From: Nitrospiraceae bacterium
GTDB taxonomy: Bacteria; Nitrospirota; Thermodesulfovibrionia; Thermodesulfovibrionales; UBA1546
Direction: 5' to 3'
NCBI GenBank assembly: GCA_003599795.1
Contig: QZJQ01000003.1
Coordinates: 1-62,521 of the forward strand
Length of the DNA stretch: 62,521 nt
The position numbers were made by a program, and so were the translations under genes. Below, in pieces: positions 1 to 62,521 of the stretch. The notes under the pieces were generated by a model. It ran no database searches, had not been told where the DNA came from, and saw only the letters and a list, made by a program, of their open reading frames with translations. Position 1 is the stretch's first letter; each line of letters opens with the position of its first letter.

Positions 1-53
1 ATCTTGTTGTGCTGAGAACATTTTCGAAGGCGTGGGGTTTAGCGGGAATTCGT

Positions 54-989
54 CTAGGCTTTTGTGCTGCTAATGAAGAAATAATAAAACTTCGGCTCTG
101 TATTTAAATCCTCTTTCAGCCGGAACACTCTCTTATTTTCTATGAGATAACGAATCTCGCTCTTTGGATCTAAAAGATTGCCGAATTTCCTTGCGCCAAC
201 CGGACATGCCTCAACACATGCAGGATATTTGCCCGCCCTTGTCCTCTGTATGCAGAACGTGCATTTTTCCACTACCCCTTTATATCTGGGACGGTTTCCA
301 AGATAATGGGTCTCTGTGTTTAACTCGTCCTGCGGGATGTTCGGCTTTGCCCAGTTAAACCGCCTTGCGCCGTACGGACATGCTGCCATGCAGTACCTGC
401 ACCCAATGCACCAGTTGTAATCAATAACTACAATGCCGTCGGCATCTTTCCATGTTGCCTGCGTGGGGCATGCCTTCACGCAGGGAGGGTTTTCACACTG
501 CTGGCACTGAACAGGCATATAAAAATGTCCTTCCTCAGGAACGAGCTTGGGATTATAATATTTTTCTGAATTCTCAAGGTCAATCCATTTCTCTCCTTTT
601 TTAAATCTCAGCACTGAAATCCACTGGACTTGAGGAGTCCGCGACTGGTTGTTCTCTCGCACACAGGCAGATACGCATTTCCTGCATCCGATACACCGCG
701 ACAGGTCAAGACCGTAGCCGAATTTGACGCCCGGCTTCGGCTTTGATGCGCTGATACGAATCTCTTTTCTCCATTCCAAAGAAGCTTCCTTTTCTAATCT
801 TCCTATAACCCTTTTTATCTCCTCATCAGTCATCTCTTTAAAGTGCTTTTGTAAAAAAGCCTCGCCGATGAATGCATCGGCATTTTCAAACGGGAGCGCG
901 GATGCAGCAATGCCTGTCAAGGCGCCTTGTAAAAATGTCCTTCTGTTAAGCTTAAGTCCTAATGGGTTGTTCCTTATTTTTTTTGACAT
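54..989 (-). CDS. Tat-exported 4Fe-4S ferredoxin-type subunit (NrfC/HybA/DmsB-like) of a membrane redox module
   Basis: 311-aa ORF; twin-arginine leader NRRTFLQG; four ferredoxin-type Cys clusters ([41 protein letters not shown]...CVEACP); directly downstream of a multihaem cytochrome gene. Confidence 0.85.
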
Positions 990-1002
990 AGTAATAGCCC
1001 CT

Positions 1003-1560
1003 TTATTTGATATCCGATGGTTTCATGGGAGGTTTTTCGGGTTCAAGCTGTTTAAATCTCGGTTGATGCGGGTCGTGGCAAGTTACACACATGCGATAAA
1101 CCTTTTCTCCGTCCCACATCCCTGTCAGCCTGCCATGAATTCCAACTTTCCAGTCTTTGTATACAGTCCCATGGCACTGTTTGCAGAGGACGTACGGCTT
1201 GTCATAATCGATCAACTGCCCGCTCGGCAGTTTTAATTTGTCTCCTTCGTGACAGTCTAAACACCACCTGTCTTCCGCATGCTTAAGCGTTATATTGGAG
1301 TGGCTTGCTGTCAGCTTTCTCTTTGTTTTATTCACCGAAAGATACTTGTGGCATTTGGAACATGGATAATTTTCAGAGGTTCTTGGCTTGGTTATAATTA
1401 GCTTGGGGACTCCCTCTTCTTTGGGGACTCCTTCTTGTGCTCCGCTTGAATGAAGGGAAACCATTCCACCAAAAAATACTACCGAGAAAATTACGGCTAA
1501 TTTACCCATTATCTTCATAATTACAGACTCCCATTTAAGAATTTTCATTAATATATACAA
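1003..1560 (-). CDS. periplasmic tetrahaem c-type cytochrome
   Basis: 185-aa ORF with hydrophobic signal-like N-terminus and four CxxCH motifs (CSKCH, CLDCH, CKQCH, CVTCH); true start probably an internal Met (MKIMGKL). Confidence 0.8.
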   Translation of the reverse strand: MYILMKILKWESVIMKIMGKLAVIFSVVFFGGMVSLHSSGAQEGVPKEEGVPKLIITKPRTSENYPCSKCHKYLSVNKTKRKLTASHSNITLKHAEDRWCLDCHEGDKLKLPSGQLIDYDKPYVLCKQCHGTVYKDWKVGIHGRLTGMWDGEKVYRMCVTCHDPHQPRFKQLEPEKPPMKPSDIK

Positions 1561-1633
1561 GAACGATGCCAGAAGCTGAATTGGTTTAAAAACAAGATAT
1601 TATTCTAAATATCAGTATATAAAGGCGTGTTGT

Positions 1634-1651
1634 GGTTGCAGTAATGCAACC
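1634..1651 (-). promoter_or_regulatory. candidate sigma-54 (-24/-12) promoter for the cytochrome/FeS operon
   Basis: Palindrome GGTTGCAGTAATGCAACC; on the minus strand it reads GG-N10-GC (aGGttgcattacTGCA), the spacing of TGGCAC-N5-TTGCA. It lies about 75 nt upstream of the cytochrome ORF and next to an NtrC-type activator gene. Because the site is palindromic, orientation is ambiguous. Confidence 0.35.
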
Positions 1652-1690
1652 TTAAAAAATAAGGACGTTGCAGGAATTTAACTTGATTGC

Positions 1691-3136
1691 TTAATCTTCT
1701 AAATCTGGCGTAGACATCGGAAAGCCGTGTTCTTTGAGTTTTCTCCAAAGGGTTTCTCTGCTGATTTTGAGTTTCTTTGCCGCCTCTTTCTTTCTGCCAC
1801 TGGTTTCTTCAAGGGTATTTGCTATTATCTCTCTTTCCAATGCCCTTACCCTCTCTGTCAATGAAATATCCTCACGGGTTAATATATCATCACTTTTATC
1901 TATCCCGTTACCCTTCAGTTCCGCAGGCAGGCAGTTGAACCCTATTATGTTTCCGCTACAGTAGGTCACGGCCATCTCAATTGCATGCCGTAATTCTCTT
2001 ACATTGCCCGGATACTCATATGTCATGATGCGATCCATAGCCGCAGGAGAAAGAGTAAGGTTCGTCTTTCCCGCCTTTTTGCTGAATACCTCTATGAAGT
2101 GTTCTGCAAGCAAAGGAATGTCTTCTTTTCTCTCACGCAAAGGAGGCAGGGTAACAGGCAAAACATTTACTCTGTAATAAAGGTCCTCTCTAAATTTATC
2201 TGCTTTTACTTCATCCTTTAAATTCTTTCTTGTAGCGCAGATAGTCCTTACATCTACAGTCAATGATTCATTTCCGCCAAGGCGTTCAAAGGTATGGCTT
2301 TCAAGAACCCTCAAAAGTTTTGCCTGCAAGGAAAGCGGCATGTCTCCGACCTCGTCAAAGAAGATTGTGCCTCCGTCTGCTGACTCAAATTTTCCTTTCC
2401 TCCTCTGGGCAGCGCCAGTAAATGCGCCTTTCTCATGCCCGAATAGTTCAGATTCAAGGAGAGTTTCAGGAATAGCCGCACAATTTATTTTAATAAAAGG
2501 GTTATCCTTTCTCGGACTCAGGTTATGAATGGCATTTGCCACTAATTCCTTGCCGGTTCCGCTTTCACCGTATATCATTACTGAGGAGTCTGTCTTTGCA
2601 ATAACGCTGATCTTTTCAAATATTGTCTGCATAACAGGACTGATTCCAATGATGCGCTCAAATTGTTTCTTATCTTTTACCTCTTCCTTTAGTCGTATAT
2701 TTTCAAGTTCAAGCCCCCTGTGCTTGATAAACCTGTCTAAAACGATGAGCAGCTCCGCAGGATCAAAGGGCTTTGAGATATAGTCATATGCGCCTTCTTT
2801 CATAGCTTCAACAGCAGTCTTAACATCTGCAAAGGCGGTGATTACTATTACTCCTGCATCATGAGAGATATTCCTTACGGATTTTAGTACCTCAATCCCA
2901 TCAGCCCCCGGCAGTTTAAGGTCTGTTATCACTATATCAAAATGCACCTTCTCAAAGAGCTTTATCCCCTCAATGCCGTTTTCTGCGCTCATTACCTTAT
3001 ATCCAGCGCCCTCAAGGGTACAGGAAATCCCAAACCTTACAGAAAACTCATCTTCTATTACAAGTATCTTCATCGGCATTGCTTTTGAAAAGCTCCGGTT
3101 CTTTAAGCCCTCTTCTTTAGTGTGCAGAGTTTTCAT
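1691..3136 (-). CDS. sigma-54-dependent response regulator (NtrC family: REC + AAA+ + Fis-type HTH)
   Basis: REC start MKILVIEDE..ITDLKLPG; Walker A GESGTGKE; GAFTGA sigma-54 contact motif; C-terminal HTH (AAKKLKISRETLWRKLK). Likely start is an internal Met near 3079. Confidence 0.9.
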   Translation of the reverse strand: MKTLHTKEEGLKNRSFSKAMPMKILVIEDEFSVRFGISCTLEGAGYKVMSAENGIEGIKLFEKVHFDIVITDLKLPGADGIEVLKSVRNISHDAGVIVITAFADVKTAVEAMKEGAYDYISKPFDPAELLIVLDRFIKHRGLELENIRLKEEVKDKKQFERIIGISPVMQTIFEKISVIAKTDSSVMIYGESGTGKELVANAIHNLSPRKDNPFIKINCAAIPETLLESELFGHEKGAFTGAAQRRKGKFESADGGTIFFDEVGDMPLSLQAKLLRVLESHTFERLGGNESLTVDVRTICATRKNLKDEVKADKFREDLYYRVNVLPVTLPPLRERKEDIPLLAEHFIEVFSKKAGKTNLTLSPAAMDRIMTYEYPGNVRELRHAIEMAVTYCSGNIIGFNCLPAELKGNGIDKSDDILTREDISLTERVRALEREIIANTLEETSGRKKEAAKKLKISRETLWRKLKEHGFPMSTPDLED

Positions 3137-3177
3137 CTATACCTCTTTCAATTTCCGTGCCATAATCCTACTATATA

Positions 3178-4671
3178 TTAAACAAGCGGCAATTTAATCC
3201 TAAATGTTGTCCCCGCACCGATTTCACTGTCCACTTCAATCATGCCTCCATGCTGTTCCACTATCCCTTTGCTGACAGAAAGGCCCAGCCCTGTGCCTTC
3301 TCCTATTCCCTTCGTAGTAAAAAAGGGGTCAAATATGTGTGACATTATGTCAGGAGCAATCCCGCCGCCAGTATCTTCAATAGAGACCACACAAAATCCG
3401 TCATCCGCCTTTGTCCTGATTGTCAGTCTGCCGCCGTCATCCATTGCCTGCACGGCATTTATCATAATATTCATAAATACCTGAGACATCTTGTTTTCAT
3501 CAATCAATATTTCAGAAATGTCCTCTGACAGGTCATTAATAATCTCAATATTCTTTTTTGATGCAGGATAATTAAGCAAAACAAGCAGGCGGTTTATGAG
3601 ATTGTTGAGGTTAACAGACGTCTTCTCAGTAACTGTCATTCTTGAGAAATCAAGGAGATGTCCTACGATATTCTTTATCTTTTGAAGGCCGTCATTAATT
3701 GCCATGACAAGCTTCTCTCTTGTTAAATTGTCCGCATCAGCTTCCATCAGGTTTTTAAAACACAGGGTCATGCCGCTCAACGGATTGTTTATCTCATGGG
3801 CAACACCGGCGGCAAGCCGTCCGATAGCAACCATCTTTTCAGTCTGGCTTAGAACCTCCACAGTCTTTTTATGCTCTCTGTCAGCTTCTCTAAGCCTCTG
3901 CAGCATCCATAGAAAACTCTTTTGCAGTTCTCCAATTTCGTCCCGTCTGTCTTTGAGTTCAACATATTGGGTTTCAACTTCAAGGTCGCCATGGCTCTTG
4001 ATGCCGTCCATAATCTTTGACAGTTTGATTACCGGCCTTGCAAGCACCTTTGCGCCGATACTTATGATTAAAAGCGAAATTATTGAAAAAAAGATGACGA
4101 GTTTGGCGATTTCATTTTTAAAAGAACTGATGGATTCCTGAGCCTTTTTTGTTGATAATCCAATCCTTATGCCGCCCCAGCTTTTAGTGCTTATGTTCAA
4201 GGGAGCTGCTATATTAATAATGGGCTCGCCCCGCCAGTTTGAATCAGTAATAATCGTTTCAAGAGATGAGATTGCCCTTAAAGTTGCTTCATCTTTACAT
4301 ATTTTGCCATATTCACCGCTATCGCTCTGGGAAATAATCAGTCCGTTGTTGTCAACAATCGCAACATACCTTATTCTTTTATCCCGCTCCATCAGATTCA
4401 GTATGAAATAGTCAAGATAGTCCGTAAGGTCAAGCTTGCTCATCATGCCGAGTTCTTTATATACCATGACATTGGTAAGCGTGAGCCTGCTTATTTCAGA
4501 AAGGACACTTCCTTGATTGAGTATATCCCGTTTATAGAGGCTCTCTTCTCTTGAGATAATAAGGAAACTGCCAACGCTCGTGAATATGAAAATACATGTG
4601 GATGCGACTATTATAAACTTCCCCTGAAGACTAAATACCCATTTCCTGAGTTTTTTAATTATTTGTTTCAT
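3178..4671 (-). CDS. membrane sensor histidine kinase (HAMP, HisKA, HATPase)
   Basis: 497-aa ORF; two TM segments flanking a periplasmic domain; H-box AHEINNPL; G-boxes DTGGGI and GTGLGLS. Confidence 0.9.
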   Translation of the reverse strand: MKQIIKKLRKWVFSLQGKFIIVASTCIFIFTSVGSFLIISREESLYKRDILNQGSVLSEISRLTLTNVMVYKELGMMSKLDLTDYLDYFILNLMERDKRIRYVAIVDNNGLIISQSDSGEYGKICKDEATLRAISSLETIITDSNWRGEPIINIAAPLNISTKSWGGIRIGLSTKKAQESISSFKNEIAKLVIFFSIISLLIISIGAKVLARPVIKLSKIMDGIKSHGDLEVETQYVELKDRRDEIGELQKSFLWMLQRLREADREHKKTVEVLSQTEKMVAIGRLAAGVAHEINNPLSGMTLCFKNLMEADADNLTREKLVMAINDGLQKIKNIVGHLLDFSRMTVTEKTSVNLNNLINRLLVLLNYPASKKNIEIINDLSEDISEILIDENKMSQVFMNIMINAVQAMDDGGRLTIRTKADDGFCVVSIEDTGGGIAPDIMSHIFDPFFTTKGIGEGTGLGLSVSKGIVEQHGGMIEVDSEIGAGTTFRIKLPLV

Positions 4672-4680
4672 CTGTTGGGC

Positions 4681-5589
4681 TTAGCGTGGTATTTTTACGC
4701 CTTCTTTAATCAAATAATCTACAATCGCTCTTATGGGATTATAATCAGAATCCTCTGCTTCAGCAAAGCCGTATTTGAACTCCTCATCCCATTGCTCCAT
4801 AATCTTGCGGTGCTCCGGATTATTGTAGTTTAAAGACAGGAGCGCTTTTTTTATTGCATTTACTATCTCCGGAGACAGATCCGCCCTTACCACCACCGGC
4901 AAGCCCGGAATAGGGTCGGAAAAAGCTATTATTTTAAGCCCTCTGTTTTCAAACCTGTTTGCAACAGCGTCTATAACTGCCCCTGCATCAAAGTTCCCTC
5001 GCAGAATTTCCCTTGCAACAGAATCGTGATATTTCAAGTTAACATGCTTTGAAAGGTCTCTCAAGGTTATTCCCCCTTTTGCATAGAGTTCATTAAGCGG
5101 GACAAGGTATCCGGAGGTTGACCTTTCAGACGCAAAGGCCACTGATTTCCCTTTCAGGTCAGAAAGTTTAGTTATTTTCTTATTATCTGCCCTTGCAATA
5201 AATACGCTCCTGTAATACGGCTTACCGTCATGCCCTAATGGTTTAAGTATAGGCACAAGATTAAACTGCTCTTTTGCCTCAAGATACGTTGCGCCGCCAA
5301 GCAAGGCAACCTGAACATCGTTGTTTTTGAGGAAATTTATTATGTTCCTGTAATCCTGGCTTAACTTTAATTCAAACTTGTACGGCGTATTTTTTGTAAG
5401 ATAGTCCATAAGCGGCTGGTATCTCTGGTACATTACGATAGGATGATAAAGGGTTATGGCGCTGAAATAAATAACCTCTTTTGAGGATACTTTACCTTTT
5501 TCGCTGCAAACTGCTGGTTGGGCATAAAGACTTACGGCTACAAACAGAGATATAAAGACATATCTCAACTTCATTCTCAATGATACCAT
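4681..5589 (-). CDS. PhnD-like (phosphate/phosphonate-type) periplasmic substrate-binding protein
   Basis: 302-aa ORF with signal peptide; SBP fold signatures (VALLGGATY, ERSTSGYLVP); upstream of the sensor kinase in the same operon direction. Confidence 0.65.
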   Translation of the reverse strand: MVSLRMKLRYVFISLFVAVSLYAQPAVCSEKGKVSSKEVIYFSAITLYHPIVMYQRYQPLMDYLTKNTPYKFELKLSQDYRNIINFLKNNDVQVALLGGATYLEAKEQFNLVPILKPLGHDGKPYYRSVFIARADNKKITKLSDLKGKSVAFASERSTSGYLVPLNELYAKGGITLRDLSKHVNLKYHDSVAREILRGNFDAGAVIDAVANRFENRGLKIIAFSDPIPGLPVVVRADLSPEIVNAIKKALLSLNYNNPEHRKIMEQWDEEFKYGFAEAEDSDYNPIRAIVDYLIKEGVKIPR

Positions 5590-5598
5590 TTTAATCTC

Positions 5599-6972
5599 CT
5601 AAAATTCATACCGCATCTGGAAATACACATTATCATTCTTATCCAGCTGCCCGAACTGGCTCCACCTCTCGCCTTCGCCGAAGATGTTCGCTCCGACTGC
5701 AGCCCAGATATGGTCTGAGAAATTATATTTAACTTCGGGGTTCAGCATGTAATCTCCGTCAGACGTGCTGTAGAAGGAGAAGAATGAAAGCTTTAACGTC
5801 TGGTGCATGAGCATCTGCGTTAATCTTATGGTTGCAAGCTGATAGAGCTTTCTGTCCTTTGGAAGTCCCCCGGGCTGATTCTTTTTATACTCAGAATAAT
5901 CATGCATATATTCGCTAAGAAACTGCACCCCTACTGTGAAATCCTCCCATAACTGCCTCTGATACCCGATAAGAAATTTTGTCTGCGAATTCGGGACAGT
6001 ATAATCCGTTCCTGAGCTGTCTTGCCTTGAGTCATAATATCCCCCTTCAAGACTCAGAACACCGTCCAAGGCCCTTCCCTGAAGGCTCGCGCCGTAAACA
6101 GAGAGCTTGGGATAATGATATGTAATCTTTGTAGTGCTATTTATATCGTCAGGTATCATATAAGGCTTGCGGTAGAATCCCCTGTATAAATATACCGACG
6201 CATCAAACCCTGCAACATCCCTGTAAGCCCTTAATGCAAATTCTGTGTTCTTAAAATTCGTAGCAGGGTCTGTTTCTTCCCTGTTCGTAACGCCCGGCAT
6301 GGGGTCGAACATATAGAATCTTCTTGCATCGGTATAGTTATTAGGCTCAAATATCGGTATGGCAATGAATTCAAATGAGGCAAATTCCGGATAGGCCCCA
6401 ATCTTTACCCCGTCAGCTCCCTTTTTCATATACTCCAGCGGCCTTCCTGAAAAGAACGCCTCATAGTCTTTCGGAAATACATCATTTATAAATATCAGGT
6501 CTCCAATCCCCCATGTAATTATCTGCCTGCCTGCCCTTATATCCCATTTCTTTTCAACATGGTCAATATAGCCTTCCCTTAACTCTATCTGTGCCTTCTC
6601 ATCAATATGGTCATAAAAGGCGTCTGTTTTCAGGAATAACCTGAACGGCTCCTTTGAGGCGTCAAGCTTTAACTGCAATCTCTCCTCAGCCCATTTAAAA
6701 TCTCCTCCGTCAGGGTTAGCCCTTGTGCCAAAAGAATAATTCCCTTGAAAGAAGCCGTGAATAGAGACATCGGCTGCGTATGAAGGGAAAATACAAGCGC
6801 AGCAGAGCAGTAGCGCAGTAGAACAGTAGCGCAGTAGAACAGTAGCGCAGTAGAACAGTAGCGCAGTAGAACAGGTGATTTGTTTGCCTGTTGCTCTGCT
6901 GCTTTGTTGCGCTGTTGCGCTGTTGCTCTGCTGCTCCGCTGTTCTGTTGCTCTGCTTTTTCACTCTATCCAC
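5599..6972 (-). CDS. outer-membrane beta-barrel protein (DUF1302/porin-like); N-terminus encoded by a tandem-repeat element
   Basis: 457-aa ORF ending in aromatic YEF; alternating beta-strand pattern; adjacent to a LolA-like protein. The first ~55 codons are low-complexity repeat translation. Confidence 0.6.
   Translation of the reverse strand: MDRVKKQSNRTAEQQSNSATAQQSSRATGKQITCSTALLFYCATVLLRYCSTALLLCCACIFPSYAADVSIHGFFQGNYSFGTRANPDGGDFKWAEERLQLKLDASKEPFRLFLKTDAFYDHIDEKAQIELREGYIDHVEKKWDIRAGRQIITWGIGDLIFINDVFPKDYEAFFSGRPLEYMKKGADGVKIGAYPEFASFEFIAIPIFEPNNYTDARRFYMFDPMPGVTNREETDPATNFKNTEFALRAYRDVAGFDASVYLYRGFYRKPYMIPDDINSTTKITYHYPKLSVYGASLQGRALDGVLSLEGGYYDSRQDSSGTDYTVPNSQTKFLIGYQRQLWEDFTVGVQFLSEYMHDYSEYKKNQPGGLPKDRKLYQLATIRLTQMLMHQTLKLSFFSFYSTSDGDYMLNPEVKYNFSDHIWAAVGANIFGEGERWSQFGQLDKNDNVYFQMRYEF
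6797..6955. repeat. STRR-like tandem octamer repeat element (two arrays flanking a spacer)
   Basis: Left array (GCGCAGTA/GAACAGTA)n at 6797-6874, spacer GGTGATTTGTTTGC, right array (CTGTTGCK/CTGCTGCT)n at 6888-6955. Confidence 0.85.
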
Positions 6973-7748
6973 TTCTTCGGCGGCTGCTTGAGAAACCGCT
7001 CTGAAAACAGGCTGTCCTCAATGCCAACGTTGTAATCAATCTTCGTATATGCAACCTCTGTCCTGTGCCCGCTCAGAAGATTTTTCATGGTCCTTTTTGT
7101 GATTGTTGAAAAGCCCTTTACATCCTTAATCTCATCAGCGGAGAATACCCTGCTAAGCTCTCCTTTTTTGTCATAATATTCTTCCTTAAGCGGCAGAAAA
7201 TTGACTTTATCAACCCATGAGAGTTTATGAGCGTAATCAACATCACCCTTCTTAGGGGTACTTTTTACTACATAACAATCCCTTGCTCCGAGTTTTTCTT
7301 CTTTCACCATTGTATGCGTATCGTCCTGAATATCCCTGCCGGAAACATCCTCATATGTGAAATCAGAGCCAACAAAGCTTGAGGTCTTATCCTGCGCCGC
7401 AATCCTCCTGACCATGTTTATTGCAGGAACAAAAAGCCATCTGTCGTCGTCCTTTGCAGGATATTTATAGACCATGAAGGTCATGTCCTTAACATCAGCA
7501 GGCTGAAAGAAATACATAAAGAACCTCTGGTCGCCGCCGGCCTCCCCGAAGTTCTTCCTGAGCATGCTGAGCTCCCTTACCCTTTCCGCACCGCCTTTGC
7601 TTATGAGCTTCATCATTACCCGTGCCTTAAAGTCCTTGCCCTGATAGTGAAAAGCAGCCTGAGACTTTTTCATCACATCTTCAGCGCTTATTGCCAGCGC
7701 TTCAATAGGCAGAAGCATAACCAATAAAACAAGCAAATATCTCATCAT
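6960..7748 (-). CDS. outer-membrane lipoprotein-sorting (LolA-like) family protein
   Basis: 262-aa secreted ORF; family resemblance (FMYFFQPADVKDMTFM, DRWLFVPA, SFVGSDFTYEDV). Confidence 0.7.
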   Translation of the reverse strand: MMRYLLVLLVMLLPIEALAISAEDVMKKSQAAFHYQGKDFKARVMMKLISKGGAERVRELSMLRKNFGEAGGDQRFFMYFFQPADVKDMTFMVYKYPAKDDDRWLFVPAINMVRRIAAQDKTSSFVGSDFTYEDVSGRDIQDDTHTMVKEEKLGARDCYVVKSTPKKGDVDYAHKLSWVDKVNFLPLKEEYYDKKGELSRVFSADEIKDVKGFSTITKRTMKNLLSGHRTEVAYTKIDYNVGIEDSLFSERFLKQPPKKWIE

Positions 7749-7766
7749 CCAAACCCTCCTTGTTTT

Positions 7767-7824
7767 CAGTGTCAGTTTTTAGTGACAGTGTCAGTAGCTG
7801 ACACTAATCACTTGCACTGTCACT
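7767..7824. repeat. STRR-like heptamer element with nested inverted repeats (terminator-like)
   Basis: AGTGACAGTG...CACTGTCACT (10-bp arms) enclosing GTGTCAG-TAG-CTGACAC; units of CAGTGTC/CTGACAC type; lies just downstream of the DUF2892 stop. Confidence 0.7.
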
Positions 7825-8011
7825 TATTTTTATCTATTCCCATGGCCCTGAGAATCGGCATCGTAGGGCACCAGTTTGTAAAAGCCGACTGCAAAAGATT
7901 CAGTCCCATAAAGGCAGTCAGTATCAGCCAATTGGGAGAATGAATCTGCGCCAAGCCAAGACTGACCAGGACAACTAAACCTGCCATGCCTCTTAATATT
8001 CTTTCCATCAT
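7820..8011 (-). CDS. DUF2892 (YgaP C-terminal-like) small membrane protein
   Basis: 63-aa ORF, two TM helices, conserved NWCP motif; overlaps the stop of the YeeE/YedE gene. Confidence 0.75.
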   Translation of the reverse strand: MMERILRGMAGLVVLVSLGLAQIHSPNWLILTAFMGLNLLQSAFTNWCPTMPILRAMGIDKNK

Positions 8012-9399
8012 TTTACACCTCCTGCATTTTCTTCGTGAAGTCCCTTTAAGAATATCTCATCTGTGGATTTTGTTATATATTCTTTTGGGGTTACCTTTGT
8101 AATCTGCGAACCCTTTTTTATGGCCCATATAAGAAGGGCTATGAGCATTGCGCTATAGAGAATTGCAAAACCATATTGTATATATGGATTGTCAGGCAGG
8201 AGTTCAAGCATATTCTTTTCCTTCATAAAACCCCTTGAGAAGAAGAACTCGTCTATCCTGTCCTGATACAATGAATACGGGAGATATCCGAGCATAAAGC
8301 CGGGCAGCGCCGTCAGCCCTGTAAGATATGCCATGCCCAGCCTTGAATAGGTCCTTATCTCACATCCTAACATGAGAACACTTCCAATCCCAAGCAATGG
8401 CCCTCCAATCAAATGCCCAAGATGAAATCCCCACTTATATCTTCCTGCCTCAACAACTACAGGCACATCCCACCCTAAGGCTATCCATGTGAAAAGTATT
8501 GTGAGGTTAAACATTATTATTGCAACAAGAAGCCCGGCAAAGGGCATCATCCCTGTAAACATGGTCTGCGTAATCTTTGCAACCTTCATTGCTTCAAAGT
8601 GCTTTGGTTTCATCAGAAGGGACTTTGGAGACATGACAGCGCACTCGGTCCCAAAGCCGGATTTGGCAATGCCAAAGCCTACAAGAAATCCGACAAGCCC
8701 TTTGAGAAAAATCTCAAACCACGGCAGTCCGCCAATGCTGTTCGCCGATTCTCCTTTAACCGCTGTCCAGAAAACTGAGGCAATCAACAAAAGAAAAAAC
8801 GCGGTAAAAATAAGCCGCACAGGGTCTTTGTAAGGCTTATGTTCAGGGTCATAGCTCAATGTCTCCGTATTGTATTCAAGCTCAAGACATTGATGGACTG
8901 TTGCCTTTACCTCATGGTGTTTCATGAATCCTCCGGCATTCATCTTTGCCATTAACATAAAGGCAAGATATGCAAAAGGAATGCTTACAATCGCTACAAC
9001 GATAGAGGTAAGGCTCATGCCCGGTATTCCTCCGAGATAATGCCATGCCGTGCATCCTTGAGCGAGCCTTGTGCCGAAACCAAAGATTATGCCTCCGATA
9101 AAGGCAAGTATAGCAACACGCAAAGGATATTTCACCCATGTTTTGCGTTCGCGCTCTATAAGCGCTACAGAACAGCCGCCGATAATTATTCCCATTACTA
9201 CCCAGTGGATATCAGCGCTGTAGGTCCTTGCGATAAAATCTGTCTTTGTAATATTTTCCTCAAGGGTGGCAAACATTTTTGCGAGTCCTGTTGTTATCGG
9301 TATCGGTGTGTCATACTTAAGGAAATACAATACCTCTGCAAGCCCGACCAGAAAGCCTCCCCAGATAAATGACCATGGTTTTGTAAGAATATTCCTCAT
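8008..9399 (-). CDS. YeeE/YedE family sulfur (thiosulfate) or selenium transporter, duplicated-domain form
   Basis: Polytopic membrane ORF with conserved Cys loops (LAQGCTAW, GTECAV, LGCEIRT). Start placed at Met 9399, preceded by GGTGGAGAA; the track ORF extends to 9444. Confidence 0.8.
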   Translation of the reverse strand: MRNILTKPWSFIWGGFLVGLAEVLYFLKYDTPIPITTGLAKMFATLEENITKTDFIARTYSADIHWVVMGIIIGGCSVALIERERKTWVKYPLRVAILAFIGGIIFGFGTRLAQGCTAWHYLGGIPGMSLTSIVVAIVSIPFAYLAFMLMAKMNAGGFMKHHEVKATVHQCLELEYNTETLSYDPEHKPYKDPVRLIFTAFFLLLIASVFWTAVKGESANSIGGLPWFEIFLKGLVGFLVGFGIAKSGFGTECAVMSPKSLLMKPKHFEAMKVAKITQTMFTGMMPFAGLLVAIIMFNLTILFTWIALGWDVPVVVEAGRYKWGFHLGHLIGGPLLGIGSVLMLGCEIRTYSRLGMAYLTGLTALPGFMLGYLPYSLYQDRIDEFFFSRGFMKEKNMLELLPDNPYIQYGFAILYSAMLIALLIWAIKKGSQITKVTPKEYITKSTDEIFLKGLHEENAGGVK

Positions 9400-9403
9400 C
9401 AGA

Positions 9404-9901
9404 TTACTTCTCCACCGGATAGTTTTTTGTTGCTGCCTTCTCAATTGCCTTTTTCATAGCCTCGCCGCCGCGATAATTTTTAATCCACGCTGCATGCCCG
9501 AAAGCCATCGTATATGCATCATAGCCAAGCACCCTCAGCGATACAACTGGAAGATTCTGCACCTGCCCCGTAACGCATACGAGAATTATCTTTTTGTCCT
9601 TTGGAAGTTTTCCAAGGTTTTCGGGCTTCAGAATCTCGTTATAGGATATGTGTATCGCCCCCGGAATATGACCTGCTTTGTATTCGCCTGGATTAGGCCT
9701 TACATCCACAACCAAGAAGTCTGTCTGCTTGGTCTTTATCCACATATAAACCTCGTCTGCAGTTACCTGCCAGTGTCCTTCTTCCAATCCCTTCATCAAC
9801 ACATCACTCATTTTTTTTGCAATGTCATCCTGCGCAAAAACAGGCACAGCCAGAGAAACAACAATAATAGCTATCATCAAATGCATCCCAATCTTTTTCA
9901 C
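9404..9901 (-). CDS. periplasmic rhodanese-domain sulfurtransferase
   Basis: 165-aa ORF, signal peptide ...VPVFAQDD; rhodanese motifs VVDVRP..GHIPGAIHI and active-site loop CVTGQ. Confidence 0.85.
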   Translation of the reverse strand: MKKIGMHLMIAIIVVSLAVPVFAQDDIAKKMSDVLMKGLEEGHWQVTADEVYMWIKTKQTDFLVVDVRPNPGEYKAGHIPGAIHISYNEILKPENLGKLPKDKKIILVCVTGQVQNLPVVSLRVLGYDAYTMAFGHAAWIKNYRGGEAMKKAIEKAATKNYPVEK

Positions 9902-9914
9902 CTTTTCTTCCTCC

Positions 9915-9954
9915 TAACTTTTAACTTGTAACTTTTAACTTGTAACTTTACTAA
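9915..9954. repeat. STRR-like heptamer array (TAACTTT/TAACTTG)x5 ending in TTTACTAA
   Basis: Five tandem heptamers read directly, followed by TCAGGGGTCACGCCCCCGAG; intergenic between the rhodanese start and the upstream gene stop. Confidence 0.85.
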
Positions 9955-9984
9955 TCAGGGGTCACGCCCCCGAGTGATTTAGTC

Positions 9985-10383
9985 TCAGCCTATCCCGCTT
10001 CTGAAATCCTTCACATCCTTAAGCACTTTTTTAAGTTTTACGCCCAGCTGTTCTGCTATAGCCTGCCACCCCTTTCCTGATTTCCTCATTGTTACAATGT
10101 CCTTATAAGGTTTCTTTGAGAGATTGGATATAACAATTATCGTAACCGCCTCTCCCGGTGAAAACTCCTTAAGCAGGGCCCCGATTGTTTCGGGCTTTTG
10201 AGTTTCAAAAAAATACGCCTTAGTCTTCTTCTCAAACATTTTGAGATTTCTTGACTGGCGTTCATTAATCTTTTTTATCACCTTATCCAGTTCTTCAGGC
10301 TCTGAAAGCCTGCCTGAAAAAGCAGTCATAGGCAATAAAAATGTAAATACGAGAAACAGGGTTAACACTCTTCTTGCAAACAT
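9985..10383 (-). CDS. hypothetical secreted protein
   Basis: 132-aa ORF with signal peptide, start overlaps the RND gene stop; no recognisable motif. Confidence 0.5.
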   Translation of the reverse strand: MFARRVLTLFLVFTFLLPMTAFSGRLSEPEELDKVIKKINERQSRNLKMFEKKTKAYFFETQKPETIGALLKEFSPGEAVTIIVISNLSKKPYKDIVTMRKSGKGWQAIAEQLGVKLKKVLKDVKDFRSGIG

Positions 10384-12728
10384 TATTTCACGCCTCCTTT
10401 AAACAGCCAGCCCTGCAATAAGACAATCAGGGCCGGGATATATATTATTGTCATCACTGCGCTCAGCAGCATCATGCTCACAATGAACGCTCCTACGGTG
10501 ATATAAGGCGTCAGCGGCGCAAAGAGCATAACAGAGAATGCCGACGCAAAAAGAACTGCATTGCGCATTATCCCCTTGCCGGGCCTTGCGGCAGTCCATA
10601 ATAAAGAATCAGTTATGAGTTCAGAGTTTGGAGTTTTAAGTTGTTCTGAACCTTTAACTTTTAACTCTAAACTTTCAACTAATCTTTGTTTAAACCTGCT
10701 TATGAAGTGAATTGCAAAGTCAACCGCCATGCCTAAAGATAACGTGGAAAGGACAGATATCGGCATGTCAAAGTCCTTGCCCATGAATCCGATTACGCCG
10801 TAGATGAGAATAACGGTGAACACAAGAGGGATATATCCCACAAAGGCCCACCTGAACGAATGGAAGTTAAAGCGCAGGATTACAAACACCACGATGAGCG
10901 CGATGGTGAAACCTGTGACCATATCCCACAGGACTTCCTCATTCCATACAAGGTTGAAATATGCCGTGCCCGCCGGTTTCAGGTTCATTGGCATGGGGTT
11001 CGCTTTTTTATATTCATTGACTGCGGCAATAACATCGCGCATTGCCTGAGCGTCCCATGTCTTGAGCTGCAGCCATATATTTGCCTTCGCAGCCTGATAG
11101 TCAATTACATTGTCCAGATCGGCAGGCTTTGCGGACATGCTGAACAAAAAAAGATACTGCCCGATTGCCGCTTTTGAATCCGGGATAGAGTCGTATTTTG
11201 GATCATCGTCATGGAGCACGAGGTTTATCCTCTTGACATAATCCACAACAGATGTGGTTTTCCCTACAACAGAAAGTTTTTCTATATGCCTTTGAAGCCC
11301 GTCTATGTATCGCATGGCTTCCGGTGTTTTTATGAAATTTTCTTCCTGAGCAGTTGCCACAATATAGCCAAGCGATGTGCCACCGAGGGCTTTGTTCATA
11401 ACGCTGTCGGCGACCCTGATGTCGCTCTTCTCCTTAAACCAATCCACCATATTGTTATTCACCACGGTCTTGCTTATGCCGAAGACGGCTATTACAAAAA
11501 GCACAACACCGGCAAAGACAACAGTTTTGGACTTATGCGCGCCGAGATGTGCAAGGCTTTTCAGGAATTGCGATGTCTTGCTTGAAGAAACATCTTCACC
11601 TTCGGAAGCTTTATCTAACTTTTCCTCTTTTACGAACATAAACATCGCAGGGATAAAGCTGAAGCTTAAAACCCTTAACATCACGGTCCCGAACGCAATA
11701 AGCCCGCCAAAGACCTTGACAGGGATAATGTTCATGAATAAAAGCACGGCAAAGCCTGCTGCGGTTGCCAGCGCCGTGTATCGCACAGGACGGCCTACAG
11801 CGTGCATCGTCTCAATTATCGCAGCCTTTTTGTCTCTCTTTTCTTTATAGCGGAAGTAAAACTCATTAAAAATGTGTATGCTGTCCGTAGCTATGGCCAT
11901 CAAAAACACAGGAGCCATGGAGCTCATTATGTGAATAGGGAATCCGAGCGCTATAAGCAGGCCCATGCTCCAGACAATGCTCATCATGGCATCCATCATC
12001 AGCGCAACAGAGAGAAAGAGATCTCTGAACATAAAATATCTGACAACAAGCATGACCATTCCTGCAATCGGGGCGAATATTGCCATGAGTTTGAACATGT
12101 CGGCGCCAAAGGTATCCCTTGCTACAGGGTCGCCTGCTATGTAGTATTTCTCATCGCCTTTTTCTTTCTTTACTGCCTCTCTGATTTTGTCTGCCACTTC
12201 TTTGCCGTTTGCGCCCTTTTCAAGCGGGACATATATGGCAGTGGTCTTCCCGTCTTTAGAGATAATCCGGTTAATAAACAGAGAATTTTCAAACAGCATT
12301 TTTCTTAAATGCTCAACCTCTTTATCTGTTTTAGGAACTTCGGTCATAAGAGGGGCTACCCTCAGCATTCCCTTTTCTGCCGTAACATTTGTGATGGTCG
12401 GAAAGCTGTTTACATCCCTTGCTGCAACGCCCTTGATCTTCAGTATCTCGTCTGTTATTCTCTGGACTTTGCCAAGCGTTTCTTTATTCAGAACACTTTT
12501 TTCGTTCACTATCCCTAAAACTATCATGTCCTCATAGAGCGCAAATGTCTTGTCAACTTCATCATTCCATACCCTTACATCGGATGTATCGGGGAGCATG
12601 TGTTTGGGATTAGTGTCTGTCTTCATCTTCGGAAACTGTGTCATGAAGGCAAGCGTAACGATTATTGAAAGGATCACGACCAGCTTTGGATGATTGACAG
12701 AAAACTCAACAAGTGAAAACTTTCGCAT
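10383..12728 (-). CDS. RND-superfamily exporter (MMPL/HpnN-like)
   Basis: 781-aa ORF with 12-TM, two-large-loop architecture typical of MMPL-type RND pumps. Confidence 0.8.
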   Translation of the reverse strand: MRKFSLVEFSVNHPKLVVILSIIVTLAFMTQFPKMKTDTNPKHMLPDTSDVRVWNDEVDKTFALYEDMIVLGIVNEKSVLNKETLGKVQRITDEILKIKGVAARDVNSFPTITNVTAEKGMLRVAPLMTEVPKTDKEVEHLRKMLFENSLFINRIISKDGKTTAIYVPLEKGANGKEVADKIREAVKKEKGDEKYYIAGDPVARDTFGADMFKLMAIFAPIAGMVMLVVRYFMFRDLFLSVALMMDAMMSIVWSMGLLIALGFPIHIMSSMAPVFLMAIATDSIHIFNEFYFRYKEKRDKKAAIIETMHAVGRPVRYTALATAAGFAVLLFMNIIPVKVFGGLIAFGTVMLRVLSFSFIPAMFMFVKEEKLDKASEGEDVSSSKTSQFLKSLAHLGAHKSKTVVFAGVVLFVIAVFGISKTVVNNNMVDWFKEKSDIRVADSVMNKALGGTSLGYIVATAQEENFIKTPEAMRYIDGLQRHIEKLSVVGKTTSVVDYVKRINLVLHDDDPKYDSIPDSKAAIGQYLFLFSMSAKPADLDNVIDYQAAKANIWLQLKTWDAQAMRDVIAAVNEYKKANPMPMNLKPAGTAYFNLVWNEEVLWDMVTGFTIALIVVFVILRFNFHSFRWAFVGYIPLVFTVILIYGVIGFMGKDFDMPISVLSTLSLGMAVDFAIHFISRFKQRLVESLELKVKGSEQLKTPNSELITDSLLWTAARPGKGIMRNAVLFASAFSVMLFAPLTPYITVGAFIVSMMLLSAVMTIIYIPALIVLLQGWLFKGGVK
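10624..10682. repeat. STRR-like heptamer element inserted in frame in the RND gene
   Basis: GAGTTTG GAGTTTT AAGTTGT - TCTGAACC - TTTAACT TTTAACT CTAAACT TTCAACT; translated as LVESLELKVKGSEQLKTPNSE within the ORF. Confidence 0.8.
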
Positions 12729-12786
12729 AATTCCTCCTCATGTGACTTTCAAATATTCTAAAGTCTGCAATTGCTAAATAAAAAAA

Positions 12787-13116
12787 TTATTTAGCGCCTG
12801 TAAATTTCTTTGCCATCTCCTGCCCCTCTGCAAGCCGTTCAAGCAATACTTCCCTCATGAGACTGCATGCTTTGATCACCTTAGAATTTGACACTCTATA
12901 ATAGATATTACTTCCTTCTCTTCTCGCTGTAAGTATTCCCTTCTGCCTCATAACTGCAAGATGCTGTGATACATTTGCAGCGGATATCCCGAGCGTGCCG
13001 GCAAGCTCCCCGACAGTTAATTCCTTGCTGTTTAGCGCATTAAGGATTTCTATCCTTTTAGCGTTGCCTAATGTCTTACATATCTCGGCATGAATCTCAT
13101 AAAGTTTTTTATTCAT
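12787..13116 (-). CDS. ArsR/SmtB-family transcriptional regulator
   Basis: 109-aa winged-helix protein (LGNAKRIEILNAL, ELAGTLGISAANVSQHL). Confidence 0.9.
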   Translation of the reverse strand: MNKKLYEIHAEICKTLGNAKRIEILNALNSKELTVGELAGTLGISAANVSQHLAVMRQKGILTARREGSNIYYRVSNSKVIKACSLMREVLLERLAEGQEMAKKFTGAK

Positions 13117-13138
13117 AATCTCCTCCGCAACAGGAAAA

Positions 13139-13459
13139 TCAAAATGTCACAACTCTATCGCTCTCCTTTACGATTGCATGCATATCCTTCATCGTAGATA
13201 AAGGGCAGATGTCGCTTGCAGCGGTATTCCTGATCTTAAGGCATGTCCCGCACGCAAATATTTTGCCTCCGCCGGAAACAAAATCCTTCATCTGCTGCGT
13301 AACTAAAAATTTTTCAGTATCAATGGATTCTGCCTCAACACCTTTCCCCGTCAAAAAAACCTTAACTTCATCGCCTTCCTTTATGGCAAAATTGCCGTAT
13401 CTGAATGCATTCCACACGGTCTCCGGATCATTTGAGTAAATAATAATTCCTATTTTCAT
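13139..13459 (-). CDS. DsrE/DsrF-like family protein (small, CGTC motif)
   Basis: 106-aa ORF MKIGIIIYSNDPE...FACGTCLK, typical stand-alone DsrE-family fold. Confidence 0.75.
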   Translation of the reverse strand: MKIGIIIYSNDPETVWNAFRYGNFAIKEGDEVKVFLTGKGVEAESIDTEKFLVTQQMKDFVSGGGKIFACGTCLKIRNTAASDICPLSTMKDMHAIVKESDRVVTF

Positions 13460-13511
13460 ATAGCCTCCTGTCTGTTAGATATACTGCCGTATAAAAAATT
13501 TACATATAACA

Positions 13512-13934
13512 TTAAAAAGTCAGGTTCATATCCGCCTGAACTACGACCTCTTTGTAATACGTTCCCGGATTGGCGAGTTCAACACCCTCGACAAAATCAG
13601 CCTTTGCCATGCCAAAAAGAGGAACATTGAGCGGGCATGCAAGCATTTGAGCGCCCTCTTTATACAGCATGAAGAGCAGTTCCTCGGCTGTGGGCAGTTC
13701 CATCTCTTCCATCCTTTTCATCACCGCATCCCCAGTCTCTTTCGGCTGGTCCGGCAGGCATTTCAGTTCTTTAACCTTGTCCTTATGGATCGCATTCACC
13801 CCGCGCGAACCGAAGAAAAGCGTGACCTTGGAGCCTTCCCTTAGCAGGCTCAATGCCGTCATGAGTGCATTGTAGACCTGGCAGAGCTCGTCGTGAAAAC
13901 ACATGATAGATACATTCTTAGTTATTTTTGCCAT
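13512..13934 (-). CDS. DsrE2/DrsE-like (peroxiredoxin-like) sulfur-carrier family protein
   Basis: 140-aa ORF; family resemblance (VSIMCFHD..., LFFGSRGV, MLACPLN). Confidence 0.65.
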   Translation of the reverse strand: MAKITKNVSIMCFHDELCQVYNALMTALSLLREGSKVTLFFGSRGVNAIHKDKVKELKCLPDQPKETGDAVMKRMEEMELPTAEELLFMLYKEGAQMLACPLNVPLFGMAKADFVEGVELANPGTYYKEVVVQADMNLTF

Positions 13935-13962
13935 CTTGCACCTCCGGTTTATATGCCCGATT

Positions 13963-15150
13963 TTAAGGCAGATTTGTCAAGCCGTGTTTTATCTTCCATA
14001 AGAAATATTTCTCAAATGCGATTTTGCCCCATTTATAAACGATGCCCTCTTTGAGCGCAGACTCCTGCCTTGGCGGAAGCAAGGGCTTTGCCCTCATCAA
14101 TGAAGCAGTATTCCCCATGTCCATAAGGCACAGGACATCCATCTCATAAGACGCCGGCGCAGGGCTTCCTGAAATCTCTGCGGCTATGCTGTAAGCGGCG
14201 GCCTTTGCCATCTTCACTGTCATAAAGCCTGTCTTTGGAACACCTGTCGGGATTACTGTTTGTTCAAGGGGAGCAATTGCAACTGCAACGCCGATTGTAA
14301 AAATATTCCTGTGCTTCTTGTGTCTCATATTGTCGTCAACAGGAATGAATCCCCTCGGATTTCCGAGATGCGCTACAGCAGGAACGCCTTTCATTGCAGG
14401 CGCAAACATTGCAAGTTTATGCGGTATCTTTGAGCCGTCCTTAAGCCTCGCCTCGCCGGGCACAAATTCTTCAACAGCAGTGTTTGTTATAACCTTTATG
14501 TCCCGCTTTGCAAATTCATCCTCCATTATTCTCTTTGAGTTTCTAAGCCCTCCGATGCCAAAATGCCCGATGTAAGGCTCTGAAGTCACAAAAACAATCG
14601 GAGCCTTATTCCTTATTTTTCTTTTGCGAAGTTCCGCGTCTGTCTCAAATGCGTATTCATACGCGGGCCCAAAGCAACTGACACCCTGAACAGCGCCAGT
14701 AATAATTGCGCCCGGATTTTCGAGGAATCTATTCCATGCCTTATTGGCCATTTCCGCTTGGTCAAGTGTAAAAATGCATTCGGTATTTCCTTTGTAAGGA
14801 CCAAGCCCCGGCACTTCTTCAAAGGCAAGATGGGGGCCTGTCGAGATTACAAGGTAGTCATAATGAATTTCATGCGTTCCCGTGATGACCTTAGAGGCAT
14901 CCGCGTCAATGCCTTTTGCTTCTCCGTGAATAAATGTTATGCCTTTTCTTTCAAGCATCGGCTTCAGCGGAGCAGTTATATCTTCTGCTTTTCTCCAGCC
15001 CATTGCAAGCCATGGAAGCGACGGTATAAATACAAACTTATCCATATCACTCAGGAGCGTTATGTCTGCTGTTTTGCCAAGAAGCCGTTTAAGTTCAAAA
15101 GCTGCTGTGAGGCCTCCGAATGAACCGCCCAGAACAACTATTTTTGACAT
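13963..15150 (-). CDS. sqr: sulfide:quinone oxidoreductase-type FAD-dependent pyridine nucleotide-disulfide oxidoreductase
   Basis: 395-aa ORF; N-terminal Rossmann IVVLGGSFGG; length and context (DsrE-family, rhodanese) match SQR-type flavoproteins. Confidence 0.75.
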   Translation of the reverse strand: MSKIVVLGGSFGGLTAAFELKRLLGKTADITLLSDMDKFVFIPSLPWLAMGWRKAEDITAPLKPMLERKGITFIHGEAKGIDADASKVITGTHEIHYDYLVISTGPHLAFEEVPGLGPYKGNTECIFTLDQAEMANKAWNRFLENPGAIITGAVQGVSCFGPAYEYAFETDAELRKRKIRNKAPIVFVTSEPYIGHFGIGGLRNSKRIMEDEFAKRDIKVITNTAVEEFVPGEARLKDGSKIPHKLAMFAPAMKGVPAVAHLGNPRGFIPVDDNMRHKKHRNIFTIGVAVAIAPLEQTVIPTGVPKTGFMTVKMAKAAAYSIAAEISGSPAPASYEMDVLCLMDMGNTASLMRAKPLLPPRQESALKEGIVYKWGKIAFEKYFLWKIKHGLTNLP

Positions 15151-15164
15151 GTTACCCTCCCCCT

Positions 15165-15446
15165 TTAAAACATTCCTGCTACTTTATCGTTATCAGCCAT
15201 AAGGTCCACAAGGCTGTCATAGCCTGTTTCCCTTATGCCCTTTCTTATCTCGGCGTCTTTGATTCCTCTTAATTTCAAGTCCTCTTTAAGAGCGTATGTA
15301 TTACCGCAAAAACCTTCAAGCCTTTCCCCCTGCGCAAAATAAACACCGTTCTGTATTAAGAAAAGGTCAGCAGCCATATCCTGAGCAAGCTTCACTCCTC
15401 TTTTCCCATCTGCTGTGTCAGGCCCGCTTTTAACTATTACAAGCAT
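15165..15446 (-). CDS. dsrH: DsrH/TusB-like sulfur relay protein
   Basis: 93-aa ORF MLVIVKSGP...LIQNGVYFA; last gene of an E-F-H triplet. Confidence 0.75.
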   Translation of the reverse strand: MLVIVKSGPDTADGKRGVKLAQDMAADLFLIQNGVYFAQGERLEGFCGNTYALKEDLKLRGIKDAEIRKGIRETGYDSLVDLMADNDKVAGMF

Positions 15447-15465
15447 ATTAACCTCCCGTTTTTTA

Positions 15466-15555
15466 GAGCAGTAGTGCAGCAGAGCAACAGAACAGCAGTT
15501 AAATATTTTTCTCCTAACTTCTGCTCTTCTGGGCTACTGCTTTGCCGCTCTGTTC
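15466..15555. repeat. STRR-like repeat element, intergenic between the dsrF-like and dsrH-like genes
   Basis: GCAGTAGT GCAGCAGA GCAACAGA ACAGCAG - AT-rich spacer - CTGCTCTT CTGGGCTA CTGCTTTG CCGCTCTG; the arms are partly complementary. Confidence 0.8.
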
Positions 15556-15909
15556 TTAAAAAATCATCGTTGTTTTTGCTTCTTTGACTGTTTCCGCTAT
15601 CTCTGCGCCGGCAACAATCTTAACGCCGTCAACCACATCTCCTGTCTCCACTTGCAGCTCTGTTAGTGAACCCTTATCCGCATAAACTTCGACTCCCATA
15701 TCAATACAATCCTTCAATGCCCCTTCCAGATTTGTAAACCCGGTTCCTGCATCATCCTGCCCTTTTCTGGCAAGCAGAACGCCGCCGTCAACCAAAAGAA
15801 GACTAACGGCAAGTTCATCTGCCGCACCGCCCATTGCATGTCTTACAGCCTCTGCTGCATTTATATCGCCATACGGCGCTTTCCTGAGTATCATTGCAAT
15901 TTTTGACAT
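15556..15909 (-). CDS. dsrF: DsrF/TusC-like sulfur relay protein
   Basis: 117-aa ORF MSKIAMILRKAPYG...LLLVDGGVLLA. Confidence 0.75.
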   Translation of the reverse strand: MSKIAMILRKAPYGDINAAEAVRHAMGGAADELAVSLLLVDGGVLLARKGQDDAGTGFTNLEGALKDCIDMGVEVYADKGSLTELQVETGDVVDGVKIVAGAEIAETVKEAKTTMIF

Positions 15910-15931
15910 CGCTACCTCCTTTCAAATCAGG

Positions 15932-15985
15932 GCAGCAGCTTCAGAACTACTGCTCTGTTGCTCTATTGCTCTATGCTCTTCATGC
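15932..15985. repeat. STRR-like repeat array at the 3' end of the dsrE-like gene
   Basis: GCAGCAG CTTCAGA ACTACTG CTCTGTT GCTCTAT TGCTCTA TGCTCTT; same unit family as 15466-15555 and 6797-6955. Confidence 0.7.
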
Positions 15986-16336
15986 TCCGATGTTAAGCCA
16001 GACATCGCTATCCCCCATTGTCTTAAAAAGCCCCTTCAGAGAGCCAATCTCTGCGCCCTCCAGATAATCATCTTTCGCTGCACGGCGAAAATTCACGCAG
16101 CCGCCTCAGAGATAAACCTTCAGCCCTTTCTGTATCAGCCTTGAGAATTCCTCTTCTGCGTTTGCTATCCCCTTTGCTTTTTGCCTTTGCAGAAAACAAT
16201 AAACTCCGTCTCCTGAAGCGATGAGATTTACAGTATGCCCTTTTGTTAATGCAGACTCCGCAATCCGCACTGCAGTTACAGTGTTTTCATACGAATAAGG
16301 TGACGTTGATAAAAGCAGCGTAAATATTTTTCCCAT
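15980..16336 (-). CDS. dsrE: DsrE/TusD-like sulfur relay protein with in-frame TGA (candidate selenocysteine) at the active-site position
   Basis: Start ATG at 16336 with RBS GAAGGAGG. The track ORF stops at TGA 16106-16108, but the frame stays open for 41 more codons: ...LKVYL-U-GGCVNFRRAAKDDYLEGAEIGSLKGLFKTMGDSDVWLNIGA. U sits where DsrE/TusD has its persulfide Cys. An 8-bp hairpin (16077-16101) starts 4 nt after the TGA. Confidence 0.7.
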
Positions 16337-16348
16337 ATACCCTCCTTC

Positions 16349-16384
16349 ATATTCAAATATAATGATATTTGAATATATTGTCAA
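16349..16384 (-). promoter_or_regulatory. sigma-70-type promoter overlapped by a perfect 12-4-12 inverted repeat (candidate ArsR-family operator) upstream of the dsrE-like operon
   Basis: Minus strand: TTGACA (16379-16384), 17 nt, TATATT (16356-16361). Palindrome ATATTCAAATAT-AATG-ATATTTGAATAT at 16349-16376. Confidence 0.6.
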
Positions 16385-16407
16385 GAAAAATATTTCCCCT
16401 CTATGGT

Positions 16408-17187
16408 TCAGAAAATATCAACCCAGACTTTTATTGCGGTGCCGGATATTATCAGCGCAAGCAGCCATCTTAAAAACCTGGTGTTTGTTTTTTTGCCTGC
16501 GATTGCGCCTAATCTCGCTGTTGGAATTGCGCCAGCAAGAAGCGCTATAGACATAAAGAAAGGCACCTGCCCTGTTGCGGCCTTGCCTATTAAGCCTGCG
16601 GATGCTGAAAACAGCCCGATGGCAAGCGTGCTTCCAAGGGCAACCCTCAAAGGAATCTTCAGCACGTATAAGAGTATCGGTATTGTTATAAAGGCCCCTC
16701 CCTGTCCCACAAGGCCTATTAAAAAACCGATGAAGATTCCAATGAGGATAGCTGCCGGTTTATTGAAAACAACATTCTCTTCCGTAAGCTCATCGCGCTC
16801 ATAATTCCTTGGCATAAGCATCATTGCCGCAGCAATAAGAGCAAGCGCGGCAAAGATAAAGAGTATCGGCTTGTCAGGGACCAGTTTTGATATAAGGGCG
16901 CCTGAAAGCGAGGATGCAAACAGCGAGGAGCCGAGCGTTAACACAAGCGGTTTATTGACGAGCCTGTTTTCGTGGTAATAGAACATTGCTGAAAGAGATG
17001 CAAAAAAACCCTGCATCATCGTAAGGCCTGTAATGCTTTTAACATCTATCTCTTGAAACCCCAGCAGGGGAGGCGCATAAAACAAGAGCGGAAACATTAT
17101 TATTCCGCCCCCTAATCCAAGGAGGCCTGAAAGAAATCCGACTCAAGCGCCGGCAAGAAAAAGGAAAATAAGGAATGTGAACGGCAT
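16408..17187 (-). CDS. TauE/SafE (DUF81) family anion permease with in-frame TGA near the N-terminus (candidate selenocysteine or readthrough)
   Basis: ATG at 17187 lies 1 nt after the selD stop (TAAAATG). It reads MPFTFLIFLFLAGA-U(17143-17145)-VGFLSGLLGLGGGIIMFPLL, restoring the family-typical first TM and GxxGxGGG motif that the 229-aa track ORF lacks. Hairpin GCCUCC-UUGGAUUA-GGGGGC at 17107-17126. Confidence 0.6.
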
Positions 17188-17188
17188 T

Positions 17189-18235
17189 TTATTTCTCTAC
17201 ATGTATTCTTTTATCGCCGCCAAGAGGTTTATCAATAACATCTCCGATATAAGCTGCTATTATTTTTTCTTTTTGAAGAGCGCTTATCAGCCTGCCTTTT
17301 TTTTCTGCCGGCACGAATATGAGCAGACCGCCTGATGTCTGGGCGTCGTTCATTAAAATCTTCTCCACTTCTTTAACTCCCTTGCCCCAGGTTACGTATG
17401 ATTCGTAATTTTTGACATTGGTCTTTGTCCCTCCCGGAACAATACCGGCATCGGCAAGCCTTATTGCGTCATCAAAATACGGCACGCTACCTGAATAAAT
17501 ACGCGCACTGCACTTGCTTGCAGAAAGGACTTCATGAAGATGCCCTATAAGGCCGAAGCCTGTTATGTCTGTTGCTGTGCTTACGCCGGTTTCAAGCATA
17601 ATCTCGCTGGCCCTTTTATTCAATGCTGTCATTGAGGCCGTGAATTCCTCAATGATAGGACTGCTGCATTTGTCTGCTTTCACGCCTGTGGAAATAATGC
17701 CGGTGCCTATCTTTTTTGTCAGTATAAGCGCATCTCCGGCACGGGCTTTTGAATTATCAAGAATCTTTGCCGGATGTATCACGCCCATAACGGCAAAGCC
17801 GAATTTCGGCTCTTTATCTCTGATGGTGTGGCCTCCTATGATAGAAACCCCGGCCTCGGACATCTTGTCTATGCCGCCCTTCATAATCTGTTTAAGCAAA
17901 GGGAAAAATTCAGGCTGATTCGGGAAGAGGGCGACATTCAAGGCAACAAGCGGCTTTGCTCCCATTGCGTATACATCCGAGAGCGCGTTTGCAGCAGCTA
18001 TAGCGCCGAACCAGTAAGGGTCGTCAACTATCGGCGTAAAGAAATCAGTTGTAAGAACAACCGCGACATCATCCGTAATGCGGTAAACCCCTGCGTCATC
18101 TGAATTGGCATGGCCAACCAGAACATTCGGGTCTGTTATGTCAGGCAGCTGCCCCAGCACGTGGGACAGGTCCGAAGGACTGAACTTTGCAGCTCAACCC
18201 GCGCAGCTTGAAAGGTTTGTCAGTTTGATGTCCAT
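17189..18235 (-). CDS. selD: selenide, water dikinase (selenophosphate synthetase), selenocysteine-containing form
   Basis: The track ORF lacks the N-terminus. Extension from ATG 18235 gives MDIKLTNLSSCAG-U-AAKFSPSDLSHVLGQLP, with TGA at 18194-18196 aligned to the Cys of the SelD GAGCGCK motif. Hairpin CAGUC-CUUCG-GAC(C)UG at 18167-18182 starts 11 nt after the TGA. The rest of the ORF is SelD/AIR-synthase-like. Confidence 0.85.
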
Positions 18236-18253
18236 CCTATCCTCTCCGTAAAG

Positions 18254-18595
18254 TTAATGTTTTCTTGTACCGGGATATTTCCCTTTTTTGGTGACCGGAC
18301 AACACGCAGGAGCAGGCAACTCCTTTATGTAATCCTTTTTCAGAATCTTTATTATGTCAGGAATTATCGGATCCCTGAGAAAATAACACTTGAGCCTGCC
18401 GTCCATGTAATAGTCAATCGCTCCGTATCGCCTGAGGAGCGAAAGGTGCTGCGATACATTAGGCTGGCTTATGCCAAGAAATCCTTCAATATCACTGACA
18501 CATTTCACGCCCTTCATAAGCTCTTCAAGTATTTTAATCCTTGCCGGATGGCCTATCGCCCTGAGGAGTTCAGCTCTTTTATCCAGTGAACGCAT
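18254..18595 (-). CDS. ArsR/SmtB-family transcriptional regulator with Cys-rich C-terminal tail
   Basis: 113-aa wHTH (HPARIKILEEL, FLGISQPNVSQHL); tail PAPACCPVTKKG. Confidence 0.9.
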   Translation of the reverse strand: MRSLDKRAELLRAIGHPARIKILEELMKGVKCVSDIEGFLGISQPNVSQHLSLLRRYGAIDYYMDGRLKCYFLRDPIIPDIIKILKKDYIKELPAPACCPVTKKGKYPGTRKH

Positions 18596-18628
18596 ATTAC
18601 CTCTCTTTTCTCTTATATACTAATCTAT

Positions 18629-18656
18629 ATATTAAAGTATTGGAATATATTGTCAA
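18629..18656 (-). promoter_or_regulatory. sigma-70-type promoter of the arsR-selD-tauE unit, sharing a 15-mer with the dsrE-operon promoter
   Basis: Minus strand: TTGACA (18651-18656), 16 nt, TAATAT (18629-18634). CTTGACAATATATTC is identical to the sequence at 16371-16385. Confidence 0.5.
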
Positions 18657-18717
18657 GCACATATTGCATTTACAGCCTTTAGACTTTTACTGCGCTAATC
18701 TTCTATAATTATTAACT

Positions 18718-20280
18718 ATGCTTAAAGATAAAATCCTGGTATTGGATTTCGGCTCGCAGTACACCCAGCTTATTGCAAGGCGCGTGAGAGAAAACAGCGT
18801 CTATTCCGAGATATTTCCGTATAATGCGCCTTTTGAAAAAATACTGGATTTTAAGCCGAAGGGGATTATTCTTTCAGGCGGGCCTTCAAGCGTTTACAGC
18901 AAGGGCTCCCCAATCCCTGATATAAAAATATTTAACCTTGGCATTCCGATTCTCGGCATATGTTACGGCATGCAGCTTATGGCTCATCTGCTTGGAGGCA
19001 AGGTTGCAAAAGCCGCAAAAAGGGAATACGGCAGGGCCGAGCTTATAATTGACGATGATTCAGACTTGTTCAGCGGCATAGCCGAACGCCCAACGCCCAA
19101 CGCCCAACGCCAGGCTGTTGTCTGGATGAGCCACGGAGACAGGATAGAAAAATATCCCGAAGGATTCATATCAATTGCCCATACTGACAATTCTCCTGTG
19201 GCGGCAATGGCAAATAAGAAGAAAAACTTCTATGCCCTTCAGTTCCATCCAGAAGTGGTCCATACGGAAAAAGGCAGGGAGATAATAAAGAATTTTATTT
19301 TCAACATCTGCGGCTCTAAACCAACCTGGACTATGAAATCCTTTATAGAGACTGCAAAGCATGAGATAAAGGAAAAGGTGGGGAATCAAAGGGTCGTATG
19401 CGGAATAAGCGGAGGCGTTGATTCATCTGTCACAGCAGTCCTTGTCCATGAGGCAATAGGCGATGCGCTTACCTGCATCTTTGTTGACAACGGTGTTCTA
19501 AGGCACGACGAGGCAAAAAAAGTTGAGCTCATGCTGAAGAAGAGTTTTCACATGAAGATAAAATACGTTGATGCCTCTGAAAGATTCCTTAAAAAACTCA
19601 AAGGCGTAAAAGACCCGGAAAGAAAAAGGAAGATTATCGGCAATGAATTCATAAGGGTGTTTGAAGACGAGGCCATGAAGATAATGAATGTCTCATTCCT
19701 TGCGCAGGGGACGTTGTATCCTGACGTGATTGAGAGCACATCATTCAAAGGCCCTTCAGCGACAATAAAAAGCCATCACAATGTCGGCGGCCTGCTTAAA
19801 AAGATGAAGCTGAAACTGATTGAGCCTCTGAGGGAATTGTTTAAAGACGAGGTCAGAGTGCTCGGGCGCGAATTAGGGATGCCTGATGAGACTATAAACC
19901 GCCATCCGTTTCCGGGGCCCGGGCTTGCGATAAGATGCATCAGCGATATTACAAAAGAACGGCTTGCTATTTTAAGAAAAGCGGATGTAATAGTTCTGGA
20001 TGAGATTAAAAAGGCGGGTCTATATAACAAAATCTGGCAGGTATTTGCAGTTCTCCTTCCTGTAAAAAGCGTCGGGGTAATGGGAGATGAAAGGACGTAT
20101 GACAATGTAATCGCTGTCCGGGCTGTTACGAGCGTTGACGGAATGACAGCTGACTGGGCGCAGATTCCCTATGAAGTTCTGGGAAGGATATCAAACAGGA
20201 TAATAAATGAAGTCAAAGGCGTAAACCGCGTTGTTTATGACATAAGCTCAAAACCCCCAAGCACTATTGAATGGGAATAA
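18718..20280 (+). CDS. guaA: GMP synthase (glutamine-hydrolysing)
   Basis: 520-aa ORF; GATase (GICYGMQ), ATP-PPase SGGVDSS, C-terminal ...KPPSTIEWE. Confidence 0.97.
19082..19111. repeat. heptamer array (CGCCCAA)x3-4 in frame inside guaA
   Basis: gccgaaCGCCCAACGCCCAACGCCCAACGCC, translated [10 protein letters not shown] in a surface-variable part of the GATase domain. Confidence 0.8.
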
Positions 20281-20283
20281 CCT

Positions 20284-21171
20284 ATGGACATCAAGGCATA
20301 TCTCAAAGAGAAAAAGGAACTTGTAGATTTATTTCTTAAAGAATACTTTTCTCCGAATTTTATTCCGCAGGCCTTAAAAGACTCTATGACCTATTCCCTG
20401 TCTGCCGGCGGGAAAAGGATAAGGCCCATCCTCTGCCTTGCAGCGCATGAGGCATGCGACGGGGATTCCGAAGACATACTTGCCTTTGCATCTTCAATAG
20501 AGCTCATTCACACCTATTCATTGATACACGATGACCTTCCTGCGATGGATAATGATGATTTAAGGCGCGGCAAGCCGACAAACCACAAGGTCTTTGGAGA
20601 GGGCATGGCAATACTTGCAGGAGACGGCCTTCTCACAGAGGCGTTTTACATGATGGCAAATTCGCTCTCAAACAGAAACATCAAAAACACGGCTTTGACA
20701 AGGGCTATAAAAGAGATTGCCTTCACGGCAGGCATTCACGGTATGGTCGGAGGACAGGCGCAGGACCTTCTCTCTGAAAATGCAGAGCCTGACAAAGACA
20801 CGCTCTCTTTCATCCACAAACATAAAACAGGAGCGCTTATATCAGGCTCTCTAAGGGCCGGCGCAATCCTCGCAAATTGCAGCAAGCCTTCGCTTAGCGC
20901 AATTACAAGATACGGAGAAAACATCGGCCTTGCCTTTCAGGTGATAGATGATATACTTGATATAGAAGGCAGCACTGATGAACTCGGCAAGACCACAGGC
21001 TCTGATGTAAGAAAAAAGAAGATGACCTATCCTTCAATATACGGCCTTGAATCTTCCAGAAAAAAGGCGGAGGAACTGATAGCGGAGGCAATATTTTCCA
21101 TCAAAGACTTCTCAGCTAAGGCAGAGCCTTTAAGAAAGATTGCAGGATACATGCTTGAGAGAAGAAGTTGA
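20284..21171 (+). CDS. ispA: polyprenyl (farnesyl/geranylgeranyl) diphosphate synthase
   Basis: 295-aa ORF; DDxxD motifs (IHDDLPAMDNDD, VIDDILD). Confidence 0.92.
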   Translation: MDIKAYLKEKKELVDLFLKEYFSPNFIPQALKDSMTYSLSAGGKRIRPILCLAAHEACDGDSEDILAFASSIELIHTYSLIHDDLPAMDNDDLRRGKPTNHKVFGEGMAILAGDGLLTEAFYMMANSLSNRNIKNTALTRAIKEIAFTAGIHGMVGGQAQDLLSENAEPDKDTLSFIHKHKTGALISGSLRAGAILANCSKPSLSAITRYGENIGLAFQVIDDILDIEGSTDELGKTTGSDVRKKKMTYPSIYGLESSRKKAEELIAEAIFSIKDFSAKAEPLRKIAGYMLERRS

Positions 21172-23084
21172 AGCTCATAAAAAAAATAAAGTCCCCTGAT
21201 GACCTGAAATCCCTGTCAGTTGAGGAGATGAACAGCCTCTCCGCAGAACTGAGGGAAATAATCGTGGAGCGCGTATCAATTAACGGCGGGCACCTTGCGC
21301 CGAACCTCGGCACCGTAGAGCTGACTCTGGCGCTTCATTATGTGTTCAATTCCCCTGTTGATAAGATTATATGGGACGTAGGACACCAGTCATATACGCA
21401 TAAGCTCATCACAGGGAGATATGAAAAATTTGAAACTATCAGAAAACATAAAGGCATCTCGGGATTTCCTAAGATAGAAGAGAGCGTCCACGACGCATTC
21501 GGTACAGGGCACAGCTCAACATCAATATCAGCGGCATTAGGAATCATAGCGGCGCGTGATAGAAAAAATGAAACGTTTAAAGTGCTTGCTGTTATAGGCG
21601 ACGGCGCAATGACTTCCGGGCTTGCGTTTGAAGGGCTGAACCACGCCGGGCATCTGAAAAAAGACCTTATCGTGGTGCTGAATGATAATGAGATGTCAAT
21701 TTCAAAAAACGTAGGGGCCTTGTCTGCGTATCTAAATAGAATACTTACAGGAGACCTCTACCAGCGGTTTAGAAAGCAAACCAAATCATTCCTTGAGGGT
21801 ATTCCAAAGTTTGGTGATCAGGTTTCAAAGCTTGCACAGAAGGCAGAAGAAACTTTGAAAGGGCTCTTTCTGCCGGGGATATTGTTTGAAGAACTCGGGA
21901 TTAATTATGTAGGCCCCATAGACGGGCATGACATCAAACTGATGATAGAGACCTTCAGGAATATCAAAAACTCAACAGAGCCTACATTAGTCCATGTCAT
22001 CACAAAAAAAGGCAAGGGATATGAGTTCTCTGAAAAAGACCCGTGTATATTTCACGGAGTAGGGCCGTTTGAAATAGAAACCGGCTCTTCTGTAAGCGAC
22101 ACCAGTGCTATTTCATACAGTGAAATATTCGGCATGGCGCTTACAGAGCTTGCTGAAAAAAACGAGAGGGTTATTGCCATCTCTGCTGCAATGAGGGAAG
22201 GAACAGGGCTTGAATGCTTTGAAAAAAAATATCCGGACAGATTTTATGACGTCGGCATAGCAGAGCCGCATGCAGTGACATTTGCGGCAGGGCTTGCAGT
22301 GCAGGGATTGAGGCCTGTGGTCGCAATATATTCCACCTTCCTTCAGCGCGGTTATGATGAGATAATCCATGACGTCTGCCTCCAGAACCTGCCTGTTGTC
22401 TTTGCGATTGACAGGGCAGGCATAGTCGGCGAGGACGGCCCGACACATCAGGGAGTCTTTGACATTTCTTATTTAAGGCATATTCCCAATCTTACTGTCA
22501 TGGCGCCGAAGGATGATATGGAACTCAAAGCCATGCTTGAACTCGCTTTAAAACACAACGGCCCCTCGGCAATCAGGTATCCGAGAGGGAAAGTAAGTCA
22601 GGGGTCAGGGGTTAGGGGTCTCGCCTCAGGCGAGTCGCCGAGGAGACAGGGGTTAGAGATTGAAATTGGAAAGGCAGAGATTTTAAAAGAAGGCTCTGAT
22701 GTTGCATTGATAGCAATAGGCAATGTTGTCCATCCCGCTCTTGCAGCAGCAGAGAGGCTTGAAAAAGACGGGATAAAGGCATCAGTCATAAATGCAAGAT
22801 TCATAAAACCGCTTGATAAGGAACTTATCCTGAAAATTGCATCAAAGACAAAAAGGATAATCACAATTGAAGAGAACATGATTGCCGGAGGATTCGGAAG
22901 CGCAGTCCTTGAATATCTGAACAGCACGGATATTCCTGATACAAAGATTAAAATCCTCGGCATACCTGATGAATTTGTAGAGCAGGGCGCGCAGGCTATA
23001 TTAAGGAAAAAGTACGGAATTGATGAAGAAGGGATTTATCAGTCCTGCAGGGCATTTCTCTTAACGCCTACGCAAGTTCGCTGA
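21168..23084 (+). CDS. dxs: 1-deoxy-D-xylulose-5-phosphate synthase
   Basis: 638-aa ORF; TPP motif GDGAMTSG...NDN; transketolase-like domains; ends in TGA. Confidence 0.97.
   Translation: MKLIKKIKSPDDLKSLSVEEMNSLSAELREIIVERVSINGGHLAPNLGTVELTLALHYVFNSPVDKIIWDVGHQSYTHKLITGRYEKFETIRKHKGISGFPKIEESVHDAFGTGHSSTSISAALGIIAARDRKNETFKVLAVIGDGAMTSGLAFEGLNHAGHLKKDLIVVLNDNEMSISKNVGALSAYLNRILTGDLYQRFRKQTKSFLEGIPKFGDQVSKLAQKAEETLKGLFLPGILFEELGINYVGPIDGHDIKLMIETFRNIKNSTEPTLVHVITKKGKGYEFSEKDPCIFHGVGPFEIETGSSVSDTSAISYSEIFGMALTELAEKNERVIAISAAMREGTGLECFEKKYPDRFYDVGIAEPHAVTFAAGLAVQGLRPVVAIYSTFLQRGYDEIIHDVCLQNLPVVFAIDRAGIVGEDGPTHQGVFDISYLRHIPNLTVMAPKDDMELKAMLELALKHNGPSAIRYPRGKVSQGSGVRGLASGESPRRQGLEIEIGKAEILKEGSDVALIAIGNVVHPALAAAERLEKDGIKASVINARFIKPLDKELILKIASKTKRIITIEENMIAGGFGSAVLEYLNSTDIPDTKIKILGIPDEFVEQGAQAILRKKYGIDEEGIYQSCRAFLLTPTQVR
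22597..22657. repeat. STRR-like heptamer/hairpin element in frame inside dxs
   Basis: GTCAGGG GTCAGGG GTTAGGG GT-CTCGCC-TCA-GGCGAG-...GACAGGGGTTAGAG; translated QGSGVRGLASGESPRRQGLE. Confidence 0.85.
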
Positions 23085-23111
23085 GATTGAGTTGAACATA
23101 TTAAAAAATAT

Positions 23112-23327
23112 TTATGCGTATATCAGCTTGTTACCTTTGGGTTCGGGGATTTCATCTCCGAATTCTTTTGCTGTGTCAATCCACAATTGAATCGCCTCTT
23201 TGGCATTTTTTAATGCCTTTTCAGGAGCTTCTCCATGAGCCATGCAGCCGGGAAGTTCAGGCACCTCTGCTATAAACGCATTGTCTTCATTGCTCCAGTA
23301 AATAATAATTTCATATTTATACATCAA
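23112..23327 (-). CDS. hicB: HicB-family antitoxin
   Basis: 71-aa ORF YEIIIYWSNEDNAFIAEVPELPGCMAHGE (UPF0150/HicB N-terminal fold); overlaps the hicA stop. Confidence 0.85.
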   Translation of the reverse strand: MMYKYEIIIYWSNEDNAFIAEVPELPGCMAHGEAPEKALKNAKEAIQLWIDTAKEFGDEIPEPKGNKLIYA

Positions 23328-23577
23328 TAGTCCCTCCGAGTTTATATTTCACAATAACGCTCCTTACTTGCTTAACCTGATAAGGTTTTGCCATATTACC
23401 ATCACGTTGCAGATTAATTTTTTCTATTATTGCTTCTTTTCTGAATATGTGATGGCTGCCTTTTATCCTCATATCAAAACCTAAATGTTTTAACAGGCCG
23501 CATAAATCTTCAAATTGAATATTTGCATCAGAAGCGCCATTTAAGATTTTTAGTAAAAGCTTTTCATGCTTGCCCAT
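23317..23577 (-). CDS. hicA: HicA-family mRNA interferase toxin
   Basis: 86-aa ORF ...LLKHLGFDMRIKGSHHIF (YcfA/HicA motif). Confidence 0.8.
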   Translation of the reverse strand: MGKHEKLLLKILNGASDANIQFEDLCGLLKHLGFDMRIKGSHHIFRKEAIIEKINLQRDGNMAKPYQVKQVRSVIVKYKLGGTIDV

Positions 23578-23662
23578 TGCTACAGTTTACCAAAAATAAG
23601 AGTTTTCTATCTCATTCAATATAATCTATGACTTATTATTGCAATTATTGATAATTTTGTAA

Positions 23663-23718
23663 ACCTAACGCTCGAACTGTGCGAGGCAGCGAAAAAGAGT
23701 CCGCACGAAATGTTAGGC
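23663..23718 (+). mobile_element. integron attC-like (59-base-element-like) site
   Basis: ACCTAAC (RYYYAAC) - GCTCGAACT - GTGCG ... CGCAC - GAAAT - GTTAGGC (GTTRRRY). The outer boxes are complementary and the total length is 56 bp. Confidence 0.55.
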
Positions 23719-23784
23719 TCTGATAGATATATTTATAAACTATTTTTAACGGTCGCTGTCCCTATTAATTTTCGGAGCGAGTCG

Positions 23785-24213
23785 TTATGTGTTTTTGTTC
23801 TTCGCTTTTTCCTTTATCTTCGCATCAAATTTTTCCTTATTGATTATGAATCTTTCGTGTTTGCCTTTTGAAATAAGGTCTACACCATCGTGTGCTTCAA
23901 CTTCGAATAACAGCCTCCGACCGTCAACTTCTGTCAATTTCACTTTTGCCGTTACCTCGAGACCCGGAGGAGTTGCAGCTACATGACTTATGTCGATGTG
24001 AGTACCTACGGTCTGTTCTTTTGGCCAATCTAAGTGCGGATTTATCGCCTTGATGCAAGTCCACTCCAGAAGACCAACCATAAAGCCCGTAGCGAACACC
24101 TCTGGCATCGCTAAAAATTCTTCTGATTCAGGGTAAAGCGCTGAAACTGTTTTTGTGGGTGGAACAACGAACTTATGTTCATATTCAATTCCGGGCTTCA
24201 GAGTATCTTTCAT
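23785..24213 (-). CDS. hotdog-fold thioesterase family protein
   Basis: 142-aa ORF; resembles fluoroacetyl-CoA-thioesterase-like hotdog proteins (FATGFMVGLLEW, GTHIDISHVAATP). Confidence 0.65.
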   Translation of the reverse strand: MKDTLKPGIEYEHKFVVPPTKTVSALYPESEEFLAMPEVFATGFMVGLLEWTCIKAINPHLDWPKEQTVGTHIDISHVAATPPGLEVTAKVKLTEVDGRRLLFEVEAHDGVDLISKGKHERFIINKEKFDAKIKEKAKNKNT

Positions 24214-24358
24214 TTGTTCCCCTTGTTGCGCGTAACATTATTTTTATAATGCTTACACATTTAGCATGATTATATAAAGCAGCGCATGGACTGTCAATAA
24301 TTCGCAATTTTTATCCCATCTATACAGTATAATTATTAAGGTAACTCACTATAAAACT

Positions 24359-25090
24359 ATGAAAGATCGTCTTGATAAGATAATGGTTGACAGGGCACTT
24401 GTTAAAAGCAGGGAGCGGGCAAGGGCTTTGATAATGGAGGGGAAGGTTTTCATTAACAGCATGCCTGCTGCAAAGGCCGGAATGATGGTTGATGCCAATG
24501 CGGTTATAGAGCTTAAAGGTGAAGACATCCCCTATGTGAGCAGGGGAGGGTTGAAACTCAAGGCTGCCATAGATTTTTTCAGCATAGACTTAAAAGATAA
24601 AACAGCAATGGACGTCGGTTCCTCAACAGGCGGTTTTACGGACTGCATGCTTCAGATGGGAGCAAAAAAAGTATATTGCATTGATGTGGGCTACGGACAA
24701 ATAGCATGGGCTTTAAGAAATGATCCAAGGATAATTCTTCTTGAAAGGACCAATATCAGGCATCTTGAAAGAGAAAGGATTCCTGATATTATTGATATTG
24801 CAACAATTGACGTCTCCTTCATATCTCTTACAAAGGTTATCCCCAAAGTGTTAGAATTCCTGAAGGAGAACGGCGAAATACTTGCGCTTGTAAAACCTCA
24901 GTTTGAAGTCGGCAAAGGCGAAGTAGGCAAGGGCGGAATTGTGAGAGAAGAAGGAAAAAGGCTTGCGACAGTTGATTCTGTGAGAGCAGAGGTTGAGACT
25001 TCAGGAATGCACACTGTCGGTGTGTTTGAGTCTCCTGTTGCAGGGCAGAAAGGCAATATAGAGTATTTCCTGTATTTGAAGAAGGAATAA
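24359..25090 (+). CDS. tlyA: TlyA-family rRNA 2'-O-methyltransferase
   Basis: 243-aa ORF; S4 domain (RLDKIMVDRALVKSRERA), FtsJ-like SAM site DVGSSTGGFTDC. Confidence 0.9.
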   Translation: MKDRLDKIMVDRALVKSRERARALIMEGKVFINSMPAAKAGMMVDANAVIELKGEDIPYVSRGGLKLKAAIDFFSIDLKDKTAMDVGSSTGGFTDCMLQMGAKKVYCIDVGYGQIAWALRNDPRIILLERTNIRHLERERIPDIIDIATIDVSFISLTKVIPKVLEFLKENGEILALVKPQFEVGKGEVGKGGIVREEGKRLATVDSVRAEVETSGMHTVGVFESPVAGQKGNIEYFLYLKKE

Positions 25091-25095
25091 GCGGA

Positions 25096-25773
25096 ATGGA
25101 CGAACATAAAGGCATAGGCGTTGACCTCTCCATAGCATCCAAAGAGATGATAGAGGCGCTGATTTCAGAGTCCGGAGAGCCGTCCTTGTTTGAAGATGTT
25201 TTAAAAGCAAATATGCAGAGACACGACATCCTGAAGGTGCTGGCTGAAAGCCCTTACACGCCTGAAAATATCAGGGAAGAGGCTGTAAAAATCTTACAGA
25301 TTCCCGTGGAAGTATCCGCTTTGCTTGAGGAAGAAACAGAAGAGGCCGCTGTACAGCGCACCCAGACCCTTCTTCAGAAGATACAGAACCTGACGGTAGC
25401 TGAGAAAAGACTGCTTGCAATGAGAGGCGGCCGCGAGGCCAGGTCCATTCTCATAAAAGACACAAACAAGCAGATAGTCATGGCGGTTCTTGACAACCCG
25501 AAGATAAAAGAGGCGGAGATAGAGATGTTTGCGCGTTCCCGCTCTATTCCTGACGAAGCGCTGAGGGCCATTACCCGCACAAAAGAATGGATGAAAAATT
25601 ACGGCGTGCTTCTTGCTGTTGTGAGCAATCCCAAAACGCCTGCTGGAGTGGCAATCCCGCTTTTGTTCAATCTAAAACTAAGAGACCTCATGTCTCTTGA
25701 AAAGAACAGGAATGTTGCAGAAGTGATACGCACGACAGCTAAAAAACTTGTCCAGTCCAGAAAAGGGCACTGA
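25096..25773 (+). CDS. hypothetical helical-repeat protein upstream of tol-pal
   Basis: 225-aa ORF; repeated (L/V)xNPK(I/T) helical-repeat-like motifs; no catalytic motif recognised. Confidence 0.5.
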   Translation: MDEHKGIGVDLSIASKEMIEALISESGEPSLFEDVLKANMQRHDILKVLAESPYTPENIREEAVKILQIPVEVSALLEEETEEAAVQRTQTLLQKIQNLTVAEKRLLAMRGGREARSILIKDTNKQIVMAVLDNPKIKEAEIEMFARSRSIPDEALRAITRTKEWMKNYGVLLAVVSNPKTPAGVAIPLLFNLKLRDLMSLEKNRNVAEVIRTTAKKLVQSRKGH

Positions 25774-25863
25774 ATCAAAATTGTGGAAGAAAGAAAGATT
25801 TTAATTTATAATAATGACGCTCGTTAATTTTTATTTTTTGTTTTTAACTTTAAACTAAGAGAG

Positions 25864-26496
25864 GTGCTTATGCAACACTCTGCCATTCAATTGATTCTTC
25901 AGGCAGGCTATGTGGTTAAAGTTGTATTGCTTATCCTGCTGTTTTTCTCTGTCGTATCATGGGCCATCATTTTTTATAAATACCGGTACCTTTCCAGGGC
26001 CAACAAAGAGACAGACGTATTCCTGCGCTCCTACAGGGCAGGCCGCGACCTGAAAGGGCTTTTAACTGCGTCACGTGCGCTTAACCTCAGCCCTCTTTCA
26101 AACATATTTAAATTTACCTCCTCGGAAAATATCGTTGATAAAGCTGAAATCAAACGCTCGCTCAGAAGGTTCTCAGCGCTTGAATCGGCAAAGCTTGAAA
26201 AATACCTCAGCTTCCTCGCAACCACAGGCTCAACCACGCCGTTCATCGGCCTATTCGGAACTGTCTGGGGAATAATGAATGCCTTCAGAGGCATAGGCGC
26301 GGCAGGCTCAGCATCATTGGCAGTCGTGGCCCCTGGCATTGCAGAGGCATTGATTACAACAGCAGCAGGACTTGCAGCGGCAATCCCCGCTGTTATTGCC
26401 TATAACTATTATCTGAGCAGGGCGCGGCAGTTGATTATAGAGATGGAGGACTTCTCAGAGGAACTCCTTGACTTCTTTACAAAGGAAACGCCATGA
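25864..26496 (+). CDS. tolQ: Tol-Pal system protein TolQ (MotA/TolQ/ExbB family)
   Basis: 210-aa, 3 TM, conserved APGIAEALITTAAGL; followed by tolR-tolA-tolB-pal. Confidence 0.92.
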   Translation: MLMQHSAIQLILQAGYVVKVVLLILLFFSVVSWAIIFYKYRYLSRANKETDVFLRSYRAGRDLKGLLTASRALNLSPLSNIFKFTSSENIVDKAEIKRSLRRFSALESAKLEKYLSFLATTGSTTPFIGLFGTVWGIMNAFRGIGAAGSASLAVVAPGIAEALITTAAGLAAAIPAVIAYNYYLSRARQLIIEMEDFSEELLDFFTKETP

Positions 26497-26900
26497 AGGC
26501 TGACAGAGACAGAGGCGTGCTTTCAGAGATAAATGTTACGCCCTTCGTGGACGTAATGCTCGTGCTGCTCATAATCTTTATGGTGACAGCGCCATTGCTC
26601 CAGCAGGGCATTGACGTAAATCTTCCTCAGGCAAAAGGCAAAGACCTGCCCCCGGAAGAAAGGATAACGCTTATTGTAAAAAAAGGCGGCGTTATTTTTA
26701 TGAATGACAAACCCACGTCTATGTCTGAGATGAAGGAGAAGCTGACTGCGATCAGCAAATTAAATCCGAATGTCTTTCTTAAGGCTGACAAGGATGTGCC
26801 CTACGGCTTTGTTGTTCAGGTGATGAGCGACATAAAGGAGGCAGGAATAGAGAAACTCGGAATGATAACCGAGCCGAAGATAAACATAGAAGGGAAATGA
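26493..26900 (+). CDS. tolR: Tol-Pal system protein TolR (ExbD family)
   Basis: 135-aa, INVTPFVDVMLVLLIIFM anchor. Confidence 0.92.
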   Translation: MKADRDRGVLSEINVTPFVDVMLVLLIIFMVTAPLLQQGIDVNLPQAKGKDLPPEERITLIVKKGGVIFMNDKPTSMSEMKEKLTAISKLNPNVFLKADKDVPYGFVVQVMSDIKEAGIEKLGMITEPKINIEGK

Positions 26901-27565
26901 AGGAACCAAGCCTTCCACTTACTGCATTCTTCTCTTTTTTGCTTCACCTGACTTTTATCTTTATAACACTGATAACAATTAAAAATGCAAACCGCTTCAC
27001 TCTGCCCTCTGCGTATGTTGTAAGCCTTGTCAGCACTGAAGTAAGCGGGCAATCCCGGGCGGCTCAGGACAAAGAAGGCACAGCGGCGCAGCCGGACGAG
27101 CCTGAACAAAAAATGAAACTGCCTTCTGAGCCTTCAAAAAGCAAAGCCTCAGAGGATGCAAAACAATACAGCGAGGACAGAATCGCGGCGCTGGCAGCAA
27201 CGAAAAAGGCAAAGCGCGTCGTTAAACTGAGAAATATAATTTCCATAAAAGGAACAGACAAGCAAGGGAAAGATATCGCTGCTCCTGCAAAGGGCAGCGC
27301 TGAAACTTCAACCTTAGAAAATTATTCTGAAAGGATTGGAGGAGAGATACGGCAGCGCTGGGCCTTTCCTGATGCATGGGGGAAAAACCTTGAGGCAATA
27401 ATATCGGTAACAATAATGTCGAACGGAACTGTTAAAATAAACAGGGTTGAAAAAAGCTCTGGCAATGTGCTTTTTGACCGCTCTGTTCTGAGAGCTATTA
27501 ATAAAGCAAGCCCTGTATCTCCTCCTCCGCATGAGATGGAAATGGGATTGGTATTTAAACCATGA
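26897..27565 (+). CDS. tolA: TolA/TonB-C-terminal-domain protein
   Basis: 222-aa; N-terminal TM, charged linker, C-terminal TonB_C-like domain; position between tolR and tolB. Confidence 0.8.
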   Translation: MKEPSLPLTAFFSFLLHLTFIFITLITIKNANRFTLPSAYVVSLVSTEVSGQSRAAQDKEGTAAQPDEPEQKMKLPSEPSKSKASEDAKQYSEDRIAALAATKKAKRVVKLRNIISIKGTDKQGKDIAAPAKGSAETSTLENYSERIGGEIRQRWAFPDAWGKNLEAIISVTIMSNGTVKINRVEKSSGNVLFDRSVLRAINKASPVSPPPHEMEMGLVFKP

Positions 27566-28854
27566 ACGAAAAGTTTAGAGTTAAAAGTTTAGAGTTAAAA
27601 GTTTTTATATTTTTCTTCTGTTTTTCATTTTTAACTTTTAACTTTCAACTTTCAACTTGCGAAGCAAAGATTTACATTGATATAACCTCTCCGGCGATAA
27701 AAAAACTCCCGATAGCTGTTCAGGAACTCAGCGGCACAGAGGGAAAGCAGCTTGCAGACATCATAAGGGAGGACCTTGAGTTCACGGGTTTTTTCCTCTC
27801 CATTGACAAGGCCGCCTACTTAGAGAAATCGGCTGAAGCGTTCAACCCTAAAAACTGGACTGTAATCGGCGCAGAGGCTGTTATAAAGGGAACTGTGCGC
27901 GGAGAACAAAACCTCACGGCAGTTGTATCGCTTTATGATACAAGCGAAGGCAGAGAGGTGTTAAAGAGAGAATACAAAGGAACAAAGGCATCTCTAAGGC
28001 ATCTGGGCCACACTATTGCAGGCGATATATACCAGCATATTACAGGAGAAAAAGGCATATTCGGGACCAAGGTGGCTTTTGTTGCGGAAGACGAGGGCAA
28101 AAAGGGGCTTTATATGATGTCATGGGACGGCACAGATATTAAACGGCTCGGAATTAAAGGGAATTTTGTCCTCAGGCCGCACTGGTCGCAGGACGGCAAG
28201 AGAATTGTTTACTCATCTGAAAGGGGTGGACAATGGGGTATATATTTGTTAGACTTTACGAAAATGACTGAAAAAAAAGTTTTTGCCTCCAGAGGGCTTA
28301 ATATCACAGGCAATTTTTCCCCTGACGGAGATGAGATTATGTTTTCATCATCGCAGGATGAAACGTATGGCCTTTATAACTTTAGGATTTCAGATTCAAA
28401 ACTTACACGCATAACTTCTGCAAGATGGATAGAGATTTCGCCTGCTGTCTCGCCTGACGGAAAACTTGTCGCCTTTGTATCAGACCGCGGCGGAACCCCC
28501 CAGATATATATAATGAGCAGGAACGGCCATGACACAAGAAGAGTGACTTTTGAAGGCTCGTATAATACCTCGCCAAGCTGGTCTCCTGACGGAAAAAAAA
28601 TCGTGTTTGTCGGGAGAGTCTCAGGCAAGCACCAGATTTTCATTATCTCTCCTGACAGCGCCTCTCTTACACAGCTGACAGACAAAGGCAACAATGAAGA
28701 CCCTTCATTTTCTCCTGACGGAAGATTTATAATATTCTCATCTGACAGAAACGAAGGAAATGGCATTTACATAATGAGGGCCAACGGAGAAGCACAAAAG
28801 AAAATAACCCCGCCGTGGTTACGGGCCTTTGGCCCAAGGTGGTCGCCAAATTAA
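27562..28854 (+). CDS. tolB: Tol-Pal system beta-propeller protein TolB
   Basis: 430-aa; repeated PxWSPDG(K/R) WD40-like blades. The N-terminal 32 codons are encoded by a repeat element. Confidence 0.95.
   Translation: MNEKFRVKSLELKVFIFFFCFSFLTFNFQLSTCEAKIYIDITSPAIKKLPIAVQELSGTEGKQLADIIREDLEFTGFFLSIDKAAYLEKSAEAFNPKNWTVIGAEAVIKGTVRGEQNLTAVVSLYDTSEGREVLKREYKGTKASLRHLGHTIAGDIYQHITGEKGIFGTKVAFVAEDEGKKGLYMMSWDGTDIKRLGIKGNFVLRPHWSQDGKRIVYSSERGGQWGIYLLDFTKMTEKKVFASRGLNITGNFSPDGDEIMFSSSQDETYGLYNFRISDSKLTRITSARWIEISPAVSPDGKLVAFVSDRGGTPQIYIMSRNGHDTRRVTFEGSYNTSPSWSPDGKKIVFVGRVSGKHQIFIISPDSASLTQLTDKGNNEDPSFSPDGRFIIFSSDRNEGNGIYIMRANGEAQKKITPPWLRAFGPRWSPN
27570..27658. repeat. STRR-like heptamer element encoding the TolB signal-peptide region
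   Basis: AGTTTAG AGTTAAA AGTTTAG AGTTAAA AGTTT - T-rich spacer - TTTTAAC TTTTAAC TTTCAAC TTTCAAC; translated KFRVKSLELKVFIFFFCFSFLTFNFQLSTCEA. Confidence 0.85.
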
Positions 28855-28874
28855 ATAGTGAAGGAGGAGGTTTT

Positions 28875-29438
28875 ATGAAAAAGTTTTTGTTGTTGTTCTT
28901 ATCTTTCGTGTTAGTTTTTGTTTTTGCCGGATGCGCAAAAAAAGCAGTAACCGCACCTGTTGAGCAGGAAGCTCCAAAAGAAACAGCCCAAAAAGCAGCT
29001 CCTGTTGAACAGAAGGCAGAAGCTCCGGTTATGGCAAAGGCAGAGCCTAAGAAGGTGGAAACCGTGCCGGTAAAGGAAGTCACAGAGGCAAAAACTTCCA
29101 TGTTCGGGAATATACTTTTTGATTTTGACAAATACACTATAAGGGAAGATGCAAAACCAACCCTCAAGTCAGTAGCAGACTGGATGATGAAAAATAAAGA
29201 TGCAAAGATGATTCTTGAGGGGCACTGCGATGACAGAGGCACAAATGAATACAACCTTGCGCTCGGAGAAAAAAGGGCCAAGTCCGCAAGGGATTACCTC
29301 GTATCATCAGGCGTGGCAAAAAGCAAGCTTGACACGATAAGCCTGGGCGAAGAAAAACCCCTCTGCAAAGAGCAGACCGATGACTGCTGGCAGAAAAACA
29401 GAAGAGTTCAGTTTATATCAGGAAAAGCAGGTAAATAA
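28875..29438 (+). CDS. pal: peptidoglycan-associated lipoprotein Pal (OmpA family)
   Basis: Start ATG 28875 after AAGGAGGAGG; lipobox LVFVFAGC; OmpA_C motifs (EGHCDDRGTNEYNLALGEKRA). Confidence 0.92.
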   Translation: MKKFLLLFLSFVLVFVFAGCAKKAVTAPVEQEAPKETAQKAAPVEQKAEAPVMAKAEPKKVETVPVKEVTEAKTSMFGNILFDFDKYTIREDAKPTLKSVADWMMKNKDAKMILEGHCDDRGTNEYNLALGEKRAKSARDYLVSSGVAKSKLDTISLGEEKPLCKEQTDDCWQKNRRVQFISGKAGK

Positions 29439-30329
29439 GTGAAAAGGTTTATTGTAATTTTTTTCTTGTTTCTTGCGGGCTGCCTGACTGATGAGCTTGA
29501 AGTTATGAAAGCTGATGTTAATCAGCTTAAAAAAGATTCCTATGATGTAAAGAAAGAGGCCTCAGAGACAAAGTCTGCATTTAAGACAGAGATTGCCGAT
29601 ATCAAAGAAAAATCAGCAAAAGAAGACTCGCTTAATGCGATGAGAGAAAGCATGGTGTCGCTGCGCTCAGAGGTCTCCGGAATCTCTAAAGACCTTCAGT
29701 CTTTGACAGGAAGGTTTGACGAGAATAAATATTTTATTGACAAGGCGCTGAAAGATAAATCTTCAGAAATGGATCTGTTGCGCTCCCAGATAACCGCACT
29801 TGAAACACAGTTGAAGGAGATACAGGCAAAGCTCTCTCCAAAAACAGAACCGGATGCCGCGGCAAAAGACAAGCCTGATGTAAAGGACGTAAAAAAAGAA
29901 AAGAAAACTGAGACTGAAGAGACAAAAACCTCCGAGATAAAAGATCCTGCAAAGGTTTATGAAGCAGCCTACGCCTCTTTCAAAACTAAAAAATACAAAG
30001 AGGCCCGGGAAAAATTTGATGCGTTCCAAAAAGAATTCCCGAAAGACAAGCTTGCCGGCAATGCCCAGTTCTGGATTGCTGAATCCTATTACGCTGAAGA
30101 AGACTACGCAGGAGCAATCGTTGAATATGATGCGCTTCTGAAAAATTATCCAAAAAGCGAAAAGGCTCCCGGCGCCCTTTTAAAACAGGGGTATTCATTT
30201 ATTGAGATGGGCGATAAGAAGGCAGCGAGGGGAATCCTTGAACAGCTTAAAGATAAATATCCGAAATCCAGGGAGGCTGTTCTCGCAAAGAAAAAACTGG
30301 AAGATATGACTAAAAAAGGCAAGAAGTAA
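29439..30329 (+). CDS. cpoB: Tol-Pal system protein CpoB/YbgF (coiled coil + TPR)
   Basis: 296-aa, GTG start, lipobox-like LAGC, C-terminal TPR (AQFWIAESYY..., YPKSEKAP). Confidence 0.85.
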   Translation: MKRFIVIFFLFLAGCLTDELEVMKADVNQLKKDSYDVKKEASETKSAFKTEIADIKEKSAKEDSLNAMRESMVSLRSEVSGISKDLQSLTGRFDENKYFIDKALKDKSSEMDLLRSQITALETQLKEIQAKLSPKTEPDAAAKDKPDVKDVKKEKKTETEETKTSEIKDPAKVYEAAYASFKTKKYKEAREKFDAFQKEFPKDKLAGNAQFWIAESYYAEEDYAGAIVEYDALLKNYPKSEKAPGALLKQGYSFIEMGDKKAARGILEQLKDKYPKSREAVLAKKKLEDMTKKGKK

Positions 30330-31316
30330 ATGGCGGAGCTGAGAGATAAATTTAACAGGACGATAGATTACATGCGCATATCCATAACCGACAGGTGCAA
30401 CCTGCGCTGTGTCTATTGCATGCCTTCTGACGGGCTGCGCCTGATAGAGCACAAAGAGATTCTGTCTTATGAAGAGATACTGAGAATAATAAGAATAGCC
30501 TCGGGGCTTGGCGTCAGAAAAATCAGGCTGACAGGCGGCGAGCCCCTGGCAAGAAAAAACATTACAAGCCTGACTTCCTCAATAAAAAATATCCCTGGCA
30601 TCGAAGACTTGAGCATTACGACAAACGGCATCCTGCTTGAAAAGTATGCTGAAAGGCTCATAGAGTCAGGCGTTGACAGGGTAAACGTAAGCCTTGATTC
30701 GCTCAGGCCTGAAAGATTCAAAGAAATTACGAGGGGCGGAGACCTGAATGTCGTCCTTCGCGGAATAGAAGCTGCAAGGAAAAGCGGGCTTCTTCCGGTA
30801 AAGATAAATATGATTCCGATAAAAGGGGTTAACGGAGATGAAATAATAGACTTTGCAAAATTAACCCTCAGCAGTGATTATCATGTCAGGTTTATAGAAT
30901 TCATGCCTTTTGGAAGCCGCGGGTTCTGGAGCGCGGATAAATATATATCCCGCGATGAAATAAAATCCATTGTTGAGACCTTGGGTCTGCTTACGCCTGT
31001 GCGCGTAAGAAAAAACGGGCCTTCAAAATATTTCAGGCTTGAAGGCGCGCAAGGCGTCATCGGCTTTATTAGCGCAATAACCCACCATTTCTGCGAAGAG
31101 TGCAACCGCCTGAGGCTGACTTCAAGCGGAAAACTCAAGCCGTGTTTATTCTCTGAAACAGAGATTGATTTAAAGCCCGCATTAAGAGGCGCTGCGCCTG
31201 ATGACGAAATAGAGAGGCTCCTCAGGCTTGCGATTGAGATAAAACCGGAACGGCACCATATCAGCGACAAAAGCGACCTTAATGTCTATCAGGCAATGTC
31301 ACGGATCGGCGGCTGA
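30330..31316 (+). CDS. moaA: GTP 3',8-cyclase (molybdenum cofactor biosynthesis protein A)
   Basis: 328-aa radical-SAM protein, CNLRCVYC cluster, C-terminal CEECNRLRLTSSGKLKPCL; ends in TGA. Confidence 0.95.
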   Translation: MAELRDKFNRTIDYMRISITDRCNLRCVYCMPSDGLRLIEHKEILSYEEILRIIRIASGLGVRKIRLTGGEPLARKNITSLTSSIKNIPGIEDLSITTNGILLEKYAERLIESGVDRVNVSLDSLRPERFKEITRGGDLNVVLRGIEAARKSGLLPVKINMIPIKGVNGDEIIDFAKLTLSSDYHVRFIEFMPFGSRGFWSADKYISRDEIKSIVETLGLLTPVRVRKNGPSKYFRLEGAQGVIGFISAITHHFCEECNRLRLTSSGKLKPCLFSETEIDLKPALRGAAPDDEIERLLRLAIEIKPERHHISDKSDLNVYQAMSRIGG

Positions 31317-31355
31317 TTATAAAACATAAGAGAGGGAAGACCATGTGCAAGTGCT

Positions 31356-31574
31356 GTGAAACGCATAAAAAGAAAAGCAAGAAGAAATAAGTTCCTTAGG
31401 AACAATGACATGGCGGCGGTGATTCTTTCTGCAGAGGAATACGAGCTTTTAAGACAGGCCGAGGACATCCTTGAGCATCTTGAGATTGCTGAAAAAGTAG
31501 AAAAAAGGCTGAAAGGTCATGACAGATCTAAGAACATCTCTTGGGAGAAGATAAAAAAGAGACATGGCCTATAA
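31356..31574 (+). pseudogene. Phd/YefM-RelB-type antitoxin, apparently 5'-truncated
   Basis: Only the ...AAVILSAEEYELLRQAED segment and the C-terminal tail are present. The usual ~30-aa N-terminal beta-strand region is missing and the gene abuts moaA. Confidence 0.45.
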
Positions 31575-31761
31575 GATTGAATTCATTCCCGATGCGGAAA
31601 ATGACCTTGAAAATCTTGATAAATCGTTAAAAAAAGAAGCCGGCAAAAAGATAGACGCCCTTTCTGAAAATCCATTCCCCGTGCCAACCATTAAGTCGTC
31701 TAATTTTATATTCTCCGCGCAACGAAATGCATCAGCCGACGCGCCACAAAGGCCTGAATAA
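31564..31761 (+). pseudogene. RelE/ParE-family toxin remnant (3'-truncated)
   Basis: N-terminus YKIEFIPDAENDLENLDKSLKKEAGKKIDALSENPF is ParE/RelE-like. Similarity ends at about 31690, where unrelated sequence including an attC-like site begins. Confidence 0.55.
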
Positions 31762-31808
31762 AAAACGCACCACGCTTACTCGCGGTCGGCTGGATGCCGG
31801 TGTTCGGT
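31717..31808 (+). mobile_element. integron attC-like site
   Basis: GCGCAAC - 9 nt - CAGCCGACGCG ... CGCGGTCGGCTG - 9 nt - GTTCGGT; long imperfect inverted repeat, 92 bp. Each terminal box deviates by one base from RYYYAAC / GTTRRRY. Confidence 0.5.
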
Positions 31809-31817
31809 GTACGTTAT

Positions 31818-32879
31818 TCATCTTTTCATATTCTTCTTTGCTGTCTTAATGAAGCGTCCGAATGCCCTGTCCTTTCTACGTTTATCCACATACGACATTT
31901 CGTGGTACTCAGATTCCTTCTTAAGCTTCATATAGCTGGAATAGCGCTCTTGACTCAACTCACCGTTTGTAATTGCAGTAAGAACTGCGCAGCCTGATTC
32001 CTGAGTATGGCTGCAATCAGCATAGCGACACGCCATGGAAAGCTCAATAATATCTTCAAACCCTTTGTTTACACCGTCACTGGCACCCAGAAGGCCTAGT
32101 TCTCTCATTCCAGGTGTATCAATGAACATCATTCCTTTATCAAGAACAATGAGTTGCCTACGCGCTGTTGTGTGTGTGCCTTCTCCTGTTCCACTGACAG
32201 CTTTAGTATCAAGAGCATCCCGTCCAATCAGGTGGTTGATCAGTGTAGTTTTGCCGACGCCAGATGATCCAAGCAGGCAATATGTGCGCCCCGGCATTAA
32301 CACCTGCTGAAATTCATCAAATCCGGAGCCAGTTATGTTGCTGAGGGCAATAACTCTGGTCGTGATGCCAGCATGTCTAATAGCCGCAAGCTTCTGTTGC
32401 AGCTCATCGTGGGTGATCAAGTCCGTTTTGGCAAGAATGACAATCGGCTCAACATGACCGTCAGCTGCCATTACTAAATACCGATTCATTCTATGTAGAT
32501 TAAAGTCAAAGTGACATGACTGAACAATGAAAGCAATGTCAATGTTAGCTGCAATCATCTGGTAGTCCACTTCTACGCCGGCACGTTTTCGGCGTAAAAA
32601 CGTTCTTCGTGGAAAGACCCCATGGATGATTGCCGAAGTGTCGTCATTGTGATACTGCACGGTGACCCAATCGCCAACACAAGGCAGCTCAAACGATGAC
32701 TCAACATGGAAATAGATCTTCCCCGCAAGTTCAGCAGGAATTTCTCCAAGTTCATTCCTGATAATGTAGGAATTGCGGTCAACTGCTGACACGCGAGCAA
32801 TGCCTTGATTTTCGTAGCGAATGGCATCGACATGTGCTTCAAACCATGGATCAAAACCTATGTCAATCAATTTCATCAT
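31818..32879 (-). CDS. rsgA: ribosome small-subunit-dependent GTPase A (RsgA/YjeQ)
   Basis: 353-aa; circularly permuted GTPase motifs (AKTDL, GSSGVGKTTLIN, DTPG) and zinc knuckle CRYADCSHTQESGC. Confidence 0.9.
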   Translation of the reverse strand: MMKLIDIGFDPWFEAHVDAIRYENQGIARVSAVDRNSYIIRNELGEIPAELAGKIYFHVESSFELPCVGDWVTVQYHNDDTSAIIHGVFPRRTFLRRKRAGVEVDYQMIAANIDIAFIVQSCHFDFNLHRMNRYLVMAADGHVEPIVILAKTDLITHDELQQKLAAIRHAGITTRVIALSNITGSGFDEFQQVLMPGRTYCLLGSSGVGKTTLINHLIGRDALDTKAVSGTGEGTHTTARRQLIVLDKGMMFIDTPGMRELGLLGASDGVNKGFEDIIELSMACRYADCSHTQESGCAVLTAITNGELSQERYSSYMKLKKESEYHEMSYVDKRRKDRAFGRFIKTAKKNMKR

Positions 32880-32993
32880 ATCTTGTCACCGAACATATAA
32901 TCTACTTCTACGGCAGATATAGATTATTTGCGTCATGATAGCATAATGTGTTCAATGCTCGCAATGCAGAAAAGCACTAGAGTAGGGTTTTTA

Positions 32994-33022
32994 TTGACAA
33001 GCATGATAAAATAAATTATCAT
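32994..33022 (+). promoter_or_regulatory. sigma-70-type promoter of the relE-like/HTH pair (near-leaderless)
   Basis: TTGACA (32994-32999), 17 nt, TATCAT (33017-33022), ATG at 33033. Confidence 0.5.
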
Positions 33023-33032
33023 TATACTAATC

Positions 33033-33314
33033 ATGGATAGTTTATATAAACCGCCATTTAAGAAGTTTGTTAAAAAGCAATCCAGGGCTTTTCAGTTGGC
33101 AATTGAGGATGAAGTTGAAGGGGTTATAAACAATCCTGATGCGGGAGAGGCTAAAAAAGGCGACTTATCCGGATTAAGGGTGCATAAATTTAAGTTTCAG
33201 AGACAGGAATATTTAATAGCCTATAAAACAGAAGGCCATACTATAGTATTTTACATGATAGGAACTCATGAAAATTTCTATCGTGAACTTAAGCAATATC
33301 TAAGGGAGGTTTAA
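33033..33314 (+). CDS. RelE/ParE-superfamily type II toxin
   Basis: 93-aa; KPPFKKFVKK...GEAKKGDLSGLRVHKFKFQRQEYLIAYK...IVFYMIGTHENFY, typical RelE-fold pattern. Confidence 0.75.
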   Translation: MDSLYKPPFKKFVKKQSRAFQLAIEDEVEGVINNPDAGEAKKGDLSGLRVHKFKFQRQEYLIAYKTEGHTIVFYMIGTHENFYRELKQYLREV

Positions 33315-33319
33315 TAACC

Positions 33320-33619
33320 ATGATAACAGCAAGAAAGGTTTATAAAGAAATCCTTGATATGCCTATAAGGGAAAGGGAAAGGCTCTTTTCTATTATTGCA
33401 AGGGTTGGTTTTGAAAAAGAACATTATACCCATGAAGACGTGTTCAGTGATATAAAGCAGTCTCCTTTTACTATCAAAGAGGCGTCAGAATATCTTGAAG
33501 TTGCTGAGATAACGATTAGAAGATGGGTCAGGGATGACATCCTGAAACACAATAGGATCGGCAAGAATATCGTGTTTGACCCTGATGCTTTAAAGACATT
33601 CAAGAAACTGCGGCAATAG
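33320..33619 (+). CDS. helix-turn-helix (excisionase/MerR-like HTH) protein, probable cognate antitoxin
   Basis: 99-aa; FTIKEASEYLEVAEITIRRWVRDDIL HTH; 5 nt downstream of the toxin gene. Confidence 0.6.
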   Translation: MITARKVYKEILDMPIRERERLFSIIARVGFEKEHYTHEDVFSDIKQSPFTIKEASEYLEVAEITIRRWVRDDILKHNRIGKNIVFDPDALKTFKKLRQ

Positions 33620-33666
33620 ATTGCTGATGAGAAAATAGAACGGACATGTGGTATTGGGATTAAAAA

Positions 33667-33741
33667 TGGTGGGCGATGAGGGTATCGAACCCACGGCCTT
33701 TCCCGTGTGAAGGGAACGCTCTACCACTGAGCTAATCGCCC
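33667..33741 (-). tRNA. tRNA-Val (anticodon CAC), CCA encoded
   Basis: Minus strand GGGCGAT-ta-GCTCagtggtaGAGC-g-TTCCC-ttCACac-GGGAA-aggcc-GTGGGttcgataCCCTC-ATCGCCC-a-CCA; cloverleaf with one T-stem mismatch. Confidence 0.85.
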
Positions 33742-33747
33742 TCTACT

Positions 33748-34989
33748 CTACTCTTCTTTTCTATCGGTAAGCGCAGCAATGCCGGGCAGTTCATTGCCCT
33801 CAAGAAGCTGGAGAGAGGCCCCGCCTCCTGTTGATATAAAGGATATCGCATCAGATACGCCTGCCCTGTGAACTGCGAGGTCAGTGTCTCCTCCTCCGAC
33901 TATCGTGAGGGCGTATGCATCAGCAACGGAATGGGCGATACCGAAAGTGCCCCTTGAAAATGCATCTATCTCAAAAACCCCCATAGGGCCGTTCCATATT
34001 ATTGTCTTTGCGTCCTGCAGAGCCTCCGAGAAAAGCTTTACAGACGCCGGGCCTATATCAAGCGCCCTCCAGCCTTTGGGAATCTCCTGCGTAGTAACCA
34101 GTTTTGTCTCTGAGCCTGCCTCCATGCTCTGCGCTACCACACTGTCAACAGGCAGATAAAATTTCACATTATTGGCTATAAGTTTTTTCCGTATCATCTC
34201 TGCAAATTCAAGCATCTCTGTTTCTACAAGCGAATCTCCGACTTCATATCCCATTGCCTTAATAAAGGTATAAGCCATTCCGCCGCCGACTATTACCTTG
34301 TCAACCTTATCAACAAGATTCTCAAGAACTCCTATCTTGCCTGAGACTTTCGCGCCTCCGAGTATAGCGACAAACGGCCTCACAGGATTATGAACCGTTC
34401 CCTTAAGATATTCTATTTCCTTTCTCATGAGAAAACCTGCGGCTGAAGGCAGAAACTTGGTGATGCCGACAATTGACGCATGCGTCCTGTGCGCCGCTCC
34501 AAAAGCATCATTCACATAATAGTCCGCAAGCTTTGAAAGAGCCCTGGCAAATTCTTCGTCGTTTCTTTCTTCTCCGGGATGGAACCTGAGATTTTCCAGA
34601 AGAAGGACATCTCCTTCCTTCATCTTTGAAACAATGCTTTCAACCTGCGGGCCTATGCAGTCAGGCGCAAAGATAACCTCTTTGCCGAGAAGCCTCTGCA
34701 GCCTCTTTGCAACAGGCGCAAGTGTAAATCTTGGGTCTGCCTTTCCTTTGGGCCTTCCGAGATGGGAAGCAAGTATAACCTTCGCCCCTTCGTCTATTGC
34801 ATAATCTATTGAAGGCAGGGTGGAACGAATCCTGCCGTCATCAGTTATGGTAAGGTTATCATCAAGAGGCACATTAAAGTCCGCCCTTATAAAAACTCTC
34901 TTGCTTTTAATGCTCAGCTCTTCAATTGTAAGTTTGTTCAGGACGTCTTTAATCGGGACATGACTATGATTATTGTTCTTCCTTGCCAT
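33748..34989 (-). CDS. pgk: phosphoglycerate kinase
   Basis: 413-aa; [24 protein letters not shown] motifs. Confidence 0.97.
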
Positions 34990-34995
34990 CGCAGG

Positions 34996-36021
<1,026 letters not shown>

Positions 36022-36025
36022 TTAA

Positions 36026-37288
36026 TTATTCCCTGAATTTATAAATAACCATTCCCGTTAAAAGCTTAGGGTAAAAATATGTGGATTTTGGCGGCATTCT
36101 TTCTCCTGAAAGGGCAACTCTCTCAACATCCGCAACCCCCGTAGGATTCAGGAAAAATGCAGCGTCATAAATTCCTTTTTTTACCATATCCCTTGTTTGT
36201 GCAGAATCCATCTCGTATGCCACCTCAGAGATATTCAGCAGTTTCTTAAATATTAGTTCATGTAGTATGGTAACATCAAGTCCTTTTAATGCAGGGCTTA
36301 TGTTTTCAAGCCCAGCGCCCTTATGCCTGAGCAAATACAGCTTATCACTATTGCGATGACAGAAGCCGATAGCATGTTCATATCCGGATAATGCCCCTGC
36401 AATGTCATCCTTTGAGGAGAGAATTTCTACTGCAAAATGTTGTGACAGGATATCAAGAGGATTTTCAGGCAGCTTTTTAACAAGCCTGTGCGCGGGAAGT
36501 ATTGTCAGCCCTTCATCCGACATATTGGCAAGGAACATAAGAACGTAGTCCCATGGTTTCGGTGAATCAGCGGAAATCTTCGCATCACTCTGTCTCTGAG
36601 TCTCTGCATCCATAATCTTCTTAAACTCAAGCGCTGTTTCATATCTGTGATGGCCGTCAGCAATGAATACGGGTTTTCCTTTCAGGTCCTTACCGATTAC
36701 TTCAATATCTTCTTTGGCTTCAATAATCCACAGCCTGTGGATTGCGCCGTCAGAATCTTTCGCCTCCATATAAGGCTTTTGCAGCATGGCCTTGTTTATT
36801 ATTTCTGATGCCTTTTTCTCAGGGCTGTTATAAAGAGAAAAAATCGGGCTTATATTGGCCTTGCAGGCTTTCATGAGGTTTAATCTGTCAGCTTTGGGCT
36901 TAGAGTGCGTGCATTCATGCGGATATACGCCCCTGCCAAGCTCCTCAAGTCGTACGAGGCTGAAGAAACCTCTGAGCCTTTTACGGCTGTCTTTACTCTT
37001 GTAATCTATCTCGTAGGCATAAAAAGCAGGCATTTTACTTCTATGCAGGATTTCTTCTTTCAGCCATGAGTTGAGACTGCCCACTGCCCTTGTGTACTTG
37101 TTCTGTAATTCGTTATCGCCCTCAAGTTCTTTGCCGAAATCAATTCTTACAATGTTATAAGGGCTTTTGCCGTAGAGTTTTTCTTTGTGTTCAGGCGTAA
37201 TGATATCGTAAGGAGGGGCAATTACATCCTCCCCGGAAACTTTTGACATATTGTAGAGGACCCCTTTGAAAGGGACAATTTCAGCCAT
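36026..37288 (-). CDS. DUF1015 domain-containing protein
   Basis: 420-aa; conserved start-of-family pattern (PFKGVLYN, IADGHHRYETA). Confidence 0.75.
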   Translation of the reverse strand: MAEIVPFKGVLYNMSKVSGEDVIAPPYDIITPEHKEKLYGKSPYNIVRIDFGKELEGDNELQNKYTRAVGSLNSWLKEEILHRSKMPAFYAYEIDYKSKDSRKRLRGFFSLVRLEELGRGVYPHECTHSKPKADRLNLMKACKANISPIFSLYNSPEKKASEIINKAMLQKPYMEAKDSDGAIHRLWIIEAKEDIEVIGKDLKGKPVFIADGHHRYETALEFKKIMDAETQRQSDAKISADSPKPWDYVLMFLANMSDEGLTILPAHRLVKKLPENPLDILSQHFAVEILSSKDDIAGALSGYEHAIGFCHRNSDKLYLLRHKGAGLENISPALKGLDVTILHELIFKKLLNISEVAYEMDSAQTRDMVKKGIYDAAFFLNPTGVADVERVALSGERMPPKSTYFYPKLLTGMVIYKFRE

Positions 37289-37378
37289 GTTCTTGGAAGA
37301 AAAATAAAAAAGATGAGATATGATACCACACAGGATTATTGAATTGCCATATTTCTCCTTTGGTATTAAACTTATTAC

Positions 37379-37906
37379 ATGAAGGGCTTTGTTTTGTGGA
37401 TGACAGGGCTTCCGGGAAGCGGCAAGAGCACGCTTGCAGATGAAATCAAGAAAATCTATCCAAAATTTATCATATTAAGGATGGATGAGTTCCGAAAGAT
37501 TGTCACGCCAAAGCCTGCTTATTCAGGCCTTGAGAGGGACCTTGTTTACCGCTCCCTCGTATATCTCGCAAAGATGATGACAGGGCAGGGGCATAACGTA
37601 ATAATAGATGCGACAGGAAACCTCAGAAAATGGAGGACCCTCGCAAGAAGATTGATTCCGAAATATGCGGAGATATATCTTAAATGCCCGCTTGAGGTCA
37701 CTATGAAAAGAGAGCGCAAAAGGGTCTATAGGCATAAGGCGCCGAAGGGCATCTATAAAAAAGGCGCGAAGGGCTGGCCTGTGCCCGGTATGAATGTGCC
37801 GTATGAAGAGCCGAAAAAACCGGAATTAATGATAGAAACCGATGTTGTATCCGTAAAAGAAAGTGCAGGGCTGGTCAAAAAGTTGCTATTCAGGCTCTCA
37901 CGGTAG
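37379..37906 (+). CDS. adenylylsulfate (APS) kinase-like P-loop kinase
   Basis: 175-aa; Walker A GLPGSGKST; APS-kinase-like size and layout. Confidence 0.6.
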   Translation: MKGFVLWMTGLPGSGKSTLADEIKKIYPKFIILRMDEFRKIVTPKPAYSGLERDLVYRSLVYLAKMMTGQGHNVIIDATGNLRKWRTLARRLIPKYAEIYLKCPLEVTMKRERKRVYRHKAPKGIYKKGAKGWPVPGMNVPYEEPKKPELMIETDVVSVKESAGLVKKLLFRLSR

Positions 37907-38051
37907 AAACTTTTTCTGTACTGCCATGATGTTGGCAGGGGAATGCGGGATGTTAAGCCTCATTATAGAGTTTCCCTGATTATCGTATTTTCTCTCTCTT
38001 GAAATTCCTGCGCTTGAAGGGGTATGATTGAGGGGAAAATTTGGAGGAATA

Positions 38052-38630
38052 ATGAAAGCACTGATTCCTGTCGAGATGATCGAAAAAAAGATTCTGATGA
38101 TCCGTGGAGAAAAGGTTATGCTGGATGCTGACCTGTCAGAGCTTTACGGGGTCACGACAAAGAGGCTCAACGAACAGGTGAAAAGGAACATGGATAGATT
38201 CCCGATGGATTTCGCTTTTCAGTTGACCACTGAAGAATGGGAAAACTTAAAGACACAAAAGGACGAATCGAACCAGTCGCAATTTGCGACCGGTTCACAG
38301 AAGCACCGCGACCCTCGTTTCTTGCCGTGGGTCTTTACCGAACACGGCGCGATTATGGCTGCCACTGTCTTGAACAGCAAGCAGGCAGTAGCAATGAGCG
38401 TTTATGTTGTCAGAACGTTCATTAGTCTTCGCCAGATGCTTGCAACACATAAAGACCTTGAGCGGAAACTGGAGGAGATGGAGAAAAAATATGACTCACA
38501 GTTCAATGTTGTATTCTATGCAATAAGAGGGCTCATGACACCGCCGGAGACGAAGAAAAGGAAGATAGGTTTTGAGGTCAGGGAGAGAATAGCACGTTAC
38601 GGGACGGCTGCGCGGAAAAGATCGCGTTAG
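38052..38630 (+). CDS. ORF6N (KilA-N-related) domain protein
   Basis: Start after GGAGG; LIPVEMIEKKILMIRGEKVMLDADLSELYGVTTKRLNEQVKRNMDRFP is the ORF6N signature. Confidence 0.8.
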   Translation: MKALIPVEMIEKKILMIRGEKVMLDADLSELYGVTTKRLNEQVKRNMDRFPMDFAFQLTTEEWENLKTQKDESNQSQFATGSQKHRDPRFLPWVFTEHGAIMAATVLNSKQAVAMSVYVVRTFISLRQMLATHKDLERKLEEMEKKYDSQFNVVFYAIRGLMTPPETKKRKIGFEVRERIARYGTAARKRSR

Positions 38631-38661
38631 CTCTTTAGCTTTCTAAGAGTTTATTCAAACT

Positions 38662-38886
38662 ATGGCGGTTCAACCTCTATGGATCTTGTACTTCGGAACT
38701 TTGCTTGCGCTGCGACAGAACTCCAAACCCTCTGTAGTCCTCTTTCGCTGCACCGATAAACGACCTCAATTACAGCTTGCGTTGCTGCTATCTCATCTTT
38801 CGGAAATAAAAGACGCCTTAATAGCCGGAAGTGTTGTAGTTTTTGAAGACAACAGGATACGAATCAGAACATTGCCGATTGGCTAA
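38662..38886 (+). pseudogene. C-terminal fragment of a DUF5615-type PIN-like protein
   Basis: Ends ...GSVVVFEDNRIRIRTLPIG, the characteristic C-terminus of DUF5615 proteins. The N-terminal nuclease half is absent. Confidence 0.4.
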
Positions 38887-39007
38887 GAATGGGGTAAGGA
38901 GAAAGTCAGCGGCTCTTCTAAGGGGATTTACAAAACCTGATGGACGTGCTACATTTAGGCAGTTTTCGGGGAATGGAATAATTCATCTATATGTTAGTCG
39001 AGAAAAT

Positions 39008-39619
39008 ATGGCGATAATCCTTAAATTGATTACAGCAATGACGTTAATTATGTTTGCATGGCCTTCTGACGCCTTAGCAAATGCAGGCTTACCTATGCTG
39101 GTCCTTGCTTGGCCGGGGATGTTCATATCGCTGATACCAATTGTAATTCTTGAATCATGGTATCTGCACAGTCGTCTCAAGATTCCTTTCAGTCGTTCCA
39201 CGAAGATAATGACAATTGCAAATTTAGAATCTACAATAATCGGCATTCCTCTTGCATGGGCTGCAATGTTAGCGCTTGAGATCGGAATGGGGTTAATTAT
39301 TTCTTCGTTACCATTTACACATACCTTGTATAACAATACGTTTGCGTCTGTAATAATGACTTTTTTCAGCGCTGCATGGATTGCACCTGATGATAAACAT
39401 GCATACTGGATGGTTCCCTTAGCATTTATTGTTTTGATGGTTCCGTTCTTTTTCGCAACGTGGTGGATAGAATACAGGAGCGTTAAAAAACAGATGAAGG
39501 ATGTGGATTTTAGTGAGATTAAGACAACAACAAGAAATCTAAATCTGCTTTCATATGGCTTATTAGTGCTGTTGCTATCTATTTGGCTTATTGTCGCATT
39601 GATAAAAGGACATAAGTAA
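39008..39619 (+). CDS. hypothetical polytopic membrane protein
   Basis: About 203 aa from Met 39008; signal/TM MAIILKLITAMTLIMFAWPSDALA plus 5-6 hydrophobic segments; no motif recognised. Confidence 0.5.
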   Translation: MAIILKLITAMTLIMFAWPSDALANAGLPMLVLAWPGMFISLIPIVILESWYLHSRLKIPFSRSTKIMTIANLESTIIGIPLAWAAMLALEIGMGLIISSLPFTHTLYNNTFASVIMTFFSAAWIAPDDKHAYWMVPLAFIVLMVPFFFATWWIEYRSVKKQMKDVDFSEIKTTTRNLNLLSYGLLVLLLSIWLIVALIKGHK

Positions 39620-39702
39620 TATACAGCAATGTGCCAAAAGGCGGCGCGTGGCGCGCGTGTTACCAAGCATATTCCAGCTCAGCAGCGGTGGAAAAGCGAT
39701 AT

Positions 39703-39726
39703 TCCTTATTAAAATCATATCCTCCC
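39703..39726 (+). repeat. left copy of a ~24-bp direct repeat flanking the phd-parE module
   Basis: TCCTTATTAAAATCATATCCTCCC versus TCCTGATTAAAATCATATTCTCTC at 40389-40412 (21/24 identical). Confidence 0.75.
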
Positions 39727-39811
39727 AGCAAAAAAAGCCGCTCCTAACTTTTCGCTAATTATGGTATTATATTTCATATTAAATTTAGTATTAGAAAGGA
39801 TGTGAGATAAG

Positions 39812-40096
39812 ATGCCTGTAAGCATTACCGAGGATATTAAAACCGTCTCTGATTTGAAGAGAAAAACTGGCGAGGTCTTTAAGCAGCTCCACCGCACCGG
39901 CAGGCCGATAATTGTTACGGTCAACGGCAAACCTGATGTTGTGTTGATTGATGTTGAGTCGTTTGAGAGAAAACTAAAAACACTTAACCTGCGCGCTTTA
40001 ATGGCAGAGGCTGAAAGGGATGTAAAAAAGGGCCATACCAGGCCTGCAAGGGATTTTTTGAGGGAGCTTAAGCGAAGTGCAACGATACAAGGTTGA
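39812..40096 (+). CDS. phd: Phd/YefM-family antitoxin
   Basis: 94-aa; VSDLKRKTGEVFKQLHRTGRPIIVTVNGKPDVVLIDVESFE. Confidence 0.85.
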   Translation: MPVSITEDIKTVSDLKRKTGEVFKQLHRTGRPIIVTVNGKPDVVLIDVESFERKLKTLNLRALMAEAERDVKKGHTRPARDFLRELKRSATIQG

Positions 40097-40388
40097 GATT
40101 ACCCGTGCAGCTGAAACTGATATTCAGGATATTTTTGATTATATTTCAAGAGACAGCAAGACAGCGGCTCTTCGATTGACAGAGGAAGTAGAACATCAGA
40201 TAGAAACGTTAGAAAGTTCTCCGCTGCGATGTGCTGTAATTCCTGAGGCACAGGAACTGGGAGAAAAATACCGCCATCTTATATTTGGTAATTACCGAAC
40301 TATTTTCAAGATTGAAGGGTCAACGGTAATTATAATGCGGGTTATACACGGCGCAAGGCTGCTTGACATGCAGATATTAGAGAAATAA
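40077..40388 (+). CDS. parE: ParE/RelE-family toxin
   Basis: 103-aa; YKVEITRAAETDIQDIFDYI...YRHLIFGNYRTIFKIEGSTVIIMRVIHGAR; overlaps the antitoxin stop. Confidence 0.85.
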   Translation: MQRYKVEITRAAETDIQDIFDYISRDSKTAALRLTEEVEHQIETLESSPLRCAVIPEAQELGEKYRHLIFGNYRTIFKIEGSTVIIMRVIHGARLLDMQILEK

Positions 40389-40412
40389 TCCTGATTAAAA
40401 TCATATTCTCTC
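40389..40412 (+). repeat. right copy of the direct repeat flanking phd-parE
   Basis: See 39703-39726. Starts immediately after the parE stop and lies ~25 nt upstream of the next gene. Confidence 0.75.
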
Positions 40413-40438
40413 CACAGAAAATCAGTTAATATTATTTC

Positions 40439-41461
40439 ATGGAAAAAATTGACCGCTCTTATCTGAGGTATCTAAGATATACAGTCCAGTGGGGTATTTT
40501 CTTCTTCCTCGTTTACGCGGGATACAAGTTCTACTTGTTTGTTGAGCATTTTACTTATGCTGAAACCTTAACTCCGGCGCCTGAAACCATTTTATCCATG
40601 CGCCCGCCCTCAGTTGAAGGGTTTCTGCCAATCGGCGCTTTGATGGCATTAAAGCTCTGGCTCACTACTGGCATCTTTGACCGCATTCATCCTGCCGGGC
40701 TTGTGATATTTACCGCTGCTGTTTCAATGGCTTTACTTCTGAAAAAAAGTTTTTGCGGATGGATATGTCCTGTAGGGGCTTTATCTGATACTGTCTGGAA
40801 ACTCGGCAGGAAAATATTCGGAAGAAATTTTATTCTAAAACCATACGCCGATTATCCCCTGCGGTCTTTAAAATATGCCCTGCTGTTATTTTTTGTTTAT
40901 GTGATTGTTATAAAAATGCCTCCTGATGCAATACTGCATTTTCTTGAAGGCGATTACTATAAGATTGCAGATGTGAAGATGCTGTATTTCTTCACAATGA
41001 TGACAACCACAACCCTTATCTCCCTATCGCTGCTCTTTATCTTCTCATTGTTTATTAAAAATTTCTGGTGCAGGTATCTCTGCCCTTACGGAGCGCTCCT
41101 CGGAATTCTGAGCCTGTGCAGCCCGCTGAAGATAACAAGGAATAAGGATGCGTGTATTGATTGCGGGAAGTGCGCAAAAAATTGTCCTTCGCTTCTTCCT
41201 GTTGACAGGAAGATTAGGATCCACTCTCCTGAATGCACAGGATGCCTTACCTGCGTAAGCCATTGCCCTGCAAAGGGAGCGCTTGATATGGCATTCACAA
41301 AAAACAGTATTATGAATCCGCTCGTTTTCGCAATATTAATTGCAGGATTGTTCTTTGGAGCAGTTGCCATAGGGAAAATTACAGACAGGTGGAATTCTGC
41401 AGTAACTTATGAAGAGTATAAACGCATAATCCCCCAGACATCAATGCTTGAGCATCCGTAG
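40439..41461 (+). CDS. membrane-bound 4Fe-4S polyferredoxin (NapH/YccM-like)
   Basis: 340-aa; CGWICPVGAL and CRYLCPYGAL motifs plus two ferredoxin clusters (CIDCGKCAKNCP, CTGCLTCVSHCP). Confidence 0.8.
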   Translation: MEKIDRSYLRYLRYTVQWGIFFFLVYAGYKFYLFVEHFTYAETLTPAPETILSMRPPSVEGFLPIGALMALKLWLTTGIFDRIHPAGLVIFTAAVSMALLLKKSFCGWICPVGALSDTVWKLGRKIFGRNFILKPYADYPLRSLKYALLLFFVYVIVIKMPPDAILHFLEGDYYKIADVKMLYFFTMMTTTTLISLSLLFIFSLFIKNFWCRYLCPYGALLGILSLCSPLKITRNKDACIDCGKCAKNCPSLLPVDRKIRIHSPECTGCLTCVSHCPAKGALDMAFTKNSIMNPLVFAILIAGLFFGAVAIGKITDRWNSAVTYEEYKRIIPQTSMLEHP

Positions 41462-41463
41462 TG

Positions 41464-41853
41464 TTATATCTTCTTAAACTGATGCGGAAGAAGTTCGGCA
41501 ATGGAGAATTTTTTTATTCCTTTTTCAGAGGCAAGATATAGCTCAATCTCAGGCGCAAATTCTGCAAGCATCTGCCTGCATGCTCCGCACGGGAAACAAT
41601 AATCTTTACTGCCTGATACGATTGCAAGCGCCTTAAACTCTTTTTCTCCTTCCACGAGGGCACTGATAAGCGCAGCCCTTTCAGCGCAAAAGCTCAGCAT
41701 CAATGAGGGATTTTCAATATTGCAGCCGTGATAGATTTTGCCGCCACTGGTCATCAGCGTAGCGCCGACAGTAAATTTGGAGTAGGGCGCAAGAGCCTTT
41801 TTTCTTGCCGCTTCTGCTTCCTTTATTAATCTTTCAATTTGCAAAGGGAGCAT
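41464..41853 (-). CDS. cdd: cytidine deaminase
   Basis: 129-aa; CAERAA and PCGACRQ zinc motifs. Confidence 0.92.
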   Translation of the reverse strand: MLPLQIERLIKEAEAARKKALAPYSKFTVGATLMTSGGKIYHGCNIENPSLMLSFCAERAALISALVEGEKEFKALAIVSGSKDYCFPCGACRQMLAEFAPEIELYLASEKGIKKFSIAELLPHQFKKI

Positions 41854-41854
41854 C

Positions 41855-42541
41855 TTAGCTGTTTTTCAGCAGTTTCTTAACGTTCTCGCTCATTTTTATC
41901 GGTGAGGTTGTTGCCTTAGGAAGGAATATTGTTGCCCCTGCATTTTTTGCCTGCTCAATCACCTCAGGTGTGTTCTTTGCAGCCCATGCTATTACAGGAA
42001 TGTCCACATACTGCGGCATCTGTCTGATATGGGATATCAGGTCAAGACCGTCTACCGGCATCATATAAATGTCAAGTATGGCCATATCTATCTGTTCTTC
42101 CTGAAGTATTTTTAATGCCTCTTCCGGGCTTTTTGCTTCAAGCACGCTAAACCCGTCTAAAACAAGCCTGCTCTTATTCATCCTTCTTGCTGATTCATTA
42201 GCGTCCGCAATAAGTATCTTCTTTTTGTCCGTGCCCCGCGCCTTTGCTTCTAATTCCGCTAAAATTATATTCAGCTGGTCTCTTTGGAAGTGGTCAATAT
42301 TAACAAACTCCATTCCCATTCCAACCCCTTCTTCGCAGTGTTTCACCTCTGCCTTAAGGCTTAATACCCGGCTTTTAACAGGTACGGATATTTCAAGCAC
42401 GCTTCCCTTGCTGAACATCCTGCCTGTATGCACATACAGGCCTTCCTCGCTTATATCCGTGGCATTGCCCATCACTAAATTATTTATCAGGATGCCGTGG
42501 TTGAAAGGTATTCTTTTTTGCTTTCTATGTTCAGTTTTCAT
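41855..42541 (-). CDS. PilZ domain - response-regulator receiver fusion protein
   Basis: 228-aa; N-terminal PilZ-like (RKQKRIPF...DISEEGLYV), C-terminal REC (ILIADANE...DMAILDIYMMPVDG...K). Confidence 0.7.
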   Translation of the reverse strand: MKTEHRKQKRIPFNHGILINNLVMGNATDISEEGLYVHTGRMFSKGSVLEISVPVKSRVLSLKAEVKHCEEGVGMGMEFVNIDHFQRDQLNIILAELEAKARGTDKKKILIADANESARRMNKSRLVLDGFSVLEAKSPEEALKILQEEQIDMAILDIYMMPVDGLDLISHIRQMPQYVDIPVIAWAAKNTPEVIEQAKNAGATIFLPKATTSPIKMSENVKKLLKNS

Positions 42542-43614
42542 TGTTTTGCTTGCGCCTCCTTAACATAGCGGGCTGCCATGGCGCCAACCTCTGTTGTAGA
42601 GTGTCCCATCTGCCCTGCTGCAAGGCTTTTTAGATGTTTTCCCGTTATTTTCATTACTGCGTTTTCTATGGCCCTGCCTGCCTTTTCTTCTCCGAGATGC
42701 TCAAGCATCATGCCGCCGGCGCATATTGCAGCCAGCGGATTGATAACATTCTTCCCTTTATATTTTGGCGCAGAGCCTCCGATGGGCTCAAACATTGAAA
42801 CGCCCTTGGGATTAATGTTTCCTCCTGCGGCAATACCCATTCCGCCCTGTATCATGGCGCCGAGGTCAGTGATGATATCTCCGAACATGTTGTCAGTTAC
42901 AATCACGTCAAACCATTCCGGGTTTTTAACAAACCACATTGTTATTGCATCAACATGCGCATAATCAGCCTTTATGTCAGGATATTCCTTTGCGATTTCA
43001 TAGAAGGTCCTCTCCCAAAGGTCAAATGCGAATGTCAGCACATTTGTCTTTCCGCAGAGCGTGAGCTTTTTCATCTTGTTTCTTTTTTTGCAGTATTCAA
43101 ACGCGTATCTTATGCACCGCTCAACGCCTTTCCGGGTGTTTATGGATTCCTGCACAGCAACCTCGTCAGGAGTGCCTTTTTTCAAAACTCCTCCTGCTCC
43201 TGCATATAATCCCTCCGTGTTTTCCCTGACAACTACGAAATCTATGTCTTCCGGTTTTTTATCCTTTAGCGGGCAGTCTACGCCTGGATAGAGCTTTACA
43301 GGACGGAGGTTGATATACTGGTCCAGTTCAAAACGCAATCTTAGAAGTATTCCTTTCTCAAGAATTCCGGGCTTTACATCAGGATGCCCTATTGCGCCGA
43401 GATATATTGCATTATGTTTTTTAAGCTCGGACACTGCATTCTCAGGCAGGACTTCTCCTGTCTTTAAATACCTGTCTCCGCCAAAATCATAATATGTGAG
43501 ATTAAGCTTGAACCCGAATTTTTCTTCTGCCGCGTTCAGGACTTTAATCCCTTCTGCTATGACCTCCGGGCCTGTTCCGTCACCGGGTATAACTGCAATG
43601 TTGTAAGATTTCAT
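42538..43614 (-). CDS. leuB: 3-isopropylmalate dehydrogenase (isocitrate/isopropylmalate dehydrogenase family)
   Basis: 358-aa; NMFGDIITDLGA, VRENTEGLY motifs; adjacent to leuD. Confidence 0.85.
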   Translation of the reverse strand: MKSYNIAVIPGDGTGPEVIAEGIKVLNAAEEKFGFKLNLTYYDFGGDRYLKTGEVLPENAVSELKKHNAIYLGAIGHPDVKPGILEKGILLRLRFELDQYINLRPVKLYPGVDCPLKDKKPEDIDFVVVRENTEGLYAGAGGVLKKGTPDEVAVQESINTRKGVERCIRYAFEYCKKRNKMKKLTLCGKTNVLTFAFDLWERTFYEIAKEYPDIKADYAHVDAITMWFVKNPEWFDVIVTDNMFGDIITDLGAMIQGGMGIAAGGNINPKGVSMFEPIGGSAPKYKGKNVINPLAAICAGGMMLEHLGEEKAGRAIENAVMKITGKHLKSLAAGQMGHSTTEVGAMAARYVKEAQAKQ

Positions 43615-43627
43615 ATTCTTTTATCCT

Positions 43628-44122
43628 TCAAATTTTTAATTTCTTCTTCGTCCATTCCACAAGCCCGCCAGATGCAATCAGCTCTTGCATGAACGGCGGT
43701 ATCGGATTTGCTTTATAAGTTTCGTCTTTCGTGATATTTTTTATGATTCCCTTATCCGCGTCTATCTCAATCTCATCGCCTTCTTTTATCTTTTCAGACG
43801 CTTCTTCAGATTCAAAGATGGGAAGCCCTATATTGAACGCATTCCTGTAAAATATCCTTGCAAAACTCTTTGCAATAACGGCCTGAATGCCTGCTGCCTT
43901 AATTGCAATCGGAGCATGCTCTCTTGATGAGCCGCATCCGAAATTCTTGCCCGCAACAATAACATCTCCTGCTTTTACCTTGTTTGGGAAATCCTTGTCA
44001 GCATCTTCCATTATGTGTTTTGCAAGTTCTTTGGGGTCGGAGGTATTAAGATACCGAGCAGGAATTATTGCATCAGTGTCAACGTCATTTCCGAATTTCC
44101 AGTTTTTCCCCTTGATTATCAT
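43628..44122 (-). CDS. leuD: 3-isopropylmalate dehydratase small subunit
   Basis: Start at Met 44122 ([11 protein letters not shown]); [13 protein letters not shown] motif. Confidence 0.88.
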
Positions 44123-44126
44123 GCGT

Positions 44127-45053
44127 CTATATTTCCATATCCCAGAGCCTGGGGTCAAGTGCGTCCCTCAGCCCTTCACCCACAAGATTATAACTAAGGA
44201 CGGTAATCAGGATGGCAAGCCCCGGAAAAACAGAAAGCCACCATGCAATTTCTATGTTGTCCTTTCCCAATGTGAGGATATTGCCCCAGCTTGGCGCCGG
44301 AGGCTGAACGCCTATGCCGAGGAAACTGAGCGCAGATTCCACAAGCACAGCGCCTGCTATCCCAAGAACGGCAGAGACAAACACAGGAGCCATGCTGTTT
44401 ATCATTATATGCCTGAAGATTATATTCATATCCCCTGTTCCCAGGGCCCTTGCTGCAAGGACAAATTCCCTTTCTTTTAATGAAAGGACTTCTGCCCTTA
44501 CAAGCCGCGCCACGCCCATCCATGACGTAAGCCCGATAACTATCATAATATTCATTATATTAGGGTCAATGAGTATTATTTTTAGGCTTTCCCGTATCCA
44601 GCCCGGTATCGCAGAAGAACTCCAGATGTTAGGGTCAATAAACGCAATAACAGCAAGGATGAGAAAAAAGGTCGGTATCGTGAGCATTATGTCAATGAAT
44701 CTCATGATTATGCTGTCAACCCATCTGCCGTAATATCCTGATATCGCACCGAGAAAAATGCCTATCAGTGTTGCTATGCCTACAGAAACAAAACCCACAG
44801 ACAATGATATTCGCGACCCTAAAATCATCCTGCTCAATACATCCCTGCCAAGGTCATCTGTGCCCAGCGGATGTCTGACGCTTGGAGCTTCAAGCACATG
44901 TTTTCTGTCAATGTCGTCAGGTTTATAAGGAGATATTAAAGGCGCAAAAACAGCGACAAAAAACATAAGAACCACAACAACCCCTCCGGCTGCTGCAAGC
45001 CTGTTTTTCCTGAATCTTCTCCAGAAAACGTCATTTAAAGAATGCTCTTTCAT
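44127..45053 (-). CDS. ABC transporter permease (oligopeptide/dipeptide DppC/OppC type)
   Basis: 308-aa, 6 TM, EAA-like loop (AARALGTGD). Confidence 0.88.
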
Positions 45054-46051
45054 TGCTTTGCCCGTATCCTCGGATCCGCAAGCATATAACCGATATCAGC
45101 AAGCAGGTTCCCTATCAACGTTAAAAAACCTCCGATTGTCAGAATGCACATCACCATAGGATAATCCCTTGTCATAACGCTCATGAAAAACAACTGCCCC
45201 ATGCCCGGAATGCCGAAAATACTCTCCAAAATTACGCTGCCGCCTATCATCCCGGGCACGGATAAACCAATTAAAGTAATAAGCGGAAGCAGGGCATTTC
45301 TTAGCGCATGTTTGTAGATGACCTTTTTCTCGGGCAGTCCTTTGGCCCGCGCAACAGTGACATAATCCTGCCTTATAACTTCAAGCATGCTGCTCCTCAT
45401 GAATCTTGAATCACCTGCAAGGCCGCCGAATGCCGAGATGAAAACAGGAAGAATAAGATGGCTTACCCTGTCCCATATCTTGCCGAGCAAAGGCAATGCA
45501 TCGTAATTCAGGGATTTCAAACCGGAAATCGGAAGCCAACCGAGATATACTCCGAAGAACATCATTAAAAGAAGCGCAAACCAGAAGGAGGGCATTGCGA
45601 ACCCGATGAAAACAGTTGTTGTCATTAACTTGTCATAAAGAGAATTCTGATGGGTTGCCGATGAGACGCCTATGGGTATTGAGATTGCAAGTATGATTGC
45701 AAACGTTATCAGATTTATCATCAATGTGATGAATAGCCTTCTGTCAAGCAGGGACTGTTTCTGGTCCCATATCTTCTGCATAACCGGCCTTCTGTCAGTT
45801 GAGAATGACTCGCCGAAATCAAGTTTTACAATTCTTTTCAGCCACAGGCCGTATTGGACTATCACCGGCTTATCAAGGTTATACATCTTTTCAAGCCTTT
45901 CCCTTGCCTCAGGCGTTATCTTCGGATTTAACTCTGTGAGAATGTCAGTGGGTTTTCCGGGAGCAAGATGGATTATAAAAAATGAAATTAAAGTTATCCC
46001 TGCGAGCGTGGGAATCATCTCAAACAGCCGTTTTATCAGATAACCGGTCAT
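45050..46051 (-). CDS. ABC transporter permease (DppB/OppB type)
   Basis: 333-aa; YLIKRL start, [13 protein letters not shown] loop. Confidence 0.88.
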
Positions 46052-47710
46052 CTATTGTTCCACCTTATGTTTTTGCATTTTTTGCGGCGCATACCATTTC
46101 GGAAGATTATAGGTTATGCCGATAGGCGCAGGCTTTATTCCTTTGAACCTTGCACTAACAACCGGCGTTGCATCAGGCACATATAAAAAAAGATACGGCA
46201 GTTCTTCAGCGAGTATCTCCTGAATCCTGAAATATGCCTTTTTGCGTTCCTCTATATTAAAGGTCCTTCTGCCTTTTTCAAGGAGTTCATCCACTTCAGG
46301 ATTGCCGTAGCTTATGAAATTAAATTCCTTCTGTTTTGTCTTGGATGAATGCCAGATGTCATACTGGTCAGGGTCCAGCCCTATGCTCCACCCGAGTATT
46401 ACAGCCTCAAAACGTTTCTTGTCTATAAATTCATTAATAAATGTGGACCATTCAAGCGCCCGTATCTCAACCTTTATCCCCACCTTTGCAAGCCTCCACT
46501 GGATAATCGTTGCAGCATTTTTTCTGAGCGTATTGCCCATATTGGTGAATATCGTGAACCTGAAGGGTATTCCGTCTTTATCCAGCAATCCGTCAGCATC
46601 CGTATCTTCCCATCCCGCCTCATTAAGAAGCTCTTTTGCTTTTTCAGGATTGTATTCGTATTTTTTTACATTGGGATTATACGGCCATGTATTCGGGACA
46701 TAAGGCCCTGTTGCAGGGCTTCCGAGGCCGAAAAGCACAACATCAATTATCTCGCTCTTGTCTATTGCGTAGGCTATTGCCTGCCTTACACGCTTGTCCT
46801 GAAAAAAAGGATGTTTAAGGTTAAATCCCATATAGGTGTACGCAAAAACAGGATAGCGGAATTTCTGAAAGTTATTTTTGAAAAAATCCGTATTTGTCTG
46901 CTTTGTATATTGTATCGGCGTCAGCCCCATCATATCTATGCTGCCTGCCTTAAGTTCAAGAAACATTGTTGCGAGGTCCGGGATTAACCTGTAAACATAC
47001 CTGTCTATATAAGGCCTGCCTTCAAAGTATTCTTTATATGAATCAAGGATCAGTTCCTGCCCCGAAGTCCATCTTTTGAGTTTGTAGGGCCCGAGGCCTA
47101 CGGGATTTCTTCCGAACTCGCTCTTTGTTATATCCTTTCCTTCAAGAAGGTGTTTCGGAAGAACAACTATGCCGCTCCATGAAGTAAGCGCAGGCGCAAA
47201 CGGCTTTTCATAGGTGGCCCTGAATGTATGCTTATCAACAACCTCTGCCTTTTTAACCTGAAGAAAATCTTCTTTATAAGCAGTCGGCGTTTTTTCATTT
47301 ACAATTGTGTCAAATCCGAATTTTACATCGTCCGCGGTGAACGGAACCCCATCAGCCCATTTCACGCCTTTTCTCAGGCGAAAGGTTATAACAAGGCCGT
47401 CTGATGAAATATCCCATGACTCCGCAAGGTCTCCGATAACGCTGAGGTCTGTATGGTATTTAACAAGCCCATTAAACATTAACCCTGCAATATCATGGGA
47501 TGCGCTGTCGCTTGCAAGCATGTATATAAGATTGCTCGGCTCTCCAATGGAGCCGACTATCAGTGCATCGCCGTACGCGGGCTCGTGAGAATTGCTTTCT
47601 GAGACGGTTGTGATTGTTTCAGCAGGTTTCTCTTTGCAGCCTATGATATTGACGGCAATTAAAAGACCCAGAAGAAAAAGAAGTGCTCTTTTTGTCATGC
47701 AAAAAAACAT
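46052..47710 (-). CDS. ABC transporter family-5 substrate-binding lipoprotein (peptide/nickel type)
   Basis: 552-aa; lipobox NIIGC; SBP_bac_5 features. Confidence 0.85.
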   Translation of the reverse strand: MFFCMTKRALLFLLGLLIAVNIIGCKEKPAETITTVSESNSHEPAYGDALIVGSIGEPSNLIYMLASDSASHDIAGLMFNGLVKYHTDLSVIGDLAESWDISSDGLVITFRLRKGVKWADGVPFTADDVKFGFDTIVNEKTPTAYKEDFLQVKKAEVVDKHTFRATYEKPFAPALTSWSGIVVLPKHLLEGKDITKSEFGRNPVGLGPYKLKRWTSGQELILDSYKEYFEGRPYIDRYVYRLIPDLATMFLELKAGSIDMMGLTPIQYTKQTNTDFFKNNFQKFRYPVFAYTYMGFNLKHPFFQDKRVRQAIAYAIDKSEIIDVVLFGLGSPATGPYVPNTWPYNPNVKKYEYNPEKAKELLNEAGWEDTDADGLLDKDGIPFRFTIFTNMGNTLRKNAATIIQWRLAKVGIKVEIRALEWSTFINEFIDKKRFEAVILGWSIGLDPDQYDIWHSSKTKQKEFNFISYGNPEVDELLEKGRRTFNIEERKKAYFRIQEILAEELPYLFLYVPDATPVVSARFKGIKPAPIGITYNLPKWYAPQKMQKHKVEQ

Positions 47711-47717
47711 AGTGTAG

Positions 47718-48131
47718 TTACTGCCAGCCTATGGGTTCGTAGCCTTTTTCCCTGAGGCAACGAGACACAAAATTTTTATAGACCTGGCTCGGCTTTGATG
47801 ATTTTGATATTCCCCGGACAAAGCCTCCGGCTGCTCCTGCTGCGCCTCCTATGCCAGCGCCTTTGCCTATGTTCCCTGTCACTGCTCCGACAGCTCCTCC
47901 GACAACTGCGCCTCCCGCACCTCCTGCTGCCGTGCTGCCGGCTACATCGCCGCCGGGATTTGTCTTGATATATTCATTGGCAAGGCGCTCGCACTCTCCA
48001 ACATCAATTTCTGCCTGTTCTTTGCCTACGGCCTTTAAATGAGCATTCGGATACAGCACCGGGCCTCCGCTACTTGCGCACCCTGCCAGAAAAATAAAAA
48101 ATACTGAAATTAAAAGCAAGATTTTAATCAT
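47718..48131 (-). CDS. glycine-zipper lipoprotein
   Basis: Start at Met 48131 (MIKILLLISVFFIFLAGC lipobox); GxxxG-rich segment GSTAAGGAGGAVVGGAVGAVTG. Confidence 0.7.
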   Translation of the reverse strand: MIKILLLISVFFIFLAGCASSGGPVLYPNAHLKAVGKEQAEIDVGECERLANEYIKTNPGGDVAGSTAAGGAGGAVVGGAVGAVTGNIGKGAGIGGAAGAAGGFVRGISKSSKPSQVYKNFVSRCLREKGYEPIGWQ

Positions 48132-48202
48132 GTTTTCACCTCTTATTTTTCCGTTATCTTCTGCCCGCTTCGCTTCGGCGCTCACTCAAAAAATTTTATG
48201 TT

Positions 48203-49993
48203 CTATCCAGTTACAGATATGACCTCTTCGTAAGTTGTAATACCTTCAAGCATTTTCTTTATGGCTGTTTGCCGCAGGTTAACCATGCCGTCTGCTTTTG
48301 CAGCATCATAAATCGTGGACAGTTCTGCTTTATCATTTAACAGTCTTTTTAGTTTATCAGTGAATTCCATCACCTCGAAAATGCCTGTTCTCCCTCTATA
48401 ACCCGTGCCGCGACATTCAAGGCAACCCTCGCCATAATATATTTTGTAAGGTTTTTTAACGAGCTGTAGATGGTCTGTTTCTTCTTCTGTAAGCGCCCCT
48501 TCTTTTTTGCAGTAAGGGCATATCTTTCTTACCAGTCTCTGCGCGACTATGCCTATTACAGTTGATGACAGAAGAAAAGCAGGCACCCCAATATCAAGAA
48601 GCCTGGTAACGGACGATGGCGCATCGTTTGTGTGCAATGTGCTCAGAACAAGATGTCCTGTAAGGGCGGATTGAACTGCGTTCTCTGCAGTTTCTTTATC
48701 GCGTATCTCACCAACCATTATAATGTCCGGGTCCTGCCGGAGGATGGTTCTCAGAATATTGGCAAACGTCACATTAATAGCGGGCTGAACCCCAACCTGA
48801 TTGAACTCTTCAACAATCATTTCAATCGGCTCTTCTATGGTAATAATATTCACATCAGGCGATGCCAGCGCCCTAAGCGTAGAATATAATGTGGTGGTTT
48901 TGCCGCTGCCTGTGGGACCTGTAACAAGTATGATTCCATTAGGTCTCCGGATAAAGGAATTGTAGAGCTGAAACTCGCGCGGATAGAATCCGAGATGGTC
49001 AATGTCCTGAAGAAGCACCTCAGGGTCGAATATTCTTATGACAACTTTTTCTCCGAATGCGACAGGAAGCGTTGACACTCTTATTTCTATATCTTTACCG
49101 TTATAATTTGTCTTTATTCTTCCGTCCTGTGGTCTTCTTTTTTCAGCTATATCCATTCTTGAAAGCATCTTTATTCTTGATATAATGGGGGCATGAATAA
49201 TTTTGGGGATTGTATGAATATAGTGTAATATTCCATCTATTCGCAATCTGACAAAAGCCTTTTCTTTTTTAGGTTCGATATGGATATCGCTGGCCCTCTG
49301 GTCAAATGCATAATGCAAGAGATATTCCACTGCATTTATTATATGCTGGTCTGTTGCCTCTATTTCACCCTGCCCTTTTAGATTGACATACTGCTCAAGA
49401 CTTCCAAGTTCAAAGATAGACGATGCCTCGGCCTCCGCTCCTTCAACCGACATACGGAATCCAAAGAACTCACGCACGATTTTAATTATGTCGCTCTTTG
49501 AACTGAGCACGATTTTCACCTTGATCTTCCTTGCGTTTTCCAGACTCTCAACAGGTTCAAGATTGAATGGATCGGCAATTGCCAATGTTACAATGCCGTC
49601 TTTTTCATCAACTGGAATAACAAGATATCTCATAGCAAATGGCCGGGACACATAAGAAGTAACTATATCAAGATTCAGTTTTAAGGGATCTATTTTTCTA
49701 TACTCTACCCCTGTTTCGTCTGCAATAACCTGTGTAATGGCATCTTCTGTAAGTATTCTGCCTTCTTTGCCGGGAATTTCGATATTAAAGGAAGATATTA
49801 CTTCAGCGGGTAAAATAGGGCATTGCTGCCTGTGGAGGTGTCTTGGATGCGCAGTATCCTGCAGTTTTTGAAGTCTGGCCTTCTGATCACTGCCCTTTAA
49901 TATTATATTTTTACACTGCTCCTCCGATATAACACCACGTTTGAGCAAAGCCTTTGCCGCAAATTCTACTGTGAACTGTTTGTTCTTAACCAT
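48203..49993 (-). CDS. GspE/PilB-family type II/IV secretion ATPase
   Basis: 596-aa; Walker A GPTGSGKTT, Asp box, Walker B IMVGEIRD, tetracysteine CPYC...CLEC. Confidence 0.9.
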   Translation of the reverse strand: MVKNKQFTVEFAAKALLKRGVISEEQCKNIILKGSDQKARLQKLQDTAHPRHLHRQQCPILPAEVISSFNIEIPGKEGRILTEDAITQVIADETGVEYRKIDPLKLNLDIVTSYVSRPFAMRYLVIPVDEKDGIVTLAIADPFNLEPVESLENARKIKVKIVLSSKSDIIKIVREFFGFRMSVEGAEAEASSIFELGSLEQYVNLKGQGEIEATDQHIINAVEYLLHYAFDQRASDIHIEPKKEKAFVRLRIDGILHYIHTIPKIIHAPIISRIKMLSRMDIAEKRRPQDGRIKTNYNGKDIEIRVSTLPVAFGEKVVIRIFDPEVLLQDIDHLGFYPREFQLYNSFIRRPNGIILVTGPTGSGKTTTLYSTLRALASPDVNIITIEEPIEMIVEEFNQVGVQPAINVTFANILRTILRQDPDIIMVGEIRDKETAENAVQSALTGHLVLSTLHTNDAPSSVTRLLDIGVPAFLLSSTVIGIVAQRLVRKICPYCKKEGALTEEETDHLQLVKKPYKIYYGEGCLECRGTGYRGRTGIFEVMEFTDKLKRLLNDKAELSTIYDAAKADGMVNLRQTAIKKMLEGITTYEEVISVTG

Positions 49994-50060
49994 TTCGTAT
50001 TATACAAAAATGTTGCAAGAAGTGGGGATTGCTATTTGTATTTTCTGCCGCTTTTTAATG

Positions 50061-52889
50061 CTACAAATAATACTCTTTCAGGTATTTTCCTGTATATGAT
50101 GTTTTTGATTTTATTATATCTTCGGGTTTTCCTTCAAATATTATCCTGCCTCCCCTTTCCCCGCCCTCAGGCCCCAAATCAATAATTTTGTCTGCTGCCC
50201 TGATGACATCAAGGTTATGCTCTATAACAAGAACTGTATTTCCTGTATCAACAAGCCTCTGAAGAACGTCAAGCAATGCCTTCACATCTTTGAAATGAAG
50301 CCCGACCGTAGGTTCGTCAAGAATGTATAGATAATGGGGGTTGGGGGTTGGGGATTGGTTTTTACTAACCCCTAATCCCCAGTCCCTAATCCCTGTCAGT
50401 TCGTTGCATATTTTTATCCTCTGCGACTCGCCTCCTGAAAAGGTTGTTGCCGGCTGTCCGAGCCTGAGATAACCGAGCCCGATGTCTTTCATTAATGACA
50501 GCCTGCCTTTAATCTGTGTGATACCTGAAAAGAAATCCGAAGCCTCATCAACCGTCATGTTCAGGATGTCATTAATATTTTTGCCTTGATATGAAATCCT
50601 CAATGCCTCAGGTTTATATCTCTTGCCTCCGCACTCTTCGCACGTCACATAAAGGTCTTCAAAAAAATACATCTCCATCTTCTGATACCCCTCGCCCCTG
50701 CATGTCTCACACCTGCCGCCGGGAACATTAAATGAAAAAAATCCCGGGCTGTATCCGTGCGCCTTTGCCTCGTGCTGTTCTGAAAAAAGCCTGCGGATAG
50801 GGTCAAACATTTTAAGATAGGTAAGTACATTTGAACGAGGGCTTTTGCCTATCGGAGCCTGGTCTATAAGTTTTACGTTTTTTATGTGCTCTGTTCCGCT
50901 TATGCCTTTATACGGCAGCGGCACATCAGGTTCAACCTTAAAATGTTTTGCCAGTGCCCTGTAAAATGTCTCAACCACAAGGCTGCTTTTGCCTGAGCCT
51001 GAAACTCCGGTTACTGCCGTAAGGGTCCCTATTGGTATTTTGAGGTCAACGGATTTAAGGTTATTGCCCGAGGCGCCGCTCAGTGATACAAAGTATTTAG
51101 GAGTTAGGGGCCGGGGTTTAGTTTTACTAACCCCTAATCCCAAATCCCTAATACCCGTTTTGTTGATGTATTGTGCCGTCAACGTGTCTGCTTTCAAAAA
51201 AATTTCCATTGCTCCTGAAAATACAACCGCTCCTCCATTACTGCCGCCTCCGGGGCCCAGCTCCACCACCCAGTCGGCAGTTTTGATAATATCTTTGTCG
51301 TGTTCAACAACAATTATCGTATTGCCAAGCCCTGAGAGTTCAGACATTATCTTTGCGATTCTTTCGGTATCCCTTGGATGAAGCCCGACTGTAGGCTCAT
51401 CAAGCACATAAAGCGTTCCGGTGAGCAGGGAACTGAGCTGGTTTGAAAGATTTACGCGCTGATATTCTCCTCCTGAAAGCGTCTTGCCCTGCCTGCTGAG
51501 GCTGAGATAATCAAGGCCGACTCTGCTGAGGAATTGAAGTTTCAGACTTATCTGTCTGAGAGGTTCCTTCGCAAGGTCTCTTTGAAATCGTGATATGTCA
51601 GCATCAGTGAAAAACTTTATAAGCCCTGAAACAGGAAGTTCGCAAATTTCGGCGATATCAAGATTGGAAACCTTATATGCAAGCGATTCCTTTTTCAGCC
51701 TTTTGCCCTTGCACGCGTGACATACAGCTGCCTTCCTGTGTCTGCTCAGAAATACCCTGACATGCAGTTTATATCTTTTGGTTTCAAGCTCCTCAAAAAA
51801 ATTGTCTATGCCGTAGAAATCATCTGTGCCTTTAAAGAGCTTGCCTTTTTCTTCCTTTGAAAGCTCATTGAAAGGTTTCTTTATATCAATGCCTGCTTTT
51901 TTAGCCCCTGCAATCATCTGTTTTTTCCACCACTTATATCCGGCTTTTTCCCATACGCCTATGGCGCCTTCTGAAAGGGAAAGATACTTATCCGGGATTA
52001 TAAGTTCTTCATCATAAACAAGAATATTTCCGAACCCTTTGCATTCAGGACACGCTCCAATAGGGTGATTAAAGGAGAACAGCAGCGGCGAAGGCTCAGG
52101 AAGAAAGATATTGCACTCATCGCATACATTCTCGGAAGAAAAACTGTGAACTGTGAACTGCGAACCGTGAACTGCATCAACGAGGATAACTTTCATGCTT
52201 CCGTTTCCCTCTTTCCATGCCATCTCTATGGAATCCGAAAGCCTCGGCTCATCTTTTATCACAAGCCGGTCAAGAACGATATCAAAGCGTTCAGCGTTCA
52301 GCGTTCGGCGTTCAGCGTTTTTTTCTGACAGCTGACGGCTGACAACTGACAACTCAAGTACTTCTCCATCAATCCATGCCCTGTGAAAACCCCTTTGTTT
52401 GAGGCTCTCAAGTGATTCCGAAGAATTGAAGATGATTATTGCCTTGCTTCCCGTATATTTTTCAGTTAATTCCTTGGCCACCTGAGAGGCATCCCATTTC
52501 CGTATCTCTTTCCCGCACCTGGGGCAGAATGGAGTTGCTATTTTTGAATAAAGAAGCCGCAGAAGGTCATAGATTTCCGTAAGAGTTCCCACTGTTGAGC
52601 GCGAGCCTTTGACAGGATTTTTCTGTTCAAGGGCTATGGCAGGACGTATATTGTGGATTGCGTCAACATCAGGCCTGTCAAGTTTTTCAAGGAAAAGCCG
52701 CGCATAAGTTGACAGGGATTCAATAAACCTCCACTGCCCTTCTGCAAAGATTGTGTCAAATGCAAGAGATGACTTGCCTGAGCCTGAAACTCCGGTTACT
52801 GCAATGACCTTGTCATGCGGAAGGCGGAGCGTGATATTTTTGAGGTTGTTCTGCCGCGCCCCCTCAATTATAAGCTCCCTGTTTGGCAT
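50061..52889 (-). CDS. uvrA: excinuclease ABC subunit A
   Basis: 942-aa; two ABC modules (GVSGSGKSS twice, LSGGE.QR, LDEPT.GLH twice), zinc modules. Contains four in-frame repeat insertions. Confidence 0.97.
50336..50394. repeat. STRR-like hairpin element (G-rich heptamers - TTTTACTAA - C-rich heptamers) in frame in uvrA
   Basis: GGGGGTT GGGGGTT GGGGATT GG-TTTTTACTAA-CCCCTAAT CCCCAGT CCCTAAT CCC; translated [19 protein letters not shown] between the ABC signature and Walker B of the second module. Confidence 0.9.
51100..51155. repeat. second copy of the same element in uvrA
   Basis: GGAGTTAGGGGCCGGGGTTTAG-TTTTACTAA-CCCCTAATCCCAAATCCCTAATACC. Shares the 20-mer TTTTACTAACCCCTAATCCC with 50336-50394; translated [19 protein letters not shown]. 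Confidence 0.9.
52144..52175. repeat. heptamer array (CTGTGAA)x4 in frame in uvrA
   Basis: CTGTGAA CTGTGAA CTGCGAA CCGTGAA CTGC; translated [10 protein letters not shown]. Confidence 0.85.
52287..52354. repeat. double heptamer array (GCGTTCA)x4 - T7 - (CTGACAR)x4 in frame in uvrA
   Basis: Read directly; translated [24 protein letters not shown]. Confidence 0.85.
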
Positions 52890-53239
52890 CCTGATATTTT
52901 AACATACGCATTTTATAACCGATGCCGTTTGAGCGTGCACGCAAGAGGCTGTATTTGGATAGAGGCAAGATTCACGGGTCGGTCAGAATAGGGGCTGAAG
53001 TCTCTGAGCGGATAGCCCCGCATAGCAACTTGCGACAGCCATGTATATCGCACTAAGACTTAAACAGGTGCAAAGGTAGTTTAATATTGCCGAAAGACAG
53101 GTACAGCCTCCTGCATAAATAGATTGTCAATCCAGACAAGTCGGGACTGCGGAAAGCGAAAAGGGGTTAGGCAGGGGGCATATAACTGTGATTAACCTTA
53201 TATTGCTATTTTGCATAACTTTTCAGATAATTAATATGA

Positions 53240-55945
53240 ATGGCTGACGATACAATACATAACCTATTTCTTAAAACTGCCGAAGAGCATAAGGACGGCA
53301 TTGCATTTAACTACTTTGACGGCGAGTGGAAGAAGATAACCTACGGCGCATTTGCTTCAGATTCAAAAGCCATCGCATCCTGCCTGATAAAAACAGGCAT
53401 CTGCAAGGCTGACAGAATTGCCGTATACTCGGAGAACAGGCCTGAATGGTGCGCCTCATACTTGGGAATCATGATTGCCGGAGCAATTGCTGTTCCGATT
53501 GATTCACAGCTCAATGCTGAATCTGTAAAAAATCTTCTTATTGATTCGGAATCAAGGGCTATCTTTTTCAGTTCAAAGACAGAAGCAAGTGTAAATGAAG
53601 CAACAAATGGGCTGGGGATAAGAAAAATAAGTTTTGATGCCCCTGATTTTAAGGAGATGTGCGGATTTGCTCCGGCAGAAGCTGCCCATTATCCTGAAAC
53701 ATCGCCTGATGACATTGCCTCCATCATCTATACATCGGGAACAACAGGGACGCCCAAAGGCGTGATGCTTACGCACAGAAATTTCTGCTCTGACGCAAAG
53801 GCTCTGATAAATGTAGGCATTATCACAAAATCCGACAATGTGCTTTCGCTTTTGCCTCTGCATCATACCTATCCTTTCATGTCCACTTTCCTTGTGCCTT
53901 TATTTTTAGGCGCGGCAATAACCTATTCCCCGAGTTTGAAGGGGCCTGAGATTACCGCATCAATGAGAGACAACGGCGTCACTATTCTTGTCGGCGTTCC
54001 TCAATTGCTTGAGATGATAAAAAACGGGATTATGGATAAGTTTAAAAAGCTTACCACGCCTCTGCCGCTGTTAATAAAAGCACTGTTGGAAATTTTCGGC
54101 AGCCTGAGAAAGAAAACAGGCATCAATATCAGCAAGGCAATATTAAAACCGGTTCACAGCGCGCTTGGAAGCAGATTCAGATTTTTTGCAAGCGGCGGCG
54201 CAAAGCTGGACCCTGCAGTGATGGCAGGACTTGAGGCGCTTGGCTTTACCGTGCTTGAGGGTTACGGGCTTACAGAGACATCTCCTGTTGTTACATTCAA
54301 CCCGATAAGCAAGCGGAAGCCCGGCTCTGCCGGAAAACCTCTGCCTTCGGCAGAGATAAAAATAATAAACCCTTCAGACGGAAGTGTATTAGATATTGGT
54401 AAGGAAGGGGAAATTGCAATCAGGGGCCCGATGGTGATGAAGGGCTATTATAAAAACCCCTCTGCAACAGAGCAGGCGATAAGAGATGACTATTTTTTCA
54501 GCGGAGACCTCGGCTATATTGACAGGGACGGCTATCTTTTCATCACAGGACGTATAAAGGAAGTCATTGTTCTCGGCTCAGGCAAGAATATTTATCCTGA
54601 AGAAGTGGAAAAGGAATATTCCGCTATTCCTCTGATTAAAGAAATCTGCGTGCTTGGCATTGAAGAAAAAGGCAGGATAGAAGCCCTTCATGCGATCATT
54701 GTCCCCGATTTTGAATATGCAAAAAAACAGCAGACAGGCAATATCCATGAGGCATTGGGGTGGGACCTAAGCCGCATCTCAGGCAAGCTGCCGCCTTACA
54801 TGAGGATTAAAGGTTTTACGCTGTCTTCCGAGCCTCTGCCGAGGACTCCTCTCGGGAAATTAAGAAGATTCATGATTAAAGATTTGATAAAAGAAAAGTT
54901 CCAGCCTCGGGCGGGTTCGCCTGTGGCGAAAAGGGTTAAGAGTGAAGATAAAGAACTTATGGCAGATGAAACAGGCAGAAATGTGGTTGAATGCGTAAAG
55001 CCTTTTCTCAAAGAACCGGCGGCGGTTCAATCTAAAGACAACCTTGAACTGGACCTCGGCCTTGATTCATTGCAAAGGATAGAACTTGTTGTAAGCCTTG
55101 AAAATAAATTTTCCATAAAACTTCCCGAAACATTTGCATCAGATATTCAGACAGTCGGAGAGATAGTGGAGAAGATAAAACAGTCCGCAGTCCATAGTCC
55201 GCAGTCAGCAGTCCGCTATCAGCAAGCGGAAAAAGGGCTTTTGAATATTTTCTCGCAAGAGCCTTCTGATGAGGAGAAGAAAAAAATCGGGCTTAAGCAA
55301 GGCGCAATAGAATGGTTTTTTGTGTCACTCCTGATGGGGCTTATCAAAACGTTTTTCAGAATATTTTTCAGGCTTGAAGTTAAAGGCGTAGAAAATATAC
55401 CCCCTGTCCCGTTTATCATCGCCCCAAACCACTGCAGCAATCTGGACGGTTTTGCAGTCGCTGCTGCTCTTCCTTTAAAAATTTACAGGACGCTTTATTT
55501 TCAGGGATTTCAGAAATATTTCACAAGCAGGCTGACTGCATTTTTTGCAGGGCTTGCTCACGTTATCCCCATAGACCCTGAGACCTTTCTTGGAAAAGCG
55601 CTCCAGCTCTCTGCCTATGTACTGAAAAATAACAAGGCGCTCTGCATATTTCCCGAAGGCGGAAGGTCCTATGACGGAACTCTGATGGAATTCAAAAAAG
55701 GCATCGGTATCCTTGCCTTGGAGCTCAACGTGCCTGTGGTCCCTGCAATGATAAGAGGAAGTTTTGAGGCCTTGCCAAAAGGCGCATTCCTGCCGAAATT
55801 TAAAAAGATAACAATACGTTTTGCTAAACCTTTATATCCTTCATTGCCGGATATAACCGGAGAACAGACCGGCAGAGACAAATATCAGCTGTTTGCTGAT
55901 GAACTACGGGAAAAAGTGGCAGAGCTATCCGCAAGACCTTTCTGA
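53240..55945 (+). CDS. tri-domain fusion: AMP-dependent acyl-CoA/ACP synthetase - acyl-carrier domain - 1-acyl-sn-glycerol-3-phosphate acyltransferase (Aas-like)
   Basis: 901-aa; AMP-binding motif YTSGTTGTPKGV and GDLGYIDRDGYLFITGR; phosphopantetheine site LGLDSLQRIEL; PlsC HxxxxD motif NHCSNLD and FPEGGRS. Confidence 0.85.
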   Translation: MADDTIHNLFLKTAEEHKDGIAFNYFDGEWKKITYGAFASDSKAIASCLIKTGICKADRIAVYSENRPEWCASYLGIMIAGAIAVPIDSQLNAESVKNLLIDSESRAIFFSSKTEASVNEATNGLGIRKISFDAPDFKEMCGFAPAEAAHYPETSPDDIASIIYTSGTTGTPKGVMLTHRNFCSDAKALINVGIITKSDNVLSLLPLHHTYPFMSTFLVPLFLGAAITYSPSLKGPEITASMRDNGVTILVGVPQLLEMIKNGIMDKFKKLTTPLPLLIKALLEIFGSLRKKTGINISKAILKPVHSALGSRFRFFASGGAKLDPAVMAGLEALGFTVLEGYGLTETSPVVTFNPISKRKPGSAGKPLPSAEIKIINPSDGSVLDIGKEGEIAIRGPMVMKGYYKNPSATEQAIRDDYFFSGDLGYIDRDGYLFITGRIKEVIVLGSGKNIYPEEVEKEYSAIPLIKEICVLGIEEKGRIEALHAIIVPDFEYAKKQQTGNIHEALGWDLSRISGKLPPYMRIKGFTLSSEPLPRTPLGKLRRFMIKDLIKEKFQPRAGSPVAKRVKSEDKELMADETGRNVVECVKPFLKEPAAVQSKDNLELDLGLDSLQRIELVVSLENKFSIKLPETFASDIQTVGEIVEKIKQSAVHSPQSAVRYQQAEKGLLNIFSQEPSDEEKKKIGLKQGAIEWFFVSLLMGLIKTFFRIFFRLEVKGVENIPPVPFIIAPNHCSNLDGFAVAAALPLKIYRTLYFQGFQKYFTSRLTAFFAGLAHVIPIDPETFLGKALQLSAYVLKNNKALCIFPEGGRSYDGTLMEFKKGIGILALELNVPVVPAMIRGSFEALPKGAFLPKFKKITIRFAKPLYPSLPDITGEQTGRDKYQLFADELREKVAELSARPF
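55181..55222. repeat. heptamer array (CAGTCCG-type) in frame in the Aas-like gene
   Basis: CAGTCCG CAGTCCA TAGTCCG CAGTCAG CAGTCCG CTATCAG; translated QSAVHSPQSAVRYQ in the linker between the carrier and acyltransferase domains. Confidence 0.85.
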
Positions 55946-55977
55946 GAAGACGCGCCAATTAAACCAATAAAAACTCT

Positions 55978-56769
55978 TTAAAAATACCCGGTTACAGGCC
56001 CGACTTCGTATATCTCTTCCGGCAACGCGCCTTCTTCTTTGGAAACCTTTAATGCCGGTGTTGATGCCTGATTTGACCTTGCCATTGCAACAAACTCCCC
56101 TGCCTTTGAAACAGCGCCTATGTCAACAACAAATGCCTTGTCAGGCCCCACGCCTATATAGCTGTCTCCTATTCTTCCGAAAACAGGAACATCAAAAACC
56201 AGATTGGCATTTTTGCCGTCAAAATAGATTCCTGTAACATCGTAGACTCTTAAAACAAGCGTTCCCTTAACCTTTGACAGTGTATTTTCCTTTACTTCCC
56301 AGTAGGCAAAAAGTTTCCACGGATCAACTGTCATTAATGTAATCCTGTCCTCTCCATATTCAACAGGAAGAGCTTTTTTTGCTGTAACTGCAACACCGTA
56401 CTCTTGCGCGGGGGCAAATCCCTTAACTTCTTTTTCTATCTTTTCTATAGTCCTGTGCGGTATGTGCGCTATCTTTTTCGCAGGCAGAGCAATTTTTTTA
56501 GGCTCTTTTTTTACTGTTTTTTCTACCGCCTTCTTCCTGCCGGCTGGTTTTTTCTCTTTCTCTGCTTTTCTGAGCGTTGGTTTTTTTGAGGCCGGTTTTT
56601 TCTGTTCTTTAATCTCTTTCTTTGATTTTATTGGCTTTTTTGCCTTTGCCTTCCCTTTTACAACAGCCGTCTTCTGTGTTTTTTTAGCAGGCTTTTTATC
56701 CTTTATTTTTTCCGTCTTTTTTGCCGGTTTTGCGGTCTTTTTGGCCGTGCTTTTAACCCTTATTTTCAT
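55978..56769 (-). CDS. DUF4912 domain protein with lysine-rich N-terminal tail
   Basis: 263-aa; the N-terminal 110 aa are K/A/P-rich; C-terminal LMTVDPWKLFAYWEV... matches the DUF4912 pattern. Confidence 0.65.
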   Translation of the reverse strand: MKIRVKSTAKKTAKPAKKTEKIKDKKPAKKTQKTAVVKGKAKAKKPIKSKKEIKEQKKPASKKPTLRKAEKEKKPAGRKKAVEKTVKKEPKKIALPAKKIAHIPHRTIEKIEKEVKGFAPAQEYGVAVTAKKALPVEYGEDRITLMTVDPWKLFAYWEVKENTLSKVKGTLVLRVYDVTGIYFDGKNANLVFDVPVFGRIGDSYIGVGPDKAFVVDIGAVSKAGEFVAMARSNQASTPALKVSKEEGALPEEIYEVGPVTGYF

Positions 56770-56816
56770 CTCCCCCTCCTCTCATTGAATACATTGTAGC
56801 AGGTTTGTCAAAAATA

Positions 56817-59459
56817 TCAATGCGCTTCTGCCCAATTTCTTCCATGCCCGATATCAACCCTCAGGGGGACCAATAGTTTTACAGCGCCTTCCATCTCTCT
56901 TTTAACCACATCCTTTACAAAATTAAGCTCAGATTCAGGGGCTTCAAATAAAAGCTCGTCATGCACCTGAAGGATCATCCTTGCCCTGAGATTTTCTTCC
57001 CTCAGCTTCTTTCTGATATTTATCATCGCTATTTTTATTATGTCTGCTGCGCTGCCCTGTATCGGCGAATTTACGGCAAGCCTTTCCCCTTGAGACCTGA
57101 TGTTTGAATTCTGGCTGAGCATCTCAGGTATCTGCCTGCGCCTGCCTGCCAATGTGGCTGTATATCCTTTCTGCCTTGCCTCAGCCATCGCTGCCTCTAT
57201 GTATTGCTTCACTCCCGGATGCCTCTCAAAATATCTTTCTATATACTTCTTTGCCTCATCCTGCGGTATGGACAGCGCCTCAGAAAGCCCGAATGCTGAC
57301 ATGCCGTAGATAACGCCAAAGTTCACTGTCTTTGCAGTGCGCCTCATTTCATCTGTAACTTTATCAACCACAACCCCGAATATCTCTGATGCTGTCTTTG
57401 CATGAACATCAATTCCCTTGCTGAATGCGTCAACCAATACTTCGTCTTTGCTCAGATGTGCAAGTATCCTGAGTTCCACCTGAGAATAATCGGCAGACAG
57501 AAGAATATTACCCTTGTCAGCTATAAAAGTTTCCCTTATTCTCTTGCCCCATTCCCCTTTTATCGGAATATTCTGCATATTCGGATCGCTGCTGCTTAAT
57601 CTACCTGTTGCTGTGGCAGTTTGATTGAACGAGGTATGCACACGGCCTGTTTTGGAATTTATGAGCACAGGAAGCGCATCCACATAAGTCGCTTTAAGCT
57701 TGCTAAGGCTTCTCCAGTTAAGTATCTCGCGCGGAAGCTCATGCGACATCGCAAGCTCTTCAAGCACGCTGACGTCTGTTGAAAAGCCTGTCTTTGTTTT
57801 TTTGCCGGGTTTAAGCCCGAGGTTGTGGAACAGAACTTTTGCAAGCTGTTTCGGCGAGTTTATGTTAAATTCCTCTCCTGAAAGGAAATAAACCCTTCTC
57901 TGAATAGAGTCCAGCTCTTTGGCGAGTTCTTTTGAAATATCATTCAGCTTATCCGCATCTATCTTAACCCCTGCCTCTTCCATGTCTGAAAGCACAGGAA
58001 TCAGGGGAGCCTCTATATCAAAATATACGCCTTCAAGGCCGGCCTCATTCAGCTTTTCAAACAAAATATCCTTAAGCTCAAACGCGAGGAGCGCGTCTTC
58101 AGCCGAATACCTTGTCGCTTCCTCAACAAATACATCCGCAAATGAGTTCTTTTTATTCAGAACCTCTGCAAATGTCCTTTTCCTTCGTGAGAGATATTCA
58201 AAGCCGACATCTTCAAGGCTGTGATTGGGTTTATTCGGATTTATAAGATATGACGCAAGCATTGTGTCGTAAAGCCTGCCATTCACGGCAATGCCTTCCT
58301 GTTTGAGCATCATGCTGTCATATTTAAGATTATGCCCTATCTTCGCTATGTCCGGATTTTTTAAAACCGGCGCAAGTATATCAAGGGCTTCTTTCATGCT
58401 TATCTGTTTCGGCGCGCCGAGATAGGAATGCCGGAAAGGAATGTAATACCCTGTTTCTTTTTCAGCGCTGACAGAAAACCCTACCATGCTGTCAGCCATC
58501 GGATTTTTGCCTGTTGCCTCAACATCAAACGCAAACTCACCTTTAATAGATGACACTATTTCCTTAAGCTTATCAACAGAAAGCACTGTCTCGTAATTCT
58601 TCTCTGCTGAAGCTATTGAAGGCACCATTTTCTTCAGGCCGGTGAATTCAAATTCGCTGAACAAAGACAAAAGCTTCTGCCAGTCAGGCTCTTTCAGCCT
58701 GAATTTCTTTAAATCAAACTCAATCGGCACATCTATGTCTATTGTCGCAAGCTTTTTGCTCAGCCTTGCAATATCGGCATTTTCCGAAACAAGGCTCCTC
58801 AGCCTTTCTTTTTTTATCATCTCAGGGTGAGAAAGCAGTTCATCAAGCCCCTTAAATGCTGTCAGCAGTTCTTTTGCAGTCTTTTCTCCAATGCCCTTAA
58901 TGCCCGGGATGTTGTCAGCGGCATCTCCTGTTAATGCCATAAATTCAGGGACTCTCTCCGGGTCAAGCCCGAATTTTTCTTTTACATATCCAGCGTCAAG
59001 TATGCGGTCTTTAACAGGGTCGTAAATCTTTATATTTTCATCAACAAGCTGAAGCATGTCTTTGTCGGCAGTGACAATAAAAACCGCTGACCGTTTTTTG
59101 CCTGCTTCTTTTGCAATTGTGCCGATTAGGTCATCAGCCTCATATCCCGGCATCTCAAAAATACTGATATTAAAAGCCTTTATCATTTCTCTTATGCTCG
59201 GCAGCTGCTGAACAAGTTCATTGGGCGTTTCAGGACGGTGAGCCTTATATTCCTTAAAAATCCTGTGCCGCTCAGTCAGCTCAGGCGTATCAAAAAAAAC
59301 AGCAACGCCGTCAGGCTTTTTCTCTCTTATGATCTTAAGCAGAGTGGTGGTAAACCCGTAGATTGCGTTTGTCGGAAAGCCCTTGGAATTTGTCAGTCCC
59401 TTAATCGCATAAAATGCGCGGTAGACATACGAATTGCCGTCAATGAGATAAAGATTCAT
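56817..59459 (-). CDS. polA: DNA polymerase I
   Basis: 5'-nuclease, 3'-5' exo-like and polymerase domains (motif A DYSQVELR, motif B RRTAKTVNFGVIYG, motif C QVHDE). Start taken at MNLYLIDG; the track ORF extends to 59474. Confidence 0.97.
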   Translation of the reverse strand: MNLYLIDGNSYVYRAFYAIKGLTNSKGFPTNAIYGFTTTLLKIIREKKPDGVAVFFDTPELTERHRIFKEYKAHRPETPNELVQQLPSIREMIKAFNISIFEMPGYEADDLIGTIAKEAGKKRSAVFIVTADKDMLQLVDENIKIYDPVKDRILDAGYVKEKFGLDPERVPEFMALTGDAADNIPGIKGIGEKTAKELLTAFKGLDELLSHPEMIKKERLRSLVSENADIARLSKKLATIDIDVPIEFDLKKFRLKEPDWQKLLSLFSEFEFTGLKKMVPSIASAEKNYETVLSVDKLKEIVSSIKGEFAFDVEATGKNPMADSMVGFSVSAEKETGYYIPFRHSYLGAPKQISMKEALDILAPVLKNPDIAKIGHNLKYDSMMLKQEGIAVNGRLYDTMLASYLINPNKPNHSLEDVGFEYLSRRKRTFAEVLNKKNSFADVFVEEATRYSAEDALLAFELKDILFEKLNEAGLEGVYFDIEAPLIPVLSDMEEAGVKIDADKLNDISKELAKELDSIQRRVYFLSGEEFNINSPKQLAKVLFHNLGLKPGKKTKTGFSTDVSVLEELAMSHELPREILNWRSLSKLKATYVDALPVLINSKTGRVHTSFNQTATATGRLSSSDPNMQNIPIKGEWGKRIRETFIADKGNILLSADYSQVELRILAHLSKDEVLVDAFSKGIDVHAKTASEIFGVVVDKVTDEMRRTAKTVNFGVIYGMSAFGLSEALSIPQDEAKKYIERYFERHPGVKQYIEAAMAEARQKGYTATLAGRRRQIPEMLSQNSNIRSQGERLAVNSPIQGSAADIIKIAMINIRKKLREENLRARMILQVHDELLFEAPESELNFVKDVVKREMEGAVKLLVPLRVDIGHGRNWAEAH

Positions 59460-59592
59460 GAAGGAATTATACATGTATGGTTAGAAGCATGTAAATCACG
59501 AGCGGAACGGGAATTAGCAGGCGAGAACTCTATTTGCCCCACATCTTGATTTTTACTACATCTTGTTCTAAGATGTATAAGGAGGTGATGTC

Positions 59593-59811
59593 ATGCATAG
59601 AACCCAGATTCTTTTTGAAGAGAAACAATATAATTATTTGAAGGATATTTCAAATCATCAGAAAAAAAGCATCTCACAGGTATTAAGGGAAATCCTTGAC
59701 AGTTATGCAGCAAAGACCGGCGCTTTCTCCGTCTCTGAGATTGAGGGCGTTGCCGAAGACCGCGAGGCCTATGGCAGAGACCATGACAAGTGGCTCTACG
59801 GGAAGAAATGA
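59593..59811 (+). CDS. vapB: ribbon-helix-helix (CopG/VapB-like) antitoxin
   Basis: 72-aa; MHRTQILFEEKQYNYLKDIS...SISQVLREILD; ATGA overlap with the toxin start. Confidence 0.75.
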   Translation: MHRTQILFEEKQYNYLKDISNHQKKSISQVLREILDSYAAKTGAFSVSEIEGVAEDREAYGRDHDKWLYGKK

Positions 59812-60203
59812 CAGAAAAAATATTTTTTGATACAAGCGCAATCTATGCATACATCAACCGCAAAGACCCGGACCACAGGAAAATAAAAAATATCGTTGCC
59901 GCATTCAAGGGCACGCTTGTTATTACAAATTACATCTTTGATGAAATCATCACTCTCGTATCAGCACGCCTTGGTCATGAAACAGCCCTCTTTGTTGGAA
60001 GCATTCTGCGCAACTCACCTCAGATTGAAACCATCTGGGTGACACAGAATGATGAAATTGAGACATGGAAGCTTTTTGTTGAGCGAAAAGACAAGGAGTA
60101 CAGTTTTACAGACTGCACGAGCTTTGTCATAATGCGAAGAATTGGGATTAAAAAGAGTCTCGCGCTTGACGGGCACTTTAAGCAGGAGGGATTTGAGGAG
60201 TAA
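59808..60203 (+). CDS. vapC: PIN-domain (VapC-type) toxin
   Basis: IFFDTSAIYAYINRKDPDH (first acidic residue), ...FTDCTSFVIM (later acidic residue); about 131 aa. Confidence 0.8.
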   Translation: MTEKIFFDTSAIYAYINRKDPDHRKIKNIVAAFKGTLVITNYIFDEIITLVSARLGHETALFVGSILRNSPQIETIWVTQNDEIETWKLFVERKDKEYSFTDCTSFVIMRRIGIKKSLALDGHFKQEGFEE

Positions 60204-60278
60204 GGGCATTGTTTCTATTGACTAATTAATAAATCGCCTTCTATAATCACAACAAATGCCGCAGCAGTAGAAAACATA

Positions 60279-60560
60279 ATGTTATACGATAGGAAAATGA
60301 AGAATCTACAAAATTTTATCGAATGTCTCAGAAAGTACGAATCTGGGGAAATTAGTCTTGAGAAAATTAAAGCTGCTTTTGAGGGCTTAGACAGGTTTCA
60401 TGATTTCTGGCATTACATTTCTGATTCTGACATCCGAGAAAAAAATGCTGAGTATGCGGAAATGCAAAATAATGAATTAAAGAGATTTATCTCAGCTCTT
60501 GAGAACAAGGACTATGATCTTGCGCAACGTATCACATTTCTTGGCAATAGTGGCGTATAA
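60279..60560 (+). CDS. hypothetical small protein in a cassette-like unit
   Basis: 93-aa ORF (alternative start at Met 60297); no recognisable motif; bounded by GTTATACG / CGTATAAC. Confidence 0.45.
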   Translation: MLYDRKMKNLQNFIECLRKYESGEISLEKIKAAFEGLDRFHDFWHYISDSDIREKNAEYAEMQNNELKRFISALENKDYDLAQRITFLGNSGV

Positions 60561-60598
60561 CAAGTCATTCAAGTACGCCCCTTCGGGGCCGGATGCGC
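60554..60598 (+). mobile_element. attC-like left half with GC hairpin (degenerate attC or terminator)
   Basis: CGTATAAC-AAGTCATTCAAG-TAC-GCCCC-TTCG-GGGC-CGGATGCGC. The TAACAA.TC.TTCAAG pattern resembles the left half of classical 59-base elements as I recall them. No GTTRRRY box follows. Confidence 0.4.
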
Positions 60599-60865
60599 TA
60601 TCTTTCATGATTTTTGCTTTCGGAATTAAAGCCCACAACTTCCATGTCTTCCTCAACACCCTCTCCTAAAGCAACCCGTAGTAACCTTCTGCCATCAAAC
60701 ACTTAAGATCCCTTATTGCAAAATAATACAGAGTTAGCTCTTCACAAGCTCCTCAAAGATTTTCAGAAAGCCTTTTTCATCTGAGCAAAGCCATCCCTCA
60801 AATTGACTAAGTTTCCATATTATTTTATATTAAATGAATCACGTGATTTGCCTAAGGAGGATATT

Positions 60866-62116
60866 TTGCTTAAAGCAGTAGAGGACATCAGCTCAACAAA
60901 AAAGCGTCTGAAGATAGAGATACCTACAGATGCCATTGAAAAAAAGATTAAAGGCTCGCTTGAAAAGGCGCGGCAGAAGGCAAAGATTCCCGGCTTCAGG
61001 CCCGGAAAAACGCCCCTGAATATTATTGAGAAGCATTACGGAAAGAGCGCAGAGGCGGAGGCGTTGGAAGAAATAATCCCTGAGTTCTACGGCATGGCAT
61101 TAAAAGAAGCTGCTATCGTGCCTGTTACAAGGCCTGAGCTTGAGGGAGGAGTAAACTTTGAGCGCAACAATCCGCTTTCGCTTTCTTTCACCCTTGAGAT
61201 ACGGCCGAAGATTGAAAACCTGAAATACGAAGGCATCAAAACAAAAGCTCTTCCCGTGACTGTCTCTGAGGAAGAGGTTGAGAACTCCTTAAAAAGGCTT
61301 CAGGAAGGCAAGGCCACCTATGAGCTTGCAGACAAAGCAATAGAGGCCGGAGATTTATTGACCATTGACTATGAGATGAAATACGACGACCAGACAACCA
61401 CTGCAAAAGATCAGGTTTTTATGGTGGGCTTCACAGGACTGCCAAAAGAAATCTCAGACAGCCTCATCGGCAAAAAGGCAGGCGACGTTGCTGAGGTTGA
61501 GGCGCAATTCCCTCAGGATTTCCACGCAAAGGCCATTGCAGGGAAAAAGGTGCTGATAAAAAATATTGTTAAGGCTGTAAAGAAAAAAATCCTTCCTGCC
61601 ATAGACGACGAGCTTGCAAAAGACCTCGGGTTTGAAAACCTTGCTGCTCTTAAGACAGGCGCTAAGGAAGAGATTGAAAAGGCAAAAAAAGCGCAGATAC
61701 AAAAAATACAGAAGGATGAAATACTTGAATCTCTCGCGGGTTCACATAATTTTGACATTCCTGAATCAATGCTTGAAAGGGAGCTGACAGCAATGGTTCA
61801 TGAGGCAAAGACATTAAAGAAATCCGACAAGGATGAAGCTGCGCTCCGTGACGAATTAAAGCCTGATGCAATAAAAAACGTAAGGGCGATGATTCTTCTC
61901 TCAGTTATCGGAGAAAAAGAAGGAGTAACAGTAACAGACGACGAGCTTAAAGAAAAAATCCTTGAACTTTCACAGCAGCTTTCCATGACGCCGGAATCTC
62001 TTATAAAGATATATGCGCAGAGAGACGGCTCGCTGGAAGGGCTCAGAAATAACATACACGAACAAAAAGTCTTAGACCTCCTGCTTTCCAAGGCAGTTGT
62101 AGAGAAAGGAGAATAA
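60866..62116 (+). CDS. tig: trigger factor
   Basis: TTG start 5 nt after AAGGAGG; N-terminal ribosome-binding GFRPGK motif, PPIase and C-terminal domains; followed by clpP. Confidence 0.93.
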
Positions 62117-62117
62117 T

Positions 62118-62521
62118 GTGAGCATAATCCCATTTGTAATTGAGCAGACAGGAAGAACAGAGCGGGCTTACGACATATATTCCAGGCTTCTTAAGGACAG
62201 GATAATTTTCCTGGGAACGGCGATTGATGACAGCGTTGCAAATGCAGTAATAGCCCAGCTTCTATTCCTTCAGTCTGATGACCCTGACAAGGATATTCAC
62301 GTCTATGTTAATTCTCCGGGCGGCATTGTATCCTCAGGCCTTGCAATCTACGATACAATGCAGTATGTAAAACCCGATATTGCGACTTACTGCATCGGAC
62401 AGGCGGCAAGCATGGGCGCCCTTCTGCTTACGGCAGGCGCCAAAGGCAAGAGGTTTGCGCTTCCTCATTCAAGGATCATGCTTCATCAGCCCATGGGAGG
62501 ATTTCACGGGCAGGCTACAGA
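62118..62521 (+). CDS. clpP: ATP-dependent Clp protease proteolytic subunit (5' part; runs off the window)
   Basis: GTG start; translation [33 protein letters not shown]...INSPGG...GQAASMGA...HQP; not in the ORF track because the frame is open-ended. Confidence 0.93.

Follow-up and report, generated by a model that had tools for sequence, protein, structure and literature searches.

The paradigm of a bacterial selenoprotein gene is fdhF of Escherichia coli, where an intragenic SECIS element is read by SelB and a GU in the loop provides the SelB contact. The search for further families has profited from the fact that nearly all known selenoproteins have Cys homologues (PMC9312934). SelD and the DsrE-like proteins, the latter listed with a UxxC motif, are both established selenoprotein families (PMC13188914). 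Selenocysteine (Sec) is also found in membrane transport proteins, namely YeeE/YedE (GUxSG), the ABC permease SaoP, SO_0444 Cu/Zn efflux and the mercuric transport protein (PMC13188914).

Two other membrane systems are relevant here. YedE/YedF is a candidate system for selenium transport that is associated with selD (Lin et al. 2015, PMC5322559), and the TauE/SafE permeases (TSUP, TC 2.A.102) are exporters of sulfite and organosulfonates, such as TauE of Cupriavidus necator (Weinitschke et al. 2007, cited in PMC3597751). A 2026 review of the prokaryotic selenoproteome counts no TauE/SafE family among the selenoproteins and notes that a specific selenium transporter has yet to be identified in prokaryotes (PMC13188914). 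Our literature search likewise found no report of a TauE, DUF81 or TSUP selenoprotein, nor of a link between selD and TauE. Both statements in an initial annotation of the present locus, that Sec-containing SelD and DsrE-like proteins had been reported and that no Sec-containing TauE/SafE permease was known, agree with this review.

Here we analyse a TauE/SafE-family gene in a 62,521-nucleotide stretch of Nitrospiraceae DNA (hereafter the window). It is interrupted by a TGA at codon 15, within the first transmembrane helix (TM1) of a selD-coupled permease, and from comparative sequence data we consider it likely that this codon is a Sec recoding site served by a local hairpin.

The selD operon and its permease gene

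The permease gene lies on the minus strand, and all coordinates given for it in the initial annotation were correct. It belongs to a co-directional cluster in the order ArsR-family regulator, selD, permease, DsrE-like, DsrF-like, DsrH-like, Pyr_redox_2, two more DsrE-family genes and a second ArsR-family regulator. The features are as follows:

18254..18595 (-), ArsR-family regulator, directly upstream of selD and syntenic in many related loci
17189..18235 (-), selD, selenophosphate synthetase (TIGR00476, E = 3e-111)
18196..18194 (-), canonical Sec codon TGA of selD (SSCAG-U-AAK)
17191..17189 (-), selD stop TAA
16408..17187 (-), tauE/safE-family (TSUP) permease gene, 259 codons including the in-frame TGA15 (translation, Pfam PF01925)
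17187..17185 (-), permease start codon ATG, one base 3' of the selD stop (TAA-A-ATG)
17145..17143 (-), in-frame TGA at codon 15, proposed Sec15, mid-TM1 in the context G13-A-U-V16-G17-F18, conserved in seven lineages
17095..17097 (-), ATG of Met31, first canonical start 3' of TGA15 and start of the automatically annotated, truncated 229-aa ORF
16410..16408 (-), the permease's own stop, likewise TGA
15980..16336 (-), DsrE-like selenoprotein gene (known selenoprotein family)
16108..16106 (-), TGA of the DsrE-like gene (VYL-U-GGC, UGGC motif)
15556..15909 (-), DsrF/TusC-like gene
15165..15446 (-), DsrH/TusB-like gene
13963..15150 (-), Pyr_redox_2 flavoprotein (pyridine nucleotide-disulphide oxidoreductase family), last large gene of the co-directional cluster

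The genes selD, tauE and dsrE-like, three in a row, thus each carry a TGA as Sec codon, that of tauE being the candidate; the TGA of selD is present in 67/67 related loci. SelD and DsrE-like being established selenoprotein families, the organism decodes UGA as Sec and, to judge from its genes, makes Sec proteins from both neighbours of the permease. The genes selA, selB and selC (tRNA-Sec) were not found within the 62.5-kb window, where the sole tRNA is tRNA-Val. A global reassignment of TGA was considered and rejected, as 14 of the 40 long ORFs in the window end in TGA, which is therefore an ordinary stop.

The association with selD extends across the phylum. Of 72 species-representative Nitrospirota loci whose upstream sequence is long enough, 65 have a selD on the same strand that ends at most 400 nt upstream of the permease orthologue, so that the permease is part of a conserved selD module. 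Its place directly behind selD makes a selenium species a better candidate substrate than sulfite.

Making the full-length TauE/SafE permease (minus strand, 17187..16408) requires read-through of TGA15. PF01925 is the sole Pfam match of the 259-aa read-through product, with 149.3 bits against a cut-off of 32.6, and residues 9-253 cover profile positions 1-236/237. Residues 9-30 are needed for this coverage. Because the match begins at residue 9, the N-terminal 30 codons, which precede the annotated start Met31, are part of the domain. The N-terminal peptide reads MPFTFLIFLFLAGA-U-VGF..., and these codons carry G13-xxx-G17-xxx-G21-xx-G24-x-GGG, the Gly-rich TM1 motif of the family. The initial annotation was therefore right that the sequence before Met31 encodes a Gly-rich first helix in frame; it had also called Met31 the only internal Met, which is in fact the first of several. 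Residues G13, V16, G17, F18, S20, G21, G24 and G26-28 of TM1 are invariant among 75 orthologues, and the motif is duplicated in the window permease (residues 13-28, G13..G28, and 150-165, G150..A165). The protein is devoid of Cys.

The structure modelled was that of a 76%-identical orthologue (P0010): the AF2 model is all-helical, with nine helical segments and a pLDDT of 86.5. A PDB sequence search for solved relatives of the permease gave no match, and the best Foldseek hit of the orthologue model, BacA/UppP (E = 0.017, TM ~0.45), is not reliable. In the databases, the nearest proteins (86-92% identity) all have annotations that cut off the N-terminus; three of them (P0001, P0008 and P0009) begin at Met31 and one close protein begins at the codon directly after the TGA column. 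All entries from the TGA clade are now truncated in this way to 229-244 aa and named plain sulfite exporters.

Conservation and translation of TGA15

TGA at codon 15 was found in seven distinct lineages (WIN, that is the window, L001, L005, L078, L087, L088 and L092). They were collected from the DNA of the closest database proteins and by an unbiased degenerate pattern scan of metagenomes, which added one new TGA lineage, L087. The seven stem from different samples, assemblies and independent projects (JGI, NCBI MAGs, Logan). Their nucleotide identity is 78-88%, and they differ at 8-53% of fourfold-degenerate sites, L087 and L092 being the closest pair (8%) and all other pairs ranging from 19 to 53%. 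When GTDB species genomes were scanned to see whether other TauE clades have this TGA, just the two known species came up; a Xylanimonas match from that scan was discarded as spurious, upstream coding continuity being absent.

The same codon thus recurs in seven lineages and always directly behind selD, which answers the question of whether TGA-containing orthologues recur next to that gene. The coupling of the start ATG to the selD stop, claimed for the window, is confirmed there (TAAAATG, one base between) and generalizes, since the ATG abuts the selD stop in 7/7 TGA lineages, the other six reading TAAATG.

The distribution of variable sites over codon positions 1/2/3 among the seven lineages was as follows:

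Codons 1-14: 2/2/9 (p = 0.009)
Codons 16-30: 0/0/9 (p = 5e-5)
Codons 31-259: 44/33/157 (p = 6e-26)

Both flanks of TGA15 therefore show a third-position bias like that of the remaining gene, and the upstream codons are conserved as protein in frame. Residues 16-30 are invariant (15/15) and match the invariant motif of the family, and codon 16, next to the TGA, reads GTC in five lineages, with GTG and GTT once each. The frame of 259 codons is intact throughout. Between codon 15 and Met31, the seven lineages have no canonical start in common. Met31 itself is invariant in the whole family, which makes it an internal residue and no evidence of a start.

With in-frame constraint at the protein level on both sides and no conserved alternative start, TGA15 is almost certainly translated, and a pseudogene or a protein beginning at Met31 is unlikely. 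As both flanks are translated in frame, ribosomes must pass UGA15, and sequencing error is excluded. Translation through the TGA as a candidate Sec codon, the central proposal of the initial annotation, thereby gains support from the third-position bias on both sides in seven lineages. The retention of TGA15 across these lineages is, taken alone, weak evidence: a rough estimate from the rate of synonymous invariance gives ~0.14 under neutrality, which is not improbable.

Two alternatives bear on translation itself. The idea that TGA15 stems from faulty sequencing or assembly, or from a nonsense mutation confined to one strain, draws on nothing beyond the prior for any isolated in-frame stop; the presence of this codon in seven divergent lineages, sequenced in independent projects, already refutes it, and its probability is negligible. 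The other takes TGA15 as a true stop, with either a functional 229-aa product from Met31 or a decaying pseudogene. Automatic annotations do call products of 229-244 aa, and a GGRGG stretch 8-12 nt before Met31 would serve as Shine-Dalgarno sequence, GGGGGCGG or AGGAGG standing at a suitable distance upstream of ATG31. Untranslated sequence would hardly behave as codons 16-30 do, with 9/9 variable sites in third position and 15/15 residues unchanged, nor as codons 1-14, which are alike in this respect. Met31 and the GGG codons are moreover invariant in every full-length orthologue, the truncated product would be deprived of TM1 and of the signature motif of the family, and an intact 259-codon frame in seven lineages does not suggest decay. 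We regard a true stop as very improbable.

A candidate SECIS hairpin downstream of TGA15

The RNA element proposed to act on TGA15 is the following, with the U of UGA counted as 0:

17126..17107 (-), candidate SECIS hairpin, GCCUCCU / loop UGGAUU / AGGGGGC, +19..+38 (RNAfold)

It has 7 bp and a 6-nt loop and begins exactly 16 nt after TGA15. The initial annotation had located this GC-rich hairpin correctly, 16 nt after the TGA, and its version of 6 bp with an 8-nt loop is superseded by an additional U-A pair in the RNAfold structure. In the window, three weaker pairs lengthen the stem to 17103..17131. The pairing common to the TGA lineages joins G19-C-C-U-C-C-U25 with A32-G-G-R-G-G-Y38.

Folded as a single sequence, the hairpin does not reach significance (z = -0.9; a fold as good or better was obtained with 31 of 200 shuffles), so its significance rests solely on the comparison of orthologues. 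All seven pairs form in 7/7 TGA lineages, against an average of 3.8/7 at the same positions in 73 non-TGA orthologue sequences. Only one of the latter (L066) reaches 7/7, and L057, from the sister clade, has 2/7. A conserved structure after the TGA, which the initial annotation named as a check, thus occurs in all TGA orthologues and is essentially absent from the others. The stem has undergone only two substitutions, G/A at +35, which faces U, and C/U at +38, which faces G, and both preserve the pair; double compensatory substitutions were not found in the seven TGA lineages.

The coding sequence bears the same imprint. Codons 21-25, which encode the 5' arm and the loop, form the gene's longest run of synonymously invariant four- or sixfold-degenerate codons (P = 0.003 at this place, specified beforehand; 0.18 for a run of that kind at any place in the gene). 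Residue 25, whose codon TTA spans the loop and the closing pair, is Leu in 7/7 TGA lineages and Ile in 71 of 74 others. The replacement of a near-invariant Ile suggests a requirement at the RNA level. TGA15, the hairpin and the Ile25-to-Leu change co-occur in one monophyletic clade only, and for that reason the evidence for an association of hairpin and TGA comes from a single evolutionary event.

A second hairpin, at +37..+57 with ATG31 in its loop, does not tell TGA from non-TGA sequences and was discarded: the invariant GG-I-x-M-F-P-L codons dictate four of its six pairs, and it forms 5-6/6 pairs in the TGA lineages and 4.6/6 on average in the non-TGA orthologues. Rfam, in gathering and E-value modes, gave no SECIS match at tauE and also missed the certain SECIS elements of selD and dsrE, so that its negative result at tauE carries no information.

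The two neighbouring genes allow a direct comparison. The SECIS hairpin of selD lies at +28..+46, has the loop A[C/G]GU[G/U/C]CU and displays visible stem covariation (62 selD sequences of the phylum); that of dsrE lies at +17..+36 (stem start at +17/18) and has the 6-nt loop CGUGCN (10 dsrE sequences of the phylum). The tauE hairpin is nearly identical to the dsrE element next door in position and size (start at +19, 6-nt loop). Its loop, UGGAUU, is without the [C/G]GU core that both the selD and the dsrE elements keep unchanged across the phylum, and it is mainly this that holds our confidence in Sec, as against other read-through, at its present level.

Sec recoding of the permease would then proceed as follows. 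Ribosomes finishing selD would start at the abutting ATG, and the 7-bp hairpin 16 nt downstream of UGA15, lying within codons 21-27, would recruit SelB carrying Sec-tRNA(Sec). Sec would be inserted at UGA15 and translation would continue through the invariant Gly-rich motif of TM1. We infer that the residue inserted is Sec, not a near-cognate amino acid, and that the candidate hairpin is the binding site of SelB. A direct consequence of such recoding would be that the full-length permease is made only when Sec-decoding capacity, and hence selenium, is available; this dependence may have been selected or may simply be tolerated as an accident.

The role of position 15 and comparison with known systems

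Position 15 is variable in the family. Among 112 homologous proteins the column holds Ser in 42, Ile in 35, Val and Ala in 10 each, Leu in 6, Phe in 4, Thr in 3 and Cys in 2. The orthologues have Ser, Ile, Val, Ala, Leu, Phe, Thr or Gly there, and almost never Cys. At the DNA level, none of the 74 non-TGA sequences among 81 distinct ones has a Cys codon, Ser (TCN) and Ile being dominant. This agrees with the initial annotation, which had placed U inside TM1 at a column that is not a conserved Cys (2/112). Its check on conservation of the column came out mixed: the TGA clade keeps TGA, and outside it there are varied sense codons with almost no Cys. These varied codons argue against a catalytic Sec, not against recoding. 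Since nearly all known selenoproteins have Cys homologues and the tauE column has almost no Cys, the site is atypical; Cys homologues are a usual property of selenoproteins, not a mechanistic requirement.

The tree offers a simple origin for the codon. By neighbour joining, the TGA lineages form one clade, whose sister clade has TCA (Ser) together with L057, which has TTC (Phe); in the next outgroup, Ser codons of the TCN type prevail and turn over synonymously. TGA15 therefore arose once, probably and most simply from TCA (Ser) to TGA, in one lineage of Thermodesulfovibrionales. A natural recombinant, L097 (protein P0002, GCA_018780125.1), has an identical operon and a gene body nested in the TGA clade (bootstrap 189/200). 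Over the first 140-190 nt, however, it matches the L057 lineage at 93-100% identity, with Phe15 (TTC), Ile25 and no hairpin; the Sec-DsrE gene is kept. A Sec-less N-terminus is thus viable in the same operon and Sec is dispensable there, which argues against an indispensable chemical role of Sec15.

On a helical wheel of TM1, the invariant residues span ~280 to 80 degrees, and position 15, at 200 degrees, falls on the side of the variable ones. F152 in TM5, its counterpart by pseudo-symmetry in the second repeat, varies as well. From the variable face of TM1, the variable TM5 partner and the Phe recombinant, Sec15 would occupy a permissive, non-catalytic site, and it is probably a lineage-specific, Ser-derived replacement there.

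The remaining alternatives concern what is inserted at UGA15 and to what end. Near-cognate tRNAs could insert Trp, Cys or Arg at low frequency, yielding little full-length permease independently of the Sec machinery, with a hairpin that is incidental or merely slows termination. This would suit a loop deprived of the GU core common to selD and dsrE, a hairpin of unexceptional fold statistics, a position that tolerates many residues and a membrane protein that may be needed at low levels only. We nevertheless consider it quite unlikely, as the organism decodes UGA as Sec in both flanking genes and a hairpin tied to the TGA, synonymously kept and accompanied by the Ile25-to-Leu change fits a specific RNA element better than chance. 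A further proposal accepts recoding and differs on the role of the residue: Sec15, as the sole chalcogen-thiol residue of the permease, would bind the transported Se/S species (e.g. as a Se-Se adduct) and hand it to the Sec-DsrE-like carrier and Sec-SelD in an all-selenol relay. The row of selD, tauE and dsrE-like genes, each with a Sec codon, invites this thought, as do the total absence of Cys from the window permease, the location of Sec inside the most conserved motif of the family, the Ser conserved with synonymous codon turnover in the nearest subfamily and the known Sec-containing YeeE/YedE-type transporters (PMC13188914). Against a chemical function stand the helical-wheel orientation of position 15, at ~200 degrees and opposite the invariant Gly face, the hydrophobic residues (Ile, Val, Leu, Phe) that fill the column in a large share of the orthologues with the same selD linkage, roughly half of the homologous proteins, and recombinant L097, with Phe15 in an identical operon that retains the Sec-DsrE gene; such a function appears doubtful. 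Because the site accepts almost any side chain, the value of the codon might instead lie in expression control. UGA15 would then be a selenium gate, not a catalytic residue: the selD-coupled permease would be synthesized only where charged Sec-tRNA(Sec) is present, and a 14-residue peptide would be released otherwise. We put this forward as a tentative idea, unlikely as it stands.

If Sec recoding of TGA15 is true, TauE/SafE (TSUP) permeases join the prokaryotic selenoproteome, most likely as a new selenoprotein family with an unusual Sec/Ser relationship. A Sec aligned with Ser is invisible to the searches for Cys/Sec pairs that found many bacterial selenoproteins (PMC9312934), and more such cases are possible. 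The tight, phylum-wide selD-tauE pair also provides a concrete candidate for a selenium transporter, a gap that the field lists as open (PMC13188914). Additionally, a permissive-site Sec and a natural Phe15 recombinant in the same operon offer a comparison that bears on whether a Sec codon can be kept for expression control instead of chemistry.

The tauE gene resembles genes of the fdhF type in combining a conserved in-frame UGA with a stem-loop in the coding sequence just downstream, and its candidate hairpin, which starts 16 nt after the UGA, has a 6-nt loop whose second and third bases are G. It differs from known bacterial selenoproteins in that Sec aligns with Ser, Ile or Val, not Cys, and in having no UxxC/CxxU redox motif. 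Like the Sec-containing transporters, which are often tied to chalcogen or metalloid handling, the permease is integral to the membrane. In fold and family, however, the permease (PF01925) differs from all of these transporters, including YeeE/YedE, which belongs to PF04143; in YeeE/YedE, Sec replaces a conserved pore Cys, whereas the position-15 column of tauE is not conserved.

With the TauE/SafE exporters, the permease shares a full-length PF01925 match and Gly-rich motifs in both halves, and its orthologous group is set apart from them by its position directly behind selD. That position brings it close to the YedE/YedF system, where a membrane protein is likewise linked to selenium by a conserved selD association with DsrE-type proteins alongside. 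The permease has, however, no sequence relationship to YedE, and its DsrE/F/H-type partners are separate genes rather than a SirA-DsrE fusion.

Linkage of the permease gene to selD

The TauE/SafE permease gene tauE, with its in-frame TGA at codon 15, lies directly behind selD, and this gene pair is conserved across Nitrospirota, as seen by comparison with loci L007-L085 of related genomes. In 65 of the 72 loci of species-representative Nitrospirota, selD ends at most 400 nt upstream of the tauE orthologue, and a selD abutting the permease gene is the usual arrangement. Because the pair is so conserved, its permease is a candidate selenium transporter. Our literature search found no description of a link between selD and the permease.

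Features of the window:
16408-18235, minus strand: selD-tauE gene pair
18150-18196, minus strand: selD SECIS region
15980-16336, minus strand: DsrE-like gene, with an in-frame TGA at 16106-16108
18254-18595, minus strand: first ArsR-family regulator, upstream of selD
12787-13116, minus strand: second ArsR-family regulator, at the other edge of the cluster

The surroundings of the TGA-bearing selD-tauE pair differ in the L001 lineage (L001 1-4735): the pair is preceded by genes for a molybdopterin oxidoreductase, a 4Fe-4S protein and a TorD-like chaperone, and ftsW follows it in place of the dsrEFH genes found in the window. Sec-tauE therefore travels together with selD and not with the DsrEFH genes.

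Selenocysteine signals and composition of the cluster

Both genes flanking tauE carry a SECIS element. In selD, where the TGA is present in 67/67 loci, the hairpin spans +28 to +46 (U of UGA being 0) with the loop A[C/G]GU[G/U/C]CU. It is kept in 62 distinct Nitrospirota selD sequences, among which the stem variants include GUCCC/GGGGC, GGCCC/GGGUC and GUCCU/GGGAC. The DsrE-like gene, whose TGA lies in the motif VYL-U-GGC, has the hairpin UUUCGC-CGUGCN-GCGAAA at +17 to +36, and is broken by annotation pipelines into two fragments of 76 aa and 38 aa.

The cluster is flanked on both sides by the ArsR-family regulators; the regulator that precedes selD has a Cys-rich C-terminal tail (PAPACCPVTKKGK), possibly a metalloid-sensing site. 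In L088, another TGA-bearing lineage, all that is left of the Pyr_redox_2 gene that follows dsrH is two pieces encoding 126 aa and 51 aa (6788-7302), versus 395 aa in the window, which suggests that the gene is decaying there.

Orthologues without the TGA

Among the 112 homologues in which the Sec column is present, Cys occupies it only in P0092 and P0108, both of the Ser-type subfamily (71-72% identity). The sole non-TGA orthologue with a complete 7/7 hairpin (CCGGCCTTCTTGGAATAGGGGGCGG) is that of L066 (4043-4110), which is 66% identical and has Ser (TCG) at this column; its hairpin may be fortuitous, or may mark a recoding site that has been lost or is now emerging.

The sister-clade locus L057, with Phe at codon 15, lies on contig JAHILQ010000209.1, labelled Nitrospinota. 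Its dsrF, dsrH and Pyr_redox_2 genes share 77-85% protein identity with their window counterparts, and the Nitrospinota bin assignment is probably wrong.

Comparison with L057 and the TGA clade reveals a mosaic tauE allele in a further locus:
L097 4001-4774 (GCA_018780125.1): mosaic tauE allele

Over its first 140-190 nt the allele shares 93-100% identity with the L057 lineage and has Phe15, Ile25 and no hairpin; the remainder of the gene is nested within the TGA clade (bootstrap 189/200). This allele is a natural Sec-less replacement within an identical operon.
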